A stretch of DNA of 64,000 nt from Allomuricauda sp. (lineage in GTDB: Bacteria > Bacteroidota > Bacteroidia > Flavobacteriales > Flavobacteriaceae). The DNA lies in contig JACESV010000005.1 of NCBI GenBank assembly GCA_013911645.1, positions 57,677 to 121,676 of the forward strand. The letters are read 5' to 3'. The notes beneath the pieces are model-generated. The model was not told where the DNA came from and ran no database searches. It was given only the letters and a program-made list of their open reading frames with translations. Shown here in pieces: positions 1 to 64,000 of the stretch. Positions within the stretch are counted from its first letter, which is position 1. Each line of letters opens with the position of its first letter. Position numbers and translations under genes: made by a program.

Positions 1-174
1 TTGCTTCGGGAGTTTGAAATGAAAAAAGAAAACGACCTTAATTTTGCCAACAATTGGTACGCGCAATTGAATTGGATTTTTGAACGCTCTGTACATTTTG
101 AAGAAGCCTATCTCACCTACCCTATTTTCAGGATAGCAAAAAACAGCGGAGCCGCAGGTTTGTTAACTAATTAA
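1..174 (+). CDS. 3' end of a gene truncated by the window edge; possibly an M14-family metallopeptidase C-terminus
   Basis: Frame 1 is open from base 1 (LLREFEMKKENDLNFANNWYAQLNWIFERSVHFEEAYLTYPIFRIAKNSGAAGLLTN) to TAA at 172-174. It overlaps the convergent NUDIX stop. The product guess is from recalled Flavobacteriaceae gene context only. Confidence 0.5.
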   Translation: MLREFEMKKENDLNFANNWYAQLNWIFERSVHFEEAYLTYPIFRIAKNSGAAGLLTN

Positions 175-766
175 AAGGCCAATCATCGAACAATACCTTA
201 ATGTTATGGTAAGAGTTCTTTAATGCCTTTTTGGTCTTTTTGGCACCTTTCCACTTCACCTTTTTGATGCCTTCGGCTTTTTCGGCCACCAATTTTCCGG
301 TGTAATCGGTGGACATGATAAACCAGTGCGTCTGTTTCAATCTGTATTCCCCGTTCCTTTTAAATATATGGAACGTTGTATGAAGAAATCTTTCGATCAC
401 TAGATTTTTTACGCCGGTTTCCTCCTCTACCTCTCGAATTGCGGCATTTTCTATGGATTCCCCCTTGTCCACTTTTCCTTTGGGCAAATCCCACTTTCCG
501 TTTCTGTAAATAAAAAGAACCTTACCCTTTTTATTGATTACAAATCCACCGCCGGCAACCACTACCGGAATCTTGTGCATAAAAAGCTTCAGGATTTTTT
601 TGTCATCAGGGTGGTACAGATACGCCTTTTTCAACTTCTTTTTGGACAAAAGTCGAATCGCCTCAACAATAGAATCACCATCCAACGAGAACAAATTACC
701 ATTGGAATCCTGGGGGCGCTCGTTTGTTAAAATCAGTGGAGCCTCATTAACAAAAACTTCATACAT
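167..766 (-). CDS. NUDIX hydrolase
   Basis: Nudix box GKVDKGESIENAAIREVEEETGV, preceded by WDLPKG. Confidence 0.9.
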   Translation of the reverse strand: MYEVFVNEAPLILTNERPQDSNGNLFSLDGDSIVEAIRLLSKKKLKKAYLYHPDDKKILKLFMHKIPVVVAGGGFVINKKGKVLFIYRNGKWDLPKGKVDKGESIENAAIREVEEETGVKNLVIERFLHTTFHIFKRNGEYRLKQTHWFIMSTDYTGKLVAEKAEGIKKVKWKGAKKTKKALKNSYHNIKVLFDDWPFN

Positions 767-769
767 TTG
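762..769 (+). promoter_or_regulatory. Bacteroidota sigma70 -7 element (TACATTTG) for pyrE, probably giving a leaderless mRNA
   Basis: Exact TAnnTTTG match ending 5 nt before the pyrE ATG at 774; no -33 TTTG at canonical spacing. Confidence 0.55.
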
Positions 770-773
770 CGCA

Positions 774-1412
774 ATGGTTTTAGATAAACAAATCGCAAAA
801 AAAACAGCTGAGCTGTTATTACAAATTAATGCAATTAAGTTGGAACCTGAAAATCCTTTTACATGGGCTTCTGGTTGGAAATCGCCTATTTATTGCGATA
901 ATAGGATCATGCTCTCTTACCCCCAGGTGCGGAATTTTGTAAGGGAAGAAATAGCAAAACAGGTCGAGACGCTCTACGGCAAGCCCGATGTTATAGCCGG
1001 TGTGGCCACAGGAGCCATCGGGATCGGTATTTTGGTCGCAGAAGCTTTGGGACTTCCTTTTGTTTATGTAAGGCCAAAACCCAAAGAGCACGGTAGGCAA
1101 AATCAAATCGAAGGATATTTTGAACCCGGCCAAAGCGTTGTGGTCATCGAAGATTTGATAAGCACTGGAAACAGTAGTCTTAATGCCGTACAAGCCCTCA
1201 AGGAACAAAAGGCGGATATTAAGGGAATGATTGCCATTTTTACCTACGGTTTCCCGGTATCCACTGAAAATTTTGAAAAAGAAGGCGTGGAACTCCATAC
1301 CCTATCGGATTACGAAAACCTCATAGAGCAAGCCTCCGACACCAACTATATTCAAGAAACACAACTACAAACATTATTGGAGTGGAAATCCAATCCACAA
1401 GAATGGAAATAA
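774..1412 (+). CDS. pyrE: orotate phosphoribosyltransferase (true start ATG 774, not 534)
   Basis: FTWASGWKSPIYCDNR and the PRPP-binding motif VVVIEDLISTGNSS; the upstream extension is antisense to the NUDIX gene. Confidence 0.95.
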   Translation: MVLDKQIAKKTAELLLQINAIKLEPENPFTWASGWKSPIYCDNRIMLSYPQVRNFVREEIAKQVETLYGKPDVIAGVATGAIGIGILVAEALGLPFVYVRPKPKEHGRQNQIEGYFEPGQSVVVIEDLISTGNSSLNAVQALKEQKADIKGMIAIFTYGFPVSTENFEKEGVELHTLSDYENLIEQASDTNYIQETQLQTLLEWKSNPQEWK

Positions 1413-1421
1413 TATTTTACC

Positions 1422-1820
1422 ATGCATATTGAAGCCTCAAAAAAGAAAGTAGCGAAAAGCGACAAAGAAGTTTTTGAGTTCTTGACAGACATCAAAAACT
1501 TTGAAACGCTAATGCCCGACAATATTGACAAATTTGAAGTGTTAGACGAAAACACATTCAAATTCGCGTTAAAAGGCATGCCGGAGATTGTACTAAGGCT
1601 AAAGGAACAAAACCCACACGACAAAGTTGTGCTGGGCGCGGCAAGCGACAAACTACCTTTTACATTAACTGCGGACATTGAATCTTTAGGAGAAAATGAA
1701 AGCGAGGTGGCATTAAATTTTGAAGGAGAGTTCAATGCCATGATGGCCATGATGATCAAGGCGCCGATTACTAATTTTATGGGAACCCTGTCCAACAATC
1801 TGGACAAAATAGGTCAGTAA
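1422..1820 (+). CDS. SRPBCC/START-like (CoxG-like) protein
   Basis: 132 aa with pattern VFEFLTDIKNFETLMP; co-oriented 9 bp after pyrE. Confidence 0.7.
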   Translation: MHIEASKKKVAKSDKEVFEFLTDIKNFETLMPDNIDKFEVLDENTFKFALKGMPEIVLRLKEQNPHDKVVLGAASDKLPFTLTADIESLGENESEVALNFEGEFNAMMAMMIKAPITNFMGTLSNNLDKIGQ

Positions 1821-2557
1821 AGCAGGCTTACCTCTTTCAAATCAAATTCTTTAAATACCCTATCCTCCAATTCGAGCACCAATTTGCCCGAAGGGGACAC
1901 CCTGCGGATATACCCCATAAACATTTCATTATCTGCATTGGTAAAAGTTGATGGTTTATCCTTTTTGAAAAGTAATTTCTCGTAGGCCGGCAAAAGTTGA
2001 TTGACCGTTTTTGTTTCTATCCCCTGAAGATAAGACCTGATACGTTGCAAAATTTTATGAAGCAGCTCGTCTAGGTCAAAAGTTTGTCCCATTATTGATT
2101 TTAACGATGATGCTTTCTCCAACCCCAAAAAATCCGTTTGGTTCACATTCAGGCCAATTCCGATAATGGAATGGGCTACCTTATCACCTTTTAAGACATT
2201 TTCGATCAAAATACCGCAGATTTTTATGGAACCTGACATAATGTCGTTGGGCCACTTTACTTTAACATTGGGTACAAAAAGTTCGTTCAGGGTATCGCAA
2301 ACGGCCAAGGAAATTGCAATGTTCAAAACAAATTGGTGTTGCACGTTAAACGTATAAAAGTTTTTTAACACGCTAAAAGTGAGGTTTTTACCTCCGTCAG
2401 ATTGCCAAAAAGTTCCCATTTGCCCCCTTCCCTTAAGTTGCTTTTCCGCAACAACCACAGTGTAATCCATAGGATTTTCCGAACGTAACAAATCCTTTAA
2501 ATATGAATTCGTGGAGTCCGTGGCATTAAGTTTGAGTATTTGAAATTGTTTTCCCAA
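1814..2557 (-). CDS. birA: biotin--[acetyl-CoA-carboxylase] ligase (no N-terminal HTH)
   Basis: TDSTN, QLKGRGQMG, KWPNDI, KICGILIE and GIGLNVN motifs. Confidence 0.93.
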   Translation of the reverse strand: MGKQFQILKLNATDSTNSYLKDLLRSENPMDYTVVVAEKQLKGRGQMGTFWQSDGGKNLTFSVLKNFYTFNVQHQFVLNIAISLAVCDTLNELFVPNVKVKWPNDIMSGSIKICGILIENVLKGDKVAHSIIGIGLNVNQTDFLGLEKASSLKSIMGQTFDLDELLHKILQRIRSYLQGIETKTVNQLLPAYEKLLFKKDKPSTFTNADNEMFMGYIRRVSPSGKLVLELEDRVFKEFDLKEVSLLY

Positions 2558-2612
2558 TGTAATAAGCCTTTATGATTTGTTAAAAACTAGGGCTAAGAAA
2601 ACAAAAAAAACA

Positions 2613-2620
2613 TAACTTTG
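2613..2620 (+). promoter_or_regulatory. -7 promoter element (TAACTTTG) for the rsfS-ftsH operon
   Basis: TAnnTTTG match 19 nt upstream of the rsfS ATG. Confidence 0.55.
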
Positions 2621-2639
2621 TAAAAACTAAACTTTTTGA

Positions 2640-3017
2640 ATGCAGAAAACGAAAGCTAGCGCAGATGAATTGATTGCCTTGATCCTAGAAGGAATAGAAG
2701 ACGTTAAAGGAGTTGATATAAATCTACTGGACCTTAGGGAAATCGAAAATACAGTTTGCGACTACTTTATCATCTGTAACGGTACTTCCAACACACATGT
2801 AAACGCAATTGTTTCATCCATCCAAAAAAAGGTTAGCAAGGCCATACACGACAAGCCATGGCATGTTGAAGGCTCTGAAAACGCGGAATGGGTGCTGATG
2901 GACTATGTTAACGTTGTGGTACATGTATTTCAAAAACACATTAGGGAATTTTATGACATTGAGGGACTTTGGGGAGATGCCAAGGTCACTATGGTGGAAA
3001 GCAGTTACAATTCTTAA
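2640..3017 (+). CDS. rsfS: ribosome silencing factor RsfS (Iojap)
   Basis: DYFIICNGTSNTHV and WVLMDYVNVVVHVF...REFYDIEGLW motifs. Confidence 0.95.
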   Translation: MQKTKASADELIALILEGIEDVKGVDINLLDLREIENTVCDYFIICNGTSNTHVNAIVSSIQKKVSKAIHDKPWHVEGSENAEWVLMDYVNVVVHVFQKHIREFYDIEGLWGDAKVTMVESSYNS

Positions 3018-3023
3018 GAAAAA

Positions 3024-4976
3024 ATGGCAAAAGAAAACAACCCGAACAATAACACTCCGAAAAAACCACGTTTTAGCTCGTGGTGGATATATGGTGTGGT
3101 AATCGCCTTGATCATTGGCTTCCAATTTTTTGGTGGAAGCAGTTTATCAAGCACAGAAAAAACCACAACCTCCGAATTACAGGAATTTTTGCGCAATGGT
3201 GATATTTCCAAAATCGTCATCATTACAAATACACGTCAAGCCAAGGTATTCCTTACCGAGGAAGCACTTAACAAAGATGTACATAAAGGCGTGGCCGAAA
3301 AGCCCTTGTTCCCTTCAACAGGATTGGTACCCCAATATGTGTTGGATTATGGAGATCTGCAGATCTTCCAAAACGAAATCACGGAAATCAAAAAAGAGAA
3401 CAATCTCGACACCATTGTTGAGTTTGATACGGAATCCAACGTAATTGGCGAAATATTCTTGACCCTGCTTCCATTTGCCCTTATTATCGGTATTTGGATC
3501 TATCTGATGCGCAGAATGTCCGGAGGCGCAGGTGGAGGCGCAGGCGGACAAATTTTCAATATTGGAAAATCCAAGGCCAAATTGTTTGATGAAAAAACAG
3601 ACACCCGCACCTCTTTTAAAGATGTGGCAGGTCTCGAAGGAGCCAAAGAAGAAGTACAGGAAATTGTAGAATTCCTTAAAAATCCTGACAAATACACTTC
3701 ATTAGGTGGTAAAATACCAAAGGGTGCCTTATTGGTAGGTCCACCCGGAACCGGTAAAACATTATTGGCAAAAGCCGTGGCAGGTGAAGCCAAAGTACCT
3801 TTCTTCTCGCTATCAGGCTCCGATTTTGTTGAAATGTTCGTAGGCGTTGGGGCATCAAGAGTGCGCGATTTGTTCAAACAAGCAAAGGACAAATCCCCAG
3901 CCATTATTTTTATTGATGAGATTGATGCCATTGGACGTGCAAGAGGCAAGAACAACTTTACAGGTTCCAATGATGAACGTGAAAACACCCTGAACCAGTT
4001 ATTGACCGAGATGGATGGTTTTGGCACCAACACCAACGTGATCGTGCTTGCCGCTACCAACCGTGCCGATGTACTGGATAAGGCATTGATGCGTGCAGGA
4101 CGTTTTGACCGTCAAATTTATGTTGACCTGCCCGACCTGAACGAAAGAAAAGAAATTTTTGAAGTACACCTTCGCCCCATTAAGACCGCTGAAACTTTGG
4201 ATTTGGACTTTTTGGCCAAACAAACCCCTGGTTTCTCGGGAGCCGATATTGCCAACGTTTGCAACGAAGCTGCCCTTATCGCAGCCCGTAAAGAGAAAAA
4301 AGCAGTGACCAAACAAGATTTCTTGGATGCTGTGGATAGAATTGTTGGAGGCCTGGAAAAGAAAAACAAAATTATCACCCCAGAGGAAAAGAAAACCATT
4401 GCATACCACGAAGCTGGACACGCAACGGTAAGCTGGATGTTGGAACACGCTGCACCTTTGGTGAAAGTTACCATTGTTCCCCGCGGACAATCCTTGGGAG
4501 CTGCATGGTATTTACCCGAAGAACGTTTAATTGTACGTCCAGAGCAAATGTTGGACGAAATGTGCGCCACTATGGGTGGCAGGGCAGCAGAAAAGGTAAT
4601 GTTCGATAAAATATCCACAGGTGCGTTGAGCGATTTGGAAAAAGTAACCAAACAAGCCCGCGCCATGGTAACCATTTATGGGCTAAATGATCAATTGGGC
4701 AATATTACCTATTATGACTCATCTGGACAGAACGAATATGGATTTACCAAACCATATAGTGAGCAGACTGCTCAAAAAATTGATCAGGAAATTTCCAAAA
4801 TGATCGAAGAGCAATATCAAAGGGCCATCAAATTGTTGGCAGACAACAAGGACAAACTCACCGAACTTGCTGAAAGACTTTTGGACAAAGAAGTTATTTT
4901 TAAAGACGATCTGGAAAAAATATTTGGTAGGAGACCTTTTGAAAAAGAGGAAGAAAAACTTGAACCCGCAGAATAA
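3024..4976 (+). CDS. ftsH: ATP-dependent zinc metalloprotease FtsH
   Basis: Two TM segments, Walker A GPPGTGKT, Walker B IIFIDEID, SRH motif and HEAGH zinc motif. Confidence 0.98.
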   Translation: MAKENNPNNNTPKKPRFSSWWIYGVVIALIIGFQFFGGSSLSSTEKTTTSELQEFLRNGDISKIVIITNTRQAKVFLTEEALNKDVHKGVAEKPLFPSTGLVPQYVLDYGDLQIFQNEITEIKKENNLDTIVEFDTESNVIGEIFLTLLPFALIIGIWIYLMRRMSGGAGGGAGGQIFNIGKSKAKLFDEKTDTRTSFKDVAGLEGAKEEVQEIVEFLKNPDKYTSLGGKIPKGALLVGPPGTGKTLLAKAVAGEAKVPFFSLSGSDFVEMFVGVGASRVRDLFKQAKDKSPAIIFIDEIDAIGRARGKNNFTGSNDERENTLNQLLTEMDGFGTNTNVIVLAATNRADVLDKALMRAGRFDRQIYVDLPDLNERKEIFEVHLRPIKTAETLDLDFLAKQTPGFSGADIANVCNEAALIAARKEKKAVTKQDFLDAVDRIVGGLEKKNKIITPEEKKTIAYHEAGHATVSWMLEHAAPLVKVTIVPRGQSLGAAWYLPEERLIVRPEQMLDEMCATMGGRAAEKVMFDKISTGALSDLEKVTKQARAMVTIYGLNDQLGNITYYDSSGQNEYGFTKPYSEQTAQKIDQEISKMIEEQYQRAIKLLADNKDKLTELAERLLDKEVIFKDDLEKIFGRRPFEKEEEKLEPAE

Positions 4977-5044
4977 ACCGTTGATATATAAAGTTTAATC
5001 AAAAGAATTATATTGATTCAGTAGCAAAGAACACAATGCCATAA

Positions 5045-5653
5045 ATGGGAGTTTTTAAAAAACTTTTCGGAGGAGGAAAAAAGGTTTCCAAGGAAACTGC
5101 GGAAACCCGTGGCGACCACATGCCCGATTTAAAAATTCCCGTAGATGAGAAATTTACCATCTACTTTAAAAAAAATGGTGGAAAGTTTATTTACTGTGAA
5201 GACTTTGCCGAAATATCCGAAGCTCTCAAAAACATTGTTTCCGAGAACGATTGGCAAAACCATCTTTTCTATTCCATGGATCCAAGATTGGAAACCCGTT
5301 TTGCTTCAGAAAATATAGATTTTACGAACAACCGTAACGAAAGTGAGATTTTCTTCACCACCTGTGAACACCTTGTTGCCCACAATGGTTCCATTTTGGT
5401 ATGCTCTAATCAAATCAAGGAAAAAAAATTAAATGAACTCCCTTCCAATTTGGTGGTGTTCGCCACTACCAGTCAATTGGTGGATTCCATAAGCGAAGCA
5501 CTCAAAATAATTAAAGAACGTTATCAAAATAATATTCCCAATAACATTACCACATTAAAGCACTTTCAAGCTACCGAGGAAAACAAAGATGACTTCCTTT
5601 CCTACGGAAGTGCCTCAAAAAATGTATATCTTTTACTCCTAGAAGATTTCTAA
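5045..5653 (+). CDS. LUD-domain (lactate utilization B/C-like) protein
   Basis: FTTCEHLVAHNGSILV...LPSNLVVFATTSQLV resembles the LUD domain; usual position after ftsH in Bacteroidota. Confidence 0.7.
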   Translation: MGVFKKLFGGGKKVSKETAETRGDHMPDLKIPVDEKFTIYFKKNGGKFIYCEDFAEISEALKNIVSENDWQNHLFYSMDPRLETRFASENIDFTNNRNESEIFFTTCEHLVAHNGSILVCSNQIKEKKLNELPSNLVVFATTSQLVDSISEALKIIKERYQNNIPNNITTLKHFQATEENKDDFLSYGSASKNVYLLLLEDF

Positions 5654-5657
5654 ATAC

Positions 5658-6461
5658 ATGAAAGAAATTTTAAGACGCTCCATAACAGGGGTGATTTATG
5701 TGGTACTTCTGCTAGGCGCGGTATTTTTAAGTTCGGACGCTTTCGACTTTCTTTTTATGGCATTTGGCTTGGCCTGCCTTTATGAATACAAGCGTATAGT
5801 TCGCCTTAAGGGATATTATATGTTTGCAGCCTATTTGGCACTTTGGTGGGTTTTCATCTACCTGACCAACGATAGCACAGCAGTAAACTTGTTGATGCTT
5901 TGCACCATAGCAGTGGACCTAGCACTGTTAATGTTCCTGTTTTCAAAAAAACCGAAAAAATTCAATAACCTTCAAAAATTCATCATCGGCCTTTTTTACA
6001 TTGGTGGCGGATGTATTTTTTTGACCATGATACCGTATAAACATGATGAGTTTGCCCAATTTTTGATTATGGGGATCTTTATTTTAATATGGGTAAACGA
6101 CACATTTGCCTATTTGGTCGGAAGAACTTTGGGCCGTTCAAAATTATTTCCAGCAGTTTCACCCAAAAAAACTATTGAAGGTTCTGCAGGAGGTCTTATT
6201 TTTGCATTGGTGGCCGCTTACTTTTTATCCTGGTACGAAACAAGGCTTTCTGTAACAGAGTGGATGGCAATGGCCTGTTTAATAGTGGTCGCAGGGAGTT
6301 TGGGCGATTTATTGGAGTCAAAATTCAAACGAATGGCCGGGGTAAAGGATAGCGGAGCTATTTTACCCGGGCATGGCGGAATTTGGGACCGACTGGATAG
6401 CTTGGTGTTCGCTGCGCCTTTTGCTTATTTGATTTTAACTATATTCTCCTATGTTTCATAA
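5658..6461 (+). CDS. cdsA: phosphatidate cytidylyltransferase
   Basis: Multi-TM protein with SPKKTIEG and GDLLESKFKRMAGVKDSGAILPGHGGIWDRLDS signature. Confidence 0.95.
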   Translation: MKEILRRSITGVIYVVLLLGAVFLSSDAFDFLFMAFGLACLYEYKRIVRLKGYYMFAAYLALWWVFIYLTNDSTAVNLLMLCTIAVDLALLMFLFSKKPKKFNNLQKFIIGLFYIGGGCIFLTMIPYKHDEFAQFLIMGIFILIWVNDTFAYLVGRTLGRSKLFPAVSPKKTIEGSAGGLIFALVAAYFLSWYETRLSVTEWMAMACLIVVAGSLGDLLESKFKRMAGVKDSGAILPGHGGIWDRLDSLVFAAPFAYLILTIFSYVS

Positions 6462-7116
6462 AGAGGGGCAAAAAATTATTATCGCCACTTTTTTTCTAGT
6501 GGTAGCTGCCGTATTGGTCGCACAGTATTATATTGATGTGGAATGGATTCGTTTTGCCGTTCAAATAGCCGCATTGTTTTTTTTGATTGCAATTCTGCAG
6601 TTTTTTAGAAACCCAAAAAGATTGGTCACGCCCAATTTTGATGAAATTCTGGCCCCCGTTGATGGTAAGGTCGTTGTTATCGAAGAAGTTGATGAGCCCG
6701 AATACTTTAAAGAAAAAAGAAAACAGGTATCCATATTCATGTCGCCTACCAATGTACATGTAACCCGATACCCCGCCAGTGGCACGGTGACCTATTCCAA
6801 ATACCATCCTGGAAAATATTTGGTGGCTTGGCACCCAAAGTCCAGTACCGAAAACGAACGTACCACCATAATACTCCACACACCAAAGTTTGGTGAAATA
6901 GGATACAGGCAGATCGCCGGTGCCATGGCCCGTAGAATTGTAAACTATGCCGAAGAAGGTGAACAAGTAACACAAGGGGACGATGCCGGTTTTATCAAAT
7001 TTGGCTCCCGTGTAGACCTCTTATTGCCGCTTGACTGTGACATTACCGTTAAATTGAACCAAAAAGTAGTTGGGGCACGCACCTGTATTGCCTCTATAAG
7101 ACCGTTGGATGATTAA
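6451..7116 (+). CDS. psd: phosphatidylserine decarboxylase proenzyme
   Basis: FFRNP, APVDGKV, IFMSPTNVH and self-cleavage motif KFGSRVD. Confidence 0.93.
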   Translation: MFHKEGQKIIIATFFLVVAAVLVAQYYIDVEWIRFAVQIAALFFLIAILQFFRNPKRLVTPNFDEILAPVDGKVVVIEEVDEPEYFKEKRKQVSIFMSPTNVHVTRYPASGTVTYSKYHPGKYLVAWHPKSSTENERTTIILHTPKFGEIGYRQIAGAMARRIVNYAEEGEQVTQGDDAGFIKFGSRVDLLLPLDCDITVKLNQKVVGARTCIASIRPLDD

Positions 7117-7372
7117 CGAAGACCTACACAAAAGATTTAACGATGCCGTTGACTTTGTCAACGACTACACCGATCCGTTGCCCGCGGATCTTCTGCTAAA
7201 ACTCTATGCCTATTTCAAGATAGCGAACAAAAACTTTGACAATCCTGGCAGTAGAACCCCATTGATCAACGCTTTTAAGGCAAACGCATTGTTCCAAGCC
7301 AAAAGAATTAGTGTGGAGGAGGCCATGGAAAAATATGTGGAATTGGTGGAGAAAGAGCTAAAAACACTCTAA
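7109..7372 (+). CDS. acyl-CoA-binding protein (ACBP)
   Basis: 87 aa with LLKLYAYFKIA and AFKANA...EEAMEKYVELV, typical of the ACBP fold. Confidence 0.85.
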   Translation: MINEDLHKRFNDAVDFVNDYTDPLPADLLLKLYAYFKIANKNFDNPGSRTPLINAFKANALFQAKRISVEEAMEKYVELVEKELKTL

Positions 7373-8643
7373 GAAGCCAAATCTGTAGCAATAAACGACT
7401 TCTCAAAGTAGGTAAAGTAGATACCTCCAAAAATGGTGATCAAAAAATAAAAAGCTACAAGATAACTTCCCATGGAAAAGTACGCATTGATTCCGAACCA
7501 GTCCTCAGTAAAATAAATCAACACCAATCCCCCTACCCCTCTGATCACTTCAATCCAAACGGCATAATTTTTACCGTCCATTAAGGTGGTGTAGCCATAG
7601 ATACCCACAAAAATAAAAGCACCGAACAACAAGAGACCATCAAAACCAATATCCGAATAGTTGTAGAACATAAAAAGCATTAAAATAGTGGTAATGGCCA
7701 GTTGAAAAAGTGAATATCCCTTGAGCCGAGCGGATGCTTCGGGTCGATATTTTCTGAAATTGTACACATTCTGGATAATGGCAACAGGATATTTATCCTC
7801 TACATCCTTAGGCCGCCAGCCTGTGGGCATAAACCAAATGCGAAATTTATCCCAATAGTTTTTGGTTCGCCATGCATCCTGCATCAACCGCCATAAATGT
7901 TGAAAATTGATGATAATGGGATTCCAAGTGTTTGCCGGTTTCAATACCCCGTATTGCGGGGGCACTTCATCCAATTCCTCTTGAAAAGTCCCGAACATTC
8001 TGTCCCAAACACAAAAAATCTGTCCGAGGTTTTTATCAATATACTCTTTATTGATGGCATGGTGCACCCGGTGTTGTGAGGGAGTAACGATCACATATTC
8101 CAAAAAACCCATTTTTCCGATATGCTGGGTGTGGTACCAAAATTGGGCAAAAAGATGGATGGGAGCCAAAATGGCAATCACTTGGTCCGGAACACCCAAG
8201 AGGGCAGCAGGAATCAATAAAAGTGCATAATAGCCCAACAAATTGGAAATAGGTTGACGAAGCGCACAGGCCAAATTAAACTCCTCACTGCTATGATGAA
8301 TTACATGCTGGTTCCAAAAAAAGTTAATGTGATGGCTCAACCTATGGTTCCAATAGCCTGCAAAATCCAACGCAATAAAAGCCACCACCCAAACCAACCA
8401 GGTCGCTTTGATTTCCACCAAAGCCAAATGTTCCAATAAAAAGGGATAACTCACCAGAATAATTACAAGCCCCAAAGAATCTTTAACCACATTGGTCAAA
8501 CCCGAGCTAAGGCTGCTCACGGTATCCATTAGATTATGTTTCTGGTCTTTTACAAATCGACCATAAAGTATTTCAAAAAGCACCAGGCCTATAAAAAACG
8601 GTGTGGCATATAACAATGCCGTTGCATACGATTCCATTTCCAA
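7369..8643 (-). CDS. alkylglycerol monooxygenase-like membrane di-iron hydroxylase (sterol desaturase family)
   Basis: His boxes YWNHRLSHH, HVIHHSSEEFNL and HRVHHA, plus IDKNLG...WDRMFGTF; C-terminal TM extension. Confidence 0.8.
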   Translation of the reverse strand: MEMESYATALLYATPFFIGLVLFEILYGRFVKDQKHNLMDTVSSLSSGLTNVVKDSLGLVIILVSYPFLLEHLALVEIKATWLVWVVAFIALDFAGYWNHRLSHHINFFWNQHVIHHSSEEFNLACALRQPISNLLGYYALLLIPAALLGVPDQVIAILAPIHLFAQFWYHTQHIGKMGFLEYVIVTPSQHRVHHAINKEYIDKNLGQIFCVWDRMFGTFQEELDEVPPQYGVLKPANTWNPIIINFQHLWRLMQDAWRTKNYWDKFRIWFMPTGWRPKDVEDKYPVAIIQNVYNFRKYRPEASARLKGYSLFQLAITTILMLFMFYNYSDIGFDGLLLFGAFIFVGIYGYTTLMDGKNYAVWIEVIRGVGGLVLIYFTEDWFGINAYFSMGSYLVAFYFLITIFGGIYFTYFEKSFIATDLAS

Positions 8644-8689
8644 AAATTAAACTTTGCTCGATGCAAGAATGGGATTATATGCCTTTAAG

Positions 8690-9529
8690 TTACTCTAAAT
8701 TTTTAAATAATTGAATATCGTTGGCATCCGTTAAATCTGGAATGTGTTCGGAGCGGGGTATACAAAGTACGCTCTGCGGTTCTTCACTTACCAAAACGGC
8801 CACCGCTTTGGGCAATTCCTTTTCATCCCGAACAGGATCAATGGGACATTTTTTTAAATAGGGATATATTTCCGCTCCAGAAAAACTAAAAATGTTCATG
8901 CTTACCCGAAGTTCGCCTGAAGCATCTTTATATTTGGGTACATCCGCTACATTCGGTTTTTCGATAATTTCCTTCAAAAATCCATCAGAAGAAATGTCCA
9001 TTACGGCAAATTTGGCAATGCGCTCTTCGGTATAATCAAAACCTGAGCTGCCGTAACTGATCAAGGCGTGTGGTGCTGTCCGCTCCGCCCTCAAATCCAT
9101 CAAAGCGCCAACAGAGTAAAGGTTATCCCCATTACAAACGGTGAAGGTGGTCTGTTTCAAATCTGGGTGTTGGTCCAAACATTGTTGAAGGGCGTCTGCG
9201 GTACCCAATGGTTTTTTTCTTCCCTCGGGCACACTTTGCACTGCCAAAAACACTTCCAACCCGTCAGGAAGATCCTTATTATCAATCAAACTTTGAAATG
9301 CTTGGTTCCCGGGACTAGTAATCAAATACAGTTTGGCGTAACCTGCTTCCACTGCATTCTGTACCAAGTAGTACAAGAAGGGCCTTCCATTTTTCCCTAC
9401 GGGAATCAAACTTTTATGGGGGATATTGTCCATGATCCCTTTTTGACACTCCTTAGTTTTTAAACTCCGCTTCATTCGGGAAGACGCCCCTCCCACCATA
9501 ATGATCAAACTCGTATTCTCCATTTGCAT
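8690..9529 (-). CDS. sugar-1-phosphate nucleotidyltransferase (NTP_transferase family)
   Basis: IIMVGGASSRMK, KSLIPV, PLGTADA and VCNGDNLY motifs; start overlaps the kinase stop. Confidence 0.8.
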   Translation of the reverse strand: MQMENTSLIIMVGGASSRMKRSLKTKECQKGIMDNIPHKSLIPVGKNGRPFLYYLVQNAVEAGYAKLYLITSPGNQAFQSLIDNKDLPDGLEVFLAVQSVPEGRKKPLGTADALQQCLDQHPDLKQTTFTVCNGDNLYSVGALMDLRAERTAPHALISYGSSGFDYTEERIAKFAVMDISSDGFLKEIIEKPNVADVPKYKDASGELRVSMNIFSFSGAEIYPYLKKCPIDPVRDEKELPKAVAVLVSEEPQSVLCIPRSEHIPDLTDANDIQLFKNLE

Positions 9530-10581
9530 TAACTTGTTAATTCTACAGCATACACCGCCTTGGCGCCTTTGTCCAAAAACGCCTGTTTTACCTGTTCCTC
9601 GACAGCATCAGTTACCATGGCCACCATACATCCTCCACCTCCAGAACCGATTATTTTTGTTCCCAATGCACCCATCTCACGAGCAGCATCCATCATCTCA
9701 ATCATTTCCGATGGTGTATTCTTGATTTGATTTTGAAGAATGGTTTGGTGCCGGTTCATTAAATCTCCCAGAACCTGAATATTAGGGGTCGGCTTTAACA
9801 ATTCCTTTTTTGCTTCCAAAGTGATGTGATAGTTGTAAATCGTGGAATACCAATACCCCTGAAGTTCCTCTGGCACCAAGTCGATGTATTTTTCATAATC
9901 ACCCAAATATGATTCTTCCAAAACAAATTCAGGATGCACCTTTTTAACGGCGTCCACCGCATTTTGTGCGTACACCCGGGCATTTTTGAGCACTTCCAGG
10001 GTCTTTTTGGGCACGCCCGATTCAGCAACCAACAGTTTGCCCAAATCAGCATTCAAACGTGTGCTTTCCCCACTTTGGGTGTCGATATAAATAAGTCCTT
10101 TTTGAGCGATGGTGTACTGATCCATTAAACCTCCGGGTTGGTCAAAGAACAGCACTTCGGCCTCATAGGCCCATCTCCCTATTTGATAATCGCTGATTTC
10201 TTCCGATTTCCCCTGTGTTGCCACCAAAAAACGAATCCAGGCCACCACCAAGGCTGAAGAACTGGAGAGCCCTGCATTCACGGGAATGTTTCCTGAAATT
10301 TCGATGTCATAACCTTGGTCAAGTTGGAAACCTTGCTCTTTTAAAATTGCCATTACCGACCTGAAGTAATCATCGGCTTGTACTTGTTTCAAATCATCAT
10401 CCAAAGAAATGGACAATTCGTCCTTTAAATCCAACAACTTCAAAAGGTATTTCCTATCAGAATTCGGAATCGCCTTTAAATTGATGAAGCGGTCAATGGT
10501 TCCTGCTATTACCGGCAGTCCCAAATAATCTTGGTGGTCCCCGTAAAAACAGATTCGGGCCGGGACTTTTATTTCGATCAT
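9529..10581 (-). CDS. GHMP-family sugar kinase (galactokinase-like)
   Basis: PARICFYGDHQDY, IPVNAGLSSSSAL and KIIGSGGGGC motifs. Confidence 0.85.
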   Translation of the reverse strand: MIEIKVPARICFYGDHQDYLGLPVIAGTIDRFINLKAIPNSDRKYLLKLLDLKDELSISLDDDLKQVQADDYFRSVMAILKEQGFQLDQGYDIEISGNIPVNAGLSSSSALVVAWIRFLVATQGKSEEISDYQIGRWAYEAEVLFFDQPGGLMDQYTIAQKGLIYIDTQSGESTRLNADLGKLLVAESGVPKKTLEVLKNARVYAQNAVDAVKKVHPEFVLEESYLGDYEKYIDLVPEELQGYWYSTIYNYHITLEAKKELLKPTPNIQVLGDLMNRHQTILQNQIKNTPSEMIEMMDAAREMGALGTKIIGSGGGGCMVAMVTDAVEEQVKQAFLDKGAKAVYAVELTS

Positions 10582-10594
10582 TAATCTTTACTGC

Positions 10595-11983
10595 TTAACT
10601 TATTATTTCCAGTGGTGCTGTTTCTTTCCAATTGCCTCTTGTAAAGTCGGGAAAAGGCTGTGGTGCACCACCACTTGCTACGGAGCGTTCACTTAATGGC
10701 GCAACTGCGCTCCACAAACATCCTTCGTATACATTTTGGTCCAACGGAAGTCCTTTTTGCAGGCATTCCACGATTCGATACACCATAATACCATCCATCC
10801 CTCCATGCCCACTGCCCTTGGCAGCTTCGTTCAATCGTTTGTAGAGTGGATGATCGTATTTTTCGTATAATTTTTCCAATTGTTCCCCTTGTACCCAAGA
10901 ATGGTGGTCTTCCGTGAGTCCTTCCACTCCGCCTTCAAGAGCCACCCGGGTTGGAAATCCTGCCAACGCACCTTTGGTTCCCTGCACCAGATTTAATCGG
11001 GAATAGGGTCTTGGGCTGGTCTCGTCCCATTGCACCATAATGGTTTTTCCAAAGTGGGTTTTGATAATGGATGTGTTCAAATCTCCTCCTTTAAAATCGA
11101 GTTTGTTCCATTTATGATCGGCTGGATAATTTTTTTCTGCATACAGCTCGCGTCCTCTTGCGGGCGTAGAGAAAGAAACCAAACTGCCAAAGGTATCTTC
11201 TTGTCTCGCCAAGCTCATATACTGGGCAACAGGGCCCAAACCGTGGGTCGGGTACAAGTTTCCGTTCCGTTTGGCATAGTGGGGCGTCCTCCAAGAACCC
11301 GTGCCCCGCTCCTGCTCTTCCATCTGCCAGCGCAGTTCGTGAATGTAGGCTGCTTCGCCGTGCAAAATTTCACCAACCACACCTTGCCTGCACATATTGA
11401 GGAACATCAGCTCATCACGACTGTAATTTACGTTTTCCAGCATCATGCAATGCTTTTGGGTTCGTTCGCTGGCATCCACAATATCCCACATATCTTGGAT
11501 GGTGGTAGCGATTGGCACCTCAACAAAGGCGTGTGCCCCGTTTTCCATGGCACCGATGGCCATAGGTGCGTGATTTACCCAGTTCGTGGCAATGAACACC
11601 ACATTGGGCTTTACCTCTTTGAGCATGGTACGCCACTTGTCCTCTTCGCCCCAGTATTGGGCTATATTTTCATGTCGGCCAGGTCCGCCGGCCTCTTTTA
11701 CCCATTGGGTCTTTTCTTTCACTAAATCCTCGTATAAATCACAGATGGCGACGACTTCGGTTCCTTCCAATGCAGCAAAAAACTTGGCATGGGTTCCTCC
11801 CCTGGCTCCTACCCCGATAAATGCAGCGCGCACTTTTTCCAATTTAGGGGCTACAAATCCACCCATGTACGTTGATGAAAGCGGTCTTTCTGAATTGGCT
11901 TTTAAATACGTTGGGGCTATGGAAATTGCTGCCGCGGTCAATGAAGTTTTTTGGATAAAACTTCTTCTATTGAGGTTTTTCAT
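10595..11983 (-). CDS. GH109 NAD+-dependent alpha-N-acetylgalactosaminidase-like protein (Gfo/Idh/MocA fold), Tat/lipoprotein-type signal
   Basis: RRSFIQK signal, Rossmann FIGVGARG, FVEVP, MMLENVNY, YPTHGLGP and GHGGMD motifs. Confidence 0.88.
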   Translation of the reverse strand: MKNLNRRSFIQKTSLTAAAISIAPTYLKANSERPLSSTYMGGFVAPKLEKVRAAFIGVGARGGTHAKFFAALEGTEVVAICDLYEDLVKEKTQWVKEAGGPGRHENIAQYWGEEDKWRTMLKEVKPNVVFIATNWVNHAPMAIGAMENGAHAFVEVPIATTIQDMWDIVDASERTQKHCMMLENVNYSRDELMFLNMCRQGVVGEILHGEAAYIHELRWQMEEQERGTGSWRTPHYAKRNGNLYPTHGLGPVAQYMSLARQEDTFGSLVSFSTPARGRELYAEKNYPADHKWNKLDFKGGDLNTSIIKTHFGKTIMVQWDETSPRPYSRLNLVQGTKGALAGFPTRVALEGGVEGLTEDHHSWVQGEQLEKLYEKYDHPLYKRLNEAAKGSGHGGMDGIMVYRIVECLQKGLPLDQNVYEGCLWSAVAPLSERSVASGGAPQPFPDFTRGNWKETAPLEIIS

Positions 11984-12063
11984 TGGTAATTGTATTGTTG
12001 GTTCTAATATTTTCCAAAGTATGAAAAATAATGAGAAAAGAGGAACTCTAAAAGCTTGTTATC

Positions 12064-12136
12064 TGTCAGTTCGAACGCAGTCGAAAACCTAAAACATATT
12101 GATAATCAATGGATTTAGACTGCGCTCAACCTGACA
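12064..12136. repeat. REP/MITE-like palindromic element with TGTCAG...CTGACA termini
   Basis: 26-bp arms TGTCAGTTCGAACGCAGTCGAAAACC (12064-12089) and GGATTTAGACTGCGCTCAACCTGACA (12111-12136), 5 mismatches. Confidence 0.8.
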
Positions 12137-12197
12137 AATTTAAACTTTTGTTACGTTTTAGACCTTTTTCAAAATCAAGCCCATTTATAACCAAAGG

Positions 12198-14822
12198 TTA
12201 TTTTAAACTAGCCAAACTCTTTTCCAAGGTTTCAATCTTGGCTTCGGCATCGGCCGCTTTTTTGCGTTCCATGGCCACCACTTTTTCAGGGGCATTGTTC
12301 ACAAAACGCTCATTGCTCAACTTCTTTTCCACAGATTTTAAAAACCCTTTGGTGTAATTTAGCTCTTCGGTAATCTTGGCAATTTCTGCTTCCACATCGA
12401 TGGCTCCACTAATTGGAATAAAATATTCGTTACTCTTTACCCTAAAGGTCAAAGCACCCTCCAAACTGGTATCCACTGCCTCCATTTTTGACAGATTTCC
12501 CAATTTTAGGATGATGGCATCCATTTGATTGCCCACTTTTTCACCATTCAACATAAAGAGCTCCAAAGTATCTTTTTGCGGAATGTTTTTCTCTTTTCTG
12601 ATGGTCCGTATCCCAGAAATTACCTCGGAAGCGAATTCGAACTCGGCAATTAGGGCTGAATTCACTTCTTTAGCTTTTGGCCATTGCGCTACAATTAACG
12701 CATCTTCTGGAGTACGCTCGGCGATATGTTGCCAAACTTCTTCCGTTAAGAAGGGCATAAACGGATGCAACAATTTTAGGTTTTCCTCAAAAAGACCCAA
12801 TACCTCATTATACGTTTTCTGGTCAATCGGCTTTTGATATTCAGGTTTAACAATCTCCAACAACCAAGAACAGAAATCGTCCCAGACCAATTTGTACGTG
12901 GCCATCAAGGCATCGGAAATGCGGTATTTAGAAAAGTGGTCTTCAATTTCCACTAAAGTCTGATTGAACTTGGCCTTGTACCATTCAATTCCCTTTTGTG
13001 CGGCTTCGGGCTGCGGAATATCCGCCACTTCCCATCCTTTTACCAATCGGAAAGCGTTCCAAATTTTATTAGCAAAGTTGGCTCCTTGCTGGCAAAGTGC
13101 CTCATCAAACAATAGATCGTTACCCGCTGCGGAACTCAACAAAAGTCCAACACGAACACCATCGGCACCAAAATCTTCAATCAGTTTTAAGGCATCTGGC
13201 GAGTTTCCCAACGATTTGGACATTTTTCGGCGCTGTTTGTCACGAACCAATCCGGTTAGGTACACATTTTCAAAAGGCCGTTCTCCTCGGTATTCGTATC
13301 CGGCCATGATCATACGGGCTACCCAGAAAAACAAAATATCGGGTCCCGTAACCAAGTCACTGGTCGGGTAATAGTAATTCACCTCTTCATTGTCCGGCTC
13401 CAAAATACCGCCAAACACACTTATGGGCCACAACCACGATGAGAACCAGGTATCCAAAACATCGGGATCTTGGCGTAAGTCGGACATTTGAATCTTTGGA
13501 TTCTTGGTTTTTGCCAATTCCAATGCTTCGCCCGGAGTTTCGGCCACCACGAAATCCTCTTTGCCATCCCCATAATAATACGCAGGGATTTGCTGTCCCC
13601 ACCACAATTGACGGGATATGTTCCAATCGCGTATGTTTTCCATCCAGTGGCGGTAGGTGTTTTCAAACTTGGAAGGGTACAATTTTACATCCTTGGTCTT
13701 CAAAACGCCTTCGAGAGCAGGTTTGGCCATGTTTTCCATTTTTAGGAACCATTGGTCCGAAAGTCGTGGCTCGATTACGGCCTTAGTCCTTTCAGATGTA
13801 CCCACTTTGTTGGTGTGCTGCTCGGTCTTTACCAAATATCCCTTTTCATCCAGTTCCTTGGAAATTTCTTTACGCACCACAAAACGGTCTTTCCCTTCGT
13901 AGTGAAGTCCGAAAGAATTCAAAGTGGCATCTTCATTGAAGATATCAACGACGTCTAGATTATGCTTATCCCCAAGGTTTTTATCATTCTCGTCGTGTGC
14001 AGGAGTTACTTTTAAGCATCCCGTACCAAATTCAACGTCCACGTATTCATCTTCAATAATAGGAATTACCCTATCGCAAATAGGAACAATGGCCTTTTTG
14101 CCCTTTAAATGACGGTATCTTTCATCGTTTGGGTTGATACAGATTGCGGTATCGCCCAAAATGGTCTCTGGACGGGTGGTGGCAATGGTCACTTTTTCAT
14201 CAGAACCTTCAATGGCGTAGGACAAATAATAAAGACTACCCTGTCTTTCTTCATAAATCACCTCTTCGTCGGAAAGGGTAGTTTTGGCCTCTGGATCCCA
14301 ATTCACCATTCGATACCCTCTGTAAATCAGCCCTTTGTTATAAAGATCCACAAAAACCTTGATCACTGAGGCTGACATATCGTCATCCATAGTAAACTTG
14401 GTGCGGTCCCAGTCACAGGAACAACCCAATTTTTTTAGTTGTTGAAGGATTACCCCTCCGTACTCGTTGGTCCAATCCCATGCATGTTTTAGAAATTCAT
14501 CGCGGGACAATTTTGATTTGTCGATGCCATCGGCTTTGAGCTTGGCGACCACTTTGGCCTCGGTGGCAATCGACGCATGGTCCATTCCCGGAACCCAACA
14601 GGCATTTTTTCCCAAGAGTCTTGCCCTTCGGATAAGAACATCTTGTATGGTATTGTTGAGCATATGTCCCATATGAAGTACCCCAGTCACGTTTGGTGGC
14701 GGGATTACTATGGTATACGGCTCCCTTTCATCCGGTTTGGAGCTGAAATATTTATGCTCGGACCAGTAGGCATACCAGTGCTCTTCAACCCTTTTTGGGT
14801 CATATTTTGATGGAATCTCCAT
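12198..14822 (-). CDS. valS: valine--tRNA ligase
   Basis: [13 protein letters not shown] (HIGH), [16 protein letters not shown] and a C-terminal coiled coil. Confidence 0.98.
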
Positions 14823-14967
14823 TTTTCGGTACAGTTTTTGTTCAATTGGACTGTGATTGGATTTTTGAAGGGAAAGCTAAATGTTAATTTTTACGCTATT
14901 CTTCGGATGAGAGCCAATCCAGAAATACGAAACAAAAATAAGTAACGTTATTCTATAACAAAAGAAT

Positions 14968-14999
14968 TTTGGATGCAGGTATCAAAACATCTACATTTG
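14968..14999 (+). promoter_or_regulatory. Bacteroidota sigma70 promoter (-33 TTTG, 20-bp spacer, -7 TACATTTG)
   Basis: TTTG at 14968-14971 and TACATTTG at 14992-14999; this also places the true start at ATG 15021. Confidence 0.7.
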
Positions 15000-15020
15000 A
15001 AGTTCACCCAAAAACCAAAA

Positions 15021-15407
15021 ATGATGAAAAAAACTGTACTCATGCTGTTTGTAGGGCTTTTATCCTTAGGGATTTACGCTCAGGAGACTGCTAAAATCGA
15101 ATTTAAAAGCGAGACCATTGATTACGGAGAAATCGAAAGAGGTAGCGATGGTGTTCGTGTTTTTGAATTTACCAACACTGGTGATGCCCCTTTGGTAATC
15201 AGCAACGTTAGATCTAGCTGTGGATGTACTATCCCAAAAAAGCCAGAAGAACCTATTATGCCCGGGAAAACTGGTAAAATAGAAGTGAAATATGACACCA
15301 ATAGAGTTGGCCCCATTAGAAAGGCCATTACTGTTACATCGAATGCAGATACTCCTACGAAAGTTCTTAAGATAAAAGGAACTGTAAAAAATCCTGGAGC
15401 GAAGTAA
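15021..15407 (+). CDS. DUF1573-domain secreted Ig-like protein
   Basis: Signal peptide, FEFTNTGDAPLVI and SSCGCT motifs. Confidence 0.88.
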   Translation: MMKKTVLMLFVGLLSLGIYAQETAKIEFKSETIDYGEIERGSDGVRVFEFTNTGDAPLVISNVRSSCGCTIPKKPEEPIMPGKTGKIEVKYDTNRVGPIRKAITVTSNADTPTKVLKIKGTVKNPGAK

Positions 15408-15424
15408 GCGAAAAAGAAGTGTAT

Positions 15425-15466
15425 AATCAAAAGCCCAAAAACCTAACGGTTTTTGGGCTTTTGATT
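15425..15466. terminator. bidirectional intrinsic terminator
   Basis: Perfect 19-bp stem AATCAAAAGCCCAAAAACC-TAAC-GGTTTTTGGGCTTTTGATT between convergent genes. Confidence 0.85.
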
Positions 15467-15468
15467 TT

Positions 15469-16812
15469 TTAGTCGTCGTCAAACATCTTTTTTAACACAA
15501 AGGTGAACAACAGGTCTCGGTTGTATCGTTCAATCAATACTTTTATCCGCTTCCCTTCTCTTTCGTTGATCATTTTAAGGATTTCCTGAAGCTTGTACTT
15601 ATGGACTCTTTTTCCATTTACCGCTAAAATTACATCCCCTTCACGTAATCCTGCCTCTGCAGCGGGGCTTCCCGCACGAATGCCTGATACTACTATTTCG
15701 GGAACAAGACTTAAACGGGTCTTGTTTTCCAATAAAATTTGGACATTCCCAAAAGTATCCGCATCATCCTCTTTCACAATTCCATTCACATCGGCGATAC
15801 TTTCTGCTATATAACGCAAACCGTTGTGCTGCAAGTCTATTCCTGCTAAATTATATTGGAAGGGGTCTTTGAAGTTTCCATTTTTCCTTAAAGTAACCAG
15901 GCCCCGGGCATAATCGAAAACGATATTGAAACGCTTGAGGACTTCACCCCCCAAACTGCCATTACGATCGCCCATACTTTCCAACCCCTGAAAAGATTCA
16001 AGGTACGGAAATGCTACTTTGGCTTCTTCAAGTTCAAAATCGCCTATCCGAACCCCATTGATTTTACTTCGCTTTCCGAAAATATCACCGCTTAAGCCCC
16101 TACCCAAGTGGTCCTCATAATTCTTCTCTGGTATTTCCAAGCCTTTTTCGGGTGCCGGAAACAGCCATAAGGCATCACTACTACCGGTATCCACCAGTAA
16201 TTTAACCGGTACATTTGCAGTATCCTTCATTAGCACCGTGCCTTCCACATAAGCTTTTCTTTTTTCTACGGTAAGCGGTAGGGTCTGCGTTTTTCTTCTA
16301 TCCTTATATTGGTACAATTCTGGATTGTGCAGTTTTATCTTTTTGGAATTATATTTTACTTCAACAATAAAGTCCCTGAAAAGATCGTACCCCATAATTC
16401 CATGCACGGGAATCCCAAGGGATGTTGAAAAATTGATCCCCCGATCCAAAACCACATAAAGGTCTTGGGAGTAATTTCTAGCCTCACCAAGTTTAAAAGC
16501 ATTGTTTTTGGAACTTAGGGCCTTCATCGGCTCTCCACCGCCAAGGCCACGAATGGTGACTTCGGAAACATTATTTATCGGAATGGAATCTGACTCGGAA
16601 AGATTAAAAAGTATGGGCTTACTTACCCCGGAATCCAAAATAAAGGTGAGCTCCGTACCATTAACCTCTACAGGAATTATGATAAGGTTGTTGATGAGCT
16701 CAAACTTTATCTTTTGGAATTTTTCACCTTCGGGCAATCGATATCCCTGCGCCCAAATAAACAAGGGCACAAATAAAAGAAGTGCAAACAAGATGGTGTT
16801 CTTCCTTAACAT
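15469..16812 (-). CDS. secreted aspartyl protease with two retropepsin-like lobes and a C-terminal PDZ domain
   Basis: Signal peptide, FILDSGVS and LLVDTGSS catalytic motifs, and PDZ-like GSPAAEAGLREGDVILAVNG; start ATG 16812 chosen over 16824. Confidence 0.85.
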   Translation of the reverse strand: MLRKNTILFALLLFVPLFIWAQGYRLPEGEKFQKIKFELINNLIIIPVEVNGTELTFILDSGVSKPILFNLSESDSIPINNVSEVTIRGLGGGEPMKALSSKNNAFKLGEARNYSQDLYVVLDRGINFSTSLGIPVHGIMGYDLFRDFIVEVKYNSKKIKLHNPELYQYKDRRKTQTLPLTVEKRKAYVEGTVLMKDTANVPVKLLVDTGSSDALWLFPAPEKGLEIPEKNYEDHLGRGLSGDIFGKRSKINGVRIGDFELEEAKVAFPYLESFQGLESMGDRNGSLGGEVLKRFNIVFDYARGLVTLRKNGNFKDPFQYNLAGIDLQHNGLRYIAESIADVNGIVKEDDADTFGNVQILLENKTRLSLVPEIVVSGIRAGSPAAEAGLREGDVILAVNGKRVHKYKLQEILKMINEREGKRIKVLIERYNRDLLFTFVLKKMFDDD

Positions 16813-16959
16813 ACTTAATATCAACTGGTCATACTTATTAAATATACAAATTAAGGCGCATACTTCATCTTAATTTAACATTTCACTAGGCAAGTAATTA
16901 TTCCTTAAAGTTGTTGTTTTCGATAGTTGGTTTTCTCATTTTTGCCAAAACTTTAGCAC

Positions 16960-18153
16960 ATGCCAAGTATTTCGAAGAAAGGGACACAAATGCCCGCATC
17001 GCCCATCCGTAAATTGGTACCCTACGCAGAGGCCGCCAAAAAACGGGGAACCCAGGTAATACACCTTAATATTGGACAGCCCGACATCAAAACACCAAAG
17101 GTGGCTTTGGATGCCGTACGAAACCATACTATTGAGGTACTTGAATACAGCATGACACAGGGTTCCGAAGAATACCGTCAAAAAATTGCCGCTTATTATG
17201 CAAAACGGGACATTTTTGTTGATGCCGAAGATATTATTGTGACCACAGGTGGGTCGGAAGCATTATCGTTTACCATGGGATCCATTATGGATAACGATGA
17301 CGAAATCATTATTCCCGAACCATTTTATGCCAACTATAACGGTTTTGCCACCGCTGCAGGGGTTAAAGTAAAACCTATTGCATCGTCTATAGAAAATAAT
17401 TTTGCCCTCCCTCCCATTTCCAAGTTTGAAGAGCTTATCACCCCAAAAACAAAGGCCATCCTTATTTGCAACCCTGGGAATCCTACTGGATATCTTTATA
17501 GCAAAGAAGAAATCCATCAATTGGCGGAATTAGTAATAAAACACAACCTTTTTTTGGTGGCAGATGAAGTGTACCGCGAATTCACCTACGACGGAAGGGA
17601 ACATTACTCCATTCTTCAGGTTGATGGGCTGGAAGAACACGCCATTGTGGTAGACTCCGTTTCCAAGCGTTACAGTATGTGCGGGGCACGGATTGGTTGT
17701 TTGATATCCAAAAACACCAAAGTAATAGCAACTGCAATGAAATTTGCCCAAGCAAGACTTTCTCCACCAACTTTTGCCCAAATTGCAAGTGAAGCGGCAT
17801 TGGAAACCCCACAAGAATATTTTGATGATGTAATCGAGGAATATGTTTCGAGAAGAAATCTATTGATTACCGAACTCAACAAGTTGGAAGGTGTAAAAGT
17901 GGCCACTCCGCAAGGTGCTTTTTACTGTGTGGCAGAACTCCCTATTGAAGATGCCGACCACTTTGCCCAATGGTTGCTGGAAAGTTTTGAAGTTGATGGA
18001 AAAACCGTAATGGTAGCTCCCGCAGCAGGCTTTTATGCCACGCCAGGTTTGGGAAAAAATCAGATTAGAATTGCCTATGTGCTCGAAAAAGAGCAACTTG
18101 TAAGGGCTGTCCAAATTTTGGGCAAAGCCTTAACAGAGTACAACAACCAGTGA
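16960..18153 (+). CDS. PLP-dependent class I/II aminotransferase (aspartate aminotransferase-like)
   Basis: LNIGQPD, CNPGNPTG, ADEVY and SVSKRYSMCGARIG motifs. Confidence 0.92.
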   Translation: MPSISKKGTQMPASPIRKLVPYAEAAKKRGTQVIHLNIGQPDIKTPKVALDAVRNHTIEVLEYSMTQGSEEYRQKIAAYYAKRDIFVDAEDIIVTTGGSEALSFTMGSIMDNDDEIIIPEPFYANYNGFATAAGVKVKPIASSIENNFALPPISKFEELITPKTKAILICNPGNPTGYLYSKEEIHQLAELVIKHNLFLVADEVYREFTYDGREHYSILQVDGLEEHAIVVDSVSKRYSMCGARIGCLISKNTKVIATAMKFAQARLSPPTFAQIASEAALETPQEYFDDVIEEYVSRRNLLITELNKLEGVKVATPQGAFYCVAELPIEDADHFAQWLLESFEVDGKTVMVAPAAGFYATPGLGKNQIRIAYVLEKEQLVRAVQILGKALTEYNNQ

Positions 18154-19166
18154 ACATACAGGAAAACATATCCTTAAAAAACTACAATACCTTTGGTATT
18201 GATGTAAAAGCACGGTTTTTTGTTGAAATTACCGGACTGGTTCAACTTCAAAAAGCACTTGAACTTAAGGCCTACCCCAAAAAGTTTATAATCAGCGGAG
18301 GAAGCAACATGTTGCTCACCAAGGACATTGATGCACTGGTAATGCATATTAACCTCAAGGGCATTACCATTGTCGAGGAAGACGAAAACAGTGTGGAGGT
18401 GAAGGTAATGGCCGGTGAAAATTGGCATGAATTGGTAATGTGGAGCCTGAAACAGGGTTATGGTGGACTCGAAAACCTTTCGTTGATCCCAGGGAACGTG
18501 GGTACTGCGCCCATCCAAAACATTGGCGCCTATGGTGTGGAACTCAAAGATGTTTTTGTGAGCTGTGCCGCCATGGATGTGAAAACTGGGGAACTGGAAG
18601 GTTTTGACAAGGAAGCATGTAAGTTTGGTTACCGGGATTCCATCTTTAAAAACAAAGCAAAGGATAAATTCATTATTACTTCGGTGGTTTTAAGACTTAC
18701 CAAGAAAGATCATGTGCTGCACACGGGGTATGGCTCCATTGAGAACGAACTGAAGAACAAAGGAATTGTGCATCCGACCATACAAGATATTTCCGATGCC
18801 GTGATTGCCATTCGAAAGAGTAAACTGCCCGACCCCAAGGAAATTGGAAACAGCGGTAGTTTTTTTAAGAATCCTATTATTCCTAAAAAAGCATTTGATA
18901 AATTCATTAAAAAGAACCCCAATGCACCTTTTTATGAGATGGACGAGAATCAATATAAAATTCCAGCCGGTTGGCTCATTGAGCAATGCGGTTTTAAGGG
19001 AAAACGGTTTGGTGATGCAGGCGTGCACGAAAAGCAGGCCCTTGTATTGGTTAACCACGGAAGTGCCACTGGCAAAGAGATTCTTGACCTAAGCAAAAAA
19101 ATTCAGGACGAAGTACAGAAAACCTTCAAAATAAAAATTCAGCCAGAGGTGAACATAATAAAATAA
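18150..19166 (+). CDS. murB: UDP-N-acetylmuramate dehydrogenase
   Basis: GGSNMLL, LIPGNVGTAPIQNIGAYGVE, GNSGSFFKNP, HEKQALVLVN and EVNII motifs. Confidence 0.97.
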   Translation: MNIQENISLKNYNTFGIDVKARFFVEITGLVQLQKALELKAYPKKFIISGGSNMLLTKDIDALVMHINLKGITIVEEDENSVEVKVMAGENWHELVMWSLKQGYGGLENLSLIPGNVGTAPIQNIGAYGVELKDVFVSCAAMDVKTGELEGFDKEACKFGYRDSIFKNKAKDKFIITSVVLRLTKKDHVLHTGYGSIENELKNKGIVHPTIQDISDAVIAIRKSKLPDPKEIGNSGSFFKNPIIPKKAFDKFIKKNPNAPFYEMDENQYKIPAGWLIEQCGFKGKRFGDAGVHEKQALVLVNHGSATGKEILDLSKKIQDEVQKTFKIKIQPEVNIIK

Positions 19167-19197
19167 CCCTCGCATTGAAGTCAATAACGAGGGTTAT
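19157..19197. terminator. intrinsic terminator hairpin (murB end; U-tract on the minus strand)
   Basis: Stem ATAACCCTCG (19163-19172)/CGAGGGTTAT (19188-19197); the minus strand continues UUUAUU. Confidence 0.75.
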
Positions 19198-19303
19198 ACC
19201 AAACCAAACTAACCAAATTTATGTATGTTGTCAGGGTTGTTACACCCCTTATTACTTTTCAAAATGAACAAAGACAAAATGCTTTTTCTGTCTTAGCTTT
19301 GTT
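19157..19303 (-). ncRNA. candidate ~145-nt sRNA with UUGGU repeats
   Basis: No ATG on this strand. Two hairpins, then UUUGGUUAGUUUGGUUUGGU, then a terminator. An ECF-like promoter lies immediately upstream. Confidence 0.45.
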
Positions 19304-19308
19304 TTATA

Positions 19309-19333
19309 TACGAGATAAATCCTATTTTAGATT
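19309..19333 (-). promoter_or_regulatory. putative ECF-sigma promoter AATCT-N16-CGTA
   Basis: Minus strand reads AAAATCT AAAATAGGATTTATCT CGTA, divergent from the ECF sigma gene; a back-to-back AAATCC lies on the plus strand. Confidence 0.45.
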
Positions 19334-19369
19334 TTGGCCCCTTAAAAAATTTTACCAAAAGCATCATTA

Positions 19370-19936
19370 ATGAGCACATTGATCGAGAGACATATTGTTT
19401 CACTCCTTGCGGAAAAAGACGATAAGGCTATTTCCCTACTCTACGAAAATTATGGAGATACACTTTTCGGTGTTGCTTTTAAAGTGGTAAAAGATGAAGA
19501 TTTGGCCCAAGATGTGCTCCAGGAAAGTTTTATCAAAATCTGGAAAAAAGCTGATAGTTACGATGCCTCAAAAGCCAAGCTTTTTACATGGCTATTTCGA
19601 ATTGTGCGAAATACGGCAATAGATAAGTTACGGAGCGTAAATAATAAATCGGACAAGGAAATCCAAATCGACGTTTCAGACGTATATAATGTTGGAGTGA
19701 AGGCTATTAACCCAGAACATCTGGACATCCAAGAAAGCTTGGACAAAATCGAAGATAAGTACAGGGTTGTTCTTGAAGCCCTGTTTTTTGAGGGAATGAC
19801 GCAGCAAGAGGCAAGTGATGAATTGGACATTCCCTTGGGAACCATAAAGTCCCGATTAAAAATCGGGCTAAGGGAACTTGGAAAAATTTACGGTACAACC
19901 ATGGCTTTGCTTCTTTTATTAAATCTATTACCATGA
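19370..19936 (+). CDS. ECF RNA polymerase sigma factor
   Basis: Region 2 (DVLQESFIKIW, TWLFRIVRNTAID) and region 4 (MTQQEASDELDIPLGTIKSR). Confidence 0.93.
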   Translation: MSTLIERHIVSLLAEKDDKAISLLYENYGDTLFGVAFKVVKDEDLAQDVLQESFIKIWKKADSYDASKAKLFTWLFRIVRNTAIDKLRSVNNKSDKEIQIDVSDVYNVGVKAINPEHLDIQESLDKIEDKYRVVLEALFFEGMTQQEASDELDIPLGTIKSRLKIGLRELGKIYGTTMALLLLLNLLP

Positions 19937-20691
19937 AAGAGAAAGTTAAAATATTTTTAGAATCCGATATCTTGGAAAAATACCTTTTGGGAGATACCAC
20001 TAAAGAAGAATCCCAAAAGGCCGAAAGATATATCGCCATGTATCCCGAAGTAAGGGAAACCTACGATATGCTCCAAAAAAATCTGGAGACCTTTGCCAAT
20101 TTGTACGCCAAAAAGACTCCAGAAGGTCTTAAAGAAACCATATTGGCCAGCGCAAAAAAGGAGACAATGGTAAGCAAAAGGTACATGCGCTATGCCGTAG
20201 CGGCCAGTATCGCCATTATGATTTTTGCCGGTTCCTCCCTATTCTTTTGGAACGAAAACAAAACGCTTCAAGAAAAAAATACCATGGTCACCAACCAAAT
20301 CAAGTATTTGGAAAACAACATGAAAGACCAATTGGCAGATATGAGAAACCAATTTATTGTGCTAAATAACCCTGCCACAAAAAAATACCAAGTAAAAGGG
20401 GAACGTGAAGCTAAAGAACTTAAGGCAATCGCTTACATCAACCCAGTCAAAAAACTTTCCTACATCAATGTGAGCAATGTCCCGGAGCTTCCAGAGGACA
20501 AATGCTTCCAAATGTGGGCCGAAGTCAACGGCGAATTGGTAAACTTGGGCGTAATCAAGAATTTTGATGAAAAAGATAAACTTCTTGCGCTTCCTTATGC
20601 CGATAATGCGGTAAGTTACATTACCATTGAACCAAAAGGTGGTAACAACACCCCATCGGTCGACAATATCGTGGCCAACATCAAATATTAA
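19933..20691 (+). CDS. RskA/SigK-type membrane anti-sigma factor
   Basis: ATGA overlap with the sigma gene; LEKYLLG N-terminal domain, one TM, coiled coil, then FQMWA...NLGV...ITIEPKGG RskA-like C-terminus. Confidence 0.88.
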   Translation: MKEKVKIFLESDILEKYLLGDTTKEESQKAERYIAMYPEVRETYDMLQKNLETFANLYAKKTPEGLKETILASAKKETMVSKRYMRYAVAASIAIMIFAGSSLFFWNENKTLQEKNTMVTNQIKYLENNMKDQLADMRNQFIVLNNPATKKYQVKGEREAKELKAIAYINPVKKLSYINVSNVPELPEDKCFQMWAEVNGELVNLGVIKNFDEKDKLLALPYADNAVSYITIEPKGGNNTPSVDNIVANIKY

Positions 20692-20743
20692 GGCTCAACT
20701 TTAAAGAAACCTTAAACCTTCCGCCCTTTAGTAAGGTATTTTG

Positions 20744-20751
20744 TACCTTTG
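20744..20751 (+). promoter_or_regulatory. -7 element TACCTTTG
   Basis: TAnnTTTG overlapping the predicted GTG start, which supports ATG 20767 as the true start. Confidence 0.6.
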
Positions 20752-20766
20752 TGCAAAAGTCAAAAC

Positions 20767-20976
20767 ATGAAGTTAGCATTAGTTACCATCGGGTTATTGG
20801 CCCTTGCCTTTGCAGGTATTGCAATTAAAATCTGGGGGAAAAAGAACGGTGAGTTCGCCGGAACATGTGCCAGCCAAAGCCCTTTTTTGAACAAGGACGG
20901 AGAAGCATGCGGATTTTGTGGCAAACTCCCAGAGGAGCAAGATTGTAAAAGAGATACTGTTACCGACACCCAATAA
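20767..20976 (+). CDS. small membrane-anchored 4-Cys protein, NqrM/DUF539-like
   Basis: 69 aa: N-terminal TM helix, KKN, then GTC(34)...C48GFC51...C60. Confidence 0.7.
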   Translation: MKLALVTIGLLALAFAGIAIKIWGKKNGEFAGTCASQSPFLNKDGEACGFCGKLPEEQDCKRDTVTDTQ

Positions 20977-21005
20977 TTCTTAATTTTTAGGCAAGATTCA
21001 TTTTT

Positions 21006-21566
21006 TTGGAAAAAACCGACGATTCCATCGAGGAGATTATACAAAAGGCAAAAGAAGGAAATCAAATTGCCTTTAGTACACTCTTGGACACTTTTTGGAA
21101 CGATGTTTACGGTTTTCAGATACTTCGCACCAAAAATGAAAATGACGCAGAGGACATAACCATAAGGACATTTTCCAGGGCCTTTGATAAAATCGACACC
21201 TACGATAAAACATATGAGTTTAAGACGTGGCTCATCACCATTTCCAAAAACCTTCATGTGGATCTCCTCCGAAAACGCAAGCGGAGCCTCATGAACGAAA
21301 TGGATTCCCGGGGGGACGAGGTTAAAAAAGTATTGGACGAAACCCCCACGGTCGAGGACCGTTTGATCACGGAGCAAAACCTCGCCCATCTCTTACAGGA
21401 CATCAAAAAATTAAAACCACATTACCAAAAGGTCATCAACCTACGCTATTTTCAGGAAATGAGCTATGCCGATATTGCCAAAGAACTCAACGAACCCGTG
21501 AACAATGTGAAGGTAAAATTGCTCCGGGCCAAAAAACTTTTGGCAGAGATCATCAAAAAAAAGTGA
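21006..21566 (+). CDS. ECF RNA polymerase sigma factor (no adjacent classical anti-sigma)
   Basis: TTG start; DAEDITIRTFSRAF, FKTWLITISKN and MSYADIAKELNEPVNNVKVKL motifs. Confidence 0.9.
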   Translation: MEKTDDSIEEIIQKAKEGNQIAFSTLLDTFWNDVYGFQILRTKNENDAEDITIRTFSRAFDKIDTYDKTYEFKTWLITISKNLHVDLLRKRKRSLMNEMDSRGDEVKKVLDETPTVEDRLITEQNLAHLLQDIKKLKPHYQKVINLRYFQEMSYADIAKELNEPVNNVKVKLLRAKKLLAEIIKKK

Positions 21567-21602
21567 CCTGCTCCAGGGCACAAAGTTTCCTTCCCAGTTT
21601 CG

Positions 21603-21610
21603 TATCTTTG
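21603..21610 (+). promoter_or_regulatory. -7 element TATCTTTG for lipA-gap-kinase
   Basis: TAnnTTTG match 19 nt before the lipA ATG. Confidence 0.55.
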
Positions 21611-21629
21611 TACATCAAATTTATTATGT

Positions 21630-22505
21630 ATGAGCACAAGCGTTGCAGAAAACGTTCTTCCACCCAAAGGAAAACCTAAATGGCTAAGGGTTAAGCTCCC
21701 TACGGGCAAAAAATACACCCAGCTCAGAGGGCTTGTAGACAAGTACGACCTACATACCATTTGCACCTCCGGTAGCTGCCCCAATATGGGTGAGTGCTGG
21801 GGAGAGGGCACCGCTACATTCATGATTTTGGGCAACATTTGTACCCGCTCCTGTGGATTTTGCGGCGTAAAAACCGGCCGACCGGAAACAGTGGACTGGG
21901 CAGAACCCGAAAAAGTGGCCCGTTCCATAAAAATAATGAACATTAAACATGCTGTGCTCACTTCTGTGGACCGCGATGACCTTAAGGACATGGGATCCAT
22001 TATTTGGGCAGAGACCGTTAAAGCTGTTAGACGGATGAATCCAGAAACCACCATGGAAACCCTTATCCCTGATTTCCAAGGAATATCCAACCATTTGGAC
22101 AGGATAATCGAGGTAGCCCCGGAAGTGATTTCCCATAACATGGAAACCGTAAAAAGGCTGACAAGAGAAGTCAGGATTCAGGCTAAATATGATAGAAGCC
22201 TCGAAGTACTGAACTATTTAAAGAAGAACGGAGCAAAAAGAACCAAATCCGGCATTATGCTCGGTCTTGGTGAAGAGGAAAGCGAAGTTATCGCCACTAT
22301 GGAAGACCTTAGAAAGGCCGACGTTGATGTGGTTACCATTGGCCAGTACCTTCAACCCTCCAAAAAGCACTTGCCCGTAAAGCAATTTATTTTGCCCGAA
22401 CAGTTTAAAAAATATGAGGAAATAGGGTTGGAAATGGGCTTTAGACATGTGGAAAGCGGAGCCTTGGTCCGTTCATCGTATAAAGCACACAAACACATAC
22501 ACTAG
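21630..22505 (+). CDS. lipA: lipoyl synthase
   Basis: [12 protein letters not shown] auxiliary cluster motif, radical [11 protein letters not shown] and VRSSY. Confidence 0.97.
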
Positions 22506-22522
22506 CTCCCTTCCCCATTATC

Positions 22523-23533
22523 ATGAAAAACATCTCCATTGGCATTAATGGTTTTGGCCGTATCGGTAGAACCCTTTTTAGGCTTTTACTTAACCATCCC
22601 AACATCAAAGTAGTGGCCATAAACGATTTGGCCAATGCAGAAACCTTGGCCCATCTATTAAAATATGACAGCATTCACGGGGTGTTGAATACCGAAGTAT
22701 CGCACAAAGACAATCTGATTCTTATTGATGGCAGGGAAATACCCGTTCTCAATCACAATCATCCCAAGGAAATAGATTGGAAATCGCATAAGGTTGATAT
22801 TGTCGTAGAATCCACTGGAAAGTTTAAAACAAAGGAAGAATTGGAATTCCATATAAAAAATGGGGCCAAAAAAGTGATTCTTTCCGTTCCCCCGTTGGAT
22901 GAATCCATTAAAATGGTGGTTTTAGGGGTTAATGAGAATATCATCAACAACGATGATCAAATAATTTCCAATGCCTCCTGCACCACCAACAATGCCGCTC
23001 CAATGATCAAGGTGATCAATGAATTGTGCGGTATAGAACAGGCATACATCACAACTGTCCACTCCTATACATCGGACCAGAGCTTGCACGATGCCCCCCA
23101 CCGCGACCTTCGCAGGTCTAGAGCGGCAGGACAATCCATAATTCCCACAACAACAGGGGCCGCAAAAGCATTAACAAGTATTTTTCCTGAATTATCCGAT
23201 GTGATAGGCGGATGTGGTATACGCGTTCCCGTTCCCAACGGCTCACTTACGGACATTACATTCAATGTGCTCCAAGAAACTTCTATTGAGGAAATAAATG
23301 CTACCTTTAGGGAGCAAGCGGAAAGTACCCTAAAAGGCATACTCAATTATACCGAAGACCCTATTGTTTCCATCGACATAAACAATAGTTGTTACTCTTG
23401 TACGTTTGATTCTTTGATGACCTCTGTGATTGGTAAAATGATAAAAATCATTGGATGGTATGACAACGAAACTGGATATTGCTCCAGAATTATTGATTTA
23501 ATAGATTTGCTCATAAAGAAAAAATACGTTTGA
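22523..23533 (+). CDS. gap: type I glyceraldehyde-3-phosphate dehydrogenase
   Basis: GINGFGRIGR, SNASCTTN active site, SIIPTTTGAAKA and WYDNE. Confidence 0.93.
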   Translation: MKNISIGINGFGRIGRTLFRLLLNHPNIKVVAINDLANAETLAHLLKYDSIHGVLNTEVSHKDNLILIDGREIPVLNHNHPKEIDWKSHKVDIVVESTGKFKTKEELEFHIKNGAKKVILSVPPLDESIKMVVLGVNENIINNDDQIISNASCTTNNAAPMIKVINELCGIEQAYITTVHSYTSDQSLHDAPHRDLRRSRAAGQSIIPTTTGAAKALTSIFPELSDVIGGCGIRVPVPNGSLTDITFNVLQETSIEEINATFREQAESTLKGILNYTEDPIVSIDINNSCYSCTFDSLMTSVIGKMIKIIGWYDNETGYCSRIIDLIDLLIKKKYV

Positions 23534-25752
23534 TCTTCAACCTTGTAAACAAAAAGATAGGCGAAAAATCGCTGCTTCTATTGTGCATAGTATTATGCAT
23601 CCAGTTTACTTTTGCCCAAAGTGATGGCAATTCCACCTCCGATGTTAAGACCATTTTTAATGAGTTTATGCAATATCGCCACGAAAACAAAGTGGACAAA
23701 GCTTTAGAAACTTTGAACGAGGCTGCCAATATTGCTGAGAGGAATGAGGATTCCAAACTTTTACTGGACACTTATCACCAATATGCACGACTGTTCTTAG
23801 AGGAAGGAGACAGGGAAACAGCTGTTTTTTACTGGGACAGGGCCAGTATTCTTTTAAGGGATACCTCATACTCCTATGGCGAAGCATTCCACTTGTATTT
23901 AGATGCCGCACTGCGGTTTGATGAAGGCAATAACTTTCAAGCATTGAAACAACTGGAAGAATCCAGAAAACTTAGCAATAACAGAAATCTTACCAACAAT
24001 ATACTTTTACTTGAGGCCAGTATCTACACCAATATTGAAAAGTACGATGACGCTGTAAAAAACCTGCATGCCCTAATCGTTAACTCCGATGATAAAGAGC
24101 GTGCCTATTTGGCCACAAGGGCCAACTTACAATTAGCAAGAATAAGCGTGACCCTGGATGACCTTGAAGACGGGATCATCCACTCCAAAGCTGCTCTGGA
24201 ACTAGCGGAAAAGCATGGCTTTTCCAAAGAGATAAAAATTGCCTACGAAAAATTGTCCGGTATTTACGAAGCCAGTGGCAATTACGATGAGTCCCTCGTA
24301 TATGCCAAAGGTTTGGCAAAAATAAAAGATTCCATATTCAATGTGGAAAAGGCCAAGCTAGATGCCGATGCCGCGGACAAGATTCGGTTCGACCACCAAA
24401 TGAACGAACTCAACAAGCTCCAAGCTAAAAATGAGGAGCTCAGTGAATCCAAAAACCGTTCGGAAATAACCGCCATATTAACATCTGCCTTTTTAACCAT
24501 TATCTCCCTTTTGGCAGTTTCACTGTTCAGGAACAATCAAATCAAGCTTAAAACAAACGACCTCCTTTACACCAAAAACAAGGAACTGGAGTTGGCAAGG
24601 GATGCAGCGGTATCTGCCATGCGCGCCAAAACCAATTTCCTGTCAACGGTAACCCACGAGCTCAGGACACCCTTGTATGCCGTTACGGGACTCACCCATC
24701 TATTATTGGAAGAGAACCCCTCGGAGCATCAAAAAGAACATTTAAAGTCATTAAAATTCTCGGGGGAATACCTGCTAAATTTTATCAACGATATTCTTCA
24801 GATCAATAAAATTGATGCCGAAAAACTGGAACCCCTCAATATAGAATTCAAGTTGCACAAAGTGCTGGATGATGTTGTGGATTCGCTCCAACAAAATGCT
24901 CACGAGAAAAAAACAAAACTGATCCTGGATTACGACCCCACCATCCCCAAAAAATTGTTGGGAGACCCCATAAAGCTATCCCAAATTTTTATGAACCTTG
25001 TTGGCAACGCTCTTAAGTTTACCAAAAATGGCAAAGTAGAGGTCTTGGCCAAAATGTTGAAAAAAGATGAAGACCAGGTAAAGTTGTATTTTGAAGTAAG
25101 GGACAATGGAATCGGAATTTCGGAAGAGCAACAAAAAAATATTTTTGAAAGCTTTGAACAAGGTTCCATACAAATCAACAGGGAATATGGTGGCACAGGA
25201 CTTGGGCTCACCATTGTTAAAAGTCTTTTGGGATTGTTTGGAAGCACCATTCACCTTGAAAGTGAGTTAGGCCATGGAAGCTCCTTCTATTTTGAAATGG
25301 ATCTAGATTACGAATCCAAAGAAGGGGAAGAAATCTCTTTTGAGCTCAATCCCGAAGAATTCCAGTTCAAAGGATTGCACGTATTGGTTGTGGAAGACAA
25401 TAAGATCAACCAGGTGATTACCAAAAAAATGCTCACCAAAAAAGAGATTAGTTGCGATATTGCCAATAATGGCAACGAGGCCATTGACCTGGCCAAAAAA
25501 AATACCTACGACGCCATTTTAATGGATATCCACATGCCGGGCATAAGCGGCGAGGAAGCCACGCGGCAAATACGAAAGTTTGACAAAAACATCCCGATCA
25601 TTGCATTGACTGCCATTTCTTTGGATGACAGCCTGGAAAGTTTCTATGAGGCTGGCTGTAACGATGTAATCACCAAACCATTTAAGCCAGAGGTTTTCTA
25701 TCAAAAAATTGGAGAAAACATCTTTAGGAGCAAAATGGAAGGTTCGGTTTAA
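23530..25752 (+). CDS. hybrid sensor histidine kinase/response regulator with TPR-like periplasmic domain
   Basis: N-terminal hydrophobic segment, helical repeats, TM, THELRTPL, NLVGNALKFT, DNGIGI, GGTGLGL and receiver VEDN/LMDIHMP/KPF. Confidence 0.92.
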   Translation: MIFNLVNKKIGEKSLLLLCIVLCIQFTFAQSDGNSTSDVKTIFNEFMQYRHENKVDKALETLNEAANIAERNEDSKLLLDTYHQYARLFLEEGDRETAVFYWDRASILLRDTSYSYGEAFHLYLDAALRFDEGNNFQALKQLEESRKLSNNRNLTNNILLLEASIYTNIEKYDDAVKNLHALIVNSDDKERAYLATRANLQLARISVTLDDLEDGIIHSKAALELAEKHGFSKEIKIAYEKLSGIYEASGNYDESLVYAKGLAKIKDSIFNVEKAKLDADAADKIRFDHQMNELNKLQAKNEELSESKNRSEITAILTSAFLTIISLLAVSLFRNNQIKLKTNDLLYTKNKELELARDAAVSAMRAKTNFLSTVTHELRTPLYAVTGLTHLLLEENPSEHQKEHLKSLKFSGEYLLNFINDILQINKIDAEKLEPLNIEFKLHKVLDDVVDSLQQNAHEKKTKLILDYDPTIPKKLLGDPIKLSQIFMNLVGNALKFTKNGKVEVLAKMLKKDEDQVKLYFEVRDNGIGISEEQQKNIFESFEQGSIQINREYGGTGLGLTIVKSLLGLFGSTIHLESELGHGSSFYFEMDLDYESKEGEEISFELNPEEFQFKGLHVLVVEDNKINQVITKKMLTKKEISCDIANNGNEAIDLAKKNTYDAILMDIHMPGISGEEATRQIRKFDKNIPIIALTAISLDDSLESFYEAGCNDVITKPFKPEVFYQKIGENIFRSKMEGSV

Positions 25753-26747
25753 AACAATGCCTGTAGCGAGCTCTTCAAAACCGCTTCATCTTCGCGGGAA
25801 AAACTGTGGGTTATTTCCAAAAAGTACAGATTTCGCAACCTTCCTTCCAAACGCACAAAGTCTTTTTCGGTGGTCAGCACCATTTGGTACCCTTTAAGTT
25901 GTTCAACCTCCCTGTCTGTAAAGTGGTGGTGGTCCCCAAATTCAAAATGTTCAAACACCATTCCAACAGACTTTAAAAATCGCACCAAAGGTTCCGGCAA
26001 TGCAATACCGGTTACCAAAGCCAATGGTTTCCCTTTTAATTCAGACAATTGGATTTTTTGCTGTCCTCCATCAGTTACAAAATTATTGTACTGCAATGAT
26101 GCAAACAGCACATTCTGATGTTTCTTTGGTTTTAACCTTGCTGTAATTGCATGCCTTTCATCCTCCCGTAATCCTTCGGGACATTTGGTTACAATGATTA
26201 AATCCGCACGTTTGGCCTCCTTTTTTGCATCACGAAGGCTTCCTGTGGGCAAATACCAGTCATCCACATATAAATTATGATACGTGGTAAGCAAAATCGA
26301 AAAAGTGGGTTTCACCTTTCTATGTTGAAAAGCATCATCCAAAACAATAACTTCAGGATCAAACTCACTTTCCAGTTTTTCAATACCATTACGCCTATCG
26401 GTATCAACAGCAACAGCAACTTGGGGAAATTTTCGATGGATCTGATAGGGCTCATCCCCCAATTCCAAAACAGTACTTTCTGTGCCAGCCAAATAGAACC
26501 CTTTTGATTTCCGCTTATATCCACGGCTCAAAACAGCAGTCTTTCGGTGGGTCAATATCCTTAGCAAATATTCTGTCATCGGGGTTTTCCCGGTTCCCCC
26601 AACACTCAGGTTGCCCACGCAAATGGTGGGTGTTTTGTACGATTTGGATGAAAAAATACCCACATCAAACAAAAAGTTTCGCACATAAACCACCAAGGCG
26701 TAGACCAAAGAAATCGGGAACGCTATTTTCCGAAGCAACTGAAGCAT
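25749..26747 (-). CDS. lpxK: tetraacyldisaccharide 4'-kinase (true start ATG 26747)
   Basis: VGNLSVGGTGKTP, LSRGY, LGDEP, LDDAFQH and TTEKD motifs; the longer ORF would overlap nif3. Confidence 0.95.
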   Translation of the reverse strand: MLQLLRKIAFPISLVYALVVYVRNFLFDVGIFSSKSYKTPTICVGNLSVGGTGKTPMTEYLLRILTHRKTAVLSRGYKRKSKGFYLAGTESTVLELGDEPYQIHRKFPQVAVAVDTDRRNGIEKLESEFDPEVIVLDDAFQHRKVKPTFSILLTTYHNLYVDDWYLPTGSLRDAKKEAKRADLIIVTKCPEGLREDERHAITARLKPKKHQNVLFASLQYNNFVTDGGQQKIQLSELKGKPLALVTGIALPEPLVRFLKSVGMVFEHFEFGDHHHFTDREVEQLKGYQMVLTTEKDFVRLEGRLRNLYFLEITHSFSREDEAVLKSSLQALF

Positions 26748-26795
26748 TGAACGAAAATATAATATTTTATCTTTAGCCCACTTAACATTTTTAAA

Positions 26796-27890
26796 ATGAC
26801 CGTTAACGACATAGCAAAAGTGCTTGAAGAATTGGCTCCATTGGCCCATGCCGAGGAGTTTGACAACGTGGGTTTATTGGTTGGAAACCCAAACATGGAA
26901 GTCAAAGGTGTTCTCGTGACCCTAGATACACTGGAAAACGTGGTGGAAGAGGCCATTGAAAAAAAATGTAACCTCATCGTAAGCTTTCACCCAATAATTT
27001 TCAAAGGGCTGAAAAGGCTAACCGGAAGCAACTACGTGGAGCGTGTTGTAATCAAAGCCATTGCCCACAATATTGCGATATACAGCATGCATACGGCCTT
27101 GGACAACAGCAAAATGGGCGTCAATGCCAAAATTTGCGAAGTTTTGGGACTAAAAAATCCGGAAATCCTGATTCCAAGAACCAAAAGCATCAAAAAATTG
27201 ACCACTTATGCTCCCTCGGCAGATGCTGATACTATAAAAATGGCTCTATTTGCTGCTGGTGCCGGTGAAATTGGGAAGTACAGCAATTGCAGCTATAGTT
27301 TGGAAGGCACTGGAAGTTTTAAGGCAGGAAACGGCGCCAACCCCGCTGTTGGAAAAGTTGGCGAAGTACATTTTGAAAAAGAGACGCAAATCAACGTAAT
27401 TTATACTTTTGAAAAGGAAAAAAGCATTCTCAAAGCACTTTTTGATGCTCACCCCTACGAAGAAGTGGCCTACGAAGTGCTTACCCTGGAAAACAGCAAT
27501 CAAGATTTGGGAATGGGAATGATAGGCACTCTCGATGCCGAAATGGATGAAAAAGAGTTTTTACTTTTAGTAAAAGATAGAATGAATGCTTCTGTTGTAA
27601 GGCATTCCAAACTACTGGGAAACAAGGTAAAAAAGGTTGCAGTTCTAGGCGGTAGCGGGGCCTTTGCAATAGGTGCCGCCAAGAAATCCGGGGCCAATAT
27701 TTTTGTGACCGCCGACATTAAATACCACGAATTTTACCAAGCCGAAGACCAACTGGTAATTGCCGATATTGGGCACTTTGAAACTGAGCAGTTTACAAAA
27801 GATTTATTGGTTGATTATCTTACGAAAAAAATTCCTAATTTTGCAGTCTCTTTATCGGAGAGTATAACGAATCCCATCAAGTATTTATAA
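26796..27890 (+). CDS. Nif3-like dinuclear metal-center protein (DUF34) with PII-like insert
   Basis: DNVGLLVG, SFHPIIF, HTALD, HPYEEVAY and GHFETE motifs. Confidence 0.93.
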   Translation: MTVNDIAKVLEELAPLAHAEEFDNVGLLVGNPNMEVKGVLVTLDTLENVVEEAIEKKCNLIVSFHPIIFKGLKRLTGSNYVERVVIKAIAHNIAIYSMHTALDNSKMGVNAKICEVLGLKNPEILIPRTKSIKKLTTYAPSADADTIKMALFAAGAGEIGKYSNCSYSLEGTGSFKAGNGANPAVGKVGEVHFEKETQINVIYTFEKEKSILKALFDAHPYEEVAYEVLTLENSNQDLGMGMIGTLDAEMDEKEFLLLVKDRMNASVVRHSKLLGNKVKKVAVLGGSGAFAIGAAKKSGANIFVTADIKYHEFYQAEDQLVIADIGHFETEQFTKDLLVDYLTKKIPNFAVSLSESITNPIKYL

Positions 27891-27894
27891 ATAT

Positions 27895-28674
27895 ATGGCG
27901 AACAAGAAAGAAAGCACTGTGGAAGAAAAGTTGAGAGCACTGTACGACCTACAGCTTATTGATTCCAGAGTGGATGAAATCCGCAATGTTAGAGGCGAAC
28001 TGCCTTTGGAAGTAGAGGACTTGGAAGACGAAGTTCTTGGTCTTAAAACCCGAATGGACAAATTGAAAACGGATGTTGAGACCATCAACTTTGAGATTGC
28101 TGCCAAAAAGAATCTCATCGATGAGTCAAAAGCGCTTATTAAAAAATACAGCGAACAACAGAAAAATGTAAGGAATAGCCGCGAGTTCAATTCGTTGAGC
28201 AAGGAAGTGGAATTCCAAGAGCTGGAGATTCAATTGGCCGAAAAGAACATTAAAGAGTTCAAAGCTCAAATTGAGCAGAAAAAAGAGGTGATTTCCACAA
28301 CCAAGGAAAAATTATCCGAGCGCGAGGGTCACCTAAAGCACAAGAAAGGTGAATTGGACGCTATTCTTGCAGAAACTGAGAAAGAAGAAAAGGCTCTTCT
28401 GAAAAAATCTGAAGAGTACCAAGACAAAATTGAAGAGCGTTTGATAAAGGCCTACAAAAGAATACGCCAAAACGTAAAAAATGGTTTAGCTGTGGTTCCC
28501 GTAGAACGTGGAGCTTCCGGTGGTTCCTTCTTTACTATTCCACCACAGGTTCAAGTAGAGATTGCAAGCCGCAAAAAAATCATCACCGATGAGCACAGTG
28601 GCAGAATTTTGGTAGATCCTTTATTGGCGGAAGAAGAACAGGATAGAATGGAAAAACTTTTTGCCAAAATCTAA
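27895..28674 (+). CDS. CT398/DUF164-like coiled-coil protein with a degenerate (Cys-less) C4 zinc ribbon
   Basis: LYDLQLID start, long coiled coil, and GASGGSF...DEHSGRIL in place of C-x-x-C...C-x-x-C-GRIL. Confidence 0.88.
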   Translation: MANKKESTVEEKLRALYDLQLIDSRVDEIRNVRGELPLEVEDLEDEVLGLKTRMDKLKTDVETINFEIAAKKNLIDESKALIKKYSEQQKNVRNSREFNSLSKEVEFQELEIQLAEKNIKEFKAQIEQKKEVISTTKEKLSEREGHLKHKKGELDAILAETEKEEKALLKKSEEYQDKIEERLIKAYKRIRQNVKNGLAVVPVERGASGGSFFTIPPQVQVEIASRKKIITDEHSGRILVDPLLAEEEQDRMEKLFAKI

Positions 28675-28697
28675 TCTTCACCATTGGTTAAGAAATT

Positions 28698-28725
28698 AAA
28701 AAAGCCACCTAAAGGTGGCTTTTTT
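28698..28725. terminator. intrinsic terminator
   Basis: AAAAAAGCCACCT-AA-AGGTGGCTTTTTT. Confidence 0.8.
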
Positions 28726-28737
28726 GTTGCTCTTATG

Positions 28738-28821
28738 TGTCATTTTAAATGAGTGAAACGATTGAGAAACCTCCACTGTTTCTAGATTTATCACACTCCT
28801 TTATGTCGGTTCGAAATGACA
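28738..28821. repeat. REP/MITE-like element with TGTCAT...ATGACA termini
   Basis: Terminal IRs TGTCATTTTAA/TCGAAATGACA and internal IR GAGAAACCT (28764)/AGATTTATC (28784). Confidence 0.72.
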
Positions 28822-28894
28822 AATAGGCCACTTCCGGAAAATTCGTGCAAATATATAATCTGACAACACCCCAAAGTCACCTCAAGGAAATAAT

Positions 28895-29830
28895 TTAAGC
28901 CTTTGGCAAGAATACTTCCGCCATCATACAACGGGCACTACCGCCTCCGCAAGTCTCAATAGTATCCAAAGGACTATGAATGATTGGGCTATGTTTTTCA
29001 ATAGCTTTGACCTGTTCATCGGTCAGACTGTTGTAGGCCTGAGTGCTCATCACCATATAACGCTGATCGTTAGCCCCGATTACCTGAAGCATGTTACCTG
29101 CAAAATGACACATTTGTTCCTCGGAAATGTTAATGACTTCCTTGCCATCCATTTTAATATGGTTGACCACATTTTTTCGTTCCTTTTTATCATCGATGGA
29201 ATCGAGACAGATTACCACAAATGTCTCCGCCATGGCCATCATTACGTTGGTATGATAAATAGGCAATCGTTCACCTTCAACGGTTTGGTTAGCATGGAAA
29301 ATAACAGGGAAGCAATCAAAATCTTCGCAAAATTCAATAAAAAGATCTTCATGGGCGCGTTCGGAAAGGGCACAATACGCTTTTTGGTTGACCCTATCCA
29401 ATAAAACACTGCCTGTTCCTTCCAAAAACACCCCCTCATCCTCAGCGGCTGTATAATCCATAATATTGCTGATGGCAAAACCGTTTTCCTCCAACAACTC
29501 AAAAACATCTTCTCTGCGTTCTTTTTTACGGTTTTCGGCAAACATGGGGTACACGCAAACAATCCCGTTCTCGTGAAAGGAAACCCAGTTGTTCGGAAAA
29601 ATGGAATCTGGTGTGTCACGCTCCATATCATCGTTTATGGTAATCACGTTAACACCATGTTCCCGAAGAATCTTTACAAACTGGTCGAACTCTTGCTGCG
29701 CTTTTTTATTGATTTCAACATTTTTAAGATGTGGATTTTCCTGAAAATAATTGTTGACAGCGGTTTGCTCGTTCATCCTAAAGTTTACGGGACGCACCAT
29801 AAGAATGGTGTTTGTAATCTGCTTTCTCAA
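28895..29830 (-). CDS. ctlX: amidinotransferase-superfamily citrulline utilization hydrolase CtlX
   Basis: DTPDSIFPNNW, LEGTGS, IYHTNVMM and GGGSARCM motifs. Confidence 0.85.
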   Translation of the reverse strand: MRKQITNTILMVRPVNFRMNEQTAVNNYFQENPHLKNVEINKKAQQEFDQFVKILREHGVNVITINDDMERDTPDSIFPNNWVSFHENGIVCVYPMFAENRKKERREDVFELLEENGFAISNIMDYTAAEDEGVFLEGTGSVLLDRVNQKAYCALSERAHEDLFIEFCEDFDCFPVIFHANQTVEGERLPIYHTNVMMAMAETFVVICLDSIDDKKERKNVVNHIKMDGKEVINISEEQMCHFAGNMLQVIGANDQRYMVMSTQAYNSLTDEQVKAIEKHSPIIHSPLDTIETCGGGSARCMMAEVFLPKA

Positions 29831-29882
29831 TGCTTTAACTGTTTTGGTTATACCTGTGGCAGCAGGATGTAGGGTTTAAAAA

Positions 29883-30797
29883 TTATACTCTTATTAAAGG
29901 CATGGTGCTACAACGCAATAGGCCTTCTTGCTTGGCGATTTCTGCATAGGGAATCTCTTCAACGGTGAATCCTTGGTCTCGAAGCCAATTGTTAAGTCGG
30001 GTAAAACTCTTTTCCGAAACTACCACCTCAGGTGATATGGAAAAAACATTGCTGAACATTTGGTACATTTCTTCTTTATCGATCTCAAAGATATTCTCTG
30101 GCCCAAAGAAATCTACCAAATACTGGTATTCCTGTTCTACCAAGAATCCATTTTTATGCAAAATGGCTTTGTCCTTGCCCACGGGTTGAAAACAACAATC
30201 CAAATGCAGTGCATTCTCCTTGGGGTCGGTATTGGATTTTCTGAGTTCAAAGGATTTTATGGTTTTATGGGGAAACATATCCCGAATAAATTCTACTGCT
30301 TCCCTATTGGTCCGTGCTGTAATATAACTTGCGTAATCTGCGCCTGAATAGGTCCCGATAAAAATATGGTCGTTCCAGGGCATTACATCACCCCCTTCTA
30401 TATGTACTTCTTCTGGTGGACGAATTATCTTTTTGGGATCTATTTTATCCAATACATTATGAATGGCCACAAATTCACGCTCCCTATCGGGCAAAATATT
30501 GGCATGAAACAGTTTATCCTCTATAACAAAGGCAATATCTCTTGCGAATATCTGGTTGCAATCCTTAAGTACTTCCGGTCTATAAACATCCACCCCATAT
30601 TTATCGAAAACTCGGGCAAAGCCTTCCATTTCTTTAACCATATCCGCTTCTTTGGGATAGGTTCCGGCCTTAATATGCTCTATGGATTTAGGATCGTATG
30701 CCTCATCTATAGTAGGTATAGGTCCGCTACTTTGGGCCGTTCCCAAAATAACGGCTCTTAGTTTACTGGTCTCATCAACAATGTTCAATTCTATCAT
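29883..30797 (-). CDS. dimethylarginine dimethylaminohydrolase/arginine deiminase-like amidinotransferase
   Basis: QIFARD, EGGD, LHLDC and GLLRCSTMPL (catalytic Cys); start ATG 30797. Confidence 0.85.
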   Translation of the reverse strand: MIELNIVDETSKLRAVILGTAQSSGPIPTIDEAYDPKSIEHIKAGTYPKEADMVKEMEGFARVFDKYGVDVYRPEVLKDCNQIFARDIAFVIEDKLFHANILPDREREFVAIHNVLDKIDPKKIIRPPEEVHIEGGDVMPWNDHIFIGTYSGADYASYITARTNREAVEFIRDMFPHKTIKSFELRKSNTDPKENALHLDCCFQPVGKDKAILHKNGFLVEQEYQYLVDFFGPENIFEIDKEEMYQMFSNVFSISPEVVVSEKSFTRLNNWLRDQGFTVEEIPYAEIAKQEGLLRCSTMPLIRV

Positions 30798-30865
30798 ACA
30801 CGATTCATTTATGGCCAAAAAACCGGCCGTAGAAAGTGATAAGGATAATCCTTGGAATACGATGG

Positions 30866-30873
30866 CAAATCTA
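30866..30873 (-). promoter_or_regulatory. -7 element TAGATTTG for the amidinotransferase pair
   Basis: Reverse complement of CAAATCTA. Confidence 0.5.
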
Positions 30874-31050
30874 GTGTTTTACTTCAATTTCCTCCTTGTT
30901 AAATGATAAAATTACCTACTTTATTTAAGGTTTTACATTATGGAAACGAAGGAATATAATTTTTAATCAATGATTTGTATATCAAATGATTAAAATGAAA
31001 ATAAAATTCAAGAAACTGACTTTTATCAGGTTTTTGTTTTTATTAATTAT

Positions 31051-31058
31051 TACATTTG
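31051..31058 (+). promoter_or_regulatory. -7 element TACATTTG for the orphan gene
   Basis: TAnnTTTG match 20 nt before ATG 31079. Confidence 0.55.
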
Positions 31059-31078
31059 CAATAAGATTTTTCTTACAT

Positions 31079-31531
31079 ATGAAAAAATTGTTATTTACAT
31101 CAGTTCTGCTAGCTTCAGTGTTCATTACATTGAGCGGGATGAATGCGTTTCAAAAAATGGAAGATTTTAACTTTAATTCCAAAGAACAGATGGAATCTGT
31201 TTACGCTGTAAAATATGATGATTGTATCACGGAGAGTGATTTTCCTGGAGGTTACCTATCTATAAATCGGGATACCGATCAAGATGTAGATTGGAATATT
31301 ATGAAGGTAGACCAATCCATTAACAAATATCGTAAATCTTTAGAGTCGACTTTGAAGAATTTAAGTACTGTGGATGCACATGATTTTATTCATCAAACAT
31401 TTCAAAAGGCGAAAAGTTCCATGGAAAATGACAATACCTCTGATATACAGAAACATTACTTTAGAGGCGTTATGCGAATATGCTATGACAAAGACAAGGA
31501 TTTAAATCAAAATAGCATAACCATACTATAG
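31079..31531 (+). CDS. hypothetical secreted protein (AT-rich orphan, 150 aa)
   Basis: Signal peptide MKKLLFTSVLLASVFITLSG, own promoter element and terminator; no recognisable domain. Confidence 0.65.
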   Translation: MKKLLFTSVLLASVFITLSGMNAFQKMEDFNFNSKEQMESVYAVKYDDCITESDFPGGYLSINRDTDQDVDWNIMKVDQSINKYRKSLESTLKNLSTVDAHDFIHQTFQKAKSSMENDNTSDIQKHYFRGVMRICYDKDKDLNQNSITIL

Positions 31532-31541
31532 TTCCCCCACA

Positions 31542-31570
31542 AAAAAAGGGGCGATATTCGCCCCTTTTTT
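31542..31570. terminator. bidirectional intrinsic terminator (gltA / orphan)
   Basis: AAAAAAGGGGCGA-TAT-TCGCCCCTTTTTT. Confidence 0.85.
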
Positions 31571-31589
31571 ATTCTTTTCGTCCCAAATC

Positions 31590-32873
31590 TTATCTTTTTT
31601 CCAACGGAACAAAGCTTCTCAGGTTTTCCCCTATATAAACTTGTCTTGGTCTTCCAATGGGTTCTTTTCTAAGTCTCATTTCTCTCCATTGCGCAATCCA
31701 TCCTGGCAATCTGCCAAGAGCGAACATTACGGTAAACATTTCTGTGGGTATGCCCAAAGCGCGGTAAATAATTCCTGAGTAGAAATCTACATTGGGGTAT
31801 AGTTTTCTATCTACAAAGTAGCTGTCTTCCAAGGCTTCTTTTTCCAATCCTTTGGCAATGTCCAAAATAGGGTCTTCAATACCTAGGTTGCCCAATACTT
31901 CGTCAGCTGATTTTTTAATGATCTTGGCTCTTGGATCAAAGTTTTTGTAAACACGGTGTCCAAAGCCCATTAATCTGAATGGATCATTCTTATCCTTGGC
32001 CTTGGCCATATATTTTTTGGTATCACCTCCATCGACTTCAATCGCCTCCAACATTTCCAAAACAGCCTGATTGGCACCTCCGTGCAGTGGTCCCCAAAGC
32101 GCGGAAATACCCGCGGAAAGTGAAGCAAAAAGTCCTGCATGTGAGGAACCAACAATACGTACAGTGGATGTAGAACAGTTTTGTTCGTGATCTGCGTGCA
32201 AAATCAATAATTTGTCCAAGGCATCAATGGCAATCCTATCTCTCTTATACTCTTGGTTTGGCCTTTTAAACATCATTTTATGAATGTTCTCGACATAACC
32301 GAGGCTATCATCGCCATAATCCAAAGGAAGCCCTTTTTTCTTGCGCATGGTCCAAGCCACCAATACCGGGAACTTTGCCAATATACGGACAATGGAGTTG
32401 TACATGGCCGATTCGGATGACACGTCTACACAAGATGGGTTGAAGGCCACCAATGCACTGGTCAACGAAGATAACACGCCCATTGGGTGTGCCGATTTTG
32501 GAAACCCGTCCAAAATCTTTTTCATTTCTTCATCCACCTGCGACTCTTCTTTAATATCGCTATGGAATTTTTCCAGCTGTTCCTTGTTTGGCAGTTCACC
32601 AAAAATCAAAAGGTAGGCTACTTCCAAAAAGTCGGCTTTCTCGGCTAAATCTTCAATTGAATATCCTCGATACCTCAAGATTCCCTGCTCGCCGTTTAGG
32701 AAGGTAATGGCACTTTCACACGATCCGGTATTTTTGTAACCGGGATCTATAGTCACCATTCCTGTTGAGGCCCTCAAGGTTTTAATATCTATGGCCAATT
32801 CATCTTCAGTACCTTTGATAACGGGGAATTCATACCTTTTTCCCCCATATTCGAGTATAGCTTTATCCGACAT
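31590..32873 (-). CDS. gltA: citrate synthase (true start ATG 32873)
   Basis: DPGYKNTGSC, ADHEQNCST, GPLHGGAN, GFGHRVY and YPNVDFYSG motifs. Confidence 0.97.
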   Translation of the reverse strand: MSDKAILEYGGKRYEFPVIKGTEDELAIDIKTLRASTGMVTIDPGYKNTGSCESAITFLNGEQGILRYRGYSIEDLAEKADFLEVAYLLIFGELPNKEQLEKFHSDIKEESQVDEEMKKILDGFPKSAHPMGVLSSLTSALVAFNPSCVDVSSESAMYNSIVRILAKFPVLVAWTMRKKKGLPLDYGDDSLGYVENIHKMMFKRPNQEYKRDRIAIDALDKLLILHADHEQNCSTSTVRIVGSSHAGLFASLSAGISALWGPLHGGANQAVLEMLEAIEVDGGDTKKYMAKAKDKNDPFRLMGFGHRVYKNFDPRAKIIKKSADEVLGNLGIEDPILDIAKGLEKEALEDSYFVDRKLYPNVDFYSGIIYRALGIPTEMFTVMFALGRLPGWIAQWREMRLRKEPIGRPRQVYIGENLRSFVPLEKR

Positions 32874-32992
32874 TTTATTTTTTAATAGATTAGTAAAAAT
32901 AGAAAGCGGAAAATACGAAAAACCGCAACCATTAACAATTTCCAACTGCTATTTGTGTTGATATTAACGCGAAAATGTTATAGAAAATTTAC

Positions 32993-34531
32993 TTAATCCA
33001 ACTTGTAAAGTAGTTTGTAATATTGATCAACGGATTTCTCCCATGTGAAGCGCTTTTTTCTTGCCGCGGCCTGTATTTTTTTCCAGGTTGGCTTATCATT
33101 TTCAAACACATCCAGAGCTACATCCAAAGCTTCCAACATGTTTTTTATTTTTTCATCGTAACTGTCCCCATCAAAGGCAAAACCAGTTTTCATATGCTCC
33201 ACCGTATCCTTTAACCCCCCTGTATGGTGTACCAAACAGGGATTGCCATTTCGCATGGCCAACATTTGACTAATGCCGCAGGGTTCAAAAAGACTGGGCA
33301 TAAAATATAGGTCGGACTCCAGATACATGGAGTCGATCAGCTTTTCCGACTGGCCATTGGTGAAAACAAAGTTCTTGTGTTCGTAGCTCAGTTTTCTGAA
33401 GAGTTCCTCATACTCCGGTGCTCCGGTTCCCAACAGCATAAAAATACCATCGACCCGTTCCAACTTTTTTAATATTTCCACAAAGGCTTCTGGGGAGCGC
33501 ATAAAAAAATAAAATTTTTGCTCCGTTAATCGAGCAACGCTGGATGCAATGAATTTTGGTCGCTTTTCCACAAAATCCATGATTTTTTCTCCGGTATGCG
33601 CCAAAAAATCAGCTTTGTACTTTTTGGATTCTTCCTGCAACCACATAAACAAGGCCTTAACGGTATTCCTGTATATATTGCCTTTCTTCTCTTTGTTGAT
33701 GTTCTTGTAGTTACATCCATTTAAAATACCGAACAAGCGTCCTTCTTGGTCCGCGTTTTGTAAATCTTTTTCCAATCCCTCACCTCCAATAAATTCCGGA
33801 GGCGAACTTGGCAACAGCACATCTTCTTTATATGATGGTGAAACAGTGTGCACGGCGTCGGCAAAACGGATGCCTACTGCCATTAGGTTGATACAATCCT
33901 GGTATCTGTAATCCATCAATTTTTGATAATCCAAGGGTACGTTGGGGAACCAGTTTTTTAAGGATGAGTAGTTTCCCCCAAACGGGCGTATGCCCTGAAT
34001 GGCCAAATTATGAATGCTATATACAATTCGTATATCCTTTAGATTGCTGTATTCCGGGTGATACTCCCTTAAAAACAACAACAAACTGGAGTGCCAGTCG
34101 TGCAGGTGTACTATTTCTACATCTCCAAAAGCACCCTGCTTAATAGCCTCGGCCACCGCCGTACAAAAAATAAAATACTTGATGGCATCGGTGTAGAACG
34201 GTTCCTCTGGGTCGTTATGATAGATGTGTGCAATATCACCGGCCTCAATTTCTGGATGATGCAGTACATAATGGAAAATATTTGGGAACTCTTTTTTAGG
34301 TTTCACCTCATATAATTCTGCTGTGTAGCTTAAGCCCCGTAGCGTAAAGTTTAAGGTAGTTCTGGGCAATCCTCCATGATGCAGTCTTGAATAGGCCGGG
34401 ACCACAACATGCACCTTGTCTCCCCGATCCGAAATTTGCCTGGGCACATCCCGAACCACGTCGCCCATACCGCCCGCTTTACAATTTTCCAAAGCATCAT
34501 TTTCGGCGGCAACAAAAAGAAAGTTATTCAT
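32993..34531 (-). CDS. glgA: glycogen/starch synthase (GT5)
   Basis: KAGGMGDV, HLHDWH, HNLAIQG, GILNG and MPSLFEPCGISQM motifs. Confidence 0.9.
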   Translation of the reverse strand: MNNFLFVAAENDALENCKAGGMGDVVRDVPRQISDRGDKVHVVVPAYSRLHHGGLPRTTLNFTLRGLSYTAELYEVKPKKEFPNIFHYVLHHPEIEAGDIAHIYHNDPEEPFYTDAIKYFIFCTAVAEAIKQGAFGDVEIVHLHDWHSSLLLFLREYHPEYSNLKDIRIVYSIHNLAIQGIRPFGGNYSSLKNWFPNVPLDYQKLMDYRYQDCINLMAVGIRFADAVHTVSPSYKEDVLLPSSPPEFIGGEGLEKDLQNADQEGRLFGILNGCNYKNINKEKKGNIYRNTVKALFMWLQEESKKYKADFLAHTGEKIMDFVEKRPKFIASSVARLTEQKFYFFMRSPEAFVEILKKLERVDGIFMLLGTGAPEYEELFRKLSYEHKNFVFTNGQSEKLIDSMYLESDLYFMPSLFEPCGISQMLAMRNGNPCLVHHTGGLKDTVEHMKTGFAFDGDSYDEKIKNMLEALDVALDVFENDKPTWKKIQAAARKKRFTWEKSVDQYYKLLYKLD

Positions 34532-34594
34532 GCGGGAGAATTTAAGGTAGTTTAGTGAACCATTAAGTTAACCAAACTTTGTTATTGAAACAAA

Positions 34595-34626
34595 AAAAAG
34601 CCTTTCCCATTTGAGAAAGGCTTTTT
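34595..34626 (-). terminator. eno terminator
   Basis: AAAAAGCCTTTC ... GAAAGGCTTTTT hairpin with an A8 tract (U-tract on the minus strand). Confidence 0.8.
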
Positions 34627-34647
34627 GTATGCTAATAATGATTATGC

Positions 34648-35946
<1,299 letters not shown>

Positions 35947-36057
35947 TCAATGTTTTTAGTTGTGATTATTGGGCTAAGATACAAAAGGTAGCGTTTTTTA
36001 CTCCATGATAATACGCACAAAACATACTTAATTGCTTAAAAACAAAACTATAACGTT

Positions 36058-37170
36058 TTAGTTTTTACTGGCCTTGATCAAATCGAAGAACTGGTCGAAC
36101 AGATAATCTGCATCGTGTGGACCTGGACTTGCTTCTGGGTGATATTGTACCGAGAATACATCCTTGTTCTTCATTTTGATACCTGCCACCGTTTGATCGT
36201 TCAAATGGGTGTGGGTAATCTCCAATTCAGCGTTTGCTTCGGTCTCTTCCCTATTTACCGCAAATCCATGGTTTTGAGAGGTGATTTCCCCTTTTCCTGT
36301 CATCAAGTTTAAAATTGGGTGGTTTATTCCTCTGTGCCCGTTGTGCATTTTATAGGTGGAAACGCCATTGGCCAAAGCCAATACTTGATGTCCCAAGCAA
36401 ATCCCGAACAAGGGCTTGTCGGAGGCAATTATTTCTTTGGTGGCTGCCACGGCATCGGTTAAAGGTTCTGGATCTCCAGGTCCATTGGATATAAAAAAGC
36501 CATCGGGATTCCACTCCTTCATTTCCTGGTAAGATGAATTGTACGGAAACACTTTGATGTAAGCTCCTCTCTTCGCCAAATTCCTCAAAATGTTCTTTTT
36601 AATACCGATATCCAAAGCAGAAATTTTGATTTCTGCATTTTCATCTCCATAGAAATAGGGCTCTTTTGTTGATACTTTGGATGAAAGCTCCAAGCCTTCC
36701 ATACTTGGCACTTGTTTCAACTCTTCTTTCAACGCGTCAATATCGTCCACTTTTGTGGAGATCAATGCGTTCATGGCACCATTGTCCCTAATGTAGCAAA
36801 CCAAAGCGCGGGTATCCACATCGGAAATGGCCAACAGGTTGTTCTTATCCAAGAATTCCAAAAGACTCATTTTGGCATCTGGCCTTGAATATTCATAACT
36901 GAAATTTTTACAGATGAGACCTGCAATCTTTACAGAATCAGATTCCACTTCATCTTCGTGGGCACCATAGTTACCAATGTGTGCATTGGTGGTCACCATC
37001 AATTGACCGTAGTAAGATGGATCAGTGAAAATTTCCTGATAGCCAGTCATTCCGGTATTGAAACATACTTCCCCTACCGCGGTACCTTCTCTTCCCCCAA
37101 CGGCCTTGCCATAAAAAATGGTTCCGTCCGCTAACAAAATCAACGCTTTTTTCTTTGTGTGATACTTCAT
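36058..37170 (-). CDS. carA: carbamoyl-phosphate synthase small subunit
   Basis: FNTGMTGYQE, SNGPGDP, GICLGHQ and QYHPEASPGPHD motifs. Confidence 0.97.
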   Translation of the reverse strand: MKYHTKKKALILLADGTIFYGKAVGGREGTAVGEVCFNTGMTGYQEIFTDPSYYGQLMVTTNAHIGNYGAHEDEVESDSVKIAGLICKNFSYEYSRPDAKMSLLEFLDKNNLLAISDVDTRALVCYIRDNGAMNALISTKVDDIDALKEELKQVPSMEGLELSSKVSTKEPYFYGDENAEIKISALDIGIKKNILRNLAKRGAYIKVFPYNSSYQEMKEWNPDGFFISNGPGDPEPLTDAVAATKEIIASDKPLFGICLGHQVLALANGVSTYKMHNGHRGINHPILNLMTGKGEITSQNHGFAVNREETEANAELEITHTHLNDQTVAGIKMKNKDVFSVQYHPEASPGPHDADYLFDQFFDLIKASKN

Positions 37171-37205
37171 TTTGTGCTCTAGTTTCAGTTAAGATAAAAA
37201 AACAT

Positions 37206-37237
37206 AAAAAAAGGATAAGTTTTCACTTATCCTTTTT
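37206..37237 (-). terminator. terminator of the alpha operon (after rplQ)
   Basis: AAAAAGGATAAGT-TTTC-ACTTATCCTTTTT. Confidence 0.85.
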
Positions 37238-37267
37238 CCTAAAATATAATAGTTAATATCATTCTTC

Positions 37268-37774
37268 TTATTCTTCAGAATCGTCAGTTTTGGTTTCAGC
37301 TGCTGGAGCTGGTGTCTCAGCCTTCTTGGCGCCTCCGCCTCCTCTTCTACTTCTTCTTGTCGATTTCTTCTTAGGCTTACCTGCGTTGTATAGCTCGTTG
37401 AAATCTACCAACTCGATCATCGCCATGTCAGCGTTATCACCCAAACGGTTACCCAATTTAATGATTCTTGTGTAACCTCCCGGTCTGTCACCTACTTTTT
37501 CGGCAACTGTGCTGAACAATTCTGTTACTGCCTCTTTGCTTCGCAAGTTACTAAAAACAACCCTTCTGTTGTGTGTACCTTTCTCGGTAGTCTTGTTGTT
37601 CTCAATCTTCGCTTTTGTGATCAAAGGCTCGATAAACTGTTTCAACGCCTTGGCTTTTGCAACAGTGGTGTTGATTCTTTTATGCTCAATTAGGGAACTT
37701 CCCATATTGGCCAACATGGCTTTTCTGTGGGCGGCTGTTCTACCTAAATGATTAAACTTCTTTCCGTGTCTCAT
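37268..37774 (-). CDS. rplQ: 50S ribosomal protein L17
   Basis: [17 protein letters not shown] and [10 protein letters not shown], with a Lys/Ala-rich C-tail. Confidence 0.98.
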
Positions 37775-37786
37775 TGTTCTAAGTTA

Positions 37787-37831
37787 TCATCTTGCTACCA
37801 AATCCCAAGCAATCAGGAGAGCAAAATATGA
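37787..37831 (-). promoter_or_regulatory. structured rpoA-rplQ intergenic hairpin (candidate L17 leader)
   Basis: Outer stem UCAU(AU)UUUGCU/AGCAAGAUGA and inner stem UCCUGA-UUGC-UUGGGA, ending 12 nt before the rplQ ATG. Confidence 0.45.
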
Positions 37832-37834
37832 TTA

Positions 37835-38827
37835 TTAATCTTTATCTAATTTGTATTTGGAAAGGTCCATACCAAATTGCAGGCCTTTGTTGATTACCAA
37901 TTCTTCCAATTCGGTCAATGATTTTTTACCGAAGTTTCTGAACTTCATCAAGTCGTTTTTGTTGAAGGAAACCAAATCTCCCAAAGTATCCACCTCGGCA
38001 GCCTTAAGACAGTTCAAAGCCCTTACGGACAAGTCCATGTCGACCAACTTGGTCTTTAACAACTGACGCATATGCAATGATTCCTCGTCGTATGTCTCGG
38101 TCTGGGCAATTTCATCAGCCTCAAGGGTGATACGCTCATCGGAGAACAACATAAAGTGGTGAATCAATACTTTAGCGGCTTCGGTCAAGGCATCTTTTGG
38201 GTGAATGGAACCATCGGTGATGATTTCGAAAATCAATTTTTCGTAATCGGTCTTTTGTTCTACCCTAAAGTTCTCGATGCTGTACTTTACATTCTTTACA
38301 GGAGTGTAAACAGAATCAACCGCAATGCTACCAAGTGGTGCATTGGATTTTTTGTTTTCCTCGGCAGGAACATAACCGCGACCTTTTTCGATAACGATCT
38401 CCATGTTGATGCTCACTTTGGGATCCATGTTGCAGATTACCAAATCTGGGTTCAACACTTGATATCCCGAAATAAATTTTTGGAAATCACCAGCGGTCAT
38501 TTGCTCTTTTCCGCTTACGGAAATTGATACAGTTTCGCTCTCAACATCATCAATCTGTCGTTTGAACCTAACTTGTTTAAGGTTCAGGATAATTTCCGTA
38601 ACGTCTTCAACCACGCCTGGTATAACAGAAAATTCATGTTCAACTCCATCTATGCGCACAGAAGTGATGGCAAAACCTTCCAAAGAGGAAAGTAAAACCC
38701 TTCTCAGCGCATTCCCAACTGTTAATCCATAACCAGGTTCCAAAGGGCGAAATTCAAATTTCCCTTCGAAATCTGTTGAATCGATCATTATAACTTTATC
38801 GGGCTTCTGAAAATTAAGTAATGCCAT
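37835..38827 (-). CDS. rpoA: RNA polymerase alpha subunit
   Basis: [21 protein letters not shown] and LSVRALNCL...NFGKKSL. Confidence 0.99.
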
Positions 38828-38848
38828 AATTGGATTAATGTTGAATTC

Positions 38849-39454
38849 TTATTTAGAGTATAATTCGACGATCAGCTGCTCCTTGATGTTCTCAGGGATC
38901 TGAAGTCTTTCTGGGACGGCAACAAATGTACCTTCTTTCTTTTCAGAGTTCCATGTAATCCATTCGTAAACGCTGCTATTGTTAGCCAACGAGTCTACAA
39001 TGGATTGTACGGATTTTGATTTTTCCCTAACACCAACAACATCTCCTGCTTTTAGTGAATAGGATGGAATGTTTACTACCTCTCCGTTTACGGTAATATG
39101 ACGGTGCGACACCAATTGACGGGCTCCTCTTCTTGATGGGGAGATTCCCATTCTATACACCACGTTGTCCAAACGGGATTCGCACAATTGAAGCAAGATT
39201 TCACCAGCAACACCTTCTTTTCTTTTGGCTTGCACGAAAAGGTTACGGAATTGTTTCTCCAAAATACCGTAAGTGTATTTTGCCTTTTGCTTCTCCATCA
39301 ACTGGATTGCATATTCAGACTTTTTACCACGGCGTCTGTTGTTACCGTGTTGTCCTGGAGGGTAATTTTTCTTTTCGAATGACTTATCGTCTCCGAAAAT
39401 CGCTTCTCCAAACTTTCTAGCGATCTTTGTTTTTGGTCCTGTGTATCTTGCCAT
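38849..39454 (-). CDS. rpsD: 30S ribosomal protein S4
   Basis: [18 protein letters not shown] and LIVELYSK. Confidence 0.99.
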
Positions 39455-39459
39455 CTTCT

Positions 39460-39545
39460 TTTAGTTTGAAAGTGCGATTATGAATTAAGGCTTATCCTTC
39501 GATAATCTAACTGCACCTTCGGGTGAAGACCCTTTTTGGGGGCCA
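39460..39545 (-). ncRNA. putative S4 (rpsD) autoregulatory leader
   Basis: 109-nt rpsK-rpsD gap with nested stems AAGGUGC/GCACUUU, GAUUAU/AUAAUC and AAGG/CCUU, plus a GGGU-CUUC-ACCC hairpin. Confidence 0.6.
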
Positions 39546-39563
39546 TTGATCTATTAATGATTA

Positions 39564-39956
39564 TTAAACTCTTCTTCTTTTTGGTGGTCTACAACCGTTG
39601 TGCGGAAGTGGAGTAACATCTACGATTTCCGTTACCTCGATTCCTGAGTTGTGAATGGAACGAATAGCGGATTCCCTACCGTTACCTGGTCCTTTTACGT
39701 ACACCTTTACTTTTCTCAGTCCTGCTTCGTGGGCAACTTTGGCGCAATCCTCTGCTGCAATCTGAGCTGCGTAGGGAGTGTTCTTTTTAGAGCCTCGGAA
39801 TCCCATTTTTCCAGCGGAAGACCATGAAATAACATCACCTTTCTTATTGGTAAGGGAAATAATGATGTTGTTGAAAGATGCAACAACGTGCGCCTCTCCG
39901 GTAGATTCCACGACTACTTTGCGCTTTTTAGCTGTTTTAGTACTTGCCTTTGCCAT
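39564..39956 (-). CDS. rpsK: 30S ribosomal protein S11
   Basis: ASFNNIII and [16 protein letters not shown]. Confidence 0.99.
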
Positions 39957-39968
39957 ACTACCTACTTA

Positions 39969-40343
39969 TTATTTAGTTGCTTTTTTCTTGTTGGCAACTG
40001 TTTTTCTTTTTCCTTTTCTGGTCCTAGAGTTGTTCTTGGTGCGTTGACCTCTTAATGGCAATCCAGATCTGTGACGAATTCCACGGTAACAACCAATATC
40101 CATCAAACGTTTGATGTTCATTGAGGTTTCTGAGCGAAGTTCACCTTCAATTGTGTAAGCTCCAACCGCTTCCCTGATTTTACCGATTTCATCATCGGTC
40201 CAATCGGAAACCTTGGTATCTTCACTTACTTGGGCTGCTGCCAAAATTTCTTGCGCCCTACTTTTACCTATACCGAAGATGTAGGTAAGCGAAATAACGC
40301 CACGCTTTTGTTTAGGTATATCTACCCCTGCAATTCTTGCCAT
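39969..40343 (-). CDS. rpsM: 30S ribosomal protein S13
   Basis: [10 protein letters not shown] and [12 protein letters not shown]. Confidence 0.99.
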
Positions 40344-40345
40344 AA

Positions 40346-40462
40346 TTACCCTTGTCTTTGTTTAAATCTAGGATTCTTTTTGTTGATTACGTACAATCTG
40401 CCCTTTCTGCGAACAATCTTGCAGTCGGCACTTCTCTTCTTTATTGATGCTCTTACTTTCAT
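40346..40462 (-). CDS. rpmJ: 50S ribosomal protein L36 (zinc-free type; missed by the ORF track)
   Basis: Hand translation [38 protein letters not shown]. Confidence 0.97.
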
Positions 40463-40466
40463 GTAA

Positions 40467-40682
40467 CTAGTATCTATAAGTAATTCTTGCTTTTGTTAAA
40501 TCGTATGGACTCATCTCCAACTTTACTTTATCTCCAGGAAGCAGCTTAATGTAGTGCATGCGCATTTTCCCGGAAATGTGCGCCGTTACCACGTGCCCAT
40601 TTTCCAATTCTACCCTGAACATTGCATTGGACAATGCTTCAATAATAGTCCCGTCTTGTTCTATTGCTGGCTGCTTTGCCAT
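40467..40682 (-). CDS. infA: translation initiation factor IF-1
   Basis: [13 protein letters not shown] and [19 protein letters not shown]. Confidence 0.98.
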
Positions 40683-40685
40683 AAA

Positions 40686-42029
40686 TTATGCTACTTTTCT
40701 GTTTTTTCCGGTTTTCATTAAGCCATCGTAATGTCTGTTCAACAAATAAGAATTTACTTGCTGTACAGTATCTATTGCTACACCAACCATGATCAATAGT
40801 GATGTACCCCCATAAAACAATGCCCATCCGGCCTGTACGTCCATCAATTTTACAACAACTGCGGGCAACACGGCCAACAGTGCCAAAAAGATGGAACCAG
40901 GTAATGTAATCAAGGACATTATTTTGTCCAAATAGTTTCCGGTTTCCTTTCCAGGACGTATGCCCGGGATGAAACCTCCACTTCTTTTTAAATCATCGGC
41001 CATTTTGTTTGTGGGCACGGTGATCGCTGTGTAGAAGTAGGTAAATATGATGATCAATACTGCAAATAGGATGTTGTAGGCCAATCCAAAAATATCGGCG
41101 AACTGTACTTCCATCCACTGACCTGCAGCGGTATCGTTAAATGTTCTACCAATCAAACTTGGTGCGAACATAATTGCCTGTGCAAAAATAATGGGCATTA
41201 CACCAGATGCATTCAACTTAAGCGGAATGTACTGACGTGCTCCCATAACATTCTTTTCGTATCCGCCAGAAGCTGTTCTTCTTGCGTACTGAACCGGAAT
41301 TTGTCTAACTGCCATTGTTAGGTAAACACTGGCCAAGATTACCAAGAACCAAACTATAACCTCAATCAGCATGAACATGATTCCTCCTGTATTGTTGGTC
41401 GTTCTTGAAACAAATTCTTGCGCAAATGCCTGTGGCAAAGTTGCAATGATTCCCACCATAATCAACAGGGAGATACCGTTTCCGATTCCCTTGTCGGTGA
41501 TTTTCTCACCCAACCACATGGCAAACACACATCCTGTTACCAATATAATAACAGCTGGAACGATAAAATCCAAACCTTTACCCAAAACAAAAGCACTATC
41601 TGGCACACCTAAGGCACCAAGACCGTACAAGTAGGCGGGCGCTTGGACAATACAGATACCAATGGTTAACCAACGGGTTATCTGGTTGATGGTTTTTCTA
41701 CCACTTTCGCCTTCTTTTTGTAGTTTTTGAAGATAAGGAATGGCTATTCCCATCAACTGTACCACAATGGAGGCGGAGATATAGGGCATAATACCCAAAG
41801 CGAATACCGAAGCATTCGCAAAAGCACCACCCGTAAAAGCATTAAGAATTCCCAAGATACCGTTTTCAGTCTGCGAGGATAATTCCGCCAATTGGGCAGT
41901 ATCAATACCAGGAAGAACAACTTGAGCTCCAAATCGGTAAACCAATAATAGTCCCAATGTAAGGATGATACGCTGTCTCAGTTCGTCAATCTTCCAGATA
42001 TTTGATATGGTCTCAATAAATTTCTTCAT
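40686..42029 (-). CDS. secY: preprotein translocase SecY
   Basis: FALGIMPYISASI, GIGNGISLLI, SGVMPIIFA and FIPGIRPG. Confidence 0.99.
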   Translation of the reverse strand: MKKFIETISNIWKIDELRQRIILTLGLLLVYRFGAQVVLPGIDTAQLAELSSQTENGILGILNAFTGGAFANASVFALGIMPYISASIVVQLMGIAIPYLQKLQKEGESGRKTINQITRWLTIGICIVQAPAYLYGLGALGVPDSAFVLGKGLDFIVPAVIILVTGCVFAMWLGEKITDKGIGNGISLLIMVGIIATLPQAFAQEFVSRTTNNTGGIMFMLIEVIVWFLVILASVYLTMAVRQIPVQYARRTASGGYEKNVMGARQYIPLKLNASGVMPIIFAQAIMFAPSLIGRTFNDTAAGQWMEVQFADIFGLAYNILFAVLIIIFTYFYTAITVPTNKMADDLKRSGGFIPGIRPGKETGNYLDKIMSLITLPGSIFLALLAVLPAVVVKLMDVQAGWALFYGGTSLLIMVGVAIDTVQQVNSYLLNRHYDGLMKTGKNRKVA

Positions 42030-42039
42030 GCTATATGTC

Positions 42040-42492
42040 TTATAAACTTATTGCTTCACCTCCTGCTGACTCGATGGCAGCTTTTGCGGAAGCAGTAAAT
42101 TTATGTACCGATACTTTAAGGGATGCCTTTAATTCGCCATCACCCAAAATCTTTACCAAATCGTTTTTGTGGGCCAAACCGTTTTCAATAAGTGTTTCCA
42201 AGGTAACCTCTTTTTTCACGGCACCCTTGTCCACCAATTCCTGAAGTCTGCCCAAATTGATTCCTGTGTACTCTTTTCTGTTCATGTTTGTGAAACCGAA
42301 CTTGGGTACACGTCTTTGCAATGGCATCTGACCACCTTCAAAACCAATCTTTTTGGAATATCCAGATCTAGACTTGGCTCCTTTGTGTCCGCGGGTAGAA
42401 GTGCCCCCTTTTCCGGAACCTTCTCCTCGTCCTACACGTTTTCCTTCTTTGTGCACAGCGCCATCCGCTGGTTTTAGATTATTCAAATCCAT
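42040..42492 (-). CDS. rplO: 50S ribosomal protein L15
   Basis: GRGEGSGKG and FEGGQMPLQRRVPKFGF. Confidence 0.98.
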   Translation of the reverse strand: MDLNNLKPADGAVHKEGKRVGRGEGSGKGGTSTRGHKGAKSRSGYSKKIGFEGGQMPLQRRVPKFGFTNMNRKEYTGINLGRLQELVDKGAVKKEVTLETLIENGLAHKNDLVKILGDGELKASLKVSVHKFTASAKAAIESAGGEAISL

Positions 42493-42505
42493 GTGCCTTT
42501 ATATT

Positions 42506-42685
42506 TTAAGCTTCCTCTGTGGAAACCAAGTGTTTTACCTTATTTACCATTCCAAGGATACTAGGAGTTGCTTCGTGCTCAACTACCTGTCCGATCTTAT
42601 GCAATCCAAGAGCCTCCAAAGTTCTTTTTTGGTTCTGTGGCTTTTTGATGCCGCTCTTTACTTGTTTAACTTTAATCTTTGACAT
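42506..42685 (-). CDS. rpmD: 50S ribosomal protein L30 (missed by the ORF track)
   Basis: Hand translation [59 protein letters not shown]. Confidence 0.96.
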
Positions 42686-42697
42686 GTTATCCTCTAT

Positions 42698-43222
42698 TTA
42701 TCCTTTAAAGACTTTTTCCAAAGAAACTCCTCTTTGCTTTGCAACGGTGTCAGCACTTCTCAATTGCAACAGGGCATCAAAAGTAGCTTTTACCACGTTG
42801 TGCGGGTTGGAAGATCCTTGCGATTTAGACAATACATCCTGTACCCCAACAGCTTCCAATACGGCTCTTACAGCTCCACCGGCGATTACCCCGGTACCGT
42901 GCGATGCAGGCTTGATATAAACACGTGCACCACCGTATTTTCCTTTTTGCTCGTGAGGAAGTGTTCCTTTGTTCAATGGAATACGAACCAAGTTCTTTTT
43001 GGCATCCTCGATAGCTTTGGCGATAGCTGTGGCAACCTCTTTGGATTTTCCCAAACCATGTCCAACAACTCCGTTTTCATCACCAACAACAACTATGGCC
43101 GAAAAACCAAAGGCTCTACCCCCTTTTGTTACCTTGGTAACACGTTGTACTCCAACCAATCGGTCTTTCAACTCCAGTCCACCTGGCTTTACTATTTCTA
43201 CGTTTTTGTATTTCTGGTACAT
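42698..43222 (-). CDS. rpsE: 30S ribosomal protein S5
   Basis: [10 protein letters not shown] and GTGVIAGG. Confidence 0.99.
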
Positions 43223-43228
43223 AGTTTA

Positions 43229-43582
43229 TTAGAATTTTAGTCCTGCTTCCCTAGCTCCTTCAGCCAATGATTTTATTCTTCCGTGATATAGGTTTCCTCC
43301 CCTATCAAAAGCTACGGCTTCAACACCAAGCTTAAGAGCTTTCTCGGCTATGGCCTTACCCACGTTGGTCGCTACCTCGGACTTGCTTCCTTTGGAGTCC
43401 ACATCCTTATCTCTGGATGAAGCTGCCGCCAAAGTTACACCTTTATCGTCGTCAATCAACTGGGCATATATTTCTTTATTGCTTCTGAATACAGACAACC
43501 TTGGTCTTGCTTCAGTTCCGAAGGATACTTTTCGTATTCTTCTTCGGATGCGTAATTTTCTTTCAGTCTTAGATAATCCCAT
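43229..43582 (-). CDS. rplR: 50S ribosomal protein L18
   Basis: [11 protein letters not shown] and [12 protein letters not shown]. Confidence 0.99.
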
Positions 43583-43593
43583 AGTCTTAATTA

Positions 43594-44136
43594 TTAAGCT
43601 GATTTACCTGCTTTTCTTCTTAATTGCTCACCTACAAACTTCACACCTTTTCCTTTGTAAGGCTCTGGCTTACGGAAACCTCTAATTTTAGCGGCTACCT
43701 GACCCACCAATTGTTTGTCATGAGATGTTAGTTTTACGATAGGGTTCTTCCCTTTTTCGGAGATGGTCTCGATTTTTACTTCGGGAGCGATGTCCAGAAC
43801 AATGTTGTGGGAGAACCCTAGGGCCAAATCCAATTTTTGTCCTTGGTTGCTGGCCCTGTAACCAACACCTACAAGTTCCAATTCCTTTGTCCATCCATTG
43901 GTCACACCTTCTACCATATTATTGATAAGAGCGCGGTATAACCCATGCTTTGATTTGTGTTTATTGTCATCGGAAGGTCTTTCCAAAACAACGCTTCCGT
44001 CCTCGACTTTAATGTCAATCCCTGAAAACTCTTGGGTAAGTTCTCCCAATTTACCTTTTACAGTAACAACGGAATCTTTCACTTCTATAGTGACTCCATC
44101 AGGAATTTTAACTGGACTGTTACCTATTCTTGACAT
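43594..44136 (-). CDS. rplF: 50S ribosomal protein L6
   Basis: MSRIG and [11 protein letters not shown]. Confidence 0.99.
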
Positions 44137-44155
44137 TTTTCTTCTCTTTTCTCAA

Positions 44156-44554
44156 TTAATATACGTAGCACAATACCTCGCCACCTACGTTCTCTTGCTG
44201 GGCCTGCTTACTCGTCATTACCCCATGAGAAGTAGAAACGATAGCGATTCCCAATCCATTCAGTACTCTAGGCAAATCGTTAGAGTTTGAATACTTGCGC
44301 AGACCGGGCTTACTTACCCGCTGCAATTTTTTAATGATGGGCTCCTTGGTAAATTTATCGTACTTAAGGGCGATTTTGATGTTCCCTTGTACTTTGTCTT
44401 CCTCGAATTTATAGCTCAAAATATATCCTTGATCGAACAATATTTTGGTAATCTGTCTTTTTAGATTGGAACCGGGGATATCTACAACCCTATGACCTGC
44501 CTTACTGGCATTTCTCAATCTGGTCAAATAATCTGAAATTGGATCTGTAAGCAT
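44156..44554 (-). CDS. rpsH: 30S ribosomal protein S8
   Basis: DPISDYLTRLRNA, SKPGLRKY and GGEVLCYV. Confidence 0.99.
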   Translation of the reverse strand: MLTDPISDYLTRLRNASKAGHRVVDIPGSNLKRQITKILFDQGYILSYKFEEDKVQGNIKIALKYDKFTKEPIIKKLQRVSKPGLRKYSNSNDLPRVLNGLGIAIVSTSHGVMTSKQAQQENVGGEVLCYVY

Positions 44555-44572
44555 TTCTTTTCTTTATCTAAA

Positions 44573-44842
44573 TTACCAACTTGCCTTTTTAACTCCCGGA
44601 ATCAAACCCTTATTGGCCATTTCCCTGAACATTACCCTGGATACTCCAAAAGTTCTCATGTACCCGCGAGGTCTACCTGTCAACTTGCAACGGTTTCTCA
44701 TGCGAACAGGAGAAGCGTTCTTTGGCAACTTCTGCAAAGCCTCATAATCTCCCGCTTCTTTTAGAGCCTTTCTTTTCTCGGCGTATTTTTCTACCATTTT
44801 AGCCCTTTTTCTTTCACGGGCTTTCATTGATTCCTTGGCCAT
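44573..44842 (-). CDS. rpsN: 30S ribosomal protein S14 (long, zinc-free type)
   Basis: 89 aa with [12 protein letters not shown] (single Cys) and [11 protein letters not shown]. Confidence 0.99.
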
Positions 44843-44843
44843 A

Positions 44844-45395
44844 CTAGTTCTTTTTAAAGGGTACTCCCAGTTCGGTTAACAATGATTTTGCTTCTTTATC
44901 AGTTTCAGCAGAAGTAACAAACGTGATGTCCATTCCGTTGATTCTGTTGATTCTGTCTATATTGATTTCTGGAAAGATGATTTGTTCGGTAACTCCCAAA
45001 TTGTAGTTTCCTCTACCATCGAATCCTGTAGCTTTTACTCCAGAGAAATCACGTACCCTGGGAAGGGCACTGGTAATCAATCTATCCAAAAATTCGTACA
45101 TGCGTTCTCCTCTAAGGGTCACTTTTGCACCAATCGGCATTCCTTTTCTCAATTTGAACGTAGCAACGTCTTTCTTGGAAAGGGTAGCGACCGCTTTTTG
45201 ACCTGTAATGTTGGTCAATTCGTCAACGGCATGATCAATCAACTTTTTGTCCGAAACAGCGGCTCCGACTCCACGGCTAACCACTATTTTTTGCAACTTG
45301 GGAACCTGCATTACGTTTTTGTAACCAAATTCTTCCGTTAGCGCCTTGATCACGCGCTCCTTATATTCTTGCTTTAATCTTGGAATGTAACTCAT
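44844..45395 (-). CDS. rplE: 50S ribosomal protein L5
   Basis: [10 protein letters not shown] and FDGRGNY. Confidence 0.99.
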
Positions 45396-45397
45396 GA

Positions 45398-45709
45398 CTA
45401 AATTACTTCATTGGATTTTTTGGAAAACCTTACTTTCTTTCCGTCCCTTACTTCATATCCAACACGAGTTGCCTCGCCAGACTTTGGATCGATCAAGGAA
45501 AGATTGGAAATATGTATTGGGGCTTCCTTTTTTGTTATGCCTCCTTGAGGGTTGTTCGCACTTGGCTTTTCATGTTTGGACACCTCGTTGACGCCTTCTA
45601 CGATAGCTTTGTTCTTTTCACGGTCTACTTTAAGCACTTTGCCTTCGCTGCCTTTGTGGTCTCCCGCAATGACTTTTACCGTGTCCCCTGTTTTTATTTT
45701 CAACTTCAT
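45398..45709 (-). CDS. rplX: 50S ribosomal protein L24 (true start ATG 45709)
   Basis: [15 protein letters not shown] (KOW motif) and EAPIHISNL. Confidence 0.98.
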
Positions 45710-45725
45710 CTCTCTGATATTTCTT

Positions 45726-46094
45726 TTATAGCACTTCAGGCGCCAATGAAACAATCTTCATGAATTGTCTGTCCCTCAACTCTCTGGCAACTGGACCAAA
45801 TACACGTGTTCCCCTCATCTCCCCGGTCGGGTTCAACAACACACATGCGTTGTCGTCGAAACGGATGTAAGAACCATCTGGTCTTCTTACTTCTTTCTTG
45901 GTCCTAACAACAACCGCTGTAGAAACAGAACCTTTCTTTACAGTACCGTTTGGAGTAGCCTCTTTTACGGTAACTACAATTTTGTCACCCAAAGAAGCGT
46001 ATCTTCTCTTTGTTCCTCCTAGTACGCGGATGGTCAAAACTTCTTTTGCACCGGTATTGTCCGCAACTCTTAATCTTGATTCTTGCTGTACCAT
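45726..46094 (-). CDS. rplN: 50S ribosomal protein L14
   Basis: VADNTGAK and [12 protein letters not shown]. Confidence 0.99.
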
Positions 46095-46096
46095 AA

Positions 46097-46354
46097 TTAT
46101 TTAGCTCTTTCTAGGATTTCTACCAACCTCCAGCACTTTGTTTTGCTCAATGGTCGTGTTTCCATTATTTTAACGGTATCACCTTCGTTGCAATCGTTCT
46201 TCTCGTCGTGGGCAACATACTTCTTGGTCTTCAGAACGAATTTCCCGTACATGGGGTGCTTCACTCGTTTTACCTCAGAAACCACTATCGATTTCTCCAT
46301 TTTGTTGCTGGTAACAACGCCTATTCTTTCTTTTCTTAAATTTCTGTTTTCCAT
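46097..46354 (-). CDS. rpsQ: 30S ribosomal protein S17
   Basis: HPMYGK and ETRPLSKTK. Confidence 0.99.
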
Positions 46355-46367
46355 AAGGCAGAACCGA

Positions 46368-46559
46368 TTATTGTAATTCCCTTTTAGTTAATTCAGTTGC
46401 AAGTCTTGCTACCGTCCTTCTCGTCTTTCTGATCTGTAAAGGATTTTCCAAAGGAGTAACAGCGTGCGCCATTTTAAGATCAGCGTGTTGTTTTTTGAAC
46501 TCGGCCAATCGCTCCTTTAGCTCTTCAATTGAAAGTTCTTTTATTTCTGATTGTCTCAT
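46368..46559 (-). CDS. rpmC: 50S ribosomal protein L29 (start ATG 46559)
   Basis: [19 protein letters not shown]. Confidence 0.97.
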
Positions 46560-46578
46560 CTTTCTTCTCAATTAAAAA

Positions 46579-46998
46579 TTAGGCGGAATAATCCCTAGCC
46601 ACAATAAACTTGGTTTTAACCGGTAGTTTTTGCGCTGCTAGCCTTAAAGCTTCCTTAGCAACATCCATGGGTACACCACCGACCTCGAACATGATTCTAC
46701 CAGGTTTTACCACGGCTACCCAATATTCTGGAGCACCTTTACCTTTACCCATACGAACCTCAAGAGGTTTTTTGGTGATAGGCTTGTCCGGGAATATTTT
46801 GATCCACAACTGACCTTGTCTTTTCATGTATCTTGTCGCAGCGATACGTGCAGCCTCTATTTGACGGGAAGTGATGAAGTGCGAATCCATGGACTTGATA
46901 CCGAACATTCCATTGGAAAGCTGGTGTCCTCTCTGGGAATTCCCCTTCATACGCCCTTTCTGGGCCTTACGAAATTTTGTTCTTTTTGGCTGTAACAT
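46579..46998 (-). CDS. rplP: 50S ribosomal protein L16
   Basis: [11 protein letters not shown] and RMGKGKG. Confidence 0.99.
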
Positions 46999-47017
46999 TT
47001 TACCTTACTTTATCTTA

Positions 47018-47728
47018 TTACTTTCTACGACGGGATTTCTTGTTATCCTTGCCGCCTTTTCCTTGACTCTTGCTCAATCCTACCAATGGGGAAAGCTCTC
47101 TTTTACCGTAAACCTCTCCTTTCATGATCCACACCTTTATACCCAATCTACCATAGGTAGTGTGAGCTTCGTGCAAGGCATAGTCCACATCTGCACGGAA
47201 AGTAGACAAAGGAATTCTTCCCTCCTTATAAGATTCTGAACGTGCCATCTCAGCACCGTTCAAACGTCCGGAAATCTGAATCTTGATTCCTTCGGCATTC
47301 ATACGCATTGCTGCTGCAATGGCCATTTTGATGGCTCTTCTGTATGAAATCCTGCTTTCAATCTGTCTTGCGACACTTGCAGCTACCAAATTTGCGTCAA
47401 GCTCAGGTCTCTTAATCTCGTGAATATTGATCTGAACCTCTTTGTTGGTAATTTTCTTAAGCTCTTCCTTAAGTTTATCTACCTCTTGCCCACCTTTACC
47501 GATAATGATACCAGGCCTGGACGTGGTAATGGTAATGGTAATCAATTTCAAGGTTCTCTCTATAATTACCCTGGATACGCTAGCTTTCGCCAAACGCGCA
47601 TAAAGGTATTTTCTGATTTTATCGTCTTCAGCCAGTTTATCGCCGTAATCATTTCCTCCGTACCAGTTGGATTCCCATCCTCTGATAATTCCTAAGCGAT
47701 TTCCTATTGGATTGGTCTTCTGTCCCAT
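47018..47728 (-). CDS. rpsC: 30S ribosomal protein S3
   Basis: [13 protein letters not shown] and [10 protein letters not shown]. Confidence 0.99.
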
Positions 47729-47737
47729 ATTATTCTT

Positions 47738-48145
47738 CTAGCTTTGAACGTTGTTATTGGCCTCCAAAATCATAGTAACATGATTGGAACGCTTTCTGAT
47801 TCTATGTGCTCTACCTTGAGGAGCTGGTCTCAATCTCTTCAACATACTTCCTCCATCTACACGGATTTCCTTGATGTAAAGATCAGCCGCCTCGATATCT
47901 GCACCCTCATTTTTAGCTTCCCAGTTAGCGATTGCAGAGAGCAAAAGCTTTTCCAGTTTTCTGGATGCTTCTTTTGGGTTGAACCTTAGGGTAGCCAATG
48001 CCATCTCAATTTGCTTACCTCTTACCAAGTCAGCGACCAAACGCATTTTTCTTGGAGAAGTTGGGCAATTGTTAAGCTTTGCAATAGCAAGTTGCTTTTT
48101 CTCTTCTTTTAACCTTTCGGCCATTTGTCTTTTACGAACTCCCAT
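47738..48145 (-). CDS. rplV: 50S ribosomal protein L22
   Basis: SPRKMRLVAD and RPAPQGRA. Confidence 0.98.
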   Translation of the reverse strand: MGVRKRQMAERLKEEKKQLAIAKLNNCPTSPRKMRLVADLVRGKQIEMALATLRFNPKEASRKLEKLLLSAIANWEAKNEGADIEAADLYIKEIRVDGGSMLKRLRPAPQGRAHRIRKRSNHVTMILEANNNVQS

Positions 48146-48152
48146 AGCTTAC

Positions 48153-48431
48153 TTACTTTTTACCTTTGTTTTTAGCTCCTGCATGACCTCTAAAAGATCT
48201 TGTAGGTGAAAATTCCCCTAATTTGTGACCTACCATATTTTCAGTTACAAATACGGGAACAAATTGTCTACCGTTATGAACCGCGATGGTTTGCCCAACA
48301 AAGTCCGGCGTTATCATTGAGGCTCTTGACCATGTTTTGATAACTGATTTCTTACCTGATTCCATATTGGCCTGGACTTTTTTCTCCAGACTAAAATGAA
48401 CGTATGGTCCTTTTTTTAACGAACGTGCCAT
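48153..48431 (-). CDS. rpsS: 30S ribosomal protein S19
   Basis: RSLKKGP and [11 protein letters not shown]. Confidence 0.99.
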
Positions 48432-48442
48432 TTACTTTTCTT

Positions 48443-49267
48443 TTATTTCTTTCTACGTTCTATGATATATCTATTGGTGTCCTTAGTTCTAGAACGTGTT
48501 CTAAATCCTTTTGCAGGAATACCGTTCCTAGATCTTGGATGACCTCCTGAAGCTCTACCTTCACCACCACCCATTGGGTGATCAACAGGGTTCATAGCTA
48601 CTGGTCTAGTTCTTGGTCTTCTGCCCAACCATCTGCTTCTACCCGCTTTACCGGATACCAACAATTGGTGGTCAGAATTGGAAACCGCCCCGATAGTGGC
48701 CAAACACGTAGCCAAAACCATTCTTGTTTCACCAGAAGGCAATTTCAAGGTCACGAACTTACCGTCTTTCGCCATCAACTGGGCAAAAGTTCCGGCACTA
48801 CGCGCCATAATAGCACCTTGACCCGGTCTCAATTCTATACAAGACACAACAGTACCCAATGGAATCTCACCCAATGGGAGTGCATTTCCAATTTCCGGAG
48901 CAGATCCAGTTCCAGACTTGATTGCCTGACCTACCTGCAATCCGTTTTGGGCAACTACATATCTTTTTTCACCATCCTTGTATTCTACCAAGGCGATAAA
49001 TGCAGTTCTATTGGGATCATACTGAATAGAAACAACAGTTGCCTCTACTCCTTGTTTATCCCTTTTGAAATCGATGATTCGATATCTTCTTTTATGGCCA
49101 CCACCTTTATGGCGCATGGTCATCTTTCCTTGACTGTTCCTACCACCCGTCTTTTTGATCGGAGCAAGCAAGCTTTTCTCCGGCTTATCAGTAGTAATCG
49201 CGTCAAATCCGTTTACTACTCTAAAACGCTGACCAGGGGTTATCGGTTTTAATTTTCTAACTGACAT
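48443..49267 (-). CDS. rplB: 50S ribosomal protein L2
   Basis: [11 protein letters not shown] and [13 protein letters not shown]. Confidence 0.99.
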
Positions 49268-49276
49268 TTCTCGTCT

Positions 49277-49567
49277 TTATAGATTACTGTAAAAATCAAT
49301 AATATCACCTTCAGCCACATCAACGATTGCTTTTTTGATTGCATTCGTCTTACCGTGCTGAATTCCGGTTTTTGTATAACGACTCTTACGCGATGGACCA
49401 TAGTTCATGGTTCTCACCTTTTCAACAGAAACACCATAAGTAGCCTCTACCGCTTCTTTGATCTCCAACTTGTTAGCGGTTGGATTTACAAAGAACCCGT
49501 AGCGATTGAAAAGCTCGCTATCAGCGGTCATTTTTTCCGTAATGATCGGTTTTATCAACACACTCAT
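49277..49567 (-). CDS. rplW: 50S ribosomal protein L23
   Basis: IKPIITEK and KKAIV. Confidence 0.98.
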   Translation of the reverse strand: MSVLIKPIITEKMTADSELFNRYGFFVNPTANKLEIKEAVEATYGVSVEKVRTMNYGPSRKSRYTKTGIQHGKTNAIKKAIVDVAEGDIIDFYSNL

Positions 49568-49574
49568 GATACTT

Positions 49575-50204
49575 TTATTTCTTTAGGTTCGATTCAATTC
49601 TTTCCAAAGCGCTTTCTGTCAATACTAAACTTGTTGCGTTAACAATTTTGTAAGTATTTAATTCTGAGCCTGTTACAACCTCGGAACGCTCCAAATTACG
49701 CGACGACAAATATACGTTATTATTTGAATCGCCCAACACAATAAGGGACTTTTTATTTTCTATTCCCAAGGAAGACAAGAAATTAACGAAGTCCTTGGTT
49801 TTTGGAGCTTCAAAACTGAAGTCTTCCACAACCACTATTGATTGCTCTTTGGACTTTAAGCTCAAGGCCGATTTTCTGGCCAATCGCTTCATGTTCTTGT
49901 TCAACTTTTGGGTATAATCCTTTGGTCTTGGACCAAAGATTCTACCACCACCTCTAAATATGGGTGATTTAATGCTACCGGCCCTTGCGGTACCTGTACC
50001 CTTTTGCTTTTTGATCTTTCTGGTACTACCAGCGATTTCCGCTCTTTCTTTAGCTTTGTGTGTTCCTTGTCTCTGATGGGCCAAGTACTGCTTTACATCC
50101 AAATAAATAGCGTGTTCATTAGGCTCTATAGCGAAAACATCGTCGGAAAGCTCTACTTTCCTACCTGTCTCTTTTCCCTTGATATCTAAAACTGCTACCT
50201 TCAT
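49575..50204 (-). CDS. rplD: 50S ribosomal protein L4 (start 50204 or 50207, overlapping the rplC stop)
   Basis: RQGTHKAK and [10 protein letters not shown]. Confidence 0.98.
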
Positions 50205-50827
50205 CATTTCCACCTTTGAATTGTTACGTAAGCATTTTTATGACCTGGAACACATCCTTTAACTACCAAAAGATTTTTCTCAGGAACCACTTTCAATACT
50301 TTTAAGTTTTGCACGGTAACTCTGTCACCGCCCATTCTACCGGCCATTCGCATACCTTTCACAACTTTGGAAGGGTAAGATGCAGCACCGATGGAACCAG
50401 GAGCTCTCAATCTGTTATGCTGGCCGTGGGTCGCTTGTCCAACTCCACCGAAACCATGACGTTTTACAACACCTTGGAATCCTTTTCCTTTTGATGTGCC
50501 TACTACATCAACAAATTCTCCTTCTACAAATAGATCTACACCTACGGTGTCCCCCAATTTGTATTCACCTTCAAACCCTTGGAACTCAACGACTTTCTTT
50601 TTAGGAGAAGTACCTGCTTTTTTGTAGTGACCTGTTTCGGCCTTATTAGCACGTTTTTCTGCCTTGTCATCGAAACCTAGTTGAAGGGCTCTGTACCCGT
50701 CTACCTCTTCGGTTCTGACTTGGGTAACCACGCATGGCCCAGCTTCCAATACGGTACATGGAACGTTCTTTCCATTCTCGTCGAAAATGCTGGTCATACC
50801 GATTTTCTTACCTATTAACCCAGACAT
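50204..50827 (-). CDS. rplC: 50S ribosomal protein L3
   Basis: [15 protein letters not shown] and RAPGSIG. Confidence 0.99.
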
Positions 50828-50880
50828 ATTTAATTAATTAACAATTATTTACTTTTTATAACTCTTGCCAATTTCTTGGC

Positions 50881-50927
50881 AAAAAAATTGGGTCAAGAAA
50901 ATATTCTGTTCTGACCCAGATTTTTTT
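50881..50927 (-). terminator. terminator/attenuator-like hairpin between rpsJ and rplC
   Basis: Stem TGGGTCA (50889-50895)/TGACCCA (50912-50918), flanked by A7 and T7 tracts. Confidence 0.6.
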
Positions 50928-50967
50928 CTTTCACCGTTTTTCCCGAACCATCGTTTGGGACATGTTT

Positions 50968-51022
50968 ATGCTGAACTCGTTTCAACATCTCTTTATTGAG
51001 ACACTTCGGCTTCGCTCAGTGT
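50968..51022. repeat. degenerate/hybrid REP-like element inside the rpsJ-rplC spacer
   Basis: ATGCTGAACTCGTTTCAACATCTC and GAGACACTTCGGCTTCGCTCAGTGT resemble arms of two Flavobacterial GTCA-type repeat subfamilies (recalled, not searched). Confidence 0.55.
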
Positions 51023-51066
51023 TTGTTCGGCTAAAACTTTCTGTAAACCAGAAAGTCAAGTCCTCA

Positions 51067-51372
51067 TCAAACTTTAATCTCAACCTCCACACCACTTGGA
51101 AGCTCAAGCTTCATAAGGGCGTCGATGGTTTTTGATGAAGAGCTGTAAATATCCAATAATCTCTTGTAAGAGCTCAATTGGAACTGCTCTCTCGATTTTT
51201 TGTTCACGTGGGGTGAACGCAAAACCGTAAATATCTTTTTGCGTGTTGGCAATGGAATTGGTCCAGTTACCACAGCACCTGTTGTTTTTACTGTCTTCAC
51301 GATCTTCTCAGCAGATTTGTCCACCAAATTGTGATCGTAAGATTTCAATTTTATTCTAATTTTTTGACTCAT
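51067..51372 (-). CDS. rpsJ: 30S ribosomal protein S10
   Basis: [16 protein letters not shown] and [13 protein letters not shown]. Confidence 0.99.
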
Positions 51373-51384
51373 CTTGCTGAAAAA

Positions 51385-53511
51385 TTAAGCGGTTACTCCT
51401 TTAGCTGCTTTGATTACTTCTTCCGCAATATTGGAAGGCGTATCTGCATAGTGTGAAAATTCCATTGTGGATGTTGCCCTACCTGAAGACAAAGTCCTCA
51501 AGGAAGTTACATAACCAAACATCTCGGATAGTGGCACTTCAGCTTTGATCACCTTGGCACCTGCCCTATCTGACATACTGTTCACCTGACCTCTTCTACG
51601 GTTCAAGTCACCAACAATATCCCCCATGTTTTCTTCTGGAGTAAGCACCTCCAACTTCATGATAGGCTCCATAATTACCGCTTTTGCTTTCTTGGCCGCA
51701 ACCTTGTACCCAAGTTTAGCAGCAAGCTCGAAAGAAAGCTGGTCGGAATCCACAGGGTGGAAAGAACCATCTTTAAGAGTAATTTTCATGGAATCCATTT
51801 CGAATCCTGCCAAAGGACCATTTTTCATAGCCTCTTTGAATCCTTTCTCAACGGATGGGATAAATTCTTTAGGAATATTACCACCTTTGATCACGTTAAC
51901 AAACTCCAGTCCGGACTTACCTTCTTCAGCTGGCTCCATAGTAAATACGATATCCGCAAATTTACCACGACCACCGGTCTGCTTTTTGTATGTTTCCCTG
52001 TGATCGGCCGTTCCGGTAATAGCTTCTTTGTACTCTACCTGGGGTTGACCCTGGTTAACATCTACCTTAAACTCACGCTTTAAACGATCACAAATAATAT
52101 CCAAGTGAAGCTCGCCCATACCAGAAATAATGGTCTGACCGGATGCTTCGTCTGTTTTTACCTGGAAGGTTGGATCCTCTTCGGCCAATTTAGCCAAAGC
52201 CATACCCAATTTATCAACATCAGCTTTAGTTTTTGGCTCTACCGCGATACCGATTACCGGCTCTGGGAACTGCATACTTTCAAGAACAATTGGATGTTTT
52301 TCATCAGAAAGGGTGTCCCCAGTCTTAATATCTTTAAAACCTACTGCCGCACCAATATCTCCTGCTTCGATAAAGTCGATTGCATTTTGCTTATTGGAGT
52401 GCATTTGGTAGATACGAGAAATACGCTCTTTATTACCTGAACGATTGTTCAAAATATAAGAACCTGCGTCCAAACGACCGGAATACGCTCTAAAGAATGC
52501 CAAACGACCTACGAAAGGATCGGTTGCAATCTTGAAGGCAAGAGCGGCAAATGGCTCTTTTGGATCGGGTTTTCTTCTTTCTTCTTTCTCCGTATCTGGA
52601 TTGATACCTACAATATCATCTTTATCCAAAGGTGATGGTAAGTAACGGCAAACTGCATCCAACAAGAACTGAACTCCTTTATTTTTAAAGGAAGAACCAC
52701 AAATCATTGGAATTATAGCCCTGTCCATAACAGCAGCGCGCAAAGCGGCGTGTACCTCATCTTCAGTGATGGAATCTTCATCTTCGAAGAATTTTTCCAT
52801 CAACTCTTCATCATATTCTGCAACAGCTTCGATCAAGGCAGCTCTGTACTCCTTAACTTCAGCCTTCATTTCTTCAGGAATGTCAACAACATCAAAGGTA
52901 GAACCAAAGTTATCCTCGTGCCATACAACAGCTCTGTTCTTGGCCAAGTCAACAATACCTCTAAAGTCTGCTTCGTCACCAATTGGCAGTACAATTGGCA
53001 CCGCATTGGAACCCAACATCTCACGAACCTGCTTACACACGTTCAAGAAGTTGGAGCCTTGACGGTCCATTTTGTTTACGAAACCGATCCTTGGCACTTT
53101 ATAGTTATCGGCCAATCTCCAGTTGGTCTCGGACTGTGGCTCAACACCATCAACGGCACTGAACAAGAACACCAATCCGTCCAACACACGAAGTGAACGG
53201 TTCACCTCAACGGTAAAGTCCACGTGCCCGGGAGTGTCAATAATATTAAAGTGGTAATCTTTTGTGTCAGGTAACGGTTGTGCATTCTCCATTGGAAACT
53301 TCCATGTACAAGTGGTAGCTGCAGAGGTAATGGTAATACCACGCTCTTGCTCTTGCTCCATCCAGTCCATGGTTGCGGCACCATCGTGCACTTCACCAAT
53401 TTTATGACTCACACCTGTATAGAAAAGAATACGTTCTGTAGTAGTTGTCTTTCCAGCATCAATGTGAGCTGCAATACCTATATTCCTTGTATATTTTAAA
53501 TCTCTTCCCAT
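51385..53511 (-). CDS. fusA: elongation factor G
   Basis: [28 protein letters not shown] and GMGELHL. Confidence 0.99.
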
Positions 53512-53519
53512 TGTATTGA

Positions 53520-53996
53520 TTAGAATCTAAAGTGCGAGAATGCTTTATTGGCCTCGGCCATTTTATGTGTATCTACTCTTTTCTTCACTGCAGCACCTTC
53601 TTCTTTGGCAGCCGCTAAAATCTCAGCAGCCAGTTTCTGTGCCATTGATTTCTCGTTACGCTTTCTTGAAAAGCTGATCAACCATTTCATGGCAGTGGAA
53701 ATTTTTCTATCTGGACGAATCTGCATTGGAATCTGGAATGTTGCACCACCCACTCTTCTACTACGAACTTCTACGTGGGGCATAACATTTGAAAGGGCGT
53801 CCTTCCATAGCTCCAATCCTGTTTTTTCTTCGTCAGTGTTCTTTTCGTCAACAATTTCAATTGCATCATAAAAAATCTTGAATGCAACTGATTTTTTACC
53901 GTCCCACATCATCATGTTCACGAAACGTGTAACAAGTTGATCGTTAAATTTTGGATCCGGCAATAACGGTCTCTTTTTTGCCTGTTTTTTTCTCAT
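53520..53996 (-). CDS. rpsG: 30S ribosomal protein S7
   Basis: [18 protein letters not shown] and MAEANKAF. Confidence 0.99.
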
Positions 53997-54015
53997 CGCT
54001 TCTTCTTAAAAATGA

Positions 54016-54390
54016 TTAATTTTTAGGACGCTTTGCACCATACTTAGATCGTCGTTGCGTTCTTCCCGCAACACCTGCGGTATCCAATGCTCCACGAACG
54101 ATGTGATATCGCACACCAGGCAAATCCTTTACTCTCCCGCCTCTTACCAATACTATCGAGTGCTCTTGGAGGTTGTGACCTTCACCGGGGATATATGCGT
54201 TCACCTCTTTACCGTTGGTCAACCTTACCCTTGCAACTTTACGCATTGCAGAGTTTGGTTTTTTAGGTGTAGTGGTATAAACACGTGTACAAACCCCTCT
54301 TCTTTGAGGACACGAATCCAAAGCAGCCGATTTACTCTTCTTGGTAATTGTGGCCCTTCCTTTTCGTACTAATTGTGAAATTGTTGGCAT
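54016..54390 (-). CDS. rpsL: 30S ribosomal protein S12
   Basis: [17 protein letters not shown] and GRVKDLPGV. Confidence 0.99.
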
Positions 54391-54415
54391 TAAATTTCTT
54401 TTAAAAACTAAATAA

Positions 54416-54464
54416 CCCTCATTTTGAGGGCTGCAAATGTAGTAATTATTCCCAATAATTCAAA
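54416..54464 (-). promoter_or_regulatory. rpsL operon promoter (-33 TTTG, N19, -7 TACATTTG) and 5' hairpin
   Basis: CAAA at 54461-54464 and CAAATGTA at 54434-54441 on the plus strand; hairpin CCCTCA-TTT-TGAGGG at 54416-54430. Confidence 0.75.
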
Positions 54465-54611
54465 TCCCCAGTAATTAAATTTCAACCGGAAGTAAAAAAA
54501 TTCAAAACCAACACAGCGCAACACACCAAAAAGGACAAAAAAGGGAAAACAGAAGCATTGTATATTAAAAGACTATATATTAAGGTACACGTTGTGTATT
54601 TTGATGAAATT

Positions 54612-54728
54612 TGTCATTTTGAGCGGACTTCAAGGGAGCATGAATGAAATTTGTATCGAGAAAAAGAATTTTTACCCAAAAAGGTTCTCGACCTGCCGGC
54701 AGGTACGCTTTTTTTCCCTCAAAATTAC
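54612..54728. repeat. REP/MITE-like element with a nested 14-bp palindrome
   Basis: Terminal IRs GTCATTTTGAG/CTCAAAATTAC, internal TCGAGAA/TTCTCGA, and ACCTGCCGGCAGGT at 54691-54704. Confidence 0.65.
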
Positions 54729-55099
54729 CTGAGCCGGCACCTACAACTAAAGTTTAATGTTAAAAACCTACAATGGACATTAACGTGTAAGGGCCAAAAG
54801 TAAAAATTCACATCTTCTTAACACAACCAACAATCCACCAACCACCACACCGATTCCATTAAAACTTTCCAAAAAAAATGACTTTCACGAACTAAACCTT
54901 TCATATAAATGGGGTCTTAAAACGAATATTTACATTAAGAGCAATTACACCCCCATCAAATTATAGAGTTATCAATGAACTCTAATGATTTTGCAGTTAT
55001 CTCATTTAATGATCCTCTCTTAAAGATTTTATAAAATTAGTTTGGATTATTAACATGAAATTATGATTTTAGCGATTAGCTAATTCAAATAATTTAACA

Positions 55100-58000
55100 A
55101 TGAGAACAAAACTTAATGGATTGTTAACGCTATTATTGGCGTTTGTTGTGCATATATCCTATGCACAAGACAAGACGATTACAGGTACAGTTACGGATGC
55201 CGATGGGCTCCCGCTGCCTGGGGTCAACATTGTCGTTGAAGGGACCACAACAGGTACCCAAACAGATTTTGATGGAAATTACGCCATCAGCGCGAGCGAG
55301 GGGCAAACATTGCTTTTCACTTACATTGGGCAAAGACCCTCGACAAAAGTTGTCGGCGCTAGCAGCGTAATCAATGTTCAAATGGTGGAAGACACCCAAG
55401 CCCTTGAAGAGGTAGTTGTTACCGCACAAGGTATTAAACGTGAAAAGAAGGCCTTGGGTTATGCGGTTTCTTCTGTTGGTGAAGAAGACTTGGAACAACG
55501 TGCCGATGGTGATGTTGCCAGGGTACTTTCCGGTAAAGCTTCTGGTGTAAACATTACCGCCGCGGGTGGTATGTCCGGTTCCGGTACCAACGTTGTAATT
55601 AGGGGTTTAAGCTCCTTTAGCGGAAGTAACCAAGCGCTTTTTGTAGTGGACGGCGTTCCTTTTAGTAGCGACACTAACGCTCAGGGTAACTTCCTGGATG
55701 GAAACACAGGTTCTTCCAGATTTTTGGATTTGGACCCGAACAACATTGCCAGCGTGGAGGTACTTAAAGGTTTGGCCGCTGCCACTCTATATGGTACACA
55801 AGGTAAGAACGGTGTAATACTGATTACCACTAAAGCTGGTTCTGGTGAAGGTGGTGCCAAAAAAACAGAGATTACGGTAAACCAATCTTATTTTGTCAAT
55901 GAAATGGCATCAGTACCAGATTACCAAGATGAGTATGGTGGTGGTTTTGACCAATCTTTTGGATGGTTCTACAGTAACTGGGGACCTAAATTCGAAAGAG
56001 GTGGTGTTGCAGGATGGGGGAACCAACCTGCTATCGACGACAACGGTACGCTTCCACACCCTTATTCGACAACTGCTATTCAAGCCACAAGGGATGCCTT
56101 CCCAGAACTCCAAAATGCACGATATGACTGGAGACCTTACGATAGTGTTGAAGACTTCTTTAGTCCTGGCGGTGTAAGTAACACATCCATCAACATTAAC
56201 GGTGGAACACAGGATGGTACTACATCATTCAATGTTAACCTAGGTTACTTGAACGATGAAAGTTTTGTTCCCGGCAACGATTTACAGCGTTTTAACATCT
56301 CTGTTGGAGGTAGAACACAGCTTACCAATAAATTTACCATTAGCGCTGCAATGAACTATTCAAGAACTGACTATCGTACACCTCCCGTTGCGGCGAGTAG
56401 AGGTAATGGAACGCTAGGCTTTTCTACATTTGCTGCCGTTTTCTTTACACCTAGAAACGTGGATTTGATGGGATTACCTTACGAAAACCCCATAGATGGA
56501 TCTAGTGTGTACTATAGAAATGGTAATGATATTTTGAACCCGAGATGGACTGTAGCGAATGCGCAAAACTCTCAGTTGACCAACAGGTTCTTCTGGAATG
56601 CTTCTGCCAACTACGCACTTTCCGACAACTTGGACCTAACCTACAGAGCAGGTATGGACTTCTATACTGAAAGAAACACTCAATATTCAAATAAAGGTGG
56701 TGTTACATTCAACAATGCCATTTTCGGTTTCTTGAACACATACGATAACAACAATACCATCTGGGACCACTACTTGGCAATTAATGGTAATTATGACCTT
56801 TCTGAAAAATTGGGTATGACTTTCACTGCTGGTGCAACAACAAGATCTACCACGTTTGACCAGCAAGGGGTTCAAAGTACGGGACAGTTGGTTTATGGAG
56901 TGGTACGTCACTTTAACTATTCCAACCAATTACCTATCCAGTATACCGAAAGAAGAAACATCGCCGGTGTATTAGGTCAGGTAACTTTGGATTATGACAA
57001 CATGTTGTTCTTAACAGGTTCCACCAGAACAGACTGGGTATCTAACCTGATTACGGATAACAACAGTAAAACATACCCCAGTGGAAGTATTTCTTTCTTG
57101 CCAACGGCCGCATTCCCAGAATTGCAGTCCCAAGGAGGTCTTAACTTCTTAAAGTTGAGAGCAGGTATCGGTTCTTCCGCTACTTTTCCAACGGCTTACC
57201 CCACTGTAGGTATTGTTGAGCAAAACACACAAGTATTTGGTGAAGGTGGTGAGATTACCACAAACCAAGTTGCAAGTTTTAAAGCAAATCCAGACTTGAA
57301 GCCCGAGCTATTGTCTGAATTCGAATTAGGTTTTGAGTCCAGATTCTTCAATAGCCGAGTTTCTTTGGATTTCACATACTTTGACCGTACAACTACCGAC
57401 TTGATTGTGCGTGAACCATTATCACCATCTACAGGGTTTACCTTTACGCAGAGCAACGTTGGTAAAATCGAAGGTGATGGTATTGAAATAGATGCCTCTG
57501 TGGACTGGTTCAGAAGTGATTCTCCCGATGGGTTCAACTGGAACACTAGAGCAAACTTCTCTACGTACAAGCCTGTAGTAACAGAACAAGAGCAGGACAT
57601 TATTATTTACGCGGGTAGCTCTACCCTGTTTGTAGGTGGTAACGCAGCAATTAAAGGTAAACCTCTCGGGGCAATGGTAGGAACAGCTGTCGGCAGAGAT
57701 GCAGACGGCAACCTATTAGTGAACGATGCTGGTGATTATGTTATTGTTGAGCAGGATTTGGATGGAAATGTTCCTGTAATTGGGGATCCAAACCCAGATT
57801 ACATCATGAACATCATCAATACCATGTCCTTCAAAAATTGGAACTTCGGTTTCCAATTGAGTCATACCAAAGGGGGTGACATCATGTCAAATACAATCGC
57901 TACCCTTCTAGGTCGTGGTTTGATTACCGAAACTTTGAACAGAGAGAACACCTACATATTGCCAGGTGTATTGCAAAGTACAGGTGAAGTAAACAACAAA

Positions 58001-58324
58001 CAGACAAACAATGCGTCTTACTACTTCGATAACGTTTTGTTCGGTCCTGCCGAATTGAAAGTTTATGATGCTTCCGTAATCAGATTGCAAGAAGTTTCTT
58101 TAGGTTATTCATTCCCAAAAAAGTTTTTGGACAAGACCCCATTTGGAACTTTGACCATTACCGCCCAAGGATTCAACCTTTGGTATGATGCCTACAACAC
58201 GCCAGATAGTGCCAACTTTGATCCAAACGTTCAAGGTGCGGGAATCGGTAACGCCCAAGGATTCGATTTCATCAACGGACCTAGTGCTAGAAAATACGGT
58301 TTAAGCGTCAAAGCATCGTTTTAA
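55100..58324 (+). CDS. SusC/RagA-family TonB-dependent outer-membrane transporter
   Basis: Signal peptide, N-terminal Ig-like domain (GTVTDADGLPLPGVNI), plug signature IASVEVLKGLAAATLYG..G.NGVILITTK and C-terminal F. Confidence 0.96.
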   Translation: MRTKLNGLLTLLLAFVVHISYAQDKTITGTVTDADGLPLPGVNIVVEGTTTGTQTDFDGNYAISASEGQTLLFTYIGQRPSTKVVGASSVINVQMVEDTQALEEVVVTAQGIKREKKALGYAVSSVGEEDLEQRADGDVARVLSGKASGVNITAAGGMSGSGTNVVIRGLSSFSGSNQALFVVDGVPFSSDTNAQGNFLDGNTGSSRFLDLDPNNIASVEVLKGLAAATLYGTQGKNGVILITTKAGSGEGGAKKTEITVNQSYFVNEMASVPDYQDEYGGGFDQSFGWFYSNWGPKFERGGVAGWGNQPAIDDNGTLPHPYSTTAIQATRDAFPELQNARYDWRPYDSVEDFFSPGGVSNTSININGGTQDGTTSFNVNLGYLNDESFVPGNDLQRFNISVGGRTQLTNKFTISAAMNYSRTDYRTPPVAASRGNGTLGFSTFAAVFFTPRNVDLMGLPYENPIDGSSVYYRNGNDILNPRWTVANAQNSQLTNRFFWNASANYALSDNLDLTYRAGMDFYTERNTQYSNKGGVTFNNAIFGFLNTYDNNNTIWDHYLAINGNYDLSEKLGMTFTAGATTRSTTFDQQGVQSTGQLVYGVVRHFNYSNQLPIQYTERRNIAGVLGQVTLDYDNMLFLTGSTRTDWVSNLITDNNSKTYPSGSISFLPTAAFPELQSQGGLNFLKLRAGIGSSATFPTAYPTVGIVEQNTQVFGEGGEITTNQVASFKANPDLKPELLSEFELGFESRFFNSRVSLDFTYFDRTTTDLIVREPLSPSTGFTFTQSNVGKIEGDGIEIDASVDWFRSDSPDGFNWNTRANFSTYKPVVTEQEQDIIIYAGSSTLFVGGNAAIKGKPLGAMVGTAVGRDADGNLLVNDAGDYVIVEQDLDGNVPVIGDPNPDYIMNIINTMSFKNWNFGFQLSHTKGGDIMSNTIATLLGRGLITETLNRENTYILPGVLQSTGEVNNKQTNNASYYFDNVLFGPAELKVYDASVIRLQEVSLGYSFPKKFLDKTPFGTLTITAQGFNLWYDAYNTPDSANFDPNVQGAGIGNAQGFDFINGPSARKYGLSVKASF

Positions 58325-58345
58325 ATAAAAAATAGCTAAAATATT

Positions 58346-60070
58346 ATGAAAAATATAGGTAAATATATAACCGTTGTCTTTCTACTAGCAGGATTATTAA
58401 ATTCTTGTGAGACAACCGATCTGGACCTCCGAGTGAGTCCTAACGATCTTGCTGCCGACCAGGCAGACCCAGCATTGCTTCTGAATTCGATTCAGCTTGC
58501 CTACGCTGGCAACATTTTTGATTTCAGCATCTTGGGAGGTGAATTAACCAGGATTGAGTACATGAGCGGAAGAAACTACTTTAACAACTACCCGGGCTCT
58601 ACTCTGGACGATGTCTGGGAGAGAACCTACAGTAGCGGTTGGGGAGATGATGAAGTATATTCAACAGATTATGATTTGGGTATCTTTTCCAATGTTCAGC
58701 GATTAGAAGAAATCGACGCAACCAGCGATGTGGATTATTCCTTCCACATTGCAGTGGGCAAAACAATTCAGGCCCACATGCTTATGTTAATAACCGATTA
58801 TATTGGTTCAGCCGTTTACTCAGAAGCTGGAGACCCAGACCAGTTCCCAGCTCCTGCATTGGACGATGGAGCAGCAGTTTATGCCAGTGCATTGGCGTTG
58901 TTGGACGAAGCTGAAAGTTTGTTCGCCAAAAATCCTGGAACAGTGGGAGCTACAGACTTCTACTATGGTGGTGATTCTTCCTTGTGGATCAAAGCAGTAA
59001 ACTCGTTAAGACTAAAGGCTTATGTTACCACAGGAAACACTGCTGCTTTTGATGCTGTAATTGCTGAAAACAACTACATTGATGATGTTGAGGAAGATTT
59101 TCAATTCCAATACGGAAGCCGTGAATTGCAACCAGATACCCGTCATCCTAACTACGCTGACGATTACACGCCAAGTGGTGCCGACAATTACCGCGCCCTT
59201 TGGTTGATGCAGTATATGCAAAATGTGGACGACCCGAGATTGCGTTACTATTTCTATCGTCAAGTTGCCGAAACTCCAGGAGCTCCAGGGGTTGACCCCA
59301 ACGAGGAAACCTTGGCGTGCTCCTTGGCCGTACCTCCAATTCACTATCAAGAAAGTGAGTGGGCATACTGTAGCTTGCCCAATGGTTACTGGGGTAGACA
59401 ACACGGTAACAACGAAGGTACACCTCCAGACGGTTTCACAAGAACTGCAATCGGTGTTTACCCAGCTGCCGGTAAATTTGACGACAGTGACTTTGCTGTA
59501 GATGAAGATGATCCCAGCTATGATCCAACAGTAGGTTTGGGCAAAGGTGGTGGCGGAGCCGGTATTCAGCCCATCATCCTTTCATCCTATGTAGATTTCT
59601 GGAAAGCCGATAACGCCATGGCCAAAGGGGAATCCGATGCTGTAGTTGCGGAATTGTTTAGGTCGGCATTGAACAAATCCATGGCAAAAGTAAGACCTTT
59701 TGCTGCTTTGGATCCAACTGCCGATTTAAGTTTTGAGCCTTCAGGAACAGACGTAACAACTTGGATAGATGGTATTATTGCCGATTTCTTGGCAGCTACT
59801 GGAGATGATCAAATGAACATCTTTGCCGATCAATATTTTGTCACTCTGTATGGTGGTTCGGCCGAAGCCTACAACTATTATAGAAAAACAGGATATCCAA
59901 CGAACTTGGCCCCAAACTGGGAAGCTAATCCAGGTCCTTTCCCAAGAACCTTCCTTTACCCTCAAACCGAGGTTATCACAAATCCGAATTTGACACAAAA
60001 AACGGATATGACAGGACAGGTTTTCTGGGATACAAATCCGGCATCACCAGCATTCCCAGAAGCTCAATAA
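58346..60070 (+). CDS. SusD/RagB-family surface lipoprotein
   Basis: Lipobox LLNSC followed by acidic ETTDLD; directly after susC; YNYYRKTGYP...FPRTFLYPQTE...NPN C-terminus. Confidence 0.92.
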   Translation: MKNIGKYITVVFLLAGLLNSCETTDLDLRVSPNDLAADQADPALLLNSIQLAYAGNIFDFSILGGELTRIEYMSGRNYFNNYPGSTLDDVWERTYSSGWGDDEVYSTDYDLGIFSNVQRLEEIDATSDVDYSFHIAVGKTIQAHMLMLITDYIGSAVYSEAGDPDQFPAPALDDGAAVYASALALLDEAESLFAKNPGTVGATDFYYGGDSSLWIKAVNSLRLKAYVTTGNTAAFDAVIAENNYIDDVEEDFQFQYGSRELQPDTRHPNYADDYTPSGADNYRALWLMQYMQNVDDPRLRYYFYRQVAETPGAPGVDPNEETLACSLAVPPIHYQESEWAYCSLPNGYWGRQHGNNEGTPPDGFTRTAIGVYPAAGKFDDSDFAVDEDDPSYDPTVGLGKGGGGAGIQPIILSSYVDFWKADNAMAKGESDAVVAELFRSALNKSMAKVRPFAALDPTADLSFEPSGTDVTTWIDGIIADFLAATGDDQMNIFADQYFVTLYGGSAEAYNYYRKTGYPTNLAPNWEANPGPFPRTFLYPQTEVITNPNLTQKTDMTGQVFWDTNPASPAFPEAQ

Positions 60071-60090
60071 CATAAAAAAATTTGAAAATC

Positions 60091-60999
60091 ATGAAATTTA
60101 TAAATAAATCACTTTTAGCCGCAGCTCTAGCGCTAGTAGGATTCACATTCAATTCGTGTGATGATGGTGACGCTGTGATTGACGAAGTATTTGCCAATAC
60201 CACAAGTGGTATTGTGCTAAGAACAGTGAATGTGGAATCGGACGAACTGCCCATTGGGCAATCTGACTCCTACTTTGCTGTCGAATTAGAAATGCAGGAC
60301 GAAGAAGACGGTGCACTGGTGGAAAGCCTGGATGTATACGTTTCCTTTAAAGACAACACAATTGAAGAAGGAGGAACAGATTTTAGTGCTGCCGAGGTTC
60401 AAGTTGGGACCGTTTCCAGTTCTGAGTTCACTATTGGGGAATATGGATTTCCAAGGTACTCCTATAGCATCACTCTTCCAGAAATGCTGAGCACTCTTTC
60501 GGTATCTGAATCAAATTTAGATGGAGGCGACGTATTTTCCATTCGCTTTGCAGCGAATTTAGTTGATGGAAGAACATTCTCAAACGGTCAAAATACGGAT
60601 ACCTCCACAGGATCTTTCTTTGCATCTCCGTTCCAATATAATGCAACGGTAGTTTGCCCCCCCTCCACCCCTACAGCAGGTACATGGGAGGTATACACTG
60701 CCGACTCCTATGGAGATGGATGGAACGGTGGCGTTCTAACCGTTGTTCTTGATGGAACAGATACACTTGAATTTGTAAATACGGATGGTGGTCTGCCTGA
60801 CCCAGGTCTAGTTGAACAAAGTTTCTCGTTCGAAGTTCCTGAGGGTACAGAAACAATTTCAATAGTTTATACTGGAGGAGCCTATGACTCTGAGGTAACA
60901 TTTACTGTTACTTCCGCCAATGGAAATGTTGTAATTGATGCAGGACCAGAACCTATTACGGATTTTGAATTGCTTAACTACTGCTTGAACAACTTATAG
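60091..60999 (+). CDS. surface lipoprotein, beta-rich, with C-terminal DSYGDGWNG domain
   Basis: Lipobox FNSC followed by acidic DDGD; very acidic; third gene of the susCD operon (start ATG 60091). Confidence 0.8.
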   Translation: MKFINKSLLAAALALVGFTFNSCDDGDAVIDEVFANTTSGIVLRTVNVESDELPIGQSDSYFAVELEMQDEEDGALVESLDVYVSFKDNTIEEGGTDFSAAEVQVGTVSSSEFTIGEYGFPRYSYSITLPEMLSTLSVSESNLDGGDVFSIRFAANLVDGRTFSNGQNTDTSTGSFFASPFQYNATVVCPPSTPTAGTWEVYTADSYGDGWNGGVLTVVLDGTDTLEFVNTDGGLPDPGLVEQSFSFEVPEGTETISIVYTGGAYDSEVTFTVTSANGNVVIDAGPEPITDFELLNYCLNNL

Positions 61000-61019
61000 T
61001 CCATCAAGTATTCAAACAC

Positions 61020-61056
61020 AAAAAAGCCTGGATCAATAAATCCAGGCTTTTTTTTT
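61020..61056 (+). terminator. terminator of the susCD operon
   Basis: AAAAAAGCCTGGAT-CAATAA-ATCCAGGC followed by a T9 run. Confidence 0.88.
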
Positions 61057-61136
61057 GTTCTTGATTAGAATTATCCTACGCAATTTCTTATCTTTTTAAT
61101 CACAAAAACACACACAATACATTAACATTCAATTAC

Positions 61137-61880
61137 ATGAAAAAATTCATCACACCATTACTACTATTTCTAACGGTCAATCTAATATCGGCCCAGTATG
61201 CCGGTCAAGTAGCATCGGGCAGTTCATACAACGCAGCGTCCAATGCCCTGGTCTCTAATGTCATTGGCGATATGGATGATCAATATGATCGCTTATCAAA
61301 ACAAACAGGAATTGACGATTTTGCAGGTTCCCCGTATACGAACGATACATTTGTGCAAACCCCTCTTTTTTATGGTGATGAAGGCATGGGCACCTACTAT
61401 TATAGATACAACGCTTACAACGAAGAGATTGAAATAAAAAAAACCAATTTATCAGAAGAAAAGATAGCTGCACTTACCAAAGATAAATCCATAAAAGTGA
61501 TGGTAAAGGGTAAACCTATGGGCTTTGCCACCTTTATCGACAAAAAAGGAAATACCCTGAACGGCTATCTAACCACAGTTTTAGATGGCAAAACCTACGA
61601 CCTCTACAAAAGGGTAAATGTGAAGTTTACCGAGGGACAAAAAGCACAAAACTCCTTTGTCAAAGCTGTTCCCAATAGGTTTACGCACTTTATTGAATAC
61701 TACTACCAAGAAAAAGGTGTGAACAGAATAGACGAGATCCCCTTAAAAACCAACAAAGTTGCCAAACTGTTCAAAGAGCCGTTAAGATCAGAGGTGAAAA
61801 ATTATATCAAAGACAATAATTTGGATATGAAAGATGAAGCTGACCTTATTAAGGTATTCGAGTATTTGGACAACAAATAA
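61137..61880 (+). CDS. hypothetical secreted protein
   Basis: Signal peptide MKKFITPLLLFLTVNLISA; GSPY...YRYNAYNEEIE pattern recalled from uncharacterised Flavobacteriaceae proteins. Confidence 0.75.
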   Translation: MKKFITPLLLFLTVNLISAQYAGQVASGSSYNAASNALVSNVIGDMDDQYDRLSKQTGIDDFAGSPYTNDTFVQTPLFYGDEGMGTYYYRYNAYNEEIEIKKTNLSEEKIAALTKDKSIKVMVKGKPMGFATFIDKKGNTLNGYLTTVLDGKTYDLYKRVNVKFTEGQKAQNSFVKAVPNRFTHFIEYYYQEKGVNRIDEIPLKTNKVAKLFKEPLRSEVKNYIKDNNLDMKDEADLIKVFEYLDNK

Positions 61881-61926
61881 AAACTACTCCCTTCCATACA
61901 TCTATTATAAAGGAAAAACACAACGT

Positions 61927-61953
61927 AAAAGGGCATTAAAAGATGTCCTTTTT
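61927..61953 (+). terminator. probable intrinsic terminator
   Basis: AAAAGGGCAT-TAAAAG-ATGTCCTTTTT. Confidence 0.55.
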
Positions 61954-62035
61954 CAATTTTTAAATAAATTTTGCGCAATCACTTTATACATGACCATCTT
62001 TGTTGATATTTGTATGATAAACGACGAAACACACA

Positions 62036-62767
62036 ATGAGCAGTCAAATCTATGGGATAAGGGCCGTTATGGAAGCCATTAACGCCGAACAGCCCATCAA
62101 CAAGATATTTATTCAAAAGGGTCTCAAAGGCGAACTTTACAAAGAACTGGAGTCCTCCGTTCGTAAAAATGGCCTTAGTCTATCCTATGTTCCGGTTGAA
62201 AAACTGAACCGCCTCACCCGAAACAATCATCAGGGTGTAGTGGCACAAATATCCCCCGTACAGTTTCATCAATTTGAAGAGTTGGTGGAACAAGTACTAT
62301 CCAAGGAACAACTTCCCTTGTTTTTGATGCTCGACGGAGTTTCAGATGTTCGAAATTTTGGTGCCATTATCCGAACCGCCGAATGTTGTGGCGTGCATGG
62401 CATTATTATTCCAAAAAATGGTTCGGCCCCCATTACGGACGACACCGTAAAAACCTCTGCTGGCGCAGCTTTTAATGTGCCCATTGCCAAAGTAGATCAT
62501 CTAAAAGATGCCATTTTCTACCTGCAATCTTCAGGTATTGTGGTTACCGGAGCTACCGAAAAAGCCGATGATGAGATCTATGATGTGGACTTTAACCGGC
62601 CTACCGCCATCATCATGGGATCTGAAGAAAAAGGCATTTCCCCTTCTACCCTAAACATTATTGATCACCAAGCAAAGCTCCCGCTAATGGGCAAAATTGG
62701 TTCGTTAAATGTTTCCGTGGCCTGCGGTGTTTTTCTTTATGAAGTTGTTCGGCAACGGAGAGGTTAA
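62036..62767 (+). CDS. rlmB: 23S rRNA (guanosine-2'-O)-methyltransferase, TrmH family
   Basis: NHQGV, DVRNFGAIIRTA, IMGSEEKG and SLNVSVA motifs. Confidence 0.93.
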   Translation: MSSQIYGIRAVMEAINAEQPINKIFIQKGLKGELYKELESSVRKNGLSLSYVPVEKLNRLTRNNHQGVVAQISPVQFHQFEELVEQVLSKEQLPLFLMLDGVSDVRNFGAIIRTAECCGVHGIIIPKNGSAPITDDTVKTSAGAAFNVPIAKVDHLKDAIFYLQSSGIVVTGATEKADDEIYDVDFNRPTAIIMGSEEKGISPSTLNIIDHQAKLPLMGKIGSLNVSVACGVFLYEVVRQRRG

Positions 62768-63486
62768 TCATCGCTGGACTTTTTATAGTGATATTTGATT
62801 TCTATTTTTTGTTCAGGCTCCTCCGTAGTGGTCTCAATAAAATTACCATCTTCATCAAAATGTTTTAGGAAAGGGTCGTCCTCTTCCTTGTAATCTTCCC
62901 GTTCCCAGTCGTACTTACGAACCTCGGGAACTTTTACCTTGGTAACCAATGCCATAATCAACCCCATTACGAAGCCTGCCAGGTGCCCTTCCCACGATAT
63001 GCCATCCTTTACAGGAAAAATATACCAAATCATGCTCCCGTAAATAAAAACCACGATCAATGACAGTGCCACCAACCGATAATGTTTGGCAAAAATTCCC
63101 TTAAAAAAAATAAAGCTCGCCAACAAATAAATTACACCACTCGCGCCAATGTGGTACGATGGTCGTGCAATTGCCCAAGTAAGCAATCCGGACGCCAGTG
63201 TTCCGAACAATAATATCCGAAGCGCCGCACTTTGATAAAAATAGAACAGAAATGCCGTCAACACGGCCAATGGAATGGTATTGTTGTACAAGTGCGTTAT
63301 GGAACCGTGGATAAATGGGCTAAAGAGCACTCCTTTTAATCCAGATAACCTTCTTGGGTAAACTCCATAATCGTTTAGGTTGACGCCAAACTGCACCTCG
63401 ACCCAAAAAACAATCCAAATAGAAAGTACGGCTACCAATGGCGCCAATACTACTGCGTTTGAAAACTTAAATGTATCTGAACCCAT
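62764..63486 (-). CDS. rhomboid-family intramembrane serine protease
   Basis: PFIHGSITHLYNN, catalytic HIGASG and SWEGHLAG. Confidence 0.92.
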   Translation of the reverse strand: MGSDTFKFSNAVVLAPLVAVLSIWIVFWVEVQFGVNLNDYGVYPRRLSGLKGVLFSPFIHGSITHLYNNTIPLAVLTAFLFYFYQSAALRILLFGTLASGLLTWAIARPSYHIGASGVIYLLASFIFFKGIFAKHYRLVALSLIVVFIYGSMIWYIFPVKDGISWEGHLAGFVMGLIMALVTKVKVPEVRKYDWEREDYKEEDDPFLKHFDEDGNFIETTTEEPEQKIEIKYHYKKSSDD

Positions 63487-63606
63487 ATACTCACAAAATC
63501 AAACATCCCACCACAACCTTAAATGTATACAAATTGTCAGGTCAACAACAAAAATCCTTTCCAAAGTAAGAACAATGGACCATCAAATTTATTTTATTTT
63601 TACTCC

Positions 63607-64000
63607 ATGAACGAACCTTTGGCAGAACGAATACGGCCTAAAACTTTAGAGGATTACATCAGTCAACAACATTTGGTGGGAAAGCAAGGCGCTTTGACCA
63701 CCCAAATCAAAAACGGTGTTATCCCATCCTTGATATTCTGGGGTCCCCCTGGAACGGGAAAAACCACCTTGGCCAACATTATTGCATCTGAAAGCCAACG
63801 GCCCTTTTACACTTTGAGTGCCATTAGCAGTGGTGTAAAGGATGTTCGAGAGGTGATTGACAAAGCTAAGCAAAGCGGGGGATTGTTCACTTCCAAAAAC
63901 CCTATTCTTTTTATTGATGAGATTCATCGTTTTAGTAAATCCCAACAGGATTCATTGCTCGGTGCGGTGGAAAAAGGTTGGGTGACACTTATTGGGGCAA
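63607..64000 (+). CDS. rarA: replication-associated recombination protein A (partial, runs off the window; not in the ORF track)
   Basis: Hand translation MNEPLAERIRPKTLEDY...WGPPGTGKTT...LFIDEIHRFSKSQQDSLL. Confidence 0.95.
   Translation, partial: MNEPLAERIRPKTLEDYISQQHLVGKQGALTTQIKNGVIPSLIFWGPPGTGKTTLANIIASESQRPFYTLSAISSGVKDVREVIDKAKQSGGLFTSKNPILFIDEIHRFSKSQQDSLLGAVEKGWVTLIGA

Follow-up and report, generated by a model that had tools for sequence, protein, structure and literature searches.

The locus described here raises the question of what becomes of N-acetylgalactosamine (GalNAc) once a flavobacterium has cut it from a glycan. It is one of the core sugars in mucin-type O-glycans, in chondroitin, and in many glycans of marine and bacterial origin. 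In the window, by which we mean the whole 64-kb stretch of DNA that was analyzed, a gene for a predicted GalNAc-releasing glycosidase of family GH109 is followed by genes for a kinase and a nucleotidyltransferase, and a first-pass annotation had proposed that the three constitute a eukaryote-like salvage route. We consider it probable that this operon frees and then activates GalNAc. The features used in the argument are the following.

11984..12197, minus strand, intergenic spacer of 214 bp separating valS from the GH109 gene, which presumably holds the operon promoter region
11894..11983, minus strand, putative Tat export signal of the GH109 protein (about residues 1–30), MKNLNRRSFIQKTSLTAAAISIAPTYLKAN, read by eye from the sequence
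10595..11983, minus strand, first operon gene, predicted GH109 NAD-dependent N-acetylgalactosaminidase (462 aa), from Pfam and PDB matches
10525..10563, minus strand, kinase motif I, the family signature, PARICFYGDHQDY (residues 7–19), read in the sequence
9529..10581, minus strand, galactokinase-fold GHMP kinase of the [DE]HQDY family (350 aa), proposed HexNAc/GalNAc 1-kinase, from Pfam and the predicted fold
8690..9529, minus strand, predicted sugar-1-phosphate nucleotidylyltransferase (279 aa), notable for its atypical GGASSRMK loop, from Pfam PF00483 and the predicted fold

The three genes are co-directional, and their ORF coordinates agree exactly with the tight coupling described in the first-pass annotation: a 13-bp gap separates the GH109 and kinase genes, and the start of the transferase gene lies over the kinase stop with a 1-bp overlap. 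The surroundings in this genome are housekeeping genes (valS, ftsH, cdsA, psd, and murB). No transporter, regulator, or SusC/D gene lies beside the trio at this locus, which bears out the earlier remark that the cluster lacks a transporter, and homologs of the transporters adjoining relatives' loci are also absent from the 64-kb window. A promoter and terminator scan, which used a sigma-70 pattern, gave only weak sigma-70-like matches and no excess over shuffled sequence. The locus was found in none of the RNA runs; four runs of unlabeled kind gave DNA-like contigs from a strain differing at a few letters per hundred. The downstream fatty-acid-hydroxylase/AGMO-like gene (7369–8643), which adjoins the trio in most Flagellimonas loci, was considered as a fourth operon member and rejected because other genes part it from the transferase gene in four loci (L040, L042, L054, and L075), because it is missing from more distant trio-bearing loci, and because it travels with the psd/cdsA block.

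Homology strongly supports the prediction that the first gene encodes a GalNAc-releasing enzyme. Both a Gfo/Idh/MocA Rossmann NAD-binding domain (GFO_IDH_MocA, PF01408, 1.6e-12) and the GH109 C-terminal domain (Glyco_hydro_109_C, PF21252, 2.8e-56) are present above their gathering cut-offs. The best structure match is a solved GH109 enzyme (PDB 6T2B; 8.6e-166, 57% identity over 432 aa), and NagA (2IXA) is matched at 4e-74 with 36% identity. The sugar-binding and catalytic residues of NagA, which we take to be E149, Y179, R213, Y225, H228, Y307, and the His of the GGHGG loop (Liu 2007, Teze 2020), fall in the HMMER alignment on the motifs LENV, aaYIH, WRT, LYPTHG, RPY, and GSGHGGMD, and every aligned position is identical in 2IXA and 6T2B. 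The N terminus, MKNLNRRSFIQKTSLTAAAISIAP, reads by eye as a twin-arginine signal, in keeping with the earlier suggestion that the enzyme is exported.

The second protein has GHMP domains only (GHMP_kinases_N, 3.5e-14; GHMP_kinases_C, 1.1e-11) and no APH domain (PF01636). Its N terminus, MIEIKVPARICFYGDHQDYLGLPVIA, carries GDHQDY where galactokinases have GEH[TI]DY, just as the first-pass annotation had pointed out. None of the NCBIfam kinase models reaches its cut-off with this protein; galactokinase scores highest (109 bits versus 385). Galactokinase models, TIGR00131 and PRK05322 among them, gave 100–109 bits against cut-offs of 226–499, the mevalonate kinase model TIGR00549 gave 106.8 bits against 163, and Pfam GalKase_gal_bdg gave 16 bits against 23.1. 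By Foldseek, the top match of the AF2 model (pLDDT 94) is the Pyrococcus furiosus galactokinase 1S4E (TM 0.87, 23% identity), and mevalonate kinase structures cover less of the model (TM 0.72–0.75). R9, D18, and D154 align with the catalytic Arg, the sugar-binding Asp, and the catalytic Asp of 1S4E; GHMP motifs II (PVNAGLSSSSA) and III (GSGGGGC) also align to that structure and, like motif I with its GDHQDY, are invariant in 40 orthologs. The protein thus combines the features of an anomeric GHMP kinase, namely R9, D154 within GGxMDQ, motifs II and III, and the fold. GALK2 (2A2C) was matched in sequence at 1.3e-14, no better than GalK, and ranked 48th by fold (TM 0.80); identity to any characterized galactokinase or to GALK2 is only about 20–23%. 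The data support a galactokinase-fold, anomeric-type kinase from an uncharacterized subfamily.

That subfamily is large, with 157 clusters when grouped at 50% identity (E<1e-30) and matches to 3765 proteins at E<=0.001, and a long branch sets it apart from P. furiosus GalK. The signature P[GA]R[IV]CLFG[DE]HQDY occurs in 124 of the 151 sequences checked, which were the query and 150 cluster representatives (47 with DHQDY, 77 with EHQDY). Some members stand alone, for example at locus L089, and others are fused. In the fusion protein P0273, the kinase is joined to a transferase that has the GASSRMK, CNGDN, and VSMNIF motifs in common with the transferase here; a second member carries a NagB-like domain with GH3 alongside; and a third, from a distant clade (34% identity), carries a Macro (ADP-ribose-binding) domain in a genomic context (L093) that offered nothing informative. 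A literature search returned no paper on a GH109-linked GHMP kinase or on the transferase family. Both families are large, are named by no curated model, and have no published characterization that we could find.

The third protein matches NTP_transferase (PF00483, 1.4e-10), and its AF2 model (pLDDT 89.7) matches GalU, RmlA, GlmU, AGPase, and ST0452 by Foldseek with TM about 0.7 and E about 1e-14. Residues G13, G14, S16, S17, R18, K20, and K39 and the motifs GTADA, NGDN, EKP, and EKEL are invariant in 37 orthologs. The nucleotidyltransferase fold, the Gly-rich loop with its Arg, the Lys, the GDN Mg site, and EKP are those of a sugar-1-phosphate nucleotidylyltransferase. The protein is not of the GlmU or GlgC type, having a single domain without the C-terminal left-handed β-helix. 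Its best NCBIfam match is TIGR03992 Arch_glmU (1.6e-9; 37 bits versus a cut-off of 292), and glgC gave 28.6 bits versus 424.9. The best PDB matches of the transferase profile are ADP-glucose pyrophosphorylases (6e-13), with RmlA, GalU, and GlmU at about 1e-4; the 27 PDB entries matched at E≤0.01 include no MurU structure, and JGI labels relatives glucose-1-phosphate adenylyltransferase. Despite this closeness to GlgC in sequence, and to ST0452 in fold, the protein differs from both types in its GGASSRMK loop (GGxGTRL in those enzymes), an insert of ~20 residues before the conserved Lys, and the missing β-helix domain. Because its sequence is nearest to ADP-glucose pyrophosphorylases and not to GlmU, GalU, or MurU, UDP is not secured as the nucleotide; by analogy, UTP is most likely the NTP used.

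The three-gene linkage had been offered in the first-pass annotation as open to a neighborhood analysis of GDHQDY kinases, and it proved to be conserved. Among 80 Flavobacteriaceae genome loci, the transferase gene accompanies the kinase gene in 78 and the GH109 gene in 74–76, and nearly all of these loci have −4 to +8 bp between the kinase and transferase genes. The trio is kept despite differences in both flanks at L052, L060, L063, L079, and L082. GH109 is missing beside the kinase in L036, L059, and L080, the transferase being retained in L036 and L059; in L080, only the transferase start is visible where the contig ends. In a further 80 distant metagenome loci, where the kinase is 36–45% identical, 64 have the transferase as the next gene downstream of the kinase gene, and 49 have a GH109-like gene directly before it. 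Some relatives carry additional genes next to the trio (dienelactone-hydrolase-like, metallo-β-lactamase-like, two-component systems, and a sigma factor), which were set aside as apparently unrelated and nonrecurrent, judging from their sequences alone. The survey supports reading the trio as a functional unit that has been conserved.

The neighbors of relatives provide hints about the substrate. Five loci have GH20 upstream of the kinase gene, and GH20 also adjoins P0273; an SSF transporter gene follows the transferase gene in 19 loci. Flavobacterium sp. 11 has a LacI regulator followed by kinase, transferase, MFS, and NagB/PIG-L genes, adjoining GH20, GH2, GH29, and GH95; in other lineages, operons under LacI or GntR regulation hold the pair together with genes for transporters, SusC, and exo-glycosidases. 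GH109, GH20, NagB/PIG-L, and SSF/MFS transporters as neighbors point to an N-acetylhexosamine, and it is by such guilt by association that we infer both sugar and nucleotide throughout.

The pathway that we favor would begin in the periplasm, where the putatively Tat-exported, NAD-dependent GH109 enzyme is predicted by homology to cut terminal GalNAc from glycans or glycopeptides. The free sugar would enter through a transporter encoded elsewhere, the SSF or MFS gene that follows the transferase gene in relatives being a candidate counterpart. The GHMP kinase, whose fold and catalytic residues are evident, would then phosphorylate the anomeric C1 hydroxyl to yield HexNAc-1-phosphate, with sugar and position assigned from context. 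From this product and an NTP, the translationally coupled PF00483-type transferase, recognizable by fold and motifs, would make NDP-HexNAc. The product may join the UDP-HexNAc pool for glycan synthesis or, after epimerization, undergo a Leloir-like breakdown. Given the LacI-regulated operons of relatives, in which the pair is accompanied by transporter and NagB/PIG-L genes, a catabolic role is as conceivable as the salvage proposed in the first-pass annotation.

Several known systems resemble parts of this scheme. In humans, the GHMP GalNAc kinase GALK2 acts ahead of the UDP-GalNAc pyrophosphorylase AGX1/UAP1, and a GHMP-fold anomeric kinase followed by a pyrophosphorylase is likewise what we propose. 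GALK2, however, is ~20% identical to the present kinase and has a 478-aa chain in 2A2C versus 350 aa, archaeal and bacterial galactokinases are equally close, and AGX1 belongs to the UDPGP family (PF01704), whereas the transferase here is of the PF00483 type. GalK (P. furiosus 1S4E and Lactococcus lactis 1PIE) provides the best structural match and shares the catalytic Arg, the motif I Asp, and the GGxMDQ Asp, but identity is 22–23%, the model cut-offs are missed, motif I is altered, and the kinase belongs to its separate, long-branched family. C1 phosphorylation of an N-acetyl amino sugar on the way to a UDP-sugar is also carried out by NahK with GalT/GalE in the Bifidobacterium LNB/GNB pathway and by AmgK-MurU in Pseudomonas and Tannerella, where MurU, a transferase of the PF00483 type, works together with an anomeric kinase. 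Unlike the GHMP kinase here, NahK and AmgK have the APH fold, and they act on MurNAc or GlcNAc derived from recycling of the cell wall.

A close parallel in operon makeup is operon 1 of the Bacteroides thetaiotaomicron PUL BT4240-50, which encodes the GalNAc-1-kinase BT4240, the GH2 enzyme BT4241, the MFS transporter BT4242, and the GH109 enzyme BT4243 (PMC11992087). BT4240 has been shown to phosphorylate GlcNAc at O1, prefers GalNAc ~275-fold, and makes GalNAc-1-P, after which the next step was left undefined (PMC11992087). Both loci, each from the Bacteroidota, place a GH109 gene (periplasmic α-GalNAc-ase) and one for a cytoplasmic kinase acting, or here proposed to act, on the freed sugar in one operon. 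The BT4240 kinase has the APH/NahK fold (PF01636) as opposed to the GHMP/galactokinase fold, making the two functional analogs at most, and its operon has a transporter and GH2 but no nucleotidyltransferase, whereas ours has a coupled transferase and no linked transporter. Because Bifidobacterium NahK and BT4240 are already known as bacterial GalNAc-1-kinases (PMC11992087), the first-pass description of the route as eukaryote-like and unlike that of bacteria was overstated; its recognition of an uncharacterized GHMP-fold kinase holds. The novelty lies in the GHMP-fold kinase family and its dedicated transferase.

We weighed four other explanations, the first of which keeps the mechanism and changes the sugar to galactose (GalK/USP-type), galactosamine, or GlcNAc only, with GH109 serving for co-release from the same glycans. 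We find this unlikely. The top-scoring curated models and structures are indeed galactokinases, GH2 and GH20 occur near relatives, and GH20 and GH3 neighbors would suit GlcNAc equally. The scores nevertheless lie far below the galactokinase cut-offs, the binding signature is altered at two positions that are invariant in the family, the branch from P. furiosus GalK is long, GH109 is by far the commonest partner, and NagB-type fusions and neighbors suggest amino sugars. We judge it improbable that the product of the pair is not UDP-HexNAc but another nucleotide sugar, such as an ADP-linked one serving as a catabolic intermediate for PIG-L-type deacetylases or as the donor for a specific glycan. 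The AGPase preference of the transferase profile, GTADA and GDxLY motifs common to both, the JGI label, the Macro–kinase fusion, and NagB/PIG-L after the pair in Flavobacterium would fit such a product. Against it, fold similarity is equal for UDP-, dTDP-, and ADP-forming enzymes, the transferase lacks the β-helix and is short beside the 413–477 aa of the matched AGPase chains, and the Macro-fused kinase belongs to a distant clade with an uninformative context. To our knowledge, no ADP-HexNAc has been described.

The setting of the trio in Flagellimonas and relatives, amid valS, ftsH, cdsA, psd, and murB with no PUL, regulator, or transporter, could indicate housekeeping recycling of GalNAc-containing glycans in the cell's own envelope, by analogy with the AmgK-MurU route for MurNAc. 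The regulated operons of other lineages, with their transporters, SusC, and exo-glycosidases, are typical of nutrient loci and make this quite improbable; the biochemistry would be identical, and the difference would be one of physiological role and not of mechanism. Synteny extends over much of the surrounding region in Flavobacteriaceae, with neighboring housekeeping genes recurring in 55–61 of the 80 loci, and the adjacency might be no more than inherited synteny without shared function. This is highly improbable given that the trio outlasts replacement of both flanks and recurs in 80 unrelated metagenome contexts, that start and stop codons overlap, and that a kinase–transferase fusion exists.

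With release and activation of GalNAc as the preferred reading, the locus bears on a metabolism that, after the release step, is only partly known in Bacteroidota: it offers a candidate for the step after GalNAc-1-P and, for the step before, another kinase fold unrelated to that of BT4240. A far broader proposal, which we regard as doubtful, is that the [DE]HQDY kinase and the GGASSRMK transferase are the main unrecognized entry route for GalNAc/HexNAc in marine and soil Bacteroidota and some other phyla, Leloir-like via NDP-HexNAc, by non-orthologous displacement of NahK/BT4240-type kinases; in its boldest form, the nucleotide would be ADP and the product a nucleotide sugar not yet described. 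If true, such a route would fill the step missing after GalNAc-1-P. Confirmation would correct the generic labels "galactokinase," "mevalonate kinase," and "glucose-1-phosphate adenylyltransferase," supply new enzymes for one-pot nucleotide HexNAc synthesis, and allow better prediction of pathways in marine polysaccharide degraders.

The three genes in question are arranged as follows, together with their downstream neighbor.

10595-11983, (-) strand: GH109 gene (ORF)
9529-10581, (-) strand: GHMP kinase gene (ORF)
8690-9529, (-) strand: NTP_transferase gene (ORF)
7369-8643, (-) strand: gene for a fatty-acid-hydroxylase/AGMO-like di-iron membrane protein of 424 aa (PF04116, 4e-28)

The ORFs agree with the first-pass annotation, which had described three tightly coupled genes: GH109 and the kinase are 13 bp apart, and kinase and transferase overlap by 1 bp. 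An identical kinase (100%) is encoded in Muricauda (Flagellimonas) sp. TY007 (locus L001). On the same strand, valS lies 214 bp upstream of the operon, and the valS-GH109 spacer contains a long imperfect inverted repeat (12064-12136) with TGTCA...TGACA ends. The gene for the fatty-acid-hydroxylase-family membrane protein lies 46 bp downstream of the transferase, and the broader surroundings are housekeeping in character (ftsH, a LUD-domain protein gene, cdsA, psd, an ACBP gene and murB).

The hydroxylase gene is probably not a member of the sugar operon. It adjoins the transferase gene in most Flagellimonas loci but is set apart by other genes in four (L040, L042, L054 and L075), is missing from more distant loci that bear the trio, and moves with the psd/cdsA block. 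Only residues 85-219 of its product match Pfam; the C-terminal part, which has no match, is long and looks hydrophobic. Within this gene, window positions 7719-7814 are replaced by 94 different letters in a closely related strain, as seen in three public metagenome-like runs (X4-X6).

The operon linkage is real. Among 80 Flavobacteriaceae genome loci with the kinase (L001-L080), the transferase gene accompanies it in 78 and GH109 in 74-76, as against at most 61 for any other neighbor, and the trio is kept where both flanks are other genes (e.g. L052, L060, L063 and L079). In nearly all loci the kinase and transferase genes are -4 to +8 bp apart, and the GH109 and kinase genes are mostly separated by 0-39 bp. 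A second sample of 80 metagenome loci was collected by using a profile of distant DHQDY kinases that are 36-45% identical to the window kinase. Here the transferase gene is directly downstream of the kinase gene in 64, and a GH109-like gene (24-47% identical) is directly upstream in 49; GH20 occupies the upstream position in five, and a divergent LacI regulator is present in 12. The linkage is conserved in both samples. Furthermore, kinase and transferase occur as a single 631-aa fusion protein (P0273), whose transferase part has the same GASSRMK, CNGDN and VSMNIF motifs. GH109 is missing from the loci of Flagellimonas sediminis (L036), a Croceivirga MAG (L059) and an Allomuricauda MAG (L080), where the kinase gene comes straight after valS or with one small ORF between. 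The first two keep the transferase, and the third shows only its start because the contig ends there, which indicates that the kinase/transferase pair can be retained without the glycosidase. The kinase gene stands alone in L056 and L089.

The glycosidase is well supported as a predicted periplasmic GalNAc-releasing enzyme. This assignment draws on its Pfam domains (Glyco_hydro_109_C, 2.8e-56, with a Gfo/Idh/MocA NAD-binding domain), its structural-database matches, its conserved residues and its signal sequence. Across 432 residues it is 57% identical to PDB 6T2B (8.6e-166), titled 'Glycosyl hydrolase family 109 protein 2' by the depositors, and it is 36% identical to NagA (2IXA; 4e-74), the founding alpha-N-acetylgalactosaminidase. 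In the alignments it is identical to NagA at the sugar-binding or catalytic positions E149, Y179, R213, Y225, H228 and Y307 and at the His within the GGHGG loop. Export of the enzyme, suspected earlier, is supported by a twin-arginine signal read at the N-terminus (MKNLNRRSFIQK...). Across the 80 genome loci, identities run at 65-97% for GH109, 56-100% for the kinase and 48-97% for the transferase, GH109 being the most conserved of the three. 6T2B comes from Akkermansia muciniphila, a verrucomicrobium; a likeness that crosses phyla in this way may be due to horizontal transfer or to strong constraint.

The kinase carries both GHMP domains, yet it reaches the cut-off of no NCBIfam kinase model: galactokinase models score 85-109 bits where 226-499 are required, and the mevalonate kinase model scores 107 where 163 are required. 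AlphaFold gives a confident model (pLDDT 94), whose top structural matches are galactokinases, led by the Pyrococcus furiosus enzyme (1S4E; TM 0.87, 23% identity) and followed by human GALK1 and L. lactis GalK. Only at rank 48 does GALK2 appear; the window kinase shares the GHMP fold with human GALK2 but is probably not its orthologue. In the 1S4E alignment, PARICFYGDHQDY lies opposite PGRVNLIGEHTDY and PGGLMDQY opposite PCGILDQF, so the three residues used by galactokinases for anomeric phosphorylation, one Arg and two Asp, are kept. Within the sugar-binding signature, Glu is replaced by Asp and Thr by Gln.

When 1.84 billion cluster representatives were scanned in full with HMMER, 157 clusters matched the kinase at E<1e-30. 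The signature P[GA]R[IV]CLFG[DE]HQDY is present in 124 of the 151 sequences examined (47 DHQDY, 77 EHQDY). A long branch separates the family from P. furiosus GalK in the tree, and a single clade takes in nearly all DHQDY sequences. The proposal of an uncharacterized kinase subfamily is supported. Its members are annotated generically or contradictorily at source ('GHMP kinase', 'galactokinase', 'mevalonate kinase'), and in source annotations some relatives bear names from Caldithrix and Marinimicrobia. One member (P0181, locus L093) is fused to a Macro (ADP-ribose-binding) domain. On contig L090 (3179-4123 and 7001-8841) the gene of a family kinase overlaps that of a 245-aa transferase belonging to another subtype, with a sulfatase beside them and a second, shorter GHMP kinase nearby. 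This context looks archaeal, as judged only from its neighboring genes, which encode a CTP-dependent riboflavin kinase and also a CDP-alcohol phosphatidyltransferase.

The transferase matches NTP_transferase (1.4e-10), and its model (pLDDT 89.7) is about equally near GalU, RmlA, GlmU, ADP-glucose pyrophosphorylase and ST0452 (TM about 0.7, E about 1e-14). Residues invariant in 37 orthologues (GGASSRMK, a Gly-rich loop with Arg and Lys; HK39; GTADA; NGDN; EKP; EKEL) match what an active sugar-1-phosphate nucleotidylyltransferase should have, and the protein is predicted to be one. GGASSRMK is an unusual loop, and the insert of ~20 residues that comes after it is poorly modeled. Sequence alone cannot name the nucleotide, because the family profile best matches ADP-glucose pyrophosphorylases (6e-13, versus ~1e-4 for RmlA, YngB and GlmU), yet their C-terminal beta-helix domain is absent.

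GH109 enzymes release GalNAc, and GH20 enzymes release GlcNAc or GalNAc. GH20 also adjoins the P0273 fusion, and another family kinase (P0166; L087, L088) forms a fusion with a NagB-like glucosamine-6-phosphate isomerase domain and lies beside GH3. The operon of Flavobacterium sp. 11 reads LacI / kinase - transferase - MFS - NagB/PIG-L, then GH20, GH2, GH29 and GH95; its kinase has GDHQDY and is 40% identical to that of the window, and its transferase is 47% identical. The GH109, GH20, NagB-like, PIG-L and transporter neighbors agree with one another and fit an N-acetylhexosamine as the sugar; for the clade linked to GH109 they fit GalNAc in particular. In 19 metagenome loci, as well as in L085/L086, the gene after the transferase encodes an SSF symporter. 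The statement that the cluster has no transporter holds for the 64-kb window, which has no homologue of the relatives' transporters, but not for those relatives, which carry SSF or MFS genes beside the transferase. A recurrent metagenomic order, seen in L132, L134, L142, L145, L147, L155, L159, L168, L169 and others, is GH109-kinase-transferase-SSF symporter-Met-zincin (DUF4953/DUF5117) protease-beta-eliminating lyase (threonine-aldolase type). This gene order suggests the use of GalNAc-O-Ser/Thr glycopeptides.

Bifidobacterium NahK produces GalNAc-1-P and GlcNAc-1-P. BT4240 of B. thetaiotaomicron, an APH-fold kinase with 39% identity to NahK, shows a preference of about 275-fold for GalNAc and places the phosphate of GlcNAc on O1; its operon also encodes the GH109 BT4243, a GH2 and an MFS transporter (PMC11992087). 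Both are bacterial anomeric HexNAc kinases, so calling the window pathway 'eukaryote-like', as opposed to the bacterial Aga 6-phosphate route, was too strong. The window operon follows the same logic as that of BT4240 but uses a GHMP-fold kinase, to which a dedicated transferase is coupled. As the fate of GalNAc-1-P was left undefined in the B. thetaiotaomicron study (PMC11992087), the window transferase is a candidate for that step. Our literature search found no paper on either the kinase or the transferase family.

We consider it fairly probable that GH109 would release GalNAc, the kinase would phosphorylate it at C1 and the transferase would form an NDP-HexNAc. Of the GalNAc-1-P/UDP-GalNAc salvage pathway originally put forward, the predicted functional unit and its logic, an anomeric kinase plus a pyrophosphorylase acting on HexNAc, are well supported by comparative genomics, whereas we infer that the sugar is specifically GalNAc, that it is phosphorylated at C1, that the nucleotide is UDP and that the route serves salvage rather than catabolism. 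The pathway would be of a known kind, built here from two uncharacterized protein families that are widespread in Bacteroidota.

Follow-up and report, generated by a model that had tools for sequence, protein, structure and literature searches.

The window, by which we mean the whole 64-kb stretch of DNA that was analysed, carries murB and, facing away from the spacer that follows it, an ECF sigma factor gene and an anti-sigma factor gene (Table 1). The anti-sigma gene comes directly after the sigma gene, its start codon overlapping the sigma stop. The product of the former matches PF10099 (RskA_C) with E 3.7e-11 and 43.9 bits (cut-off 29.4), and the nearest solved relatives of the sigma factor are R. 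sphaeroides RpoE and M. tuberculosis SigK. With the RskA_C domain in one protein and SigK among the closest solved relatives of the other, the label "SigK/RskA-like", given to the pair in a sequence-only reading that preceded this work, is appropriate. Further neighbours are a 75-aa ORF, a second ECF sigma factor gene and an ORF that we take, from its translation, to encode lipoyl synthase.

Table 1. Features of the murB-sigma locus, in order of their positions in the window
Feature	Positions	Strand	Remarks
murB	18150..19166	+	Convergent neighbour; last codons overlap the sRNA terminator
Intrinsic terminator	19155..19197	-	Stem AUAACCCUCG/CGAGGGUUAU (19197-19163), then UUUUAUUAU (U tract 19162-19155)
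Predicted sRNA, about 135-145 nt	19157..19301	-	From covariance model, fold and Zobellia reads at the orthologous place
U/G-rich tract UUUGGUUAGUUUGGUUUGGUAUA	19195..19217	-	Three UUGGU
18-mer core UUGGUUAGUUUGGUUUGG of the tract	19199-19216	-	Invariant
Hairpin H2 (AGGG/CCCU)	19233..19249	-	Sequence and alignment covariation
5′ hairpin H1	19267..19303	-	On the other strand, the candidate sigma-A -7 box overlaps its 5′ arm
Candidate sigma-A-type -7 box of the sigma gene (TAGCTTTG = TAnnTTTG)	19294..19301	+	Read from sequence; lies within the 5′ portion of the sRNA gene
-10 element CGTATATA	19305..19312	-	TTT tract before it, at -7 to -5
-35 element AATCTAA	19327..19333	-	Family consensus (A/C)ATC(T/C)AA
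ECF sigma factor gene	19370..19936	+	188 aa; Sigma70_r2, r4 and ECF domains (Pfam)
Internal promoter in the sigma ORF (ATCCAA-N14-CGTATATA)	19661..19688	+	Codons 97-106, sigma2-sigma4 linker
Anti-sigma factor gene	19933..20691	+	252 aa; RskA_C, PF10099

The spacer between murB and the sigma gene contains a predicted sRNA gene on the minus strand. The promoter (here spaced ATCT-N16-CGTA), two hairpins, U/G-rich tract and terminator of the earlier description are all present on that strand where they had been placed. The 5′ end of the RNA is uncertain (19301-19289), and the 3′ end falls within the U tract, which follows the terminator stem on the minus strand only; the terminator overlaps the murB stop codon. 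In loci of the Maribacter/Zobellia type, H2 takes the form of a 10-bp AAAUGUNCA.../...UGNACAUUU stem. The minus-strand RNA folds with -42.1 kcal/mol (z = -3.7), a value equalled by one of 200 shuffles. The three UUGGU units of the tract are there as described, but thermodynamic prediction does not show the tract as clearly single-stranded, its mean unpaired probability being 0.41 versus 0.36 for the remaining RNA. The strand had also been described as having no ATG; ATGs are present in the terminator loop and in the tail. The sole ORF on it is one of 31 aa with a TTG start (19184-19089). A small protein was considered and rejected: neither frame nor start codon is conserved, and the spacer lengths lack a period of three.

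Conservation and covariation of the RNA

The unit is found in about 150 distinct sequences, from some 20 genera of Flavobacteriaceae, in divergent orientation to the same pair of sigma and RskA-like anti-sigma genes. In all informative matches from this family it is immediately upstream of the sigma gene, and it is also kept where murB does not adjoin. The exact 18-mer UUGGUUAGUUUGGUUUGG occurs in every one of the loci retrieved via the sigma protein alone (80/80; 77-99% sigma identity). A covariance model, R1, matches the window at 19308-19155 (60 bits, E 2e-8) and finds one copy each in 54/54 diverse loci.

Over the whole structure 85.7% of the cells are paired, compared with 39-44% in slid controls, and compensatory changes are seen in 31 of the 35 pairs; none of 500 shuffles reached the observed values. 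All ten pairs of H2 have changed on both sides, with 90.6% of the cells paired, and the terminator pair 195/224 occurs as CG (24), UA (19), GC (5) and AU (4). H1 (helices 1 and 2) has 72-80% of its cells paired and also contains compensatory changes, in an alignment that was fitted to the model; some of the conservation of the 5′ region may be due not to the RNA but to the sigma gene's promoter, which overlaps it. The sequence-only reading had proposed a covariation check on orthologous murB-sigma spacers, and its outcome is positive: compensatory changes are found, and promoter, structure and tract are conserved in relatives. A conserved gene for a non-coding RNA beside the sigma/anti-sigma pair, served by a promoter of the ECF type, is supported.

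No family in Rfam 15 reaches its gathering score in the region. The best sub-threshold matches are at chance level (E 0.75-8), the best being BTnc049 (18.6 bits; threshold 81.9). No earlier description was found in the papers searched either.

The U/G-rich tract is presumed to be the functional core, either as a seed or as a protein site. Two distant members carry variant UUGG-rich tracts at the same position: locus L215 retains the UUGG units in a different order, and L241 retains GGUUUGGUUU. The reordering in L215 suits one contiguous seed no better than it suits a protein-binding unit present in repeats. In one genome (L190) a second copy of the tract is found in the 3′ UTR of another gene, in the RNA sense and directly before a terminator. 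The Olleya/Lacinutrix/Bizionia group has the same murB-sigma arrangement without any such unit.

Promoters and transcripts of the locus

The sRNA promoter motif, ATCY-N16/17-CGTATAT, is conserved among 148 distinct orthologous sequences, and the TAT after CGTA is ~100% conserved, though it was not a criterion by which these sequences were selected. In F. psychrophilum, promoters with a CGT -10 have been assigned to ECF sigma factors (PMC9723704). A motif scan, also proposed in the sequence-only reading, was run on the 64-kb window; the strict pattern matches twice, where by our own arithmetic about 0.4 matches are expected, and both matches are at this locus, one of them inside the sigma ORF.

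This internal promoter points toward the 3′ part of the sigma gene and the anti-sigma gene, and shares its spacing and TTT tract with the sRNA promoter. In the sigma coding sequence it reads as E-(I/V)-Q ... (D/N)-V-Y, and it is fixed at synonymous sites (synonymous entropy 0 vs a mean of 1.24); here a regulatory element clearly constrains such sites. It is the only other position in the loci at which the motif recurs, and it is kept in 31/33 out-clade orthologues. A same-type, autoregulatory promoter was searched for on the plus strand upstream of the sigma gene, and none was found. The motif is also found in out-clade relatives of the sigma factor (~50% identity), which were reached by a 50%-cluster search, the word-indexed protein search having covered the 120 closest matches. 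There a divergent promoter of the same motif precedes a fasciclin gene (L201, L203, L212-214, L237 and L243); the window contains no such gene, and neither do the loci fetched for the clade. By this comparative evidence, from the internal and the fasciclin copies, the sRNA promoter can be assigned to the adjacent sigma factor. The claim of an ECF-type promoter next to the pair is accordingly upheld, the motif being conserved and reused at both kinds of site.

Stranded RNA-seq of a Zobellia strain reveals a sharp 5′ end at L061:3333-3335, 14-16 nt after the internal -10. The depth of this transcript is 2000-3800, as compared with 11-20 upstream (about 150-fold), and its 3′ end lies after the anti-sigma gene. 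The non-coding RNA had been taken for the only local output of the pair, which is wrong because the internal promoter, the second of its type and a very active one, makes an anti-sigma transcript; its activity explains how anti-sigma mRNA levels can lie two orders of magnitude above those of sigma mRNA. A consensus of loose-end reads rich in AAACCAAAC at the 3′ end of the anti-sigma gene was dropped, as it comprised three reads and was not conserved.

Minus-strand reads of the same strain start at L061:2912-2921, at the predicted start of the sRNA and at the same offset from its -10 as is seen at the internal promoter, with a depth of 4-10. They pass through the terminator into antisense murB, where the antisense depth is 10-70 and the sense depth 1-12. 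A minus-strand RNA of ~145 nt had been predicted; the start of transcription agrees with its predicted start, but the mature species itself was not seen in these runs, in which the internal-promoter transcript reaches thousands. We assume that a standard library probably loses RNAs of ~140 nt. The RNA data for the species of the window itself (unstranded contigs and metatranscriptome fragments only) were uninformative, and those for Cellulophaga and the older Zobellia runs are contigs only, which cover the whole region without strand information.

Coverage of the Zobellia sigma mRNA begins ~60 nt before the ATG, within some 10-20 nt of the start of the minus-strand coverage, and with the candidate sigma-A box the start sites of the sigma gene and the sRNA would lie back to back. 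What matters might then be the act of transcription, which in cis would occlude the sigma-A promoter of the sigma gene, run antisense into murB, or both, and thereby adjust the expression of sigma or murB. The closeness of the two starts, the -7 box inside the sRNA gene, the excess of antisense over sense murB reads beyond the terminator and the thin coverage of the sRNA body itself are all consistent with such interference, yet it requires neither an invariant tract nor a terminator with compensatory changes. Moreover, the unit persists at loci where murB is not adjacent, the Olleya/Lacinutrix/Bizionia group does without it in the same gene arrangement, and in L190 a further terminator is preceded by the tract. 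We regard interference in cis as improbable.

A role at the level of DNA appears highly improbable. Here the plus-strand ACCAAACCAAACTAACCAAA would be a repeated transcription-factor site for the sigma gene, the hairpin merely the murB terminator, and no functional RNA would be made. The tract does consist of direct repeats, ~90-110 bp upstream of where sigma transcription is inferred to begin, and the mature RNA was not observed; but an ECF promoter, its type proven, is directed into the unit from a conserved distance, minus-strand reads begin at this promoter, H2 has undergone compensatory changes, and the U tract follows the terminator on the minus strand only. The copy in L190, lying in a 3′ UTR in the RNA sense and before a terminator, likewise argues for a function in RNA.

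Relation to known systems

The pair shares with mycobacterial SigK-RskA the RskA C-terminal domain in the anti-sigma factor. The mycobacterial SigK promoter, CCATCC-N16-CCGAAT, was not used as evidence. SigK controls the FAS1-domain proteins MPT70/MPB70 and MPT83 (PMC4105308, PMC7993774). The divergent fasciclin gene of the out-clade Bacteroidota relatives is the match of this regulon (mpt70/mpt83), whereas the window and its clade have a non-coding RNA as the unit that bears the divergent promoter. The sRNA gene would occupy the place that in distant relatives is held by a sigma-dependent fasciclin lipoprotein gene, the mpt70/mpt83 counterpart. This amounts to a rewiring of the regulon: with the same module and the same promoter, the divergent output is a fasciclin, an sRNA (this clade) or, in a third group, nothing.

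The closest parallels to the proposed function are the sigma-E-dependent sRNAs MicA, RybB, MicL and VrrA of enterobacteria and vibrios. They belong to an envelope ECF sigma factor with a membrane anti-sigma, as the present RNA is predicted to, and are short, terminator-ended RNAs that form the repressing arm of the response. An invariant stretch as the presumed seed is common to both, and the sigma-E system also has a sigma-dependent promoter upstream of rseA inside the sigma gene, like the internal promoter that raises the anti-sigma here. There is, however, no homology in sequence or structure to these RNAs, nor any Rfam match; the ECF group differs, having an RskA-type anti-sigma; the genes for sRNA and sigma factor are physically linked; and the presumed seed, U/G-rich and repetitive, lies internally beside the terminator.

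Among RNAs of the phylum, GibS, MasB and the BTnc families of Bacteroides and Rfp18 of Flavobacterium psychrophilum are small, structured and terminator-ended, as the present one is predicted to be, without homology to it; for none of them did we find a report, in the papers searched, of drive by an adjacent ECF sigma factor. The CsrB/RsmY sponges are likewise non-coding and bear a short repeated motif, but theirs is GGA in many copies, mostly in hairpin loops, in contrast to three repeats in one linear tract with no GGA and no Rfam match. The CsrB-like sponge of the sequence-only reading has no positive evidence, GGA being absent and the repeats numbering only three. A guide RNA of the dCas12f-sigma-E type was rejected: in that system the sigma gene is linked to dCas12f and lacks an anti-sigma partner (PMC13472631), while the neighbours here are without dCas12f and the sigma factor has an RskA-type anti-sigma.

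Proposed function and significance

From these data we surmise, with a probability of roughly 0.6, that the locus encodes an sRNA of ~140 nt on the minus strand, that it would be transcribed from the cognate promoter of the sigma factor, and that it would act in trans by base pairing via the tract. The membrane anti-sigma would release the sigma factor, and sigma-RNA polymerase would then fire two promoters at the locus. The internal one would yield abundant anti-sigma transcript as negative feedback; the divergent one (ATCY-N16/17-CGTATAT) would yield the sRNA, whose U/G-rich tract would pair with A/C-rich stretches of mRNAs. In this manner the sRNA could add a repressing arm to a sigma factor that by itself only activates, the part played for sigma-E by MicA, RybB and MicL.

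A duplex scan of both strands of the 64-kb window found no complementary target except the antisense of the gene itself, and neither the sigma/anti-sigma operon nor the 3′ UTRs of those anti-sigma genes that could be delimited among loci L001-L080 contained one. This absence of a local mRNA target is one of the points in favour of a different role for the same RNA, in which the UUGG repeats would titrate or recruit an RNA-binding protein, for example one of the RRM, KH or cold-shock type. The tract does have three UUGGU units, the invariant 18-mer is longer than usual seeds, and UUGG units persist, rearranged, in L215, as does GGUUUGGUUU in L241. Three units are few, though, when known sponges have many more; the missing GGA motif excludes a CsrB-like mode; there is no candidate protein with a link to the locus; and invariant stretches of 20-30 nt also occur in multi-target base-pairing sRNAs. 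Protein binding is possible though unlikely, and base pairing in trans is preferred.

To our knowledge, the phylum Bacteroidota is without Hfq. A bolder and rather improbable version is that this large clade of marine Flavobacteriaceae may have swapped an ancestral fasciclin lipoprotein effector for an RNA whose invariant UUGG-repeat tract would dock a novel RNA-binding protein or chaperone. If true, the sigma response would be executed mainly post-transcriptionally, via a new RNA-protein pair.

The sRNA would most likely be a new member of an already known functional class, that of the ECF-sigma-dependent regulatory sRNAs. Regulation by sRNAs in Bacteroidota is poorly understood, and with its invariant core of 18 nt, and with promoter and sigma/anti-sigma switch both defined, the locus offers a tractable entry to this biology. 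Its carriers, such as Zobellia, Maribacter, Flagellimonas and Cellulophaga, are abundant marine polysaccharide degraders.

The spacer between murB and the ECF sigma gene

The spacer of 203 bp separating murB from the ECF sigma gene contains, on the minus strand, all of the features that the sequence-only reading had listed there for a predicted small RNA (sRNA). This strand folds better than shuffled sequences (-42.1 kcal/mol, z -3.7), and only here is the terminator stem followed by a U tract. The remark that it lacks an ATG was slightly wrong, such triplets being found in the terminator loop and the tail; no conserved reading frame is present in the sRNA unit, and the spacer lengths of relatives show no period of three. 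The anti-sigma gene is followed by a conserved Cys-rich membrane ORF of 75 aa, which has a perfect Bacteroidota -7 box (TACCTTTG) ahead of it, and then by a second ECF sigma gene. The window's only Rfam match at gathering score is a ribosomal protein leader (52.5 bits).

Features of the locus, with fasciclin loci of relatives (L-numbers denote loci fetched for comparison)
Feature	Position	Strand	Remark
murB	18150-19166	+	
ECF sigma gene	19370-19936	+	
Anti-sigma gene	19933-20691	+	RskA C-terminal domain; overlaps sigma gene
sRNA promoter	19333-19327; 19312-19305	-	AATCTAA; CGTATATA
-7 box	19294-19301	+	TAGCTTTG; perfect Bacteroidota type, within 5′ part of sRNA gene
5′ hairpin of sRNA	19303-19267	-	
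Short hairpin of sRNA	19249-19233	-	AGGG/CCCU
U/G tract of sRNA	19217-19195	-	UUUGGUUAGUUUGGUUUGGUAUA
Terminator	19197-19163	-	10-bp G+C-rich stem, then UUUUAUUAU
Internal promoter copy	19661-19688	+	within sigma ORF
75-aa ORF	20749-20976	+	
Second ECF sigma gene	21006-21566	+	
S4-Flavobacteria leader	39476-39507	-	
Fasciclin loci	L201:1836-2390; L203:75-635	-	also L212-L214, L237, L243

Promoters and transcription

Among 148 distinct sequences the sRNA promoter has the consensus (A/C)ATC(T/C)AA, a TTT tract at -7 to -5, and CGTATAT(A), the distance from ATCY to CGTA being 16 or 17 nt. Besides the sRNA promoter itself, the only strict match in the 64-kb window is a copy inside the sigma ORF, with the same spacing and TTT tract; 72 of the 73 distinct orthologues retain it. 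Entropy at synonymous sites falls to zero in sigma codons 97-99, 102 and 104-106, against a gene mean of 1.24; the fixed codons are GAA-(A/G)TC-CAA ... GTT ... GAC-GTA-TAT, spelling E-(I/V)-Q ... (D/N)-V-Y. The fetched loci hold no further recurrent motif positions.

Raw stranded RNA-seq reads at least 99% identical to the Zobellia uliginosa locus (L061, sigma ATG at L061:3001) reveal a sharp plus-strand 5′ end at L061:3333-3335, with 240-990 fragment ends per position per run, 14-16 nt past the internal CGTATATA. Depth is just 11-20 in the 5′ part of the sigma gene and rises to 2000-3800 over its 3′ part and the entire anti-sigma gene; the resulting transcript of about 1 kb has a sharp 3′ end at L061:4347-4352, behind a terminator. 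The sharp 5′ end and the step in depth establish that the internal promoter is real and very active, and it lifts anti-sigma mRNA approximately 150-fold over full-length sigma mRNA. Depth over the 75-aa ORF and the second ECF sigma gene is 100-330 in Zobellia, partly read-through from this transcript. The existence of the second copy, its activity, and the use of the motif at fasciclin genes in relatives (see below) link the sRNA promoter, by comparative evidence, to the neighbouring sigma factor, and bear out its earlier description as an ECF-type promoter.

On the sRNA strand, coverage climbs from about 1, upstream of L061:2922, to 3-6 at 2895-2921 and 5-10 over the sRNA body. The distance from the sRNA -10 (L061:2941-2935) to this onset equals that from the internal -10 to its own 5′ end, which shows that transcription starts at the predicted place. 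The depth is low and the mature RNA was not observed, presumably because structured RNAs of about 140 nt drop out of a standard fragment library. Coverage of the sigma mRNA begins at about L061:2940-2950, some 60 nt ahead of the ATG, so that the two start sites stand back to back, no more than about 10-20 nt apart. The overlap of the window's -7 box with the sRNA gene may account for some of the conservation at the sRNA 5′ end, and it suggests that the sRNA and sigma promoters are mutually exclusive.

Reads of the sRNA strand run on through the terminator, antisense across murB, at a depth of 10-70 (sense 1-12; L061:1700-2780, minus strand), with a hump at L061:2600-2750 and fragment ends at 2768-2771, just beyond the terminator. 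This signal may reflect read-through of the sRNA transcript, its processing, or an independent start. A purely cis role for the transcription, through promoter occlusion or as antisense to murB, is improbable in our estimation; in some loci murB does not adjoin, and there the sRNA unit still stands beside the sigma gene.

Conservation and structure of the predicted sRNA

Eighty loci were fetched by way of the sigma protein, one genome per species, Flagellimonas halotolerans being nearest to the window. In all 80 (sigma identity 77-99%) the exact 18-mer TTGGTTAGTTTGGTTTGG, the core of the tract, is found upstream of the sigma gene and in divergent orientation to it. A scan of the whole collection found the 18-mer in at least 120 stretches; among the matches listed, those in Flavobacteriaceae all have the same sigma gene, its start 135-198 bp away, where the locus extends that far, while the unrelated ones (cyanobacteria, Bacillus, archaea and others) agree with chance, about 17 such matches being expected in 596 Gb. 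By the sigma-fetched loci and the matches listed, the unit occurs in about 20 named genera: Flagellimonas/Allomuricauda, Croceitalea, Croceivirga, Zobellia, Maribacter, Eudoraea, Zeaxanthinibacter, Poritiphilus, Euzebyella, Pareuzebyella, Kriegella, Sediminicola, Robiginitalea, Aurantibacter, Spongiimicrobium, Ulvibacterium, Arenibacter, Cellulophaga, Pricia and Aggregatimonas. That so invariant a tract acts as a site at the DNA level is a reading to which we give very little weight. A second exact copy of UUUGGUUAGUUUGGUUUGG is found at L190:2926-2995 (+) in 'Flavobacterium sp.' ASW18X (same genome as L054), directly 3′ of the stop of a DUF2383 gene and directly 5′ of an intrinsic terminator; no sigma motif lies upstream, and it may represent a 3′-UTR-derived RNA with the same tract.

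A MAFFT/RNAalifold alignment of 54 sequences, mutually less than 80% identical, supports the terminator (one pair is CG 24, UA 19, GC 5, AU 4); for the Maribacter/Zobellia-type subgroup there is support for a second hairpin of 10 bp as well. A covariance model built from this subgroup finds exactly one copy in every one of the 54 diverse loci, the window among them (19308-19155, 60 bits). The covariation check proposed for orthologous spacers gave compensatory changes, on both sides, in 31 of 35 pairs; paired cells reach 85.7%, as against 39-44% with slid partners, and none of 500 shuffles equalled the observed values, although the model-guided alignment is itself fitted to the structure and calls for caution, above all for the 5′ hairpin, whose 5′ arm is conserved in sequence and whose 3′ arm is absent in about a fifth of sequences. 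The tract, between the second hairpin and the terminator, has only a moderate predicted unpaired probability (0.41).

Relatives outside the clade and the proposed role of the sRNA

Outside the clade, the nearest relatives of the sigma factor share only about 50% identity with it, and the internal motif is retained in 31 of 33 of their loci. A gene for a fasciclin-domain lipoprotein of about 185 aa (Pfam E 1e-34) follows the divergent motif in Nonlabens, Saprospiraceae and a Bacteroidia MAG. This arrangement matches that of mycobacteria, where RskA-held SigK controls the sigK locus and mpt70/mpt83, MPB70 having a FAS1 domain (PMC4105308, PMC7993774). A third group (Olleya, Lacinutrix, Bizionia, Mesoflavibacter, Hyunsoonleella and others) lacks both the divergent promoter and the sRNA; here murB directly adjoins the sigma gene. 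Two outliers, L215 (a MAG) and L241 (Zhouia), possess the divergent promoter, a weaker covariance-model match and an altered UUGG-rich tract (GAUUGGUUGGUUUAGUUGG and UUGUUAGGUUUGGUUUAUAACCCC, respectively). Upstream of sigma in a Psychroserpens MAG (L231:2210-2440, minus strand), a spacer of about 250 bp has CCGTATATA and a strong terminator, without a UUGG tract and with only a degenerate -35; it may encode a different or decayed divergent RNA.

We propose that, once the anti-sigma lets go of the sigma factor, the latter would fire the internal promoter, yielding more anti-sigma and turning the response off, and would also fire the divergent promoter to give the sRNA. The invariant tract would be its functional core, base-pairing in trans with A/C-rich mRNA segments, a mode favoured by analogy with the sigma-E sRNAs. 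We put the probability of this scheme as a whole at about 0.6; no complementary targets of the tract were found in the 64-kb window or the sigma locus. Binding of a protein by the UUGG units is unlikely, if somewhat less so than a purely cis role.

The dCas12f-sigma-E guide RNA system was ruled out, since a dCas12f gene is missing and the sigma factor has a canonical anti-sigma. No Rfam family matches the sRNA, and neither its sequence nor a description was found in the literature searched, in agreement with its having been called undescribed. An ECF sigma that drives an sRNA, together with an internal promoter for its anti-sigma, is well known from sigma-E; the logic is thus not new in kind. 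The case stands out by its phylum, by its extreme conservation, and by an sRNA having taken the place of the ancestral fasciclin target.
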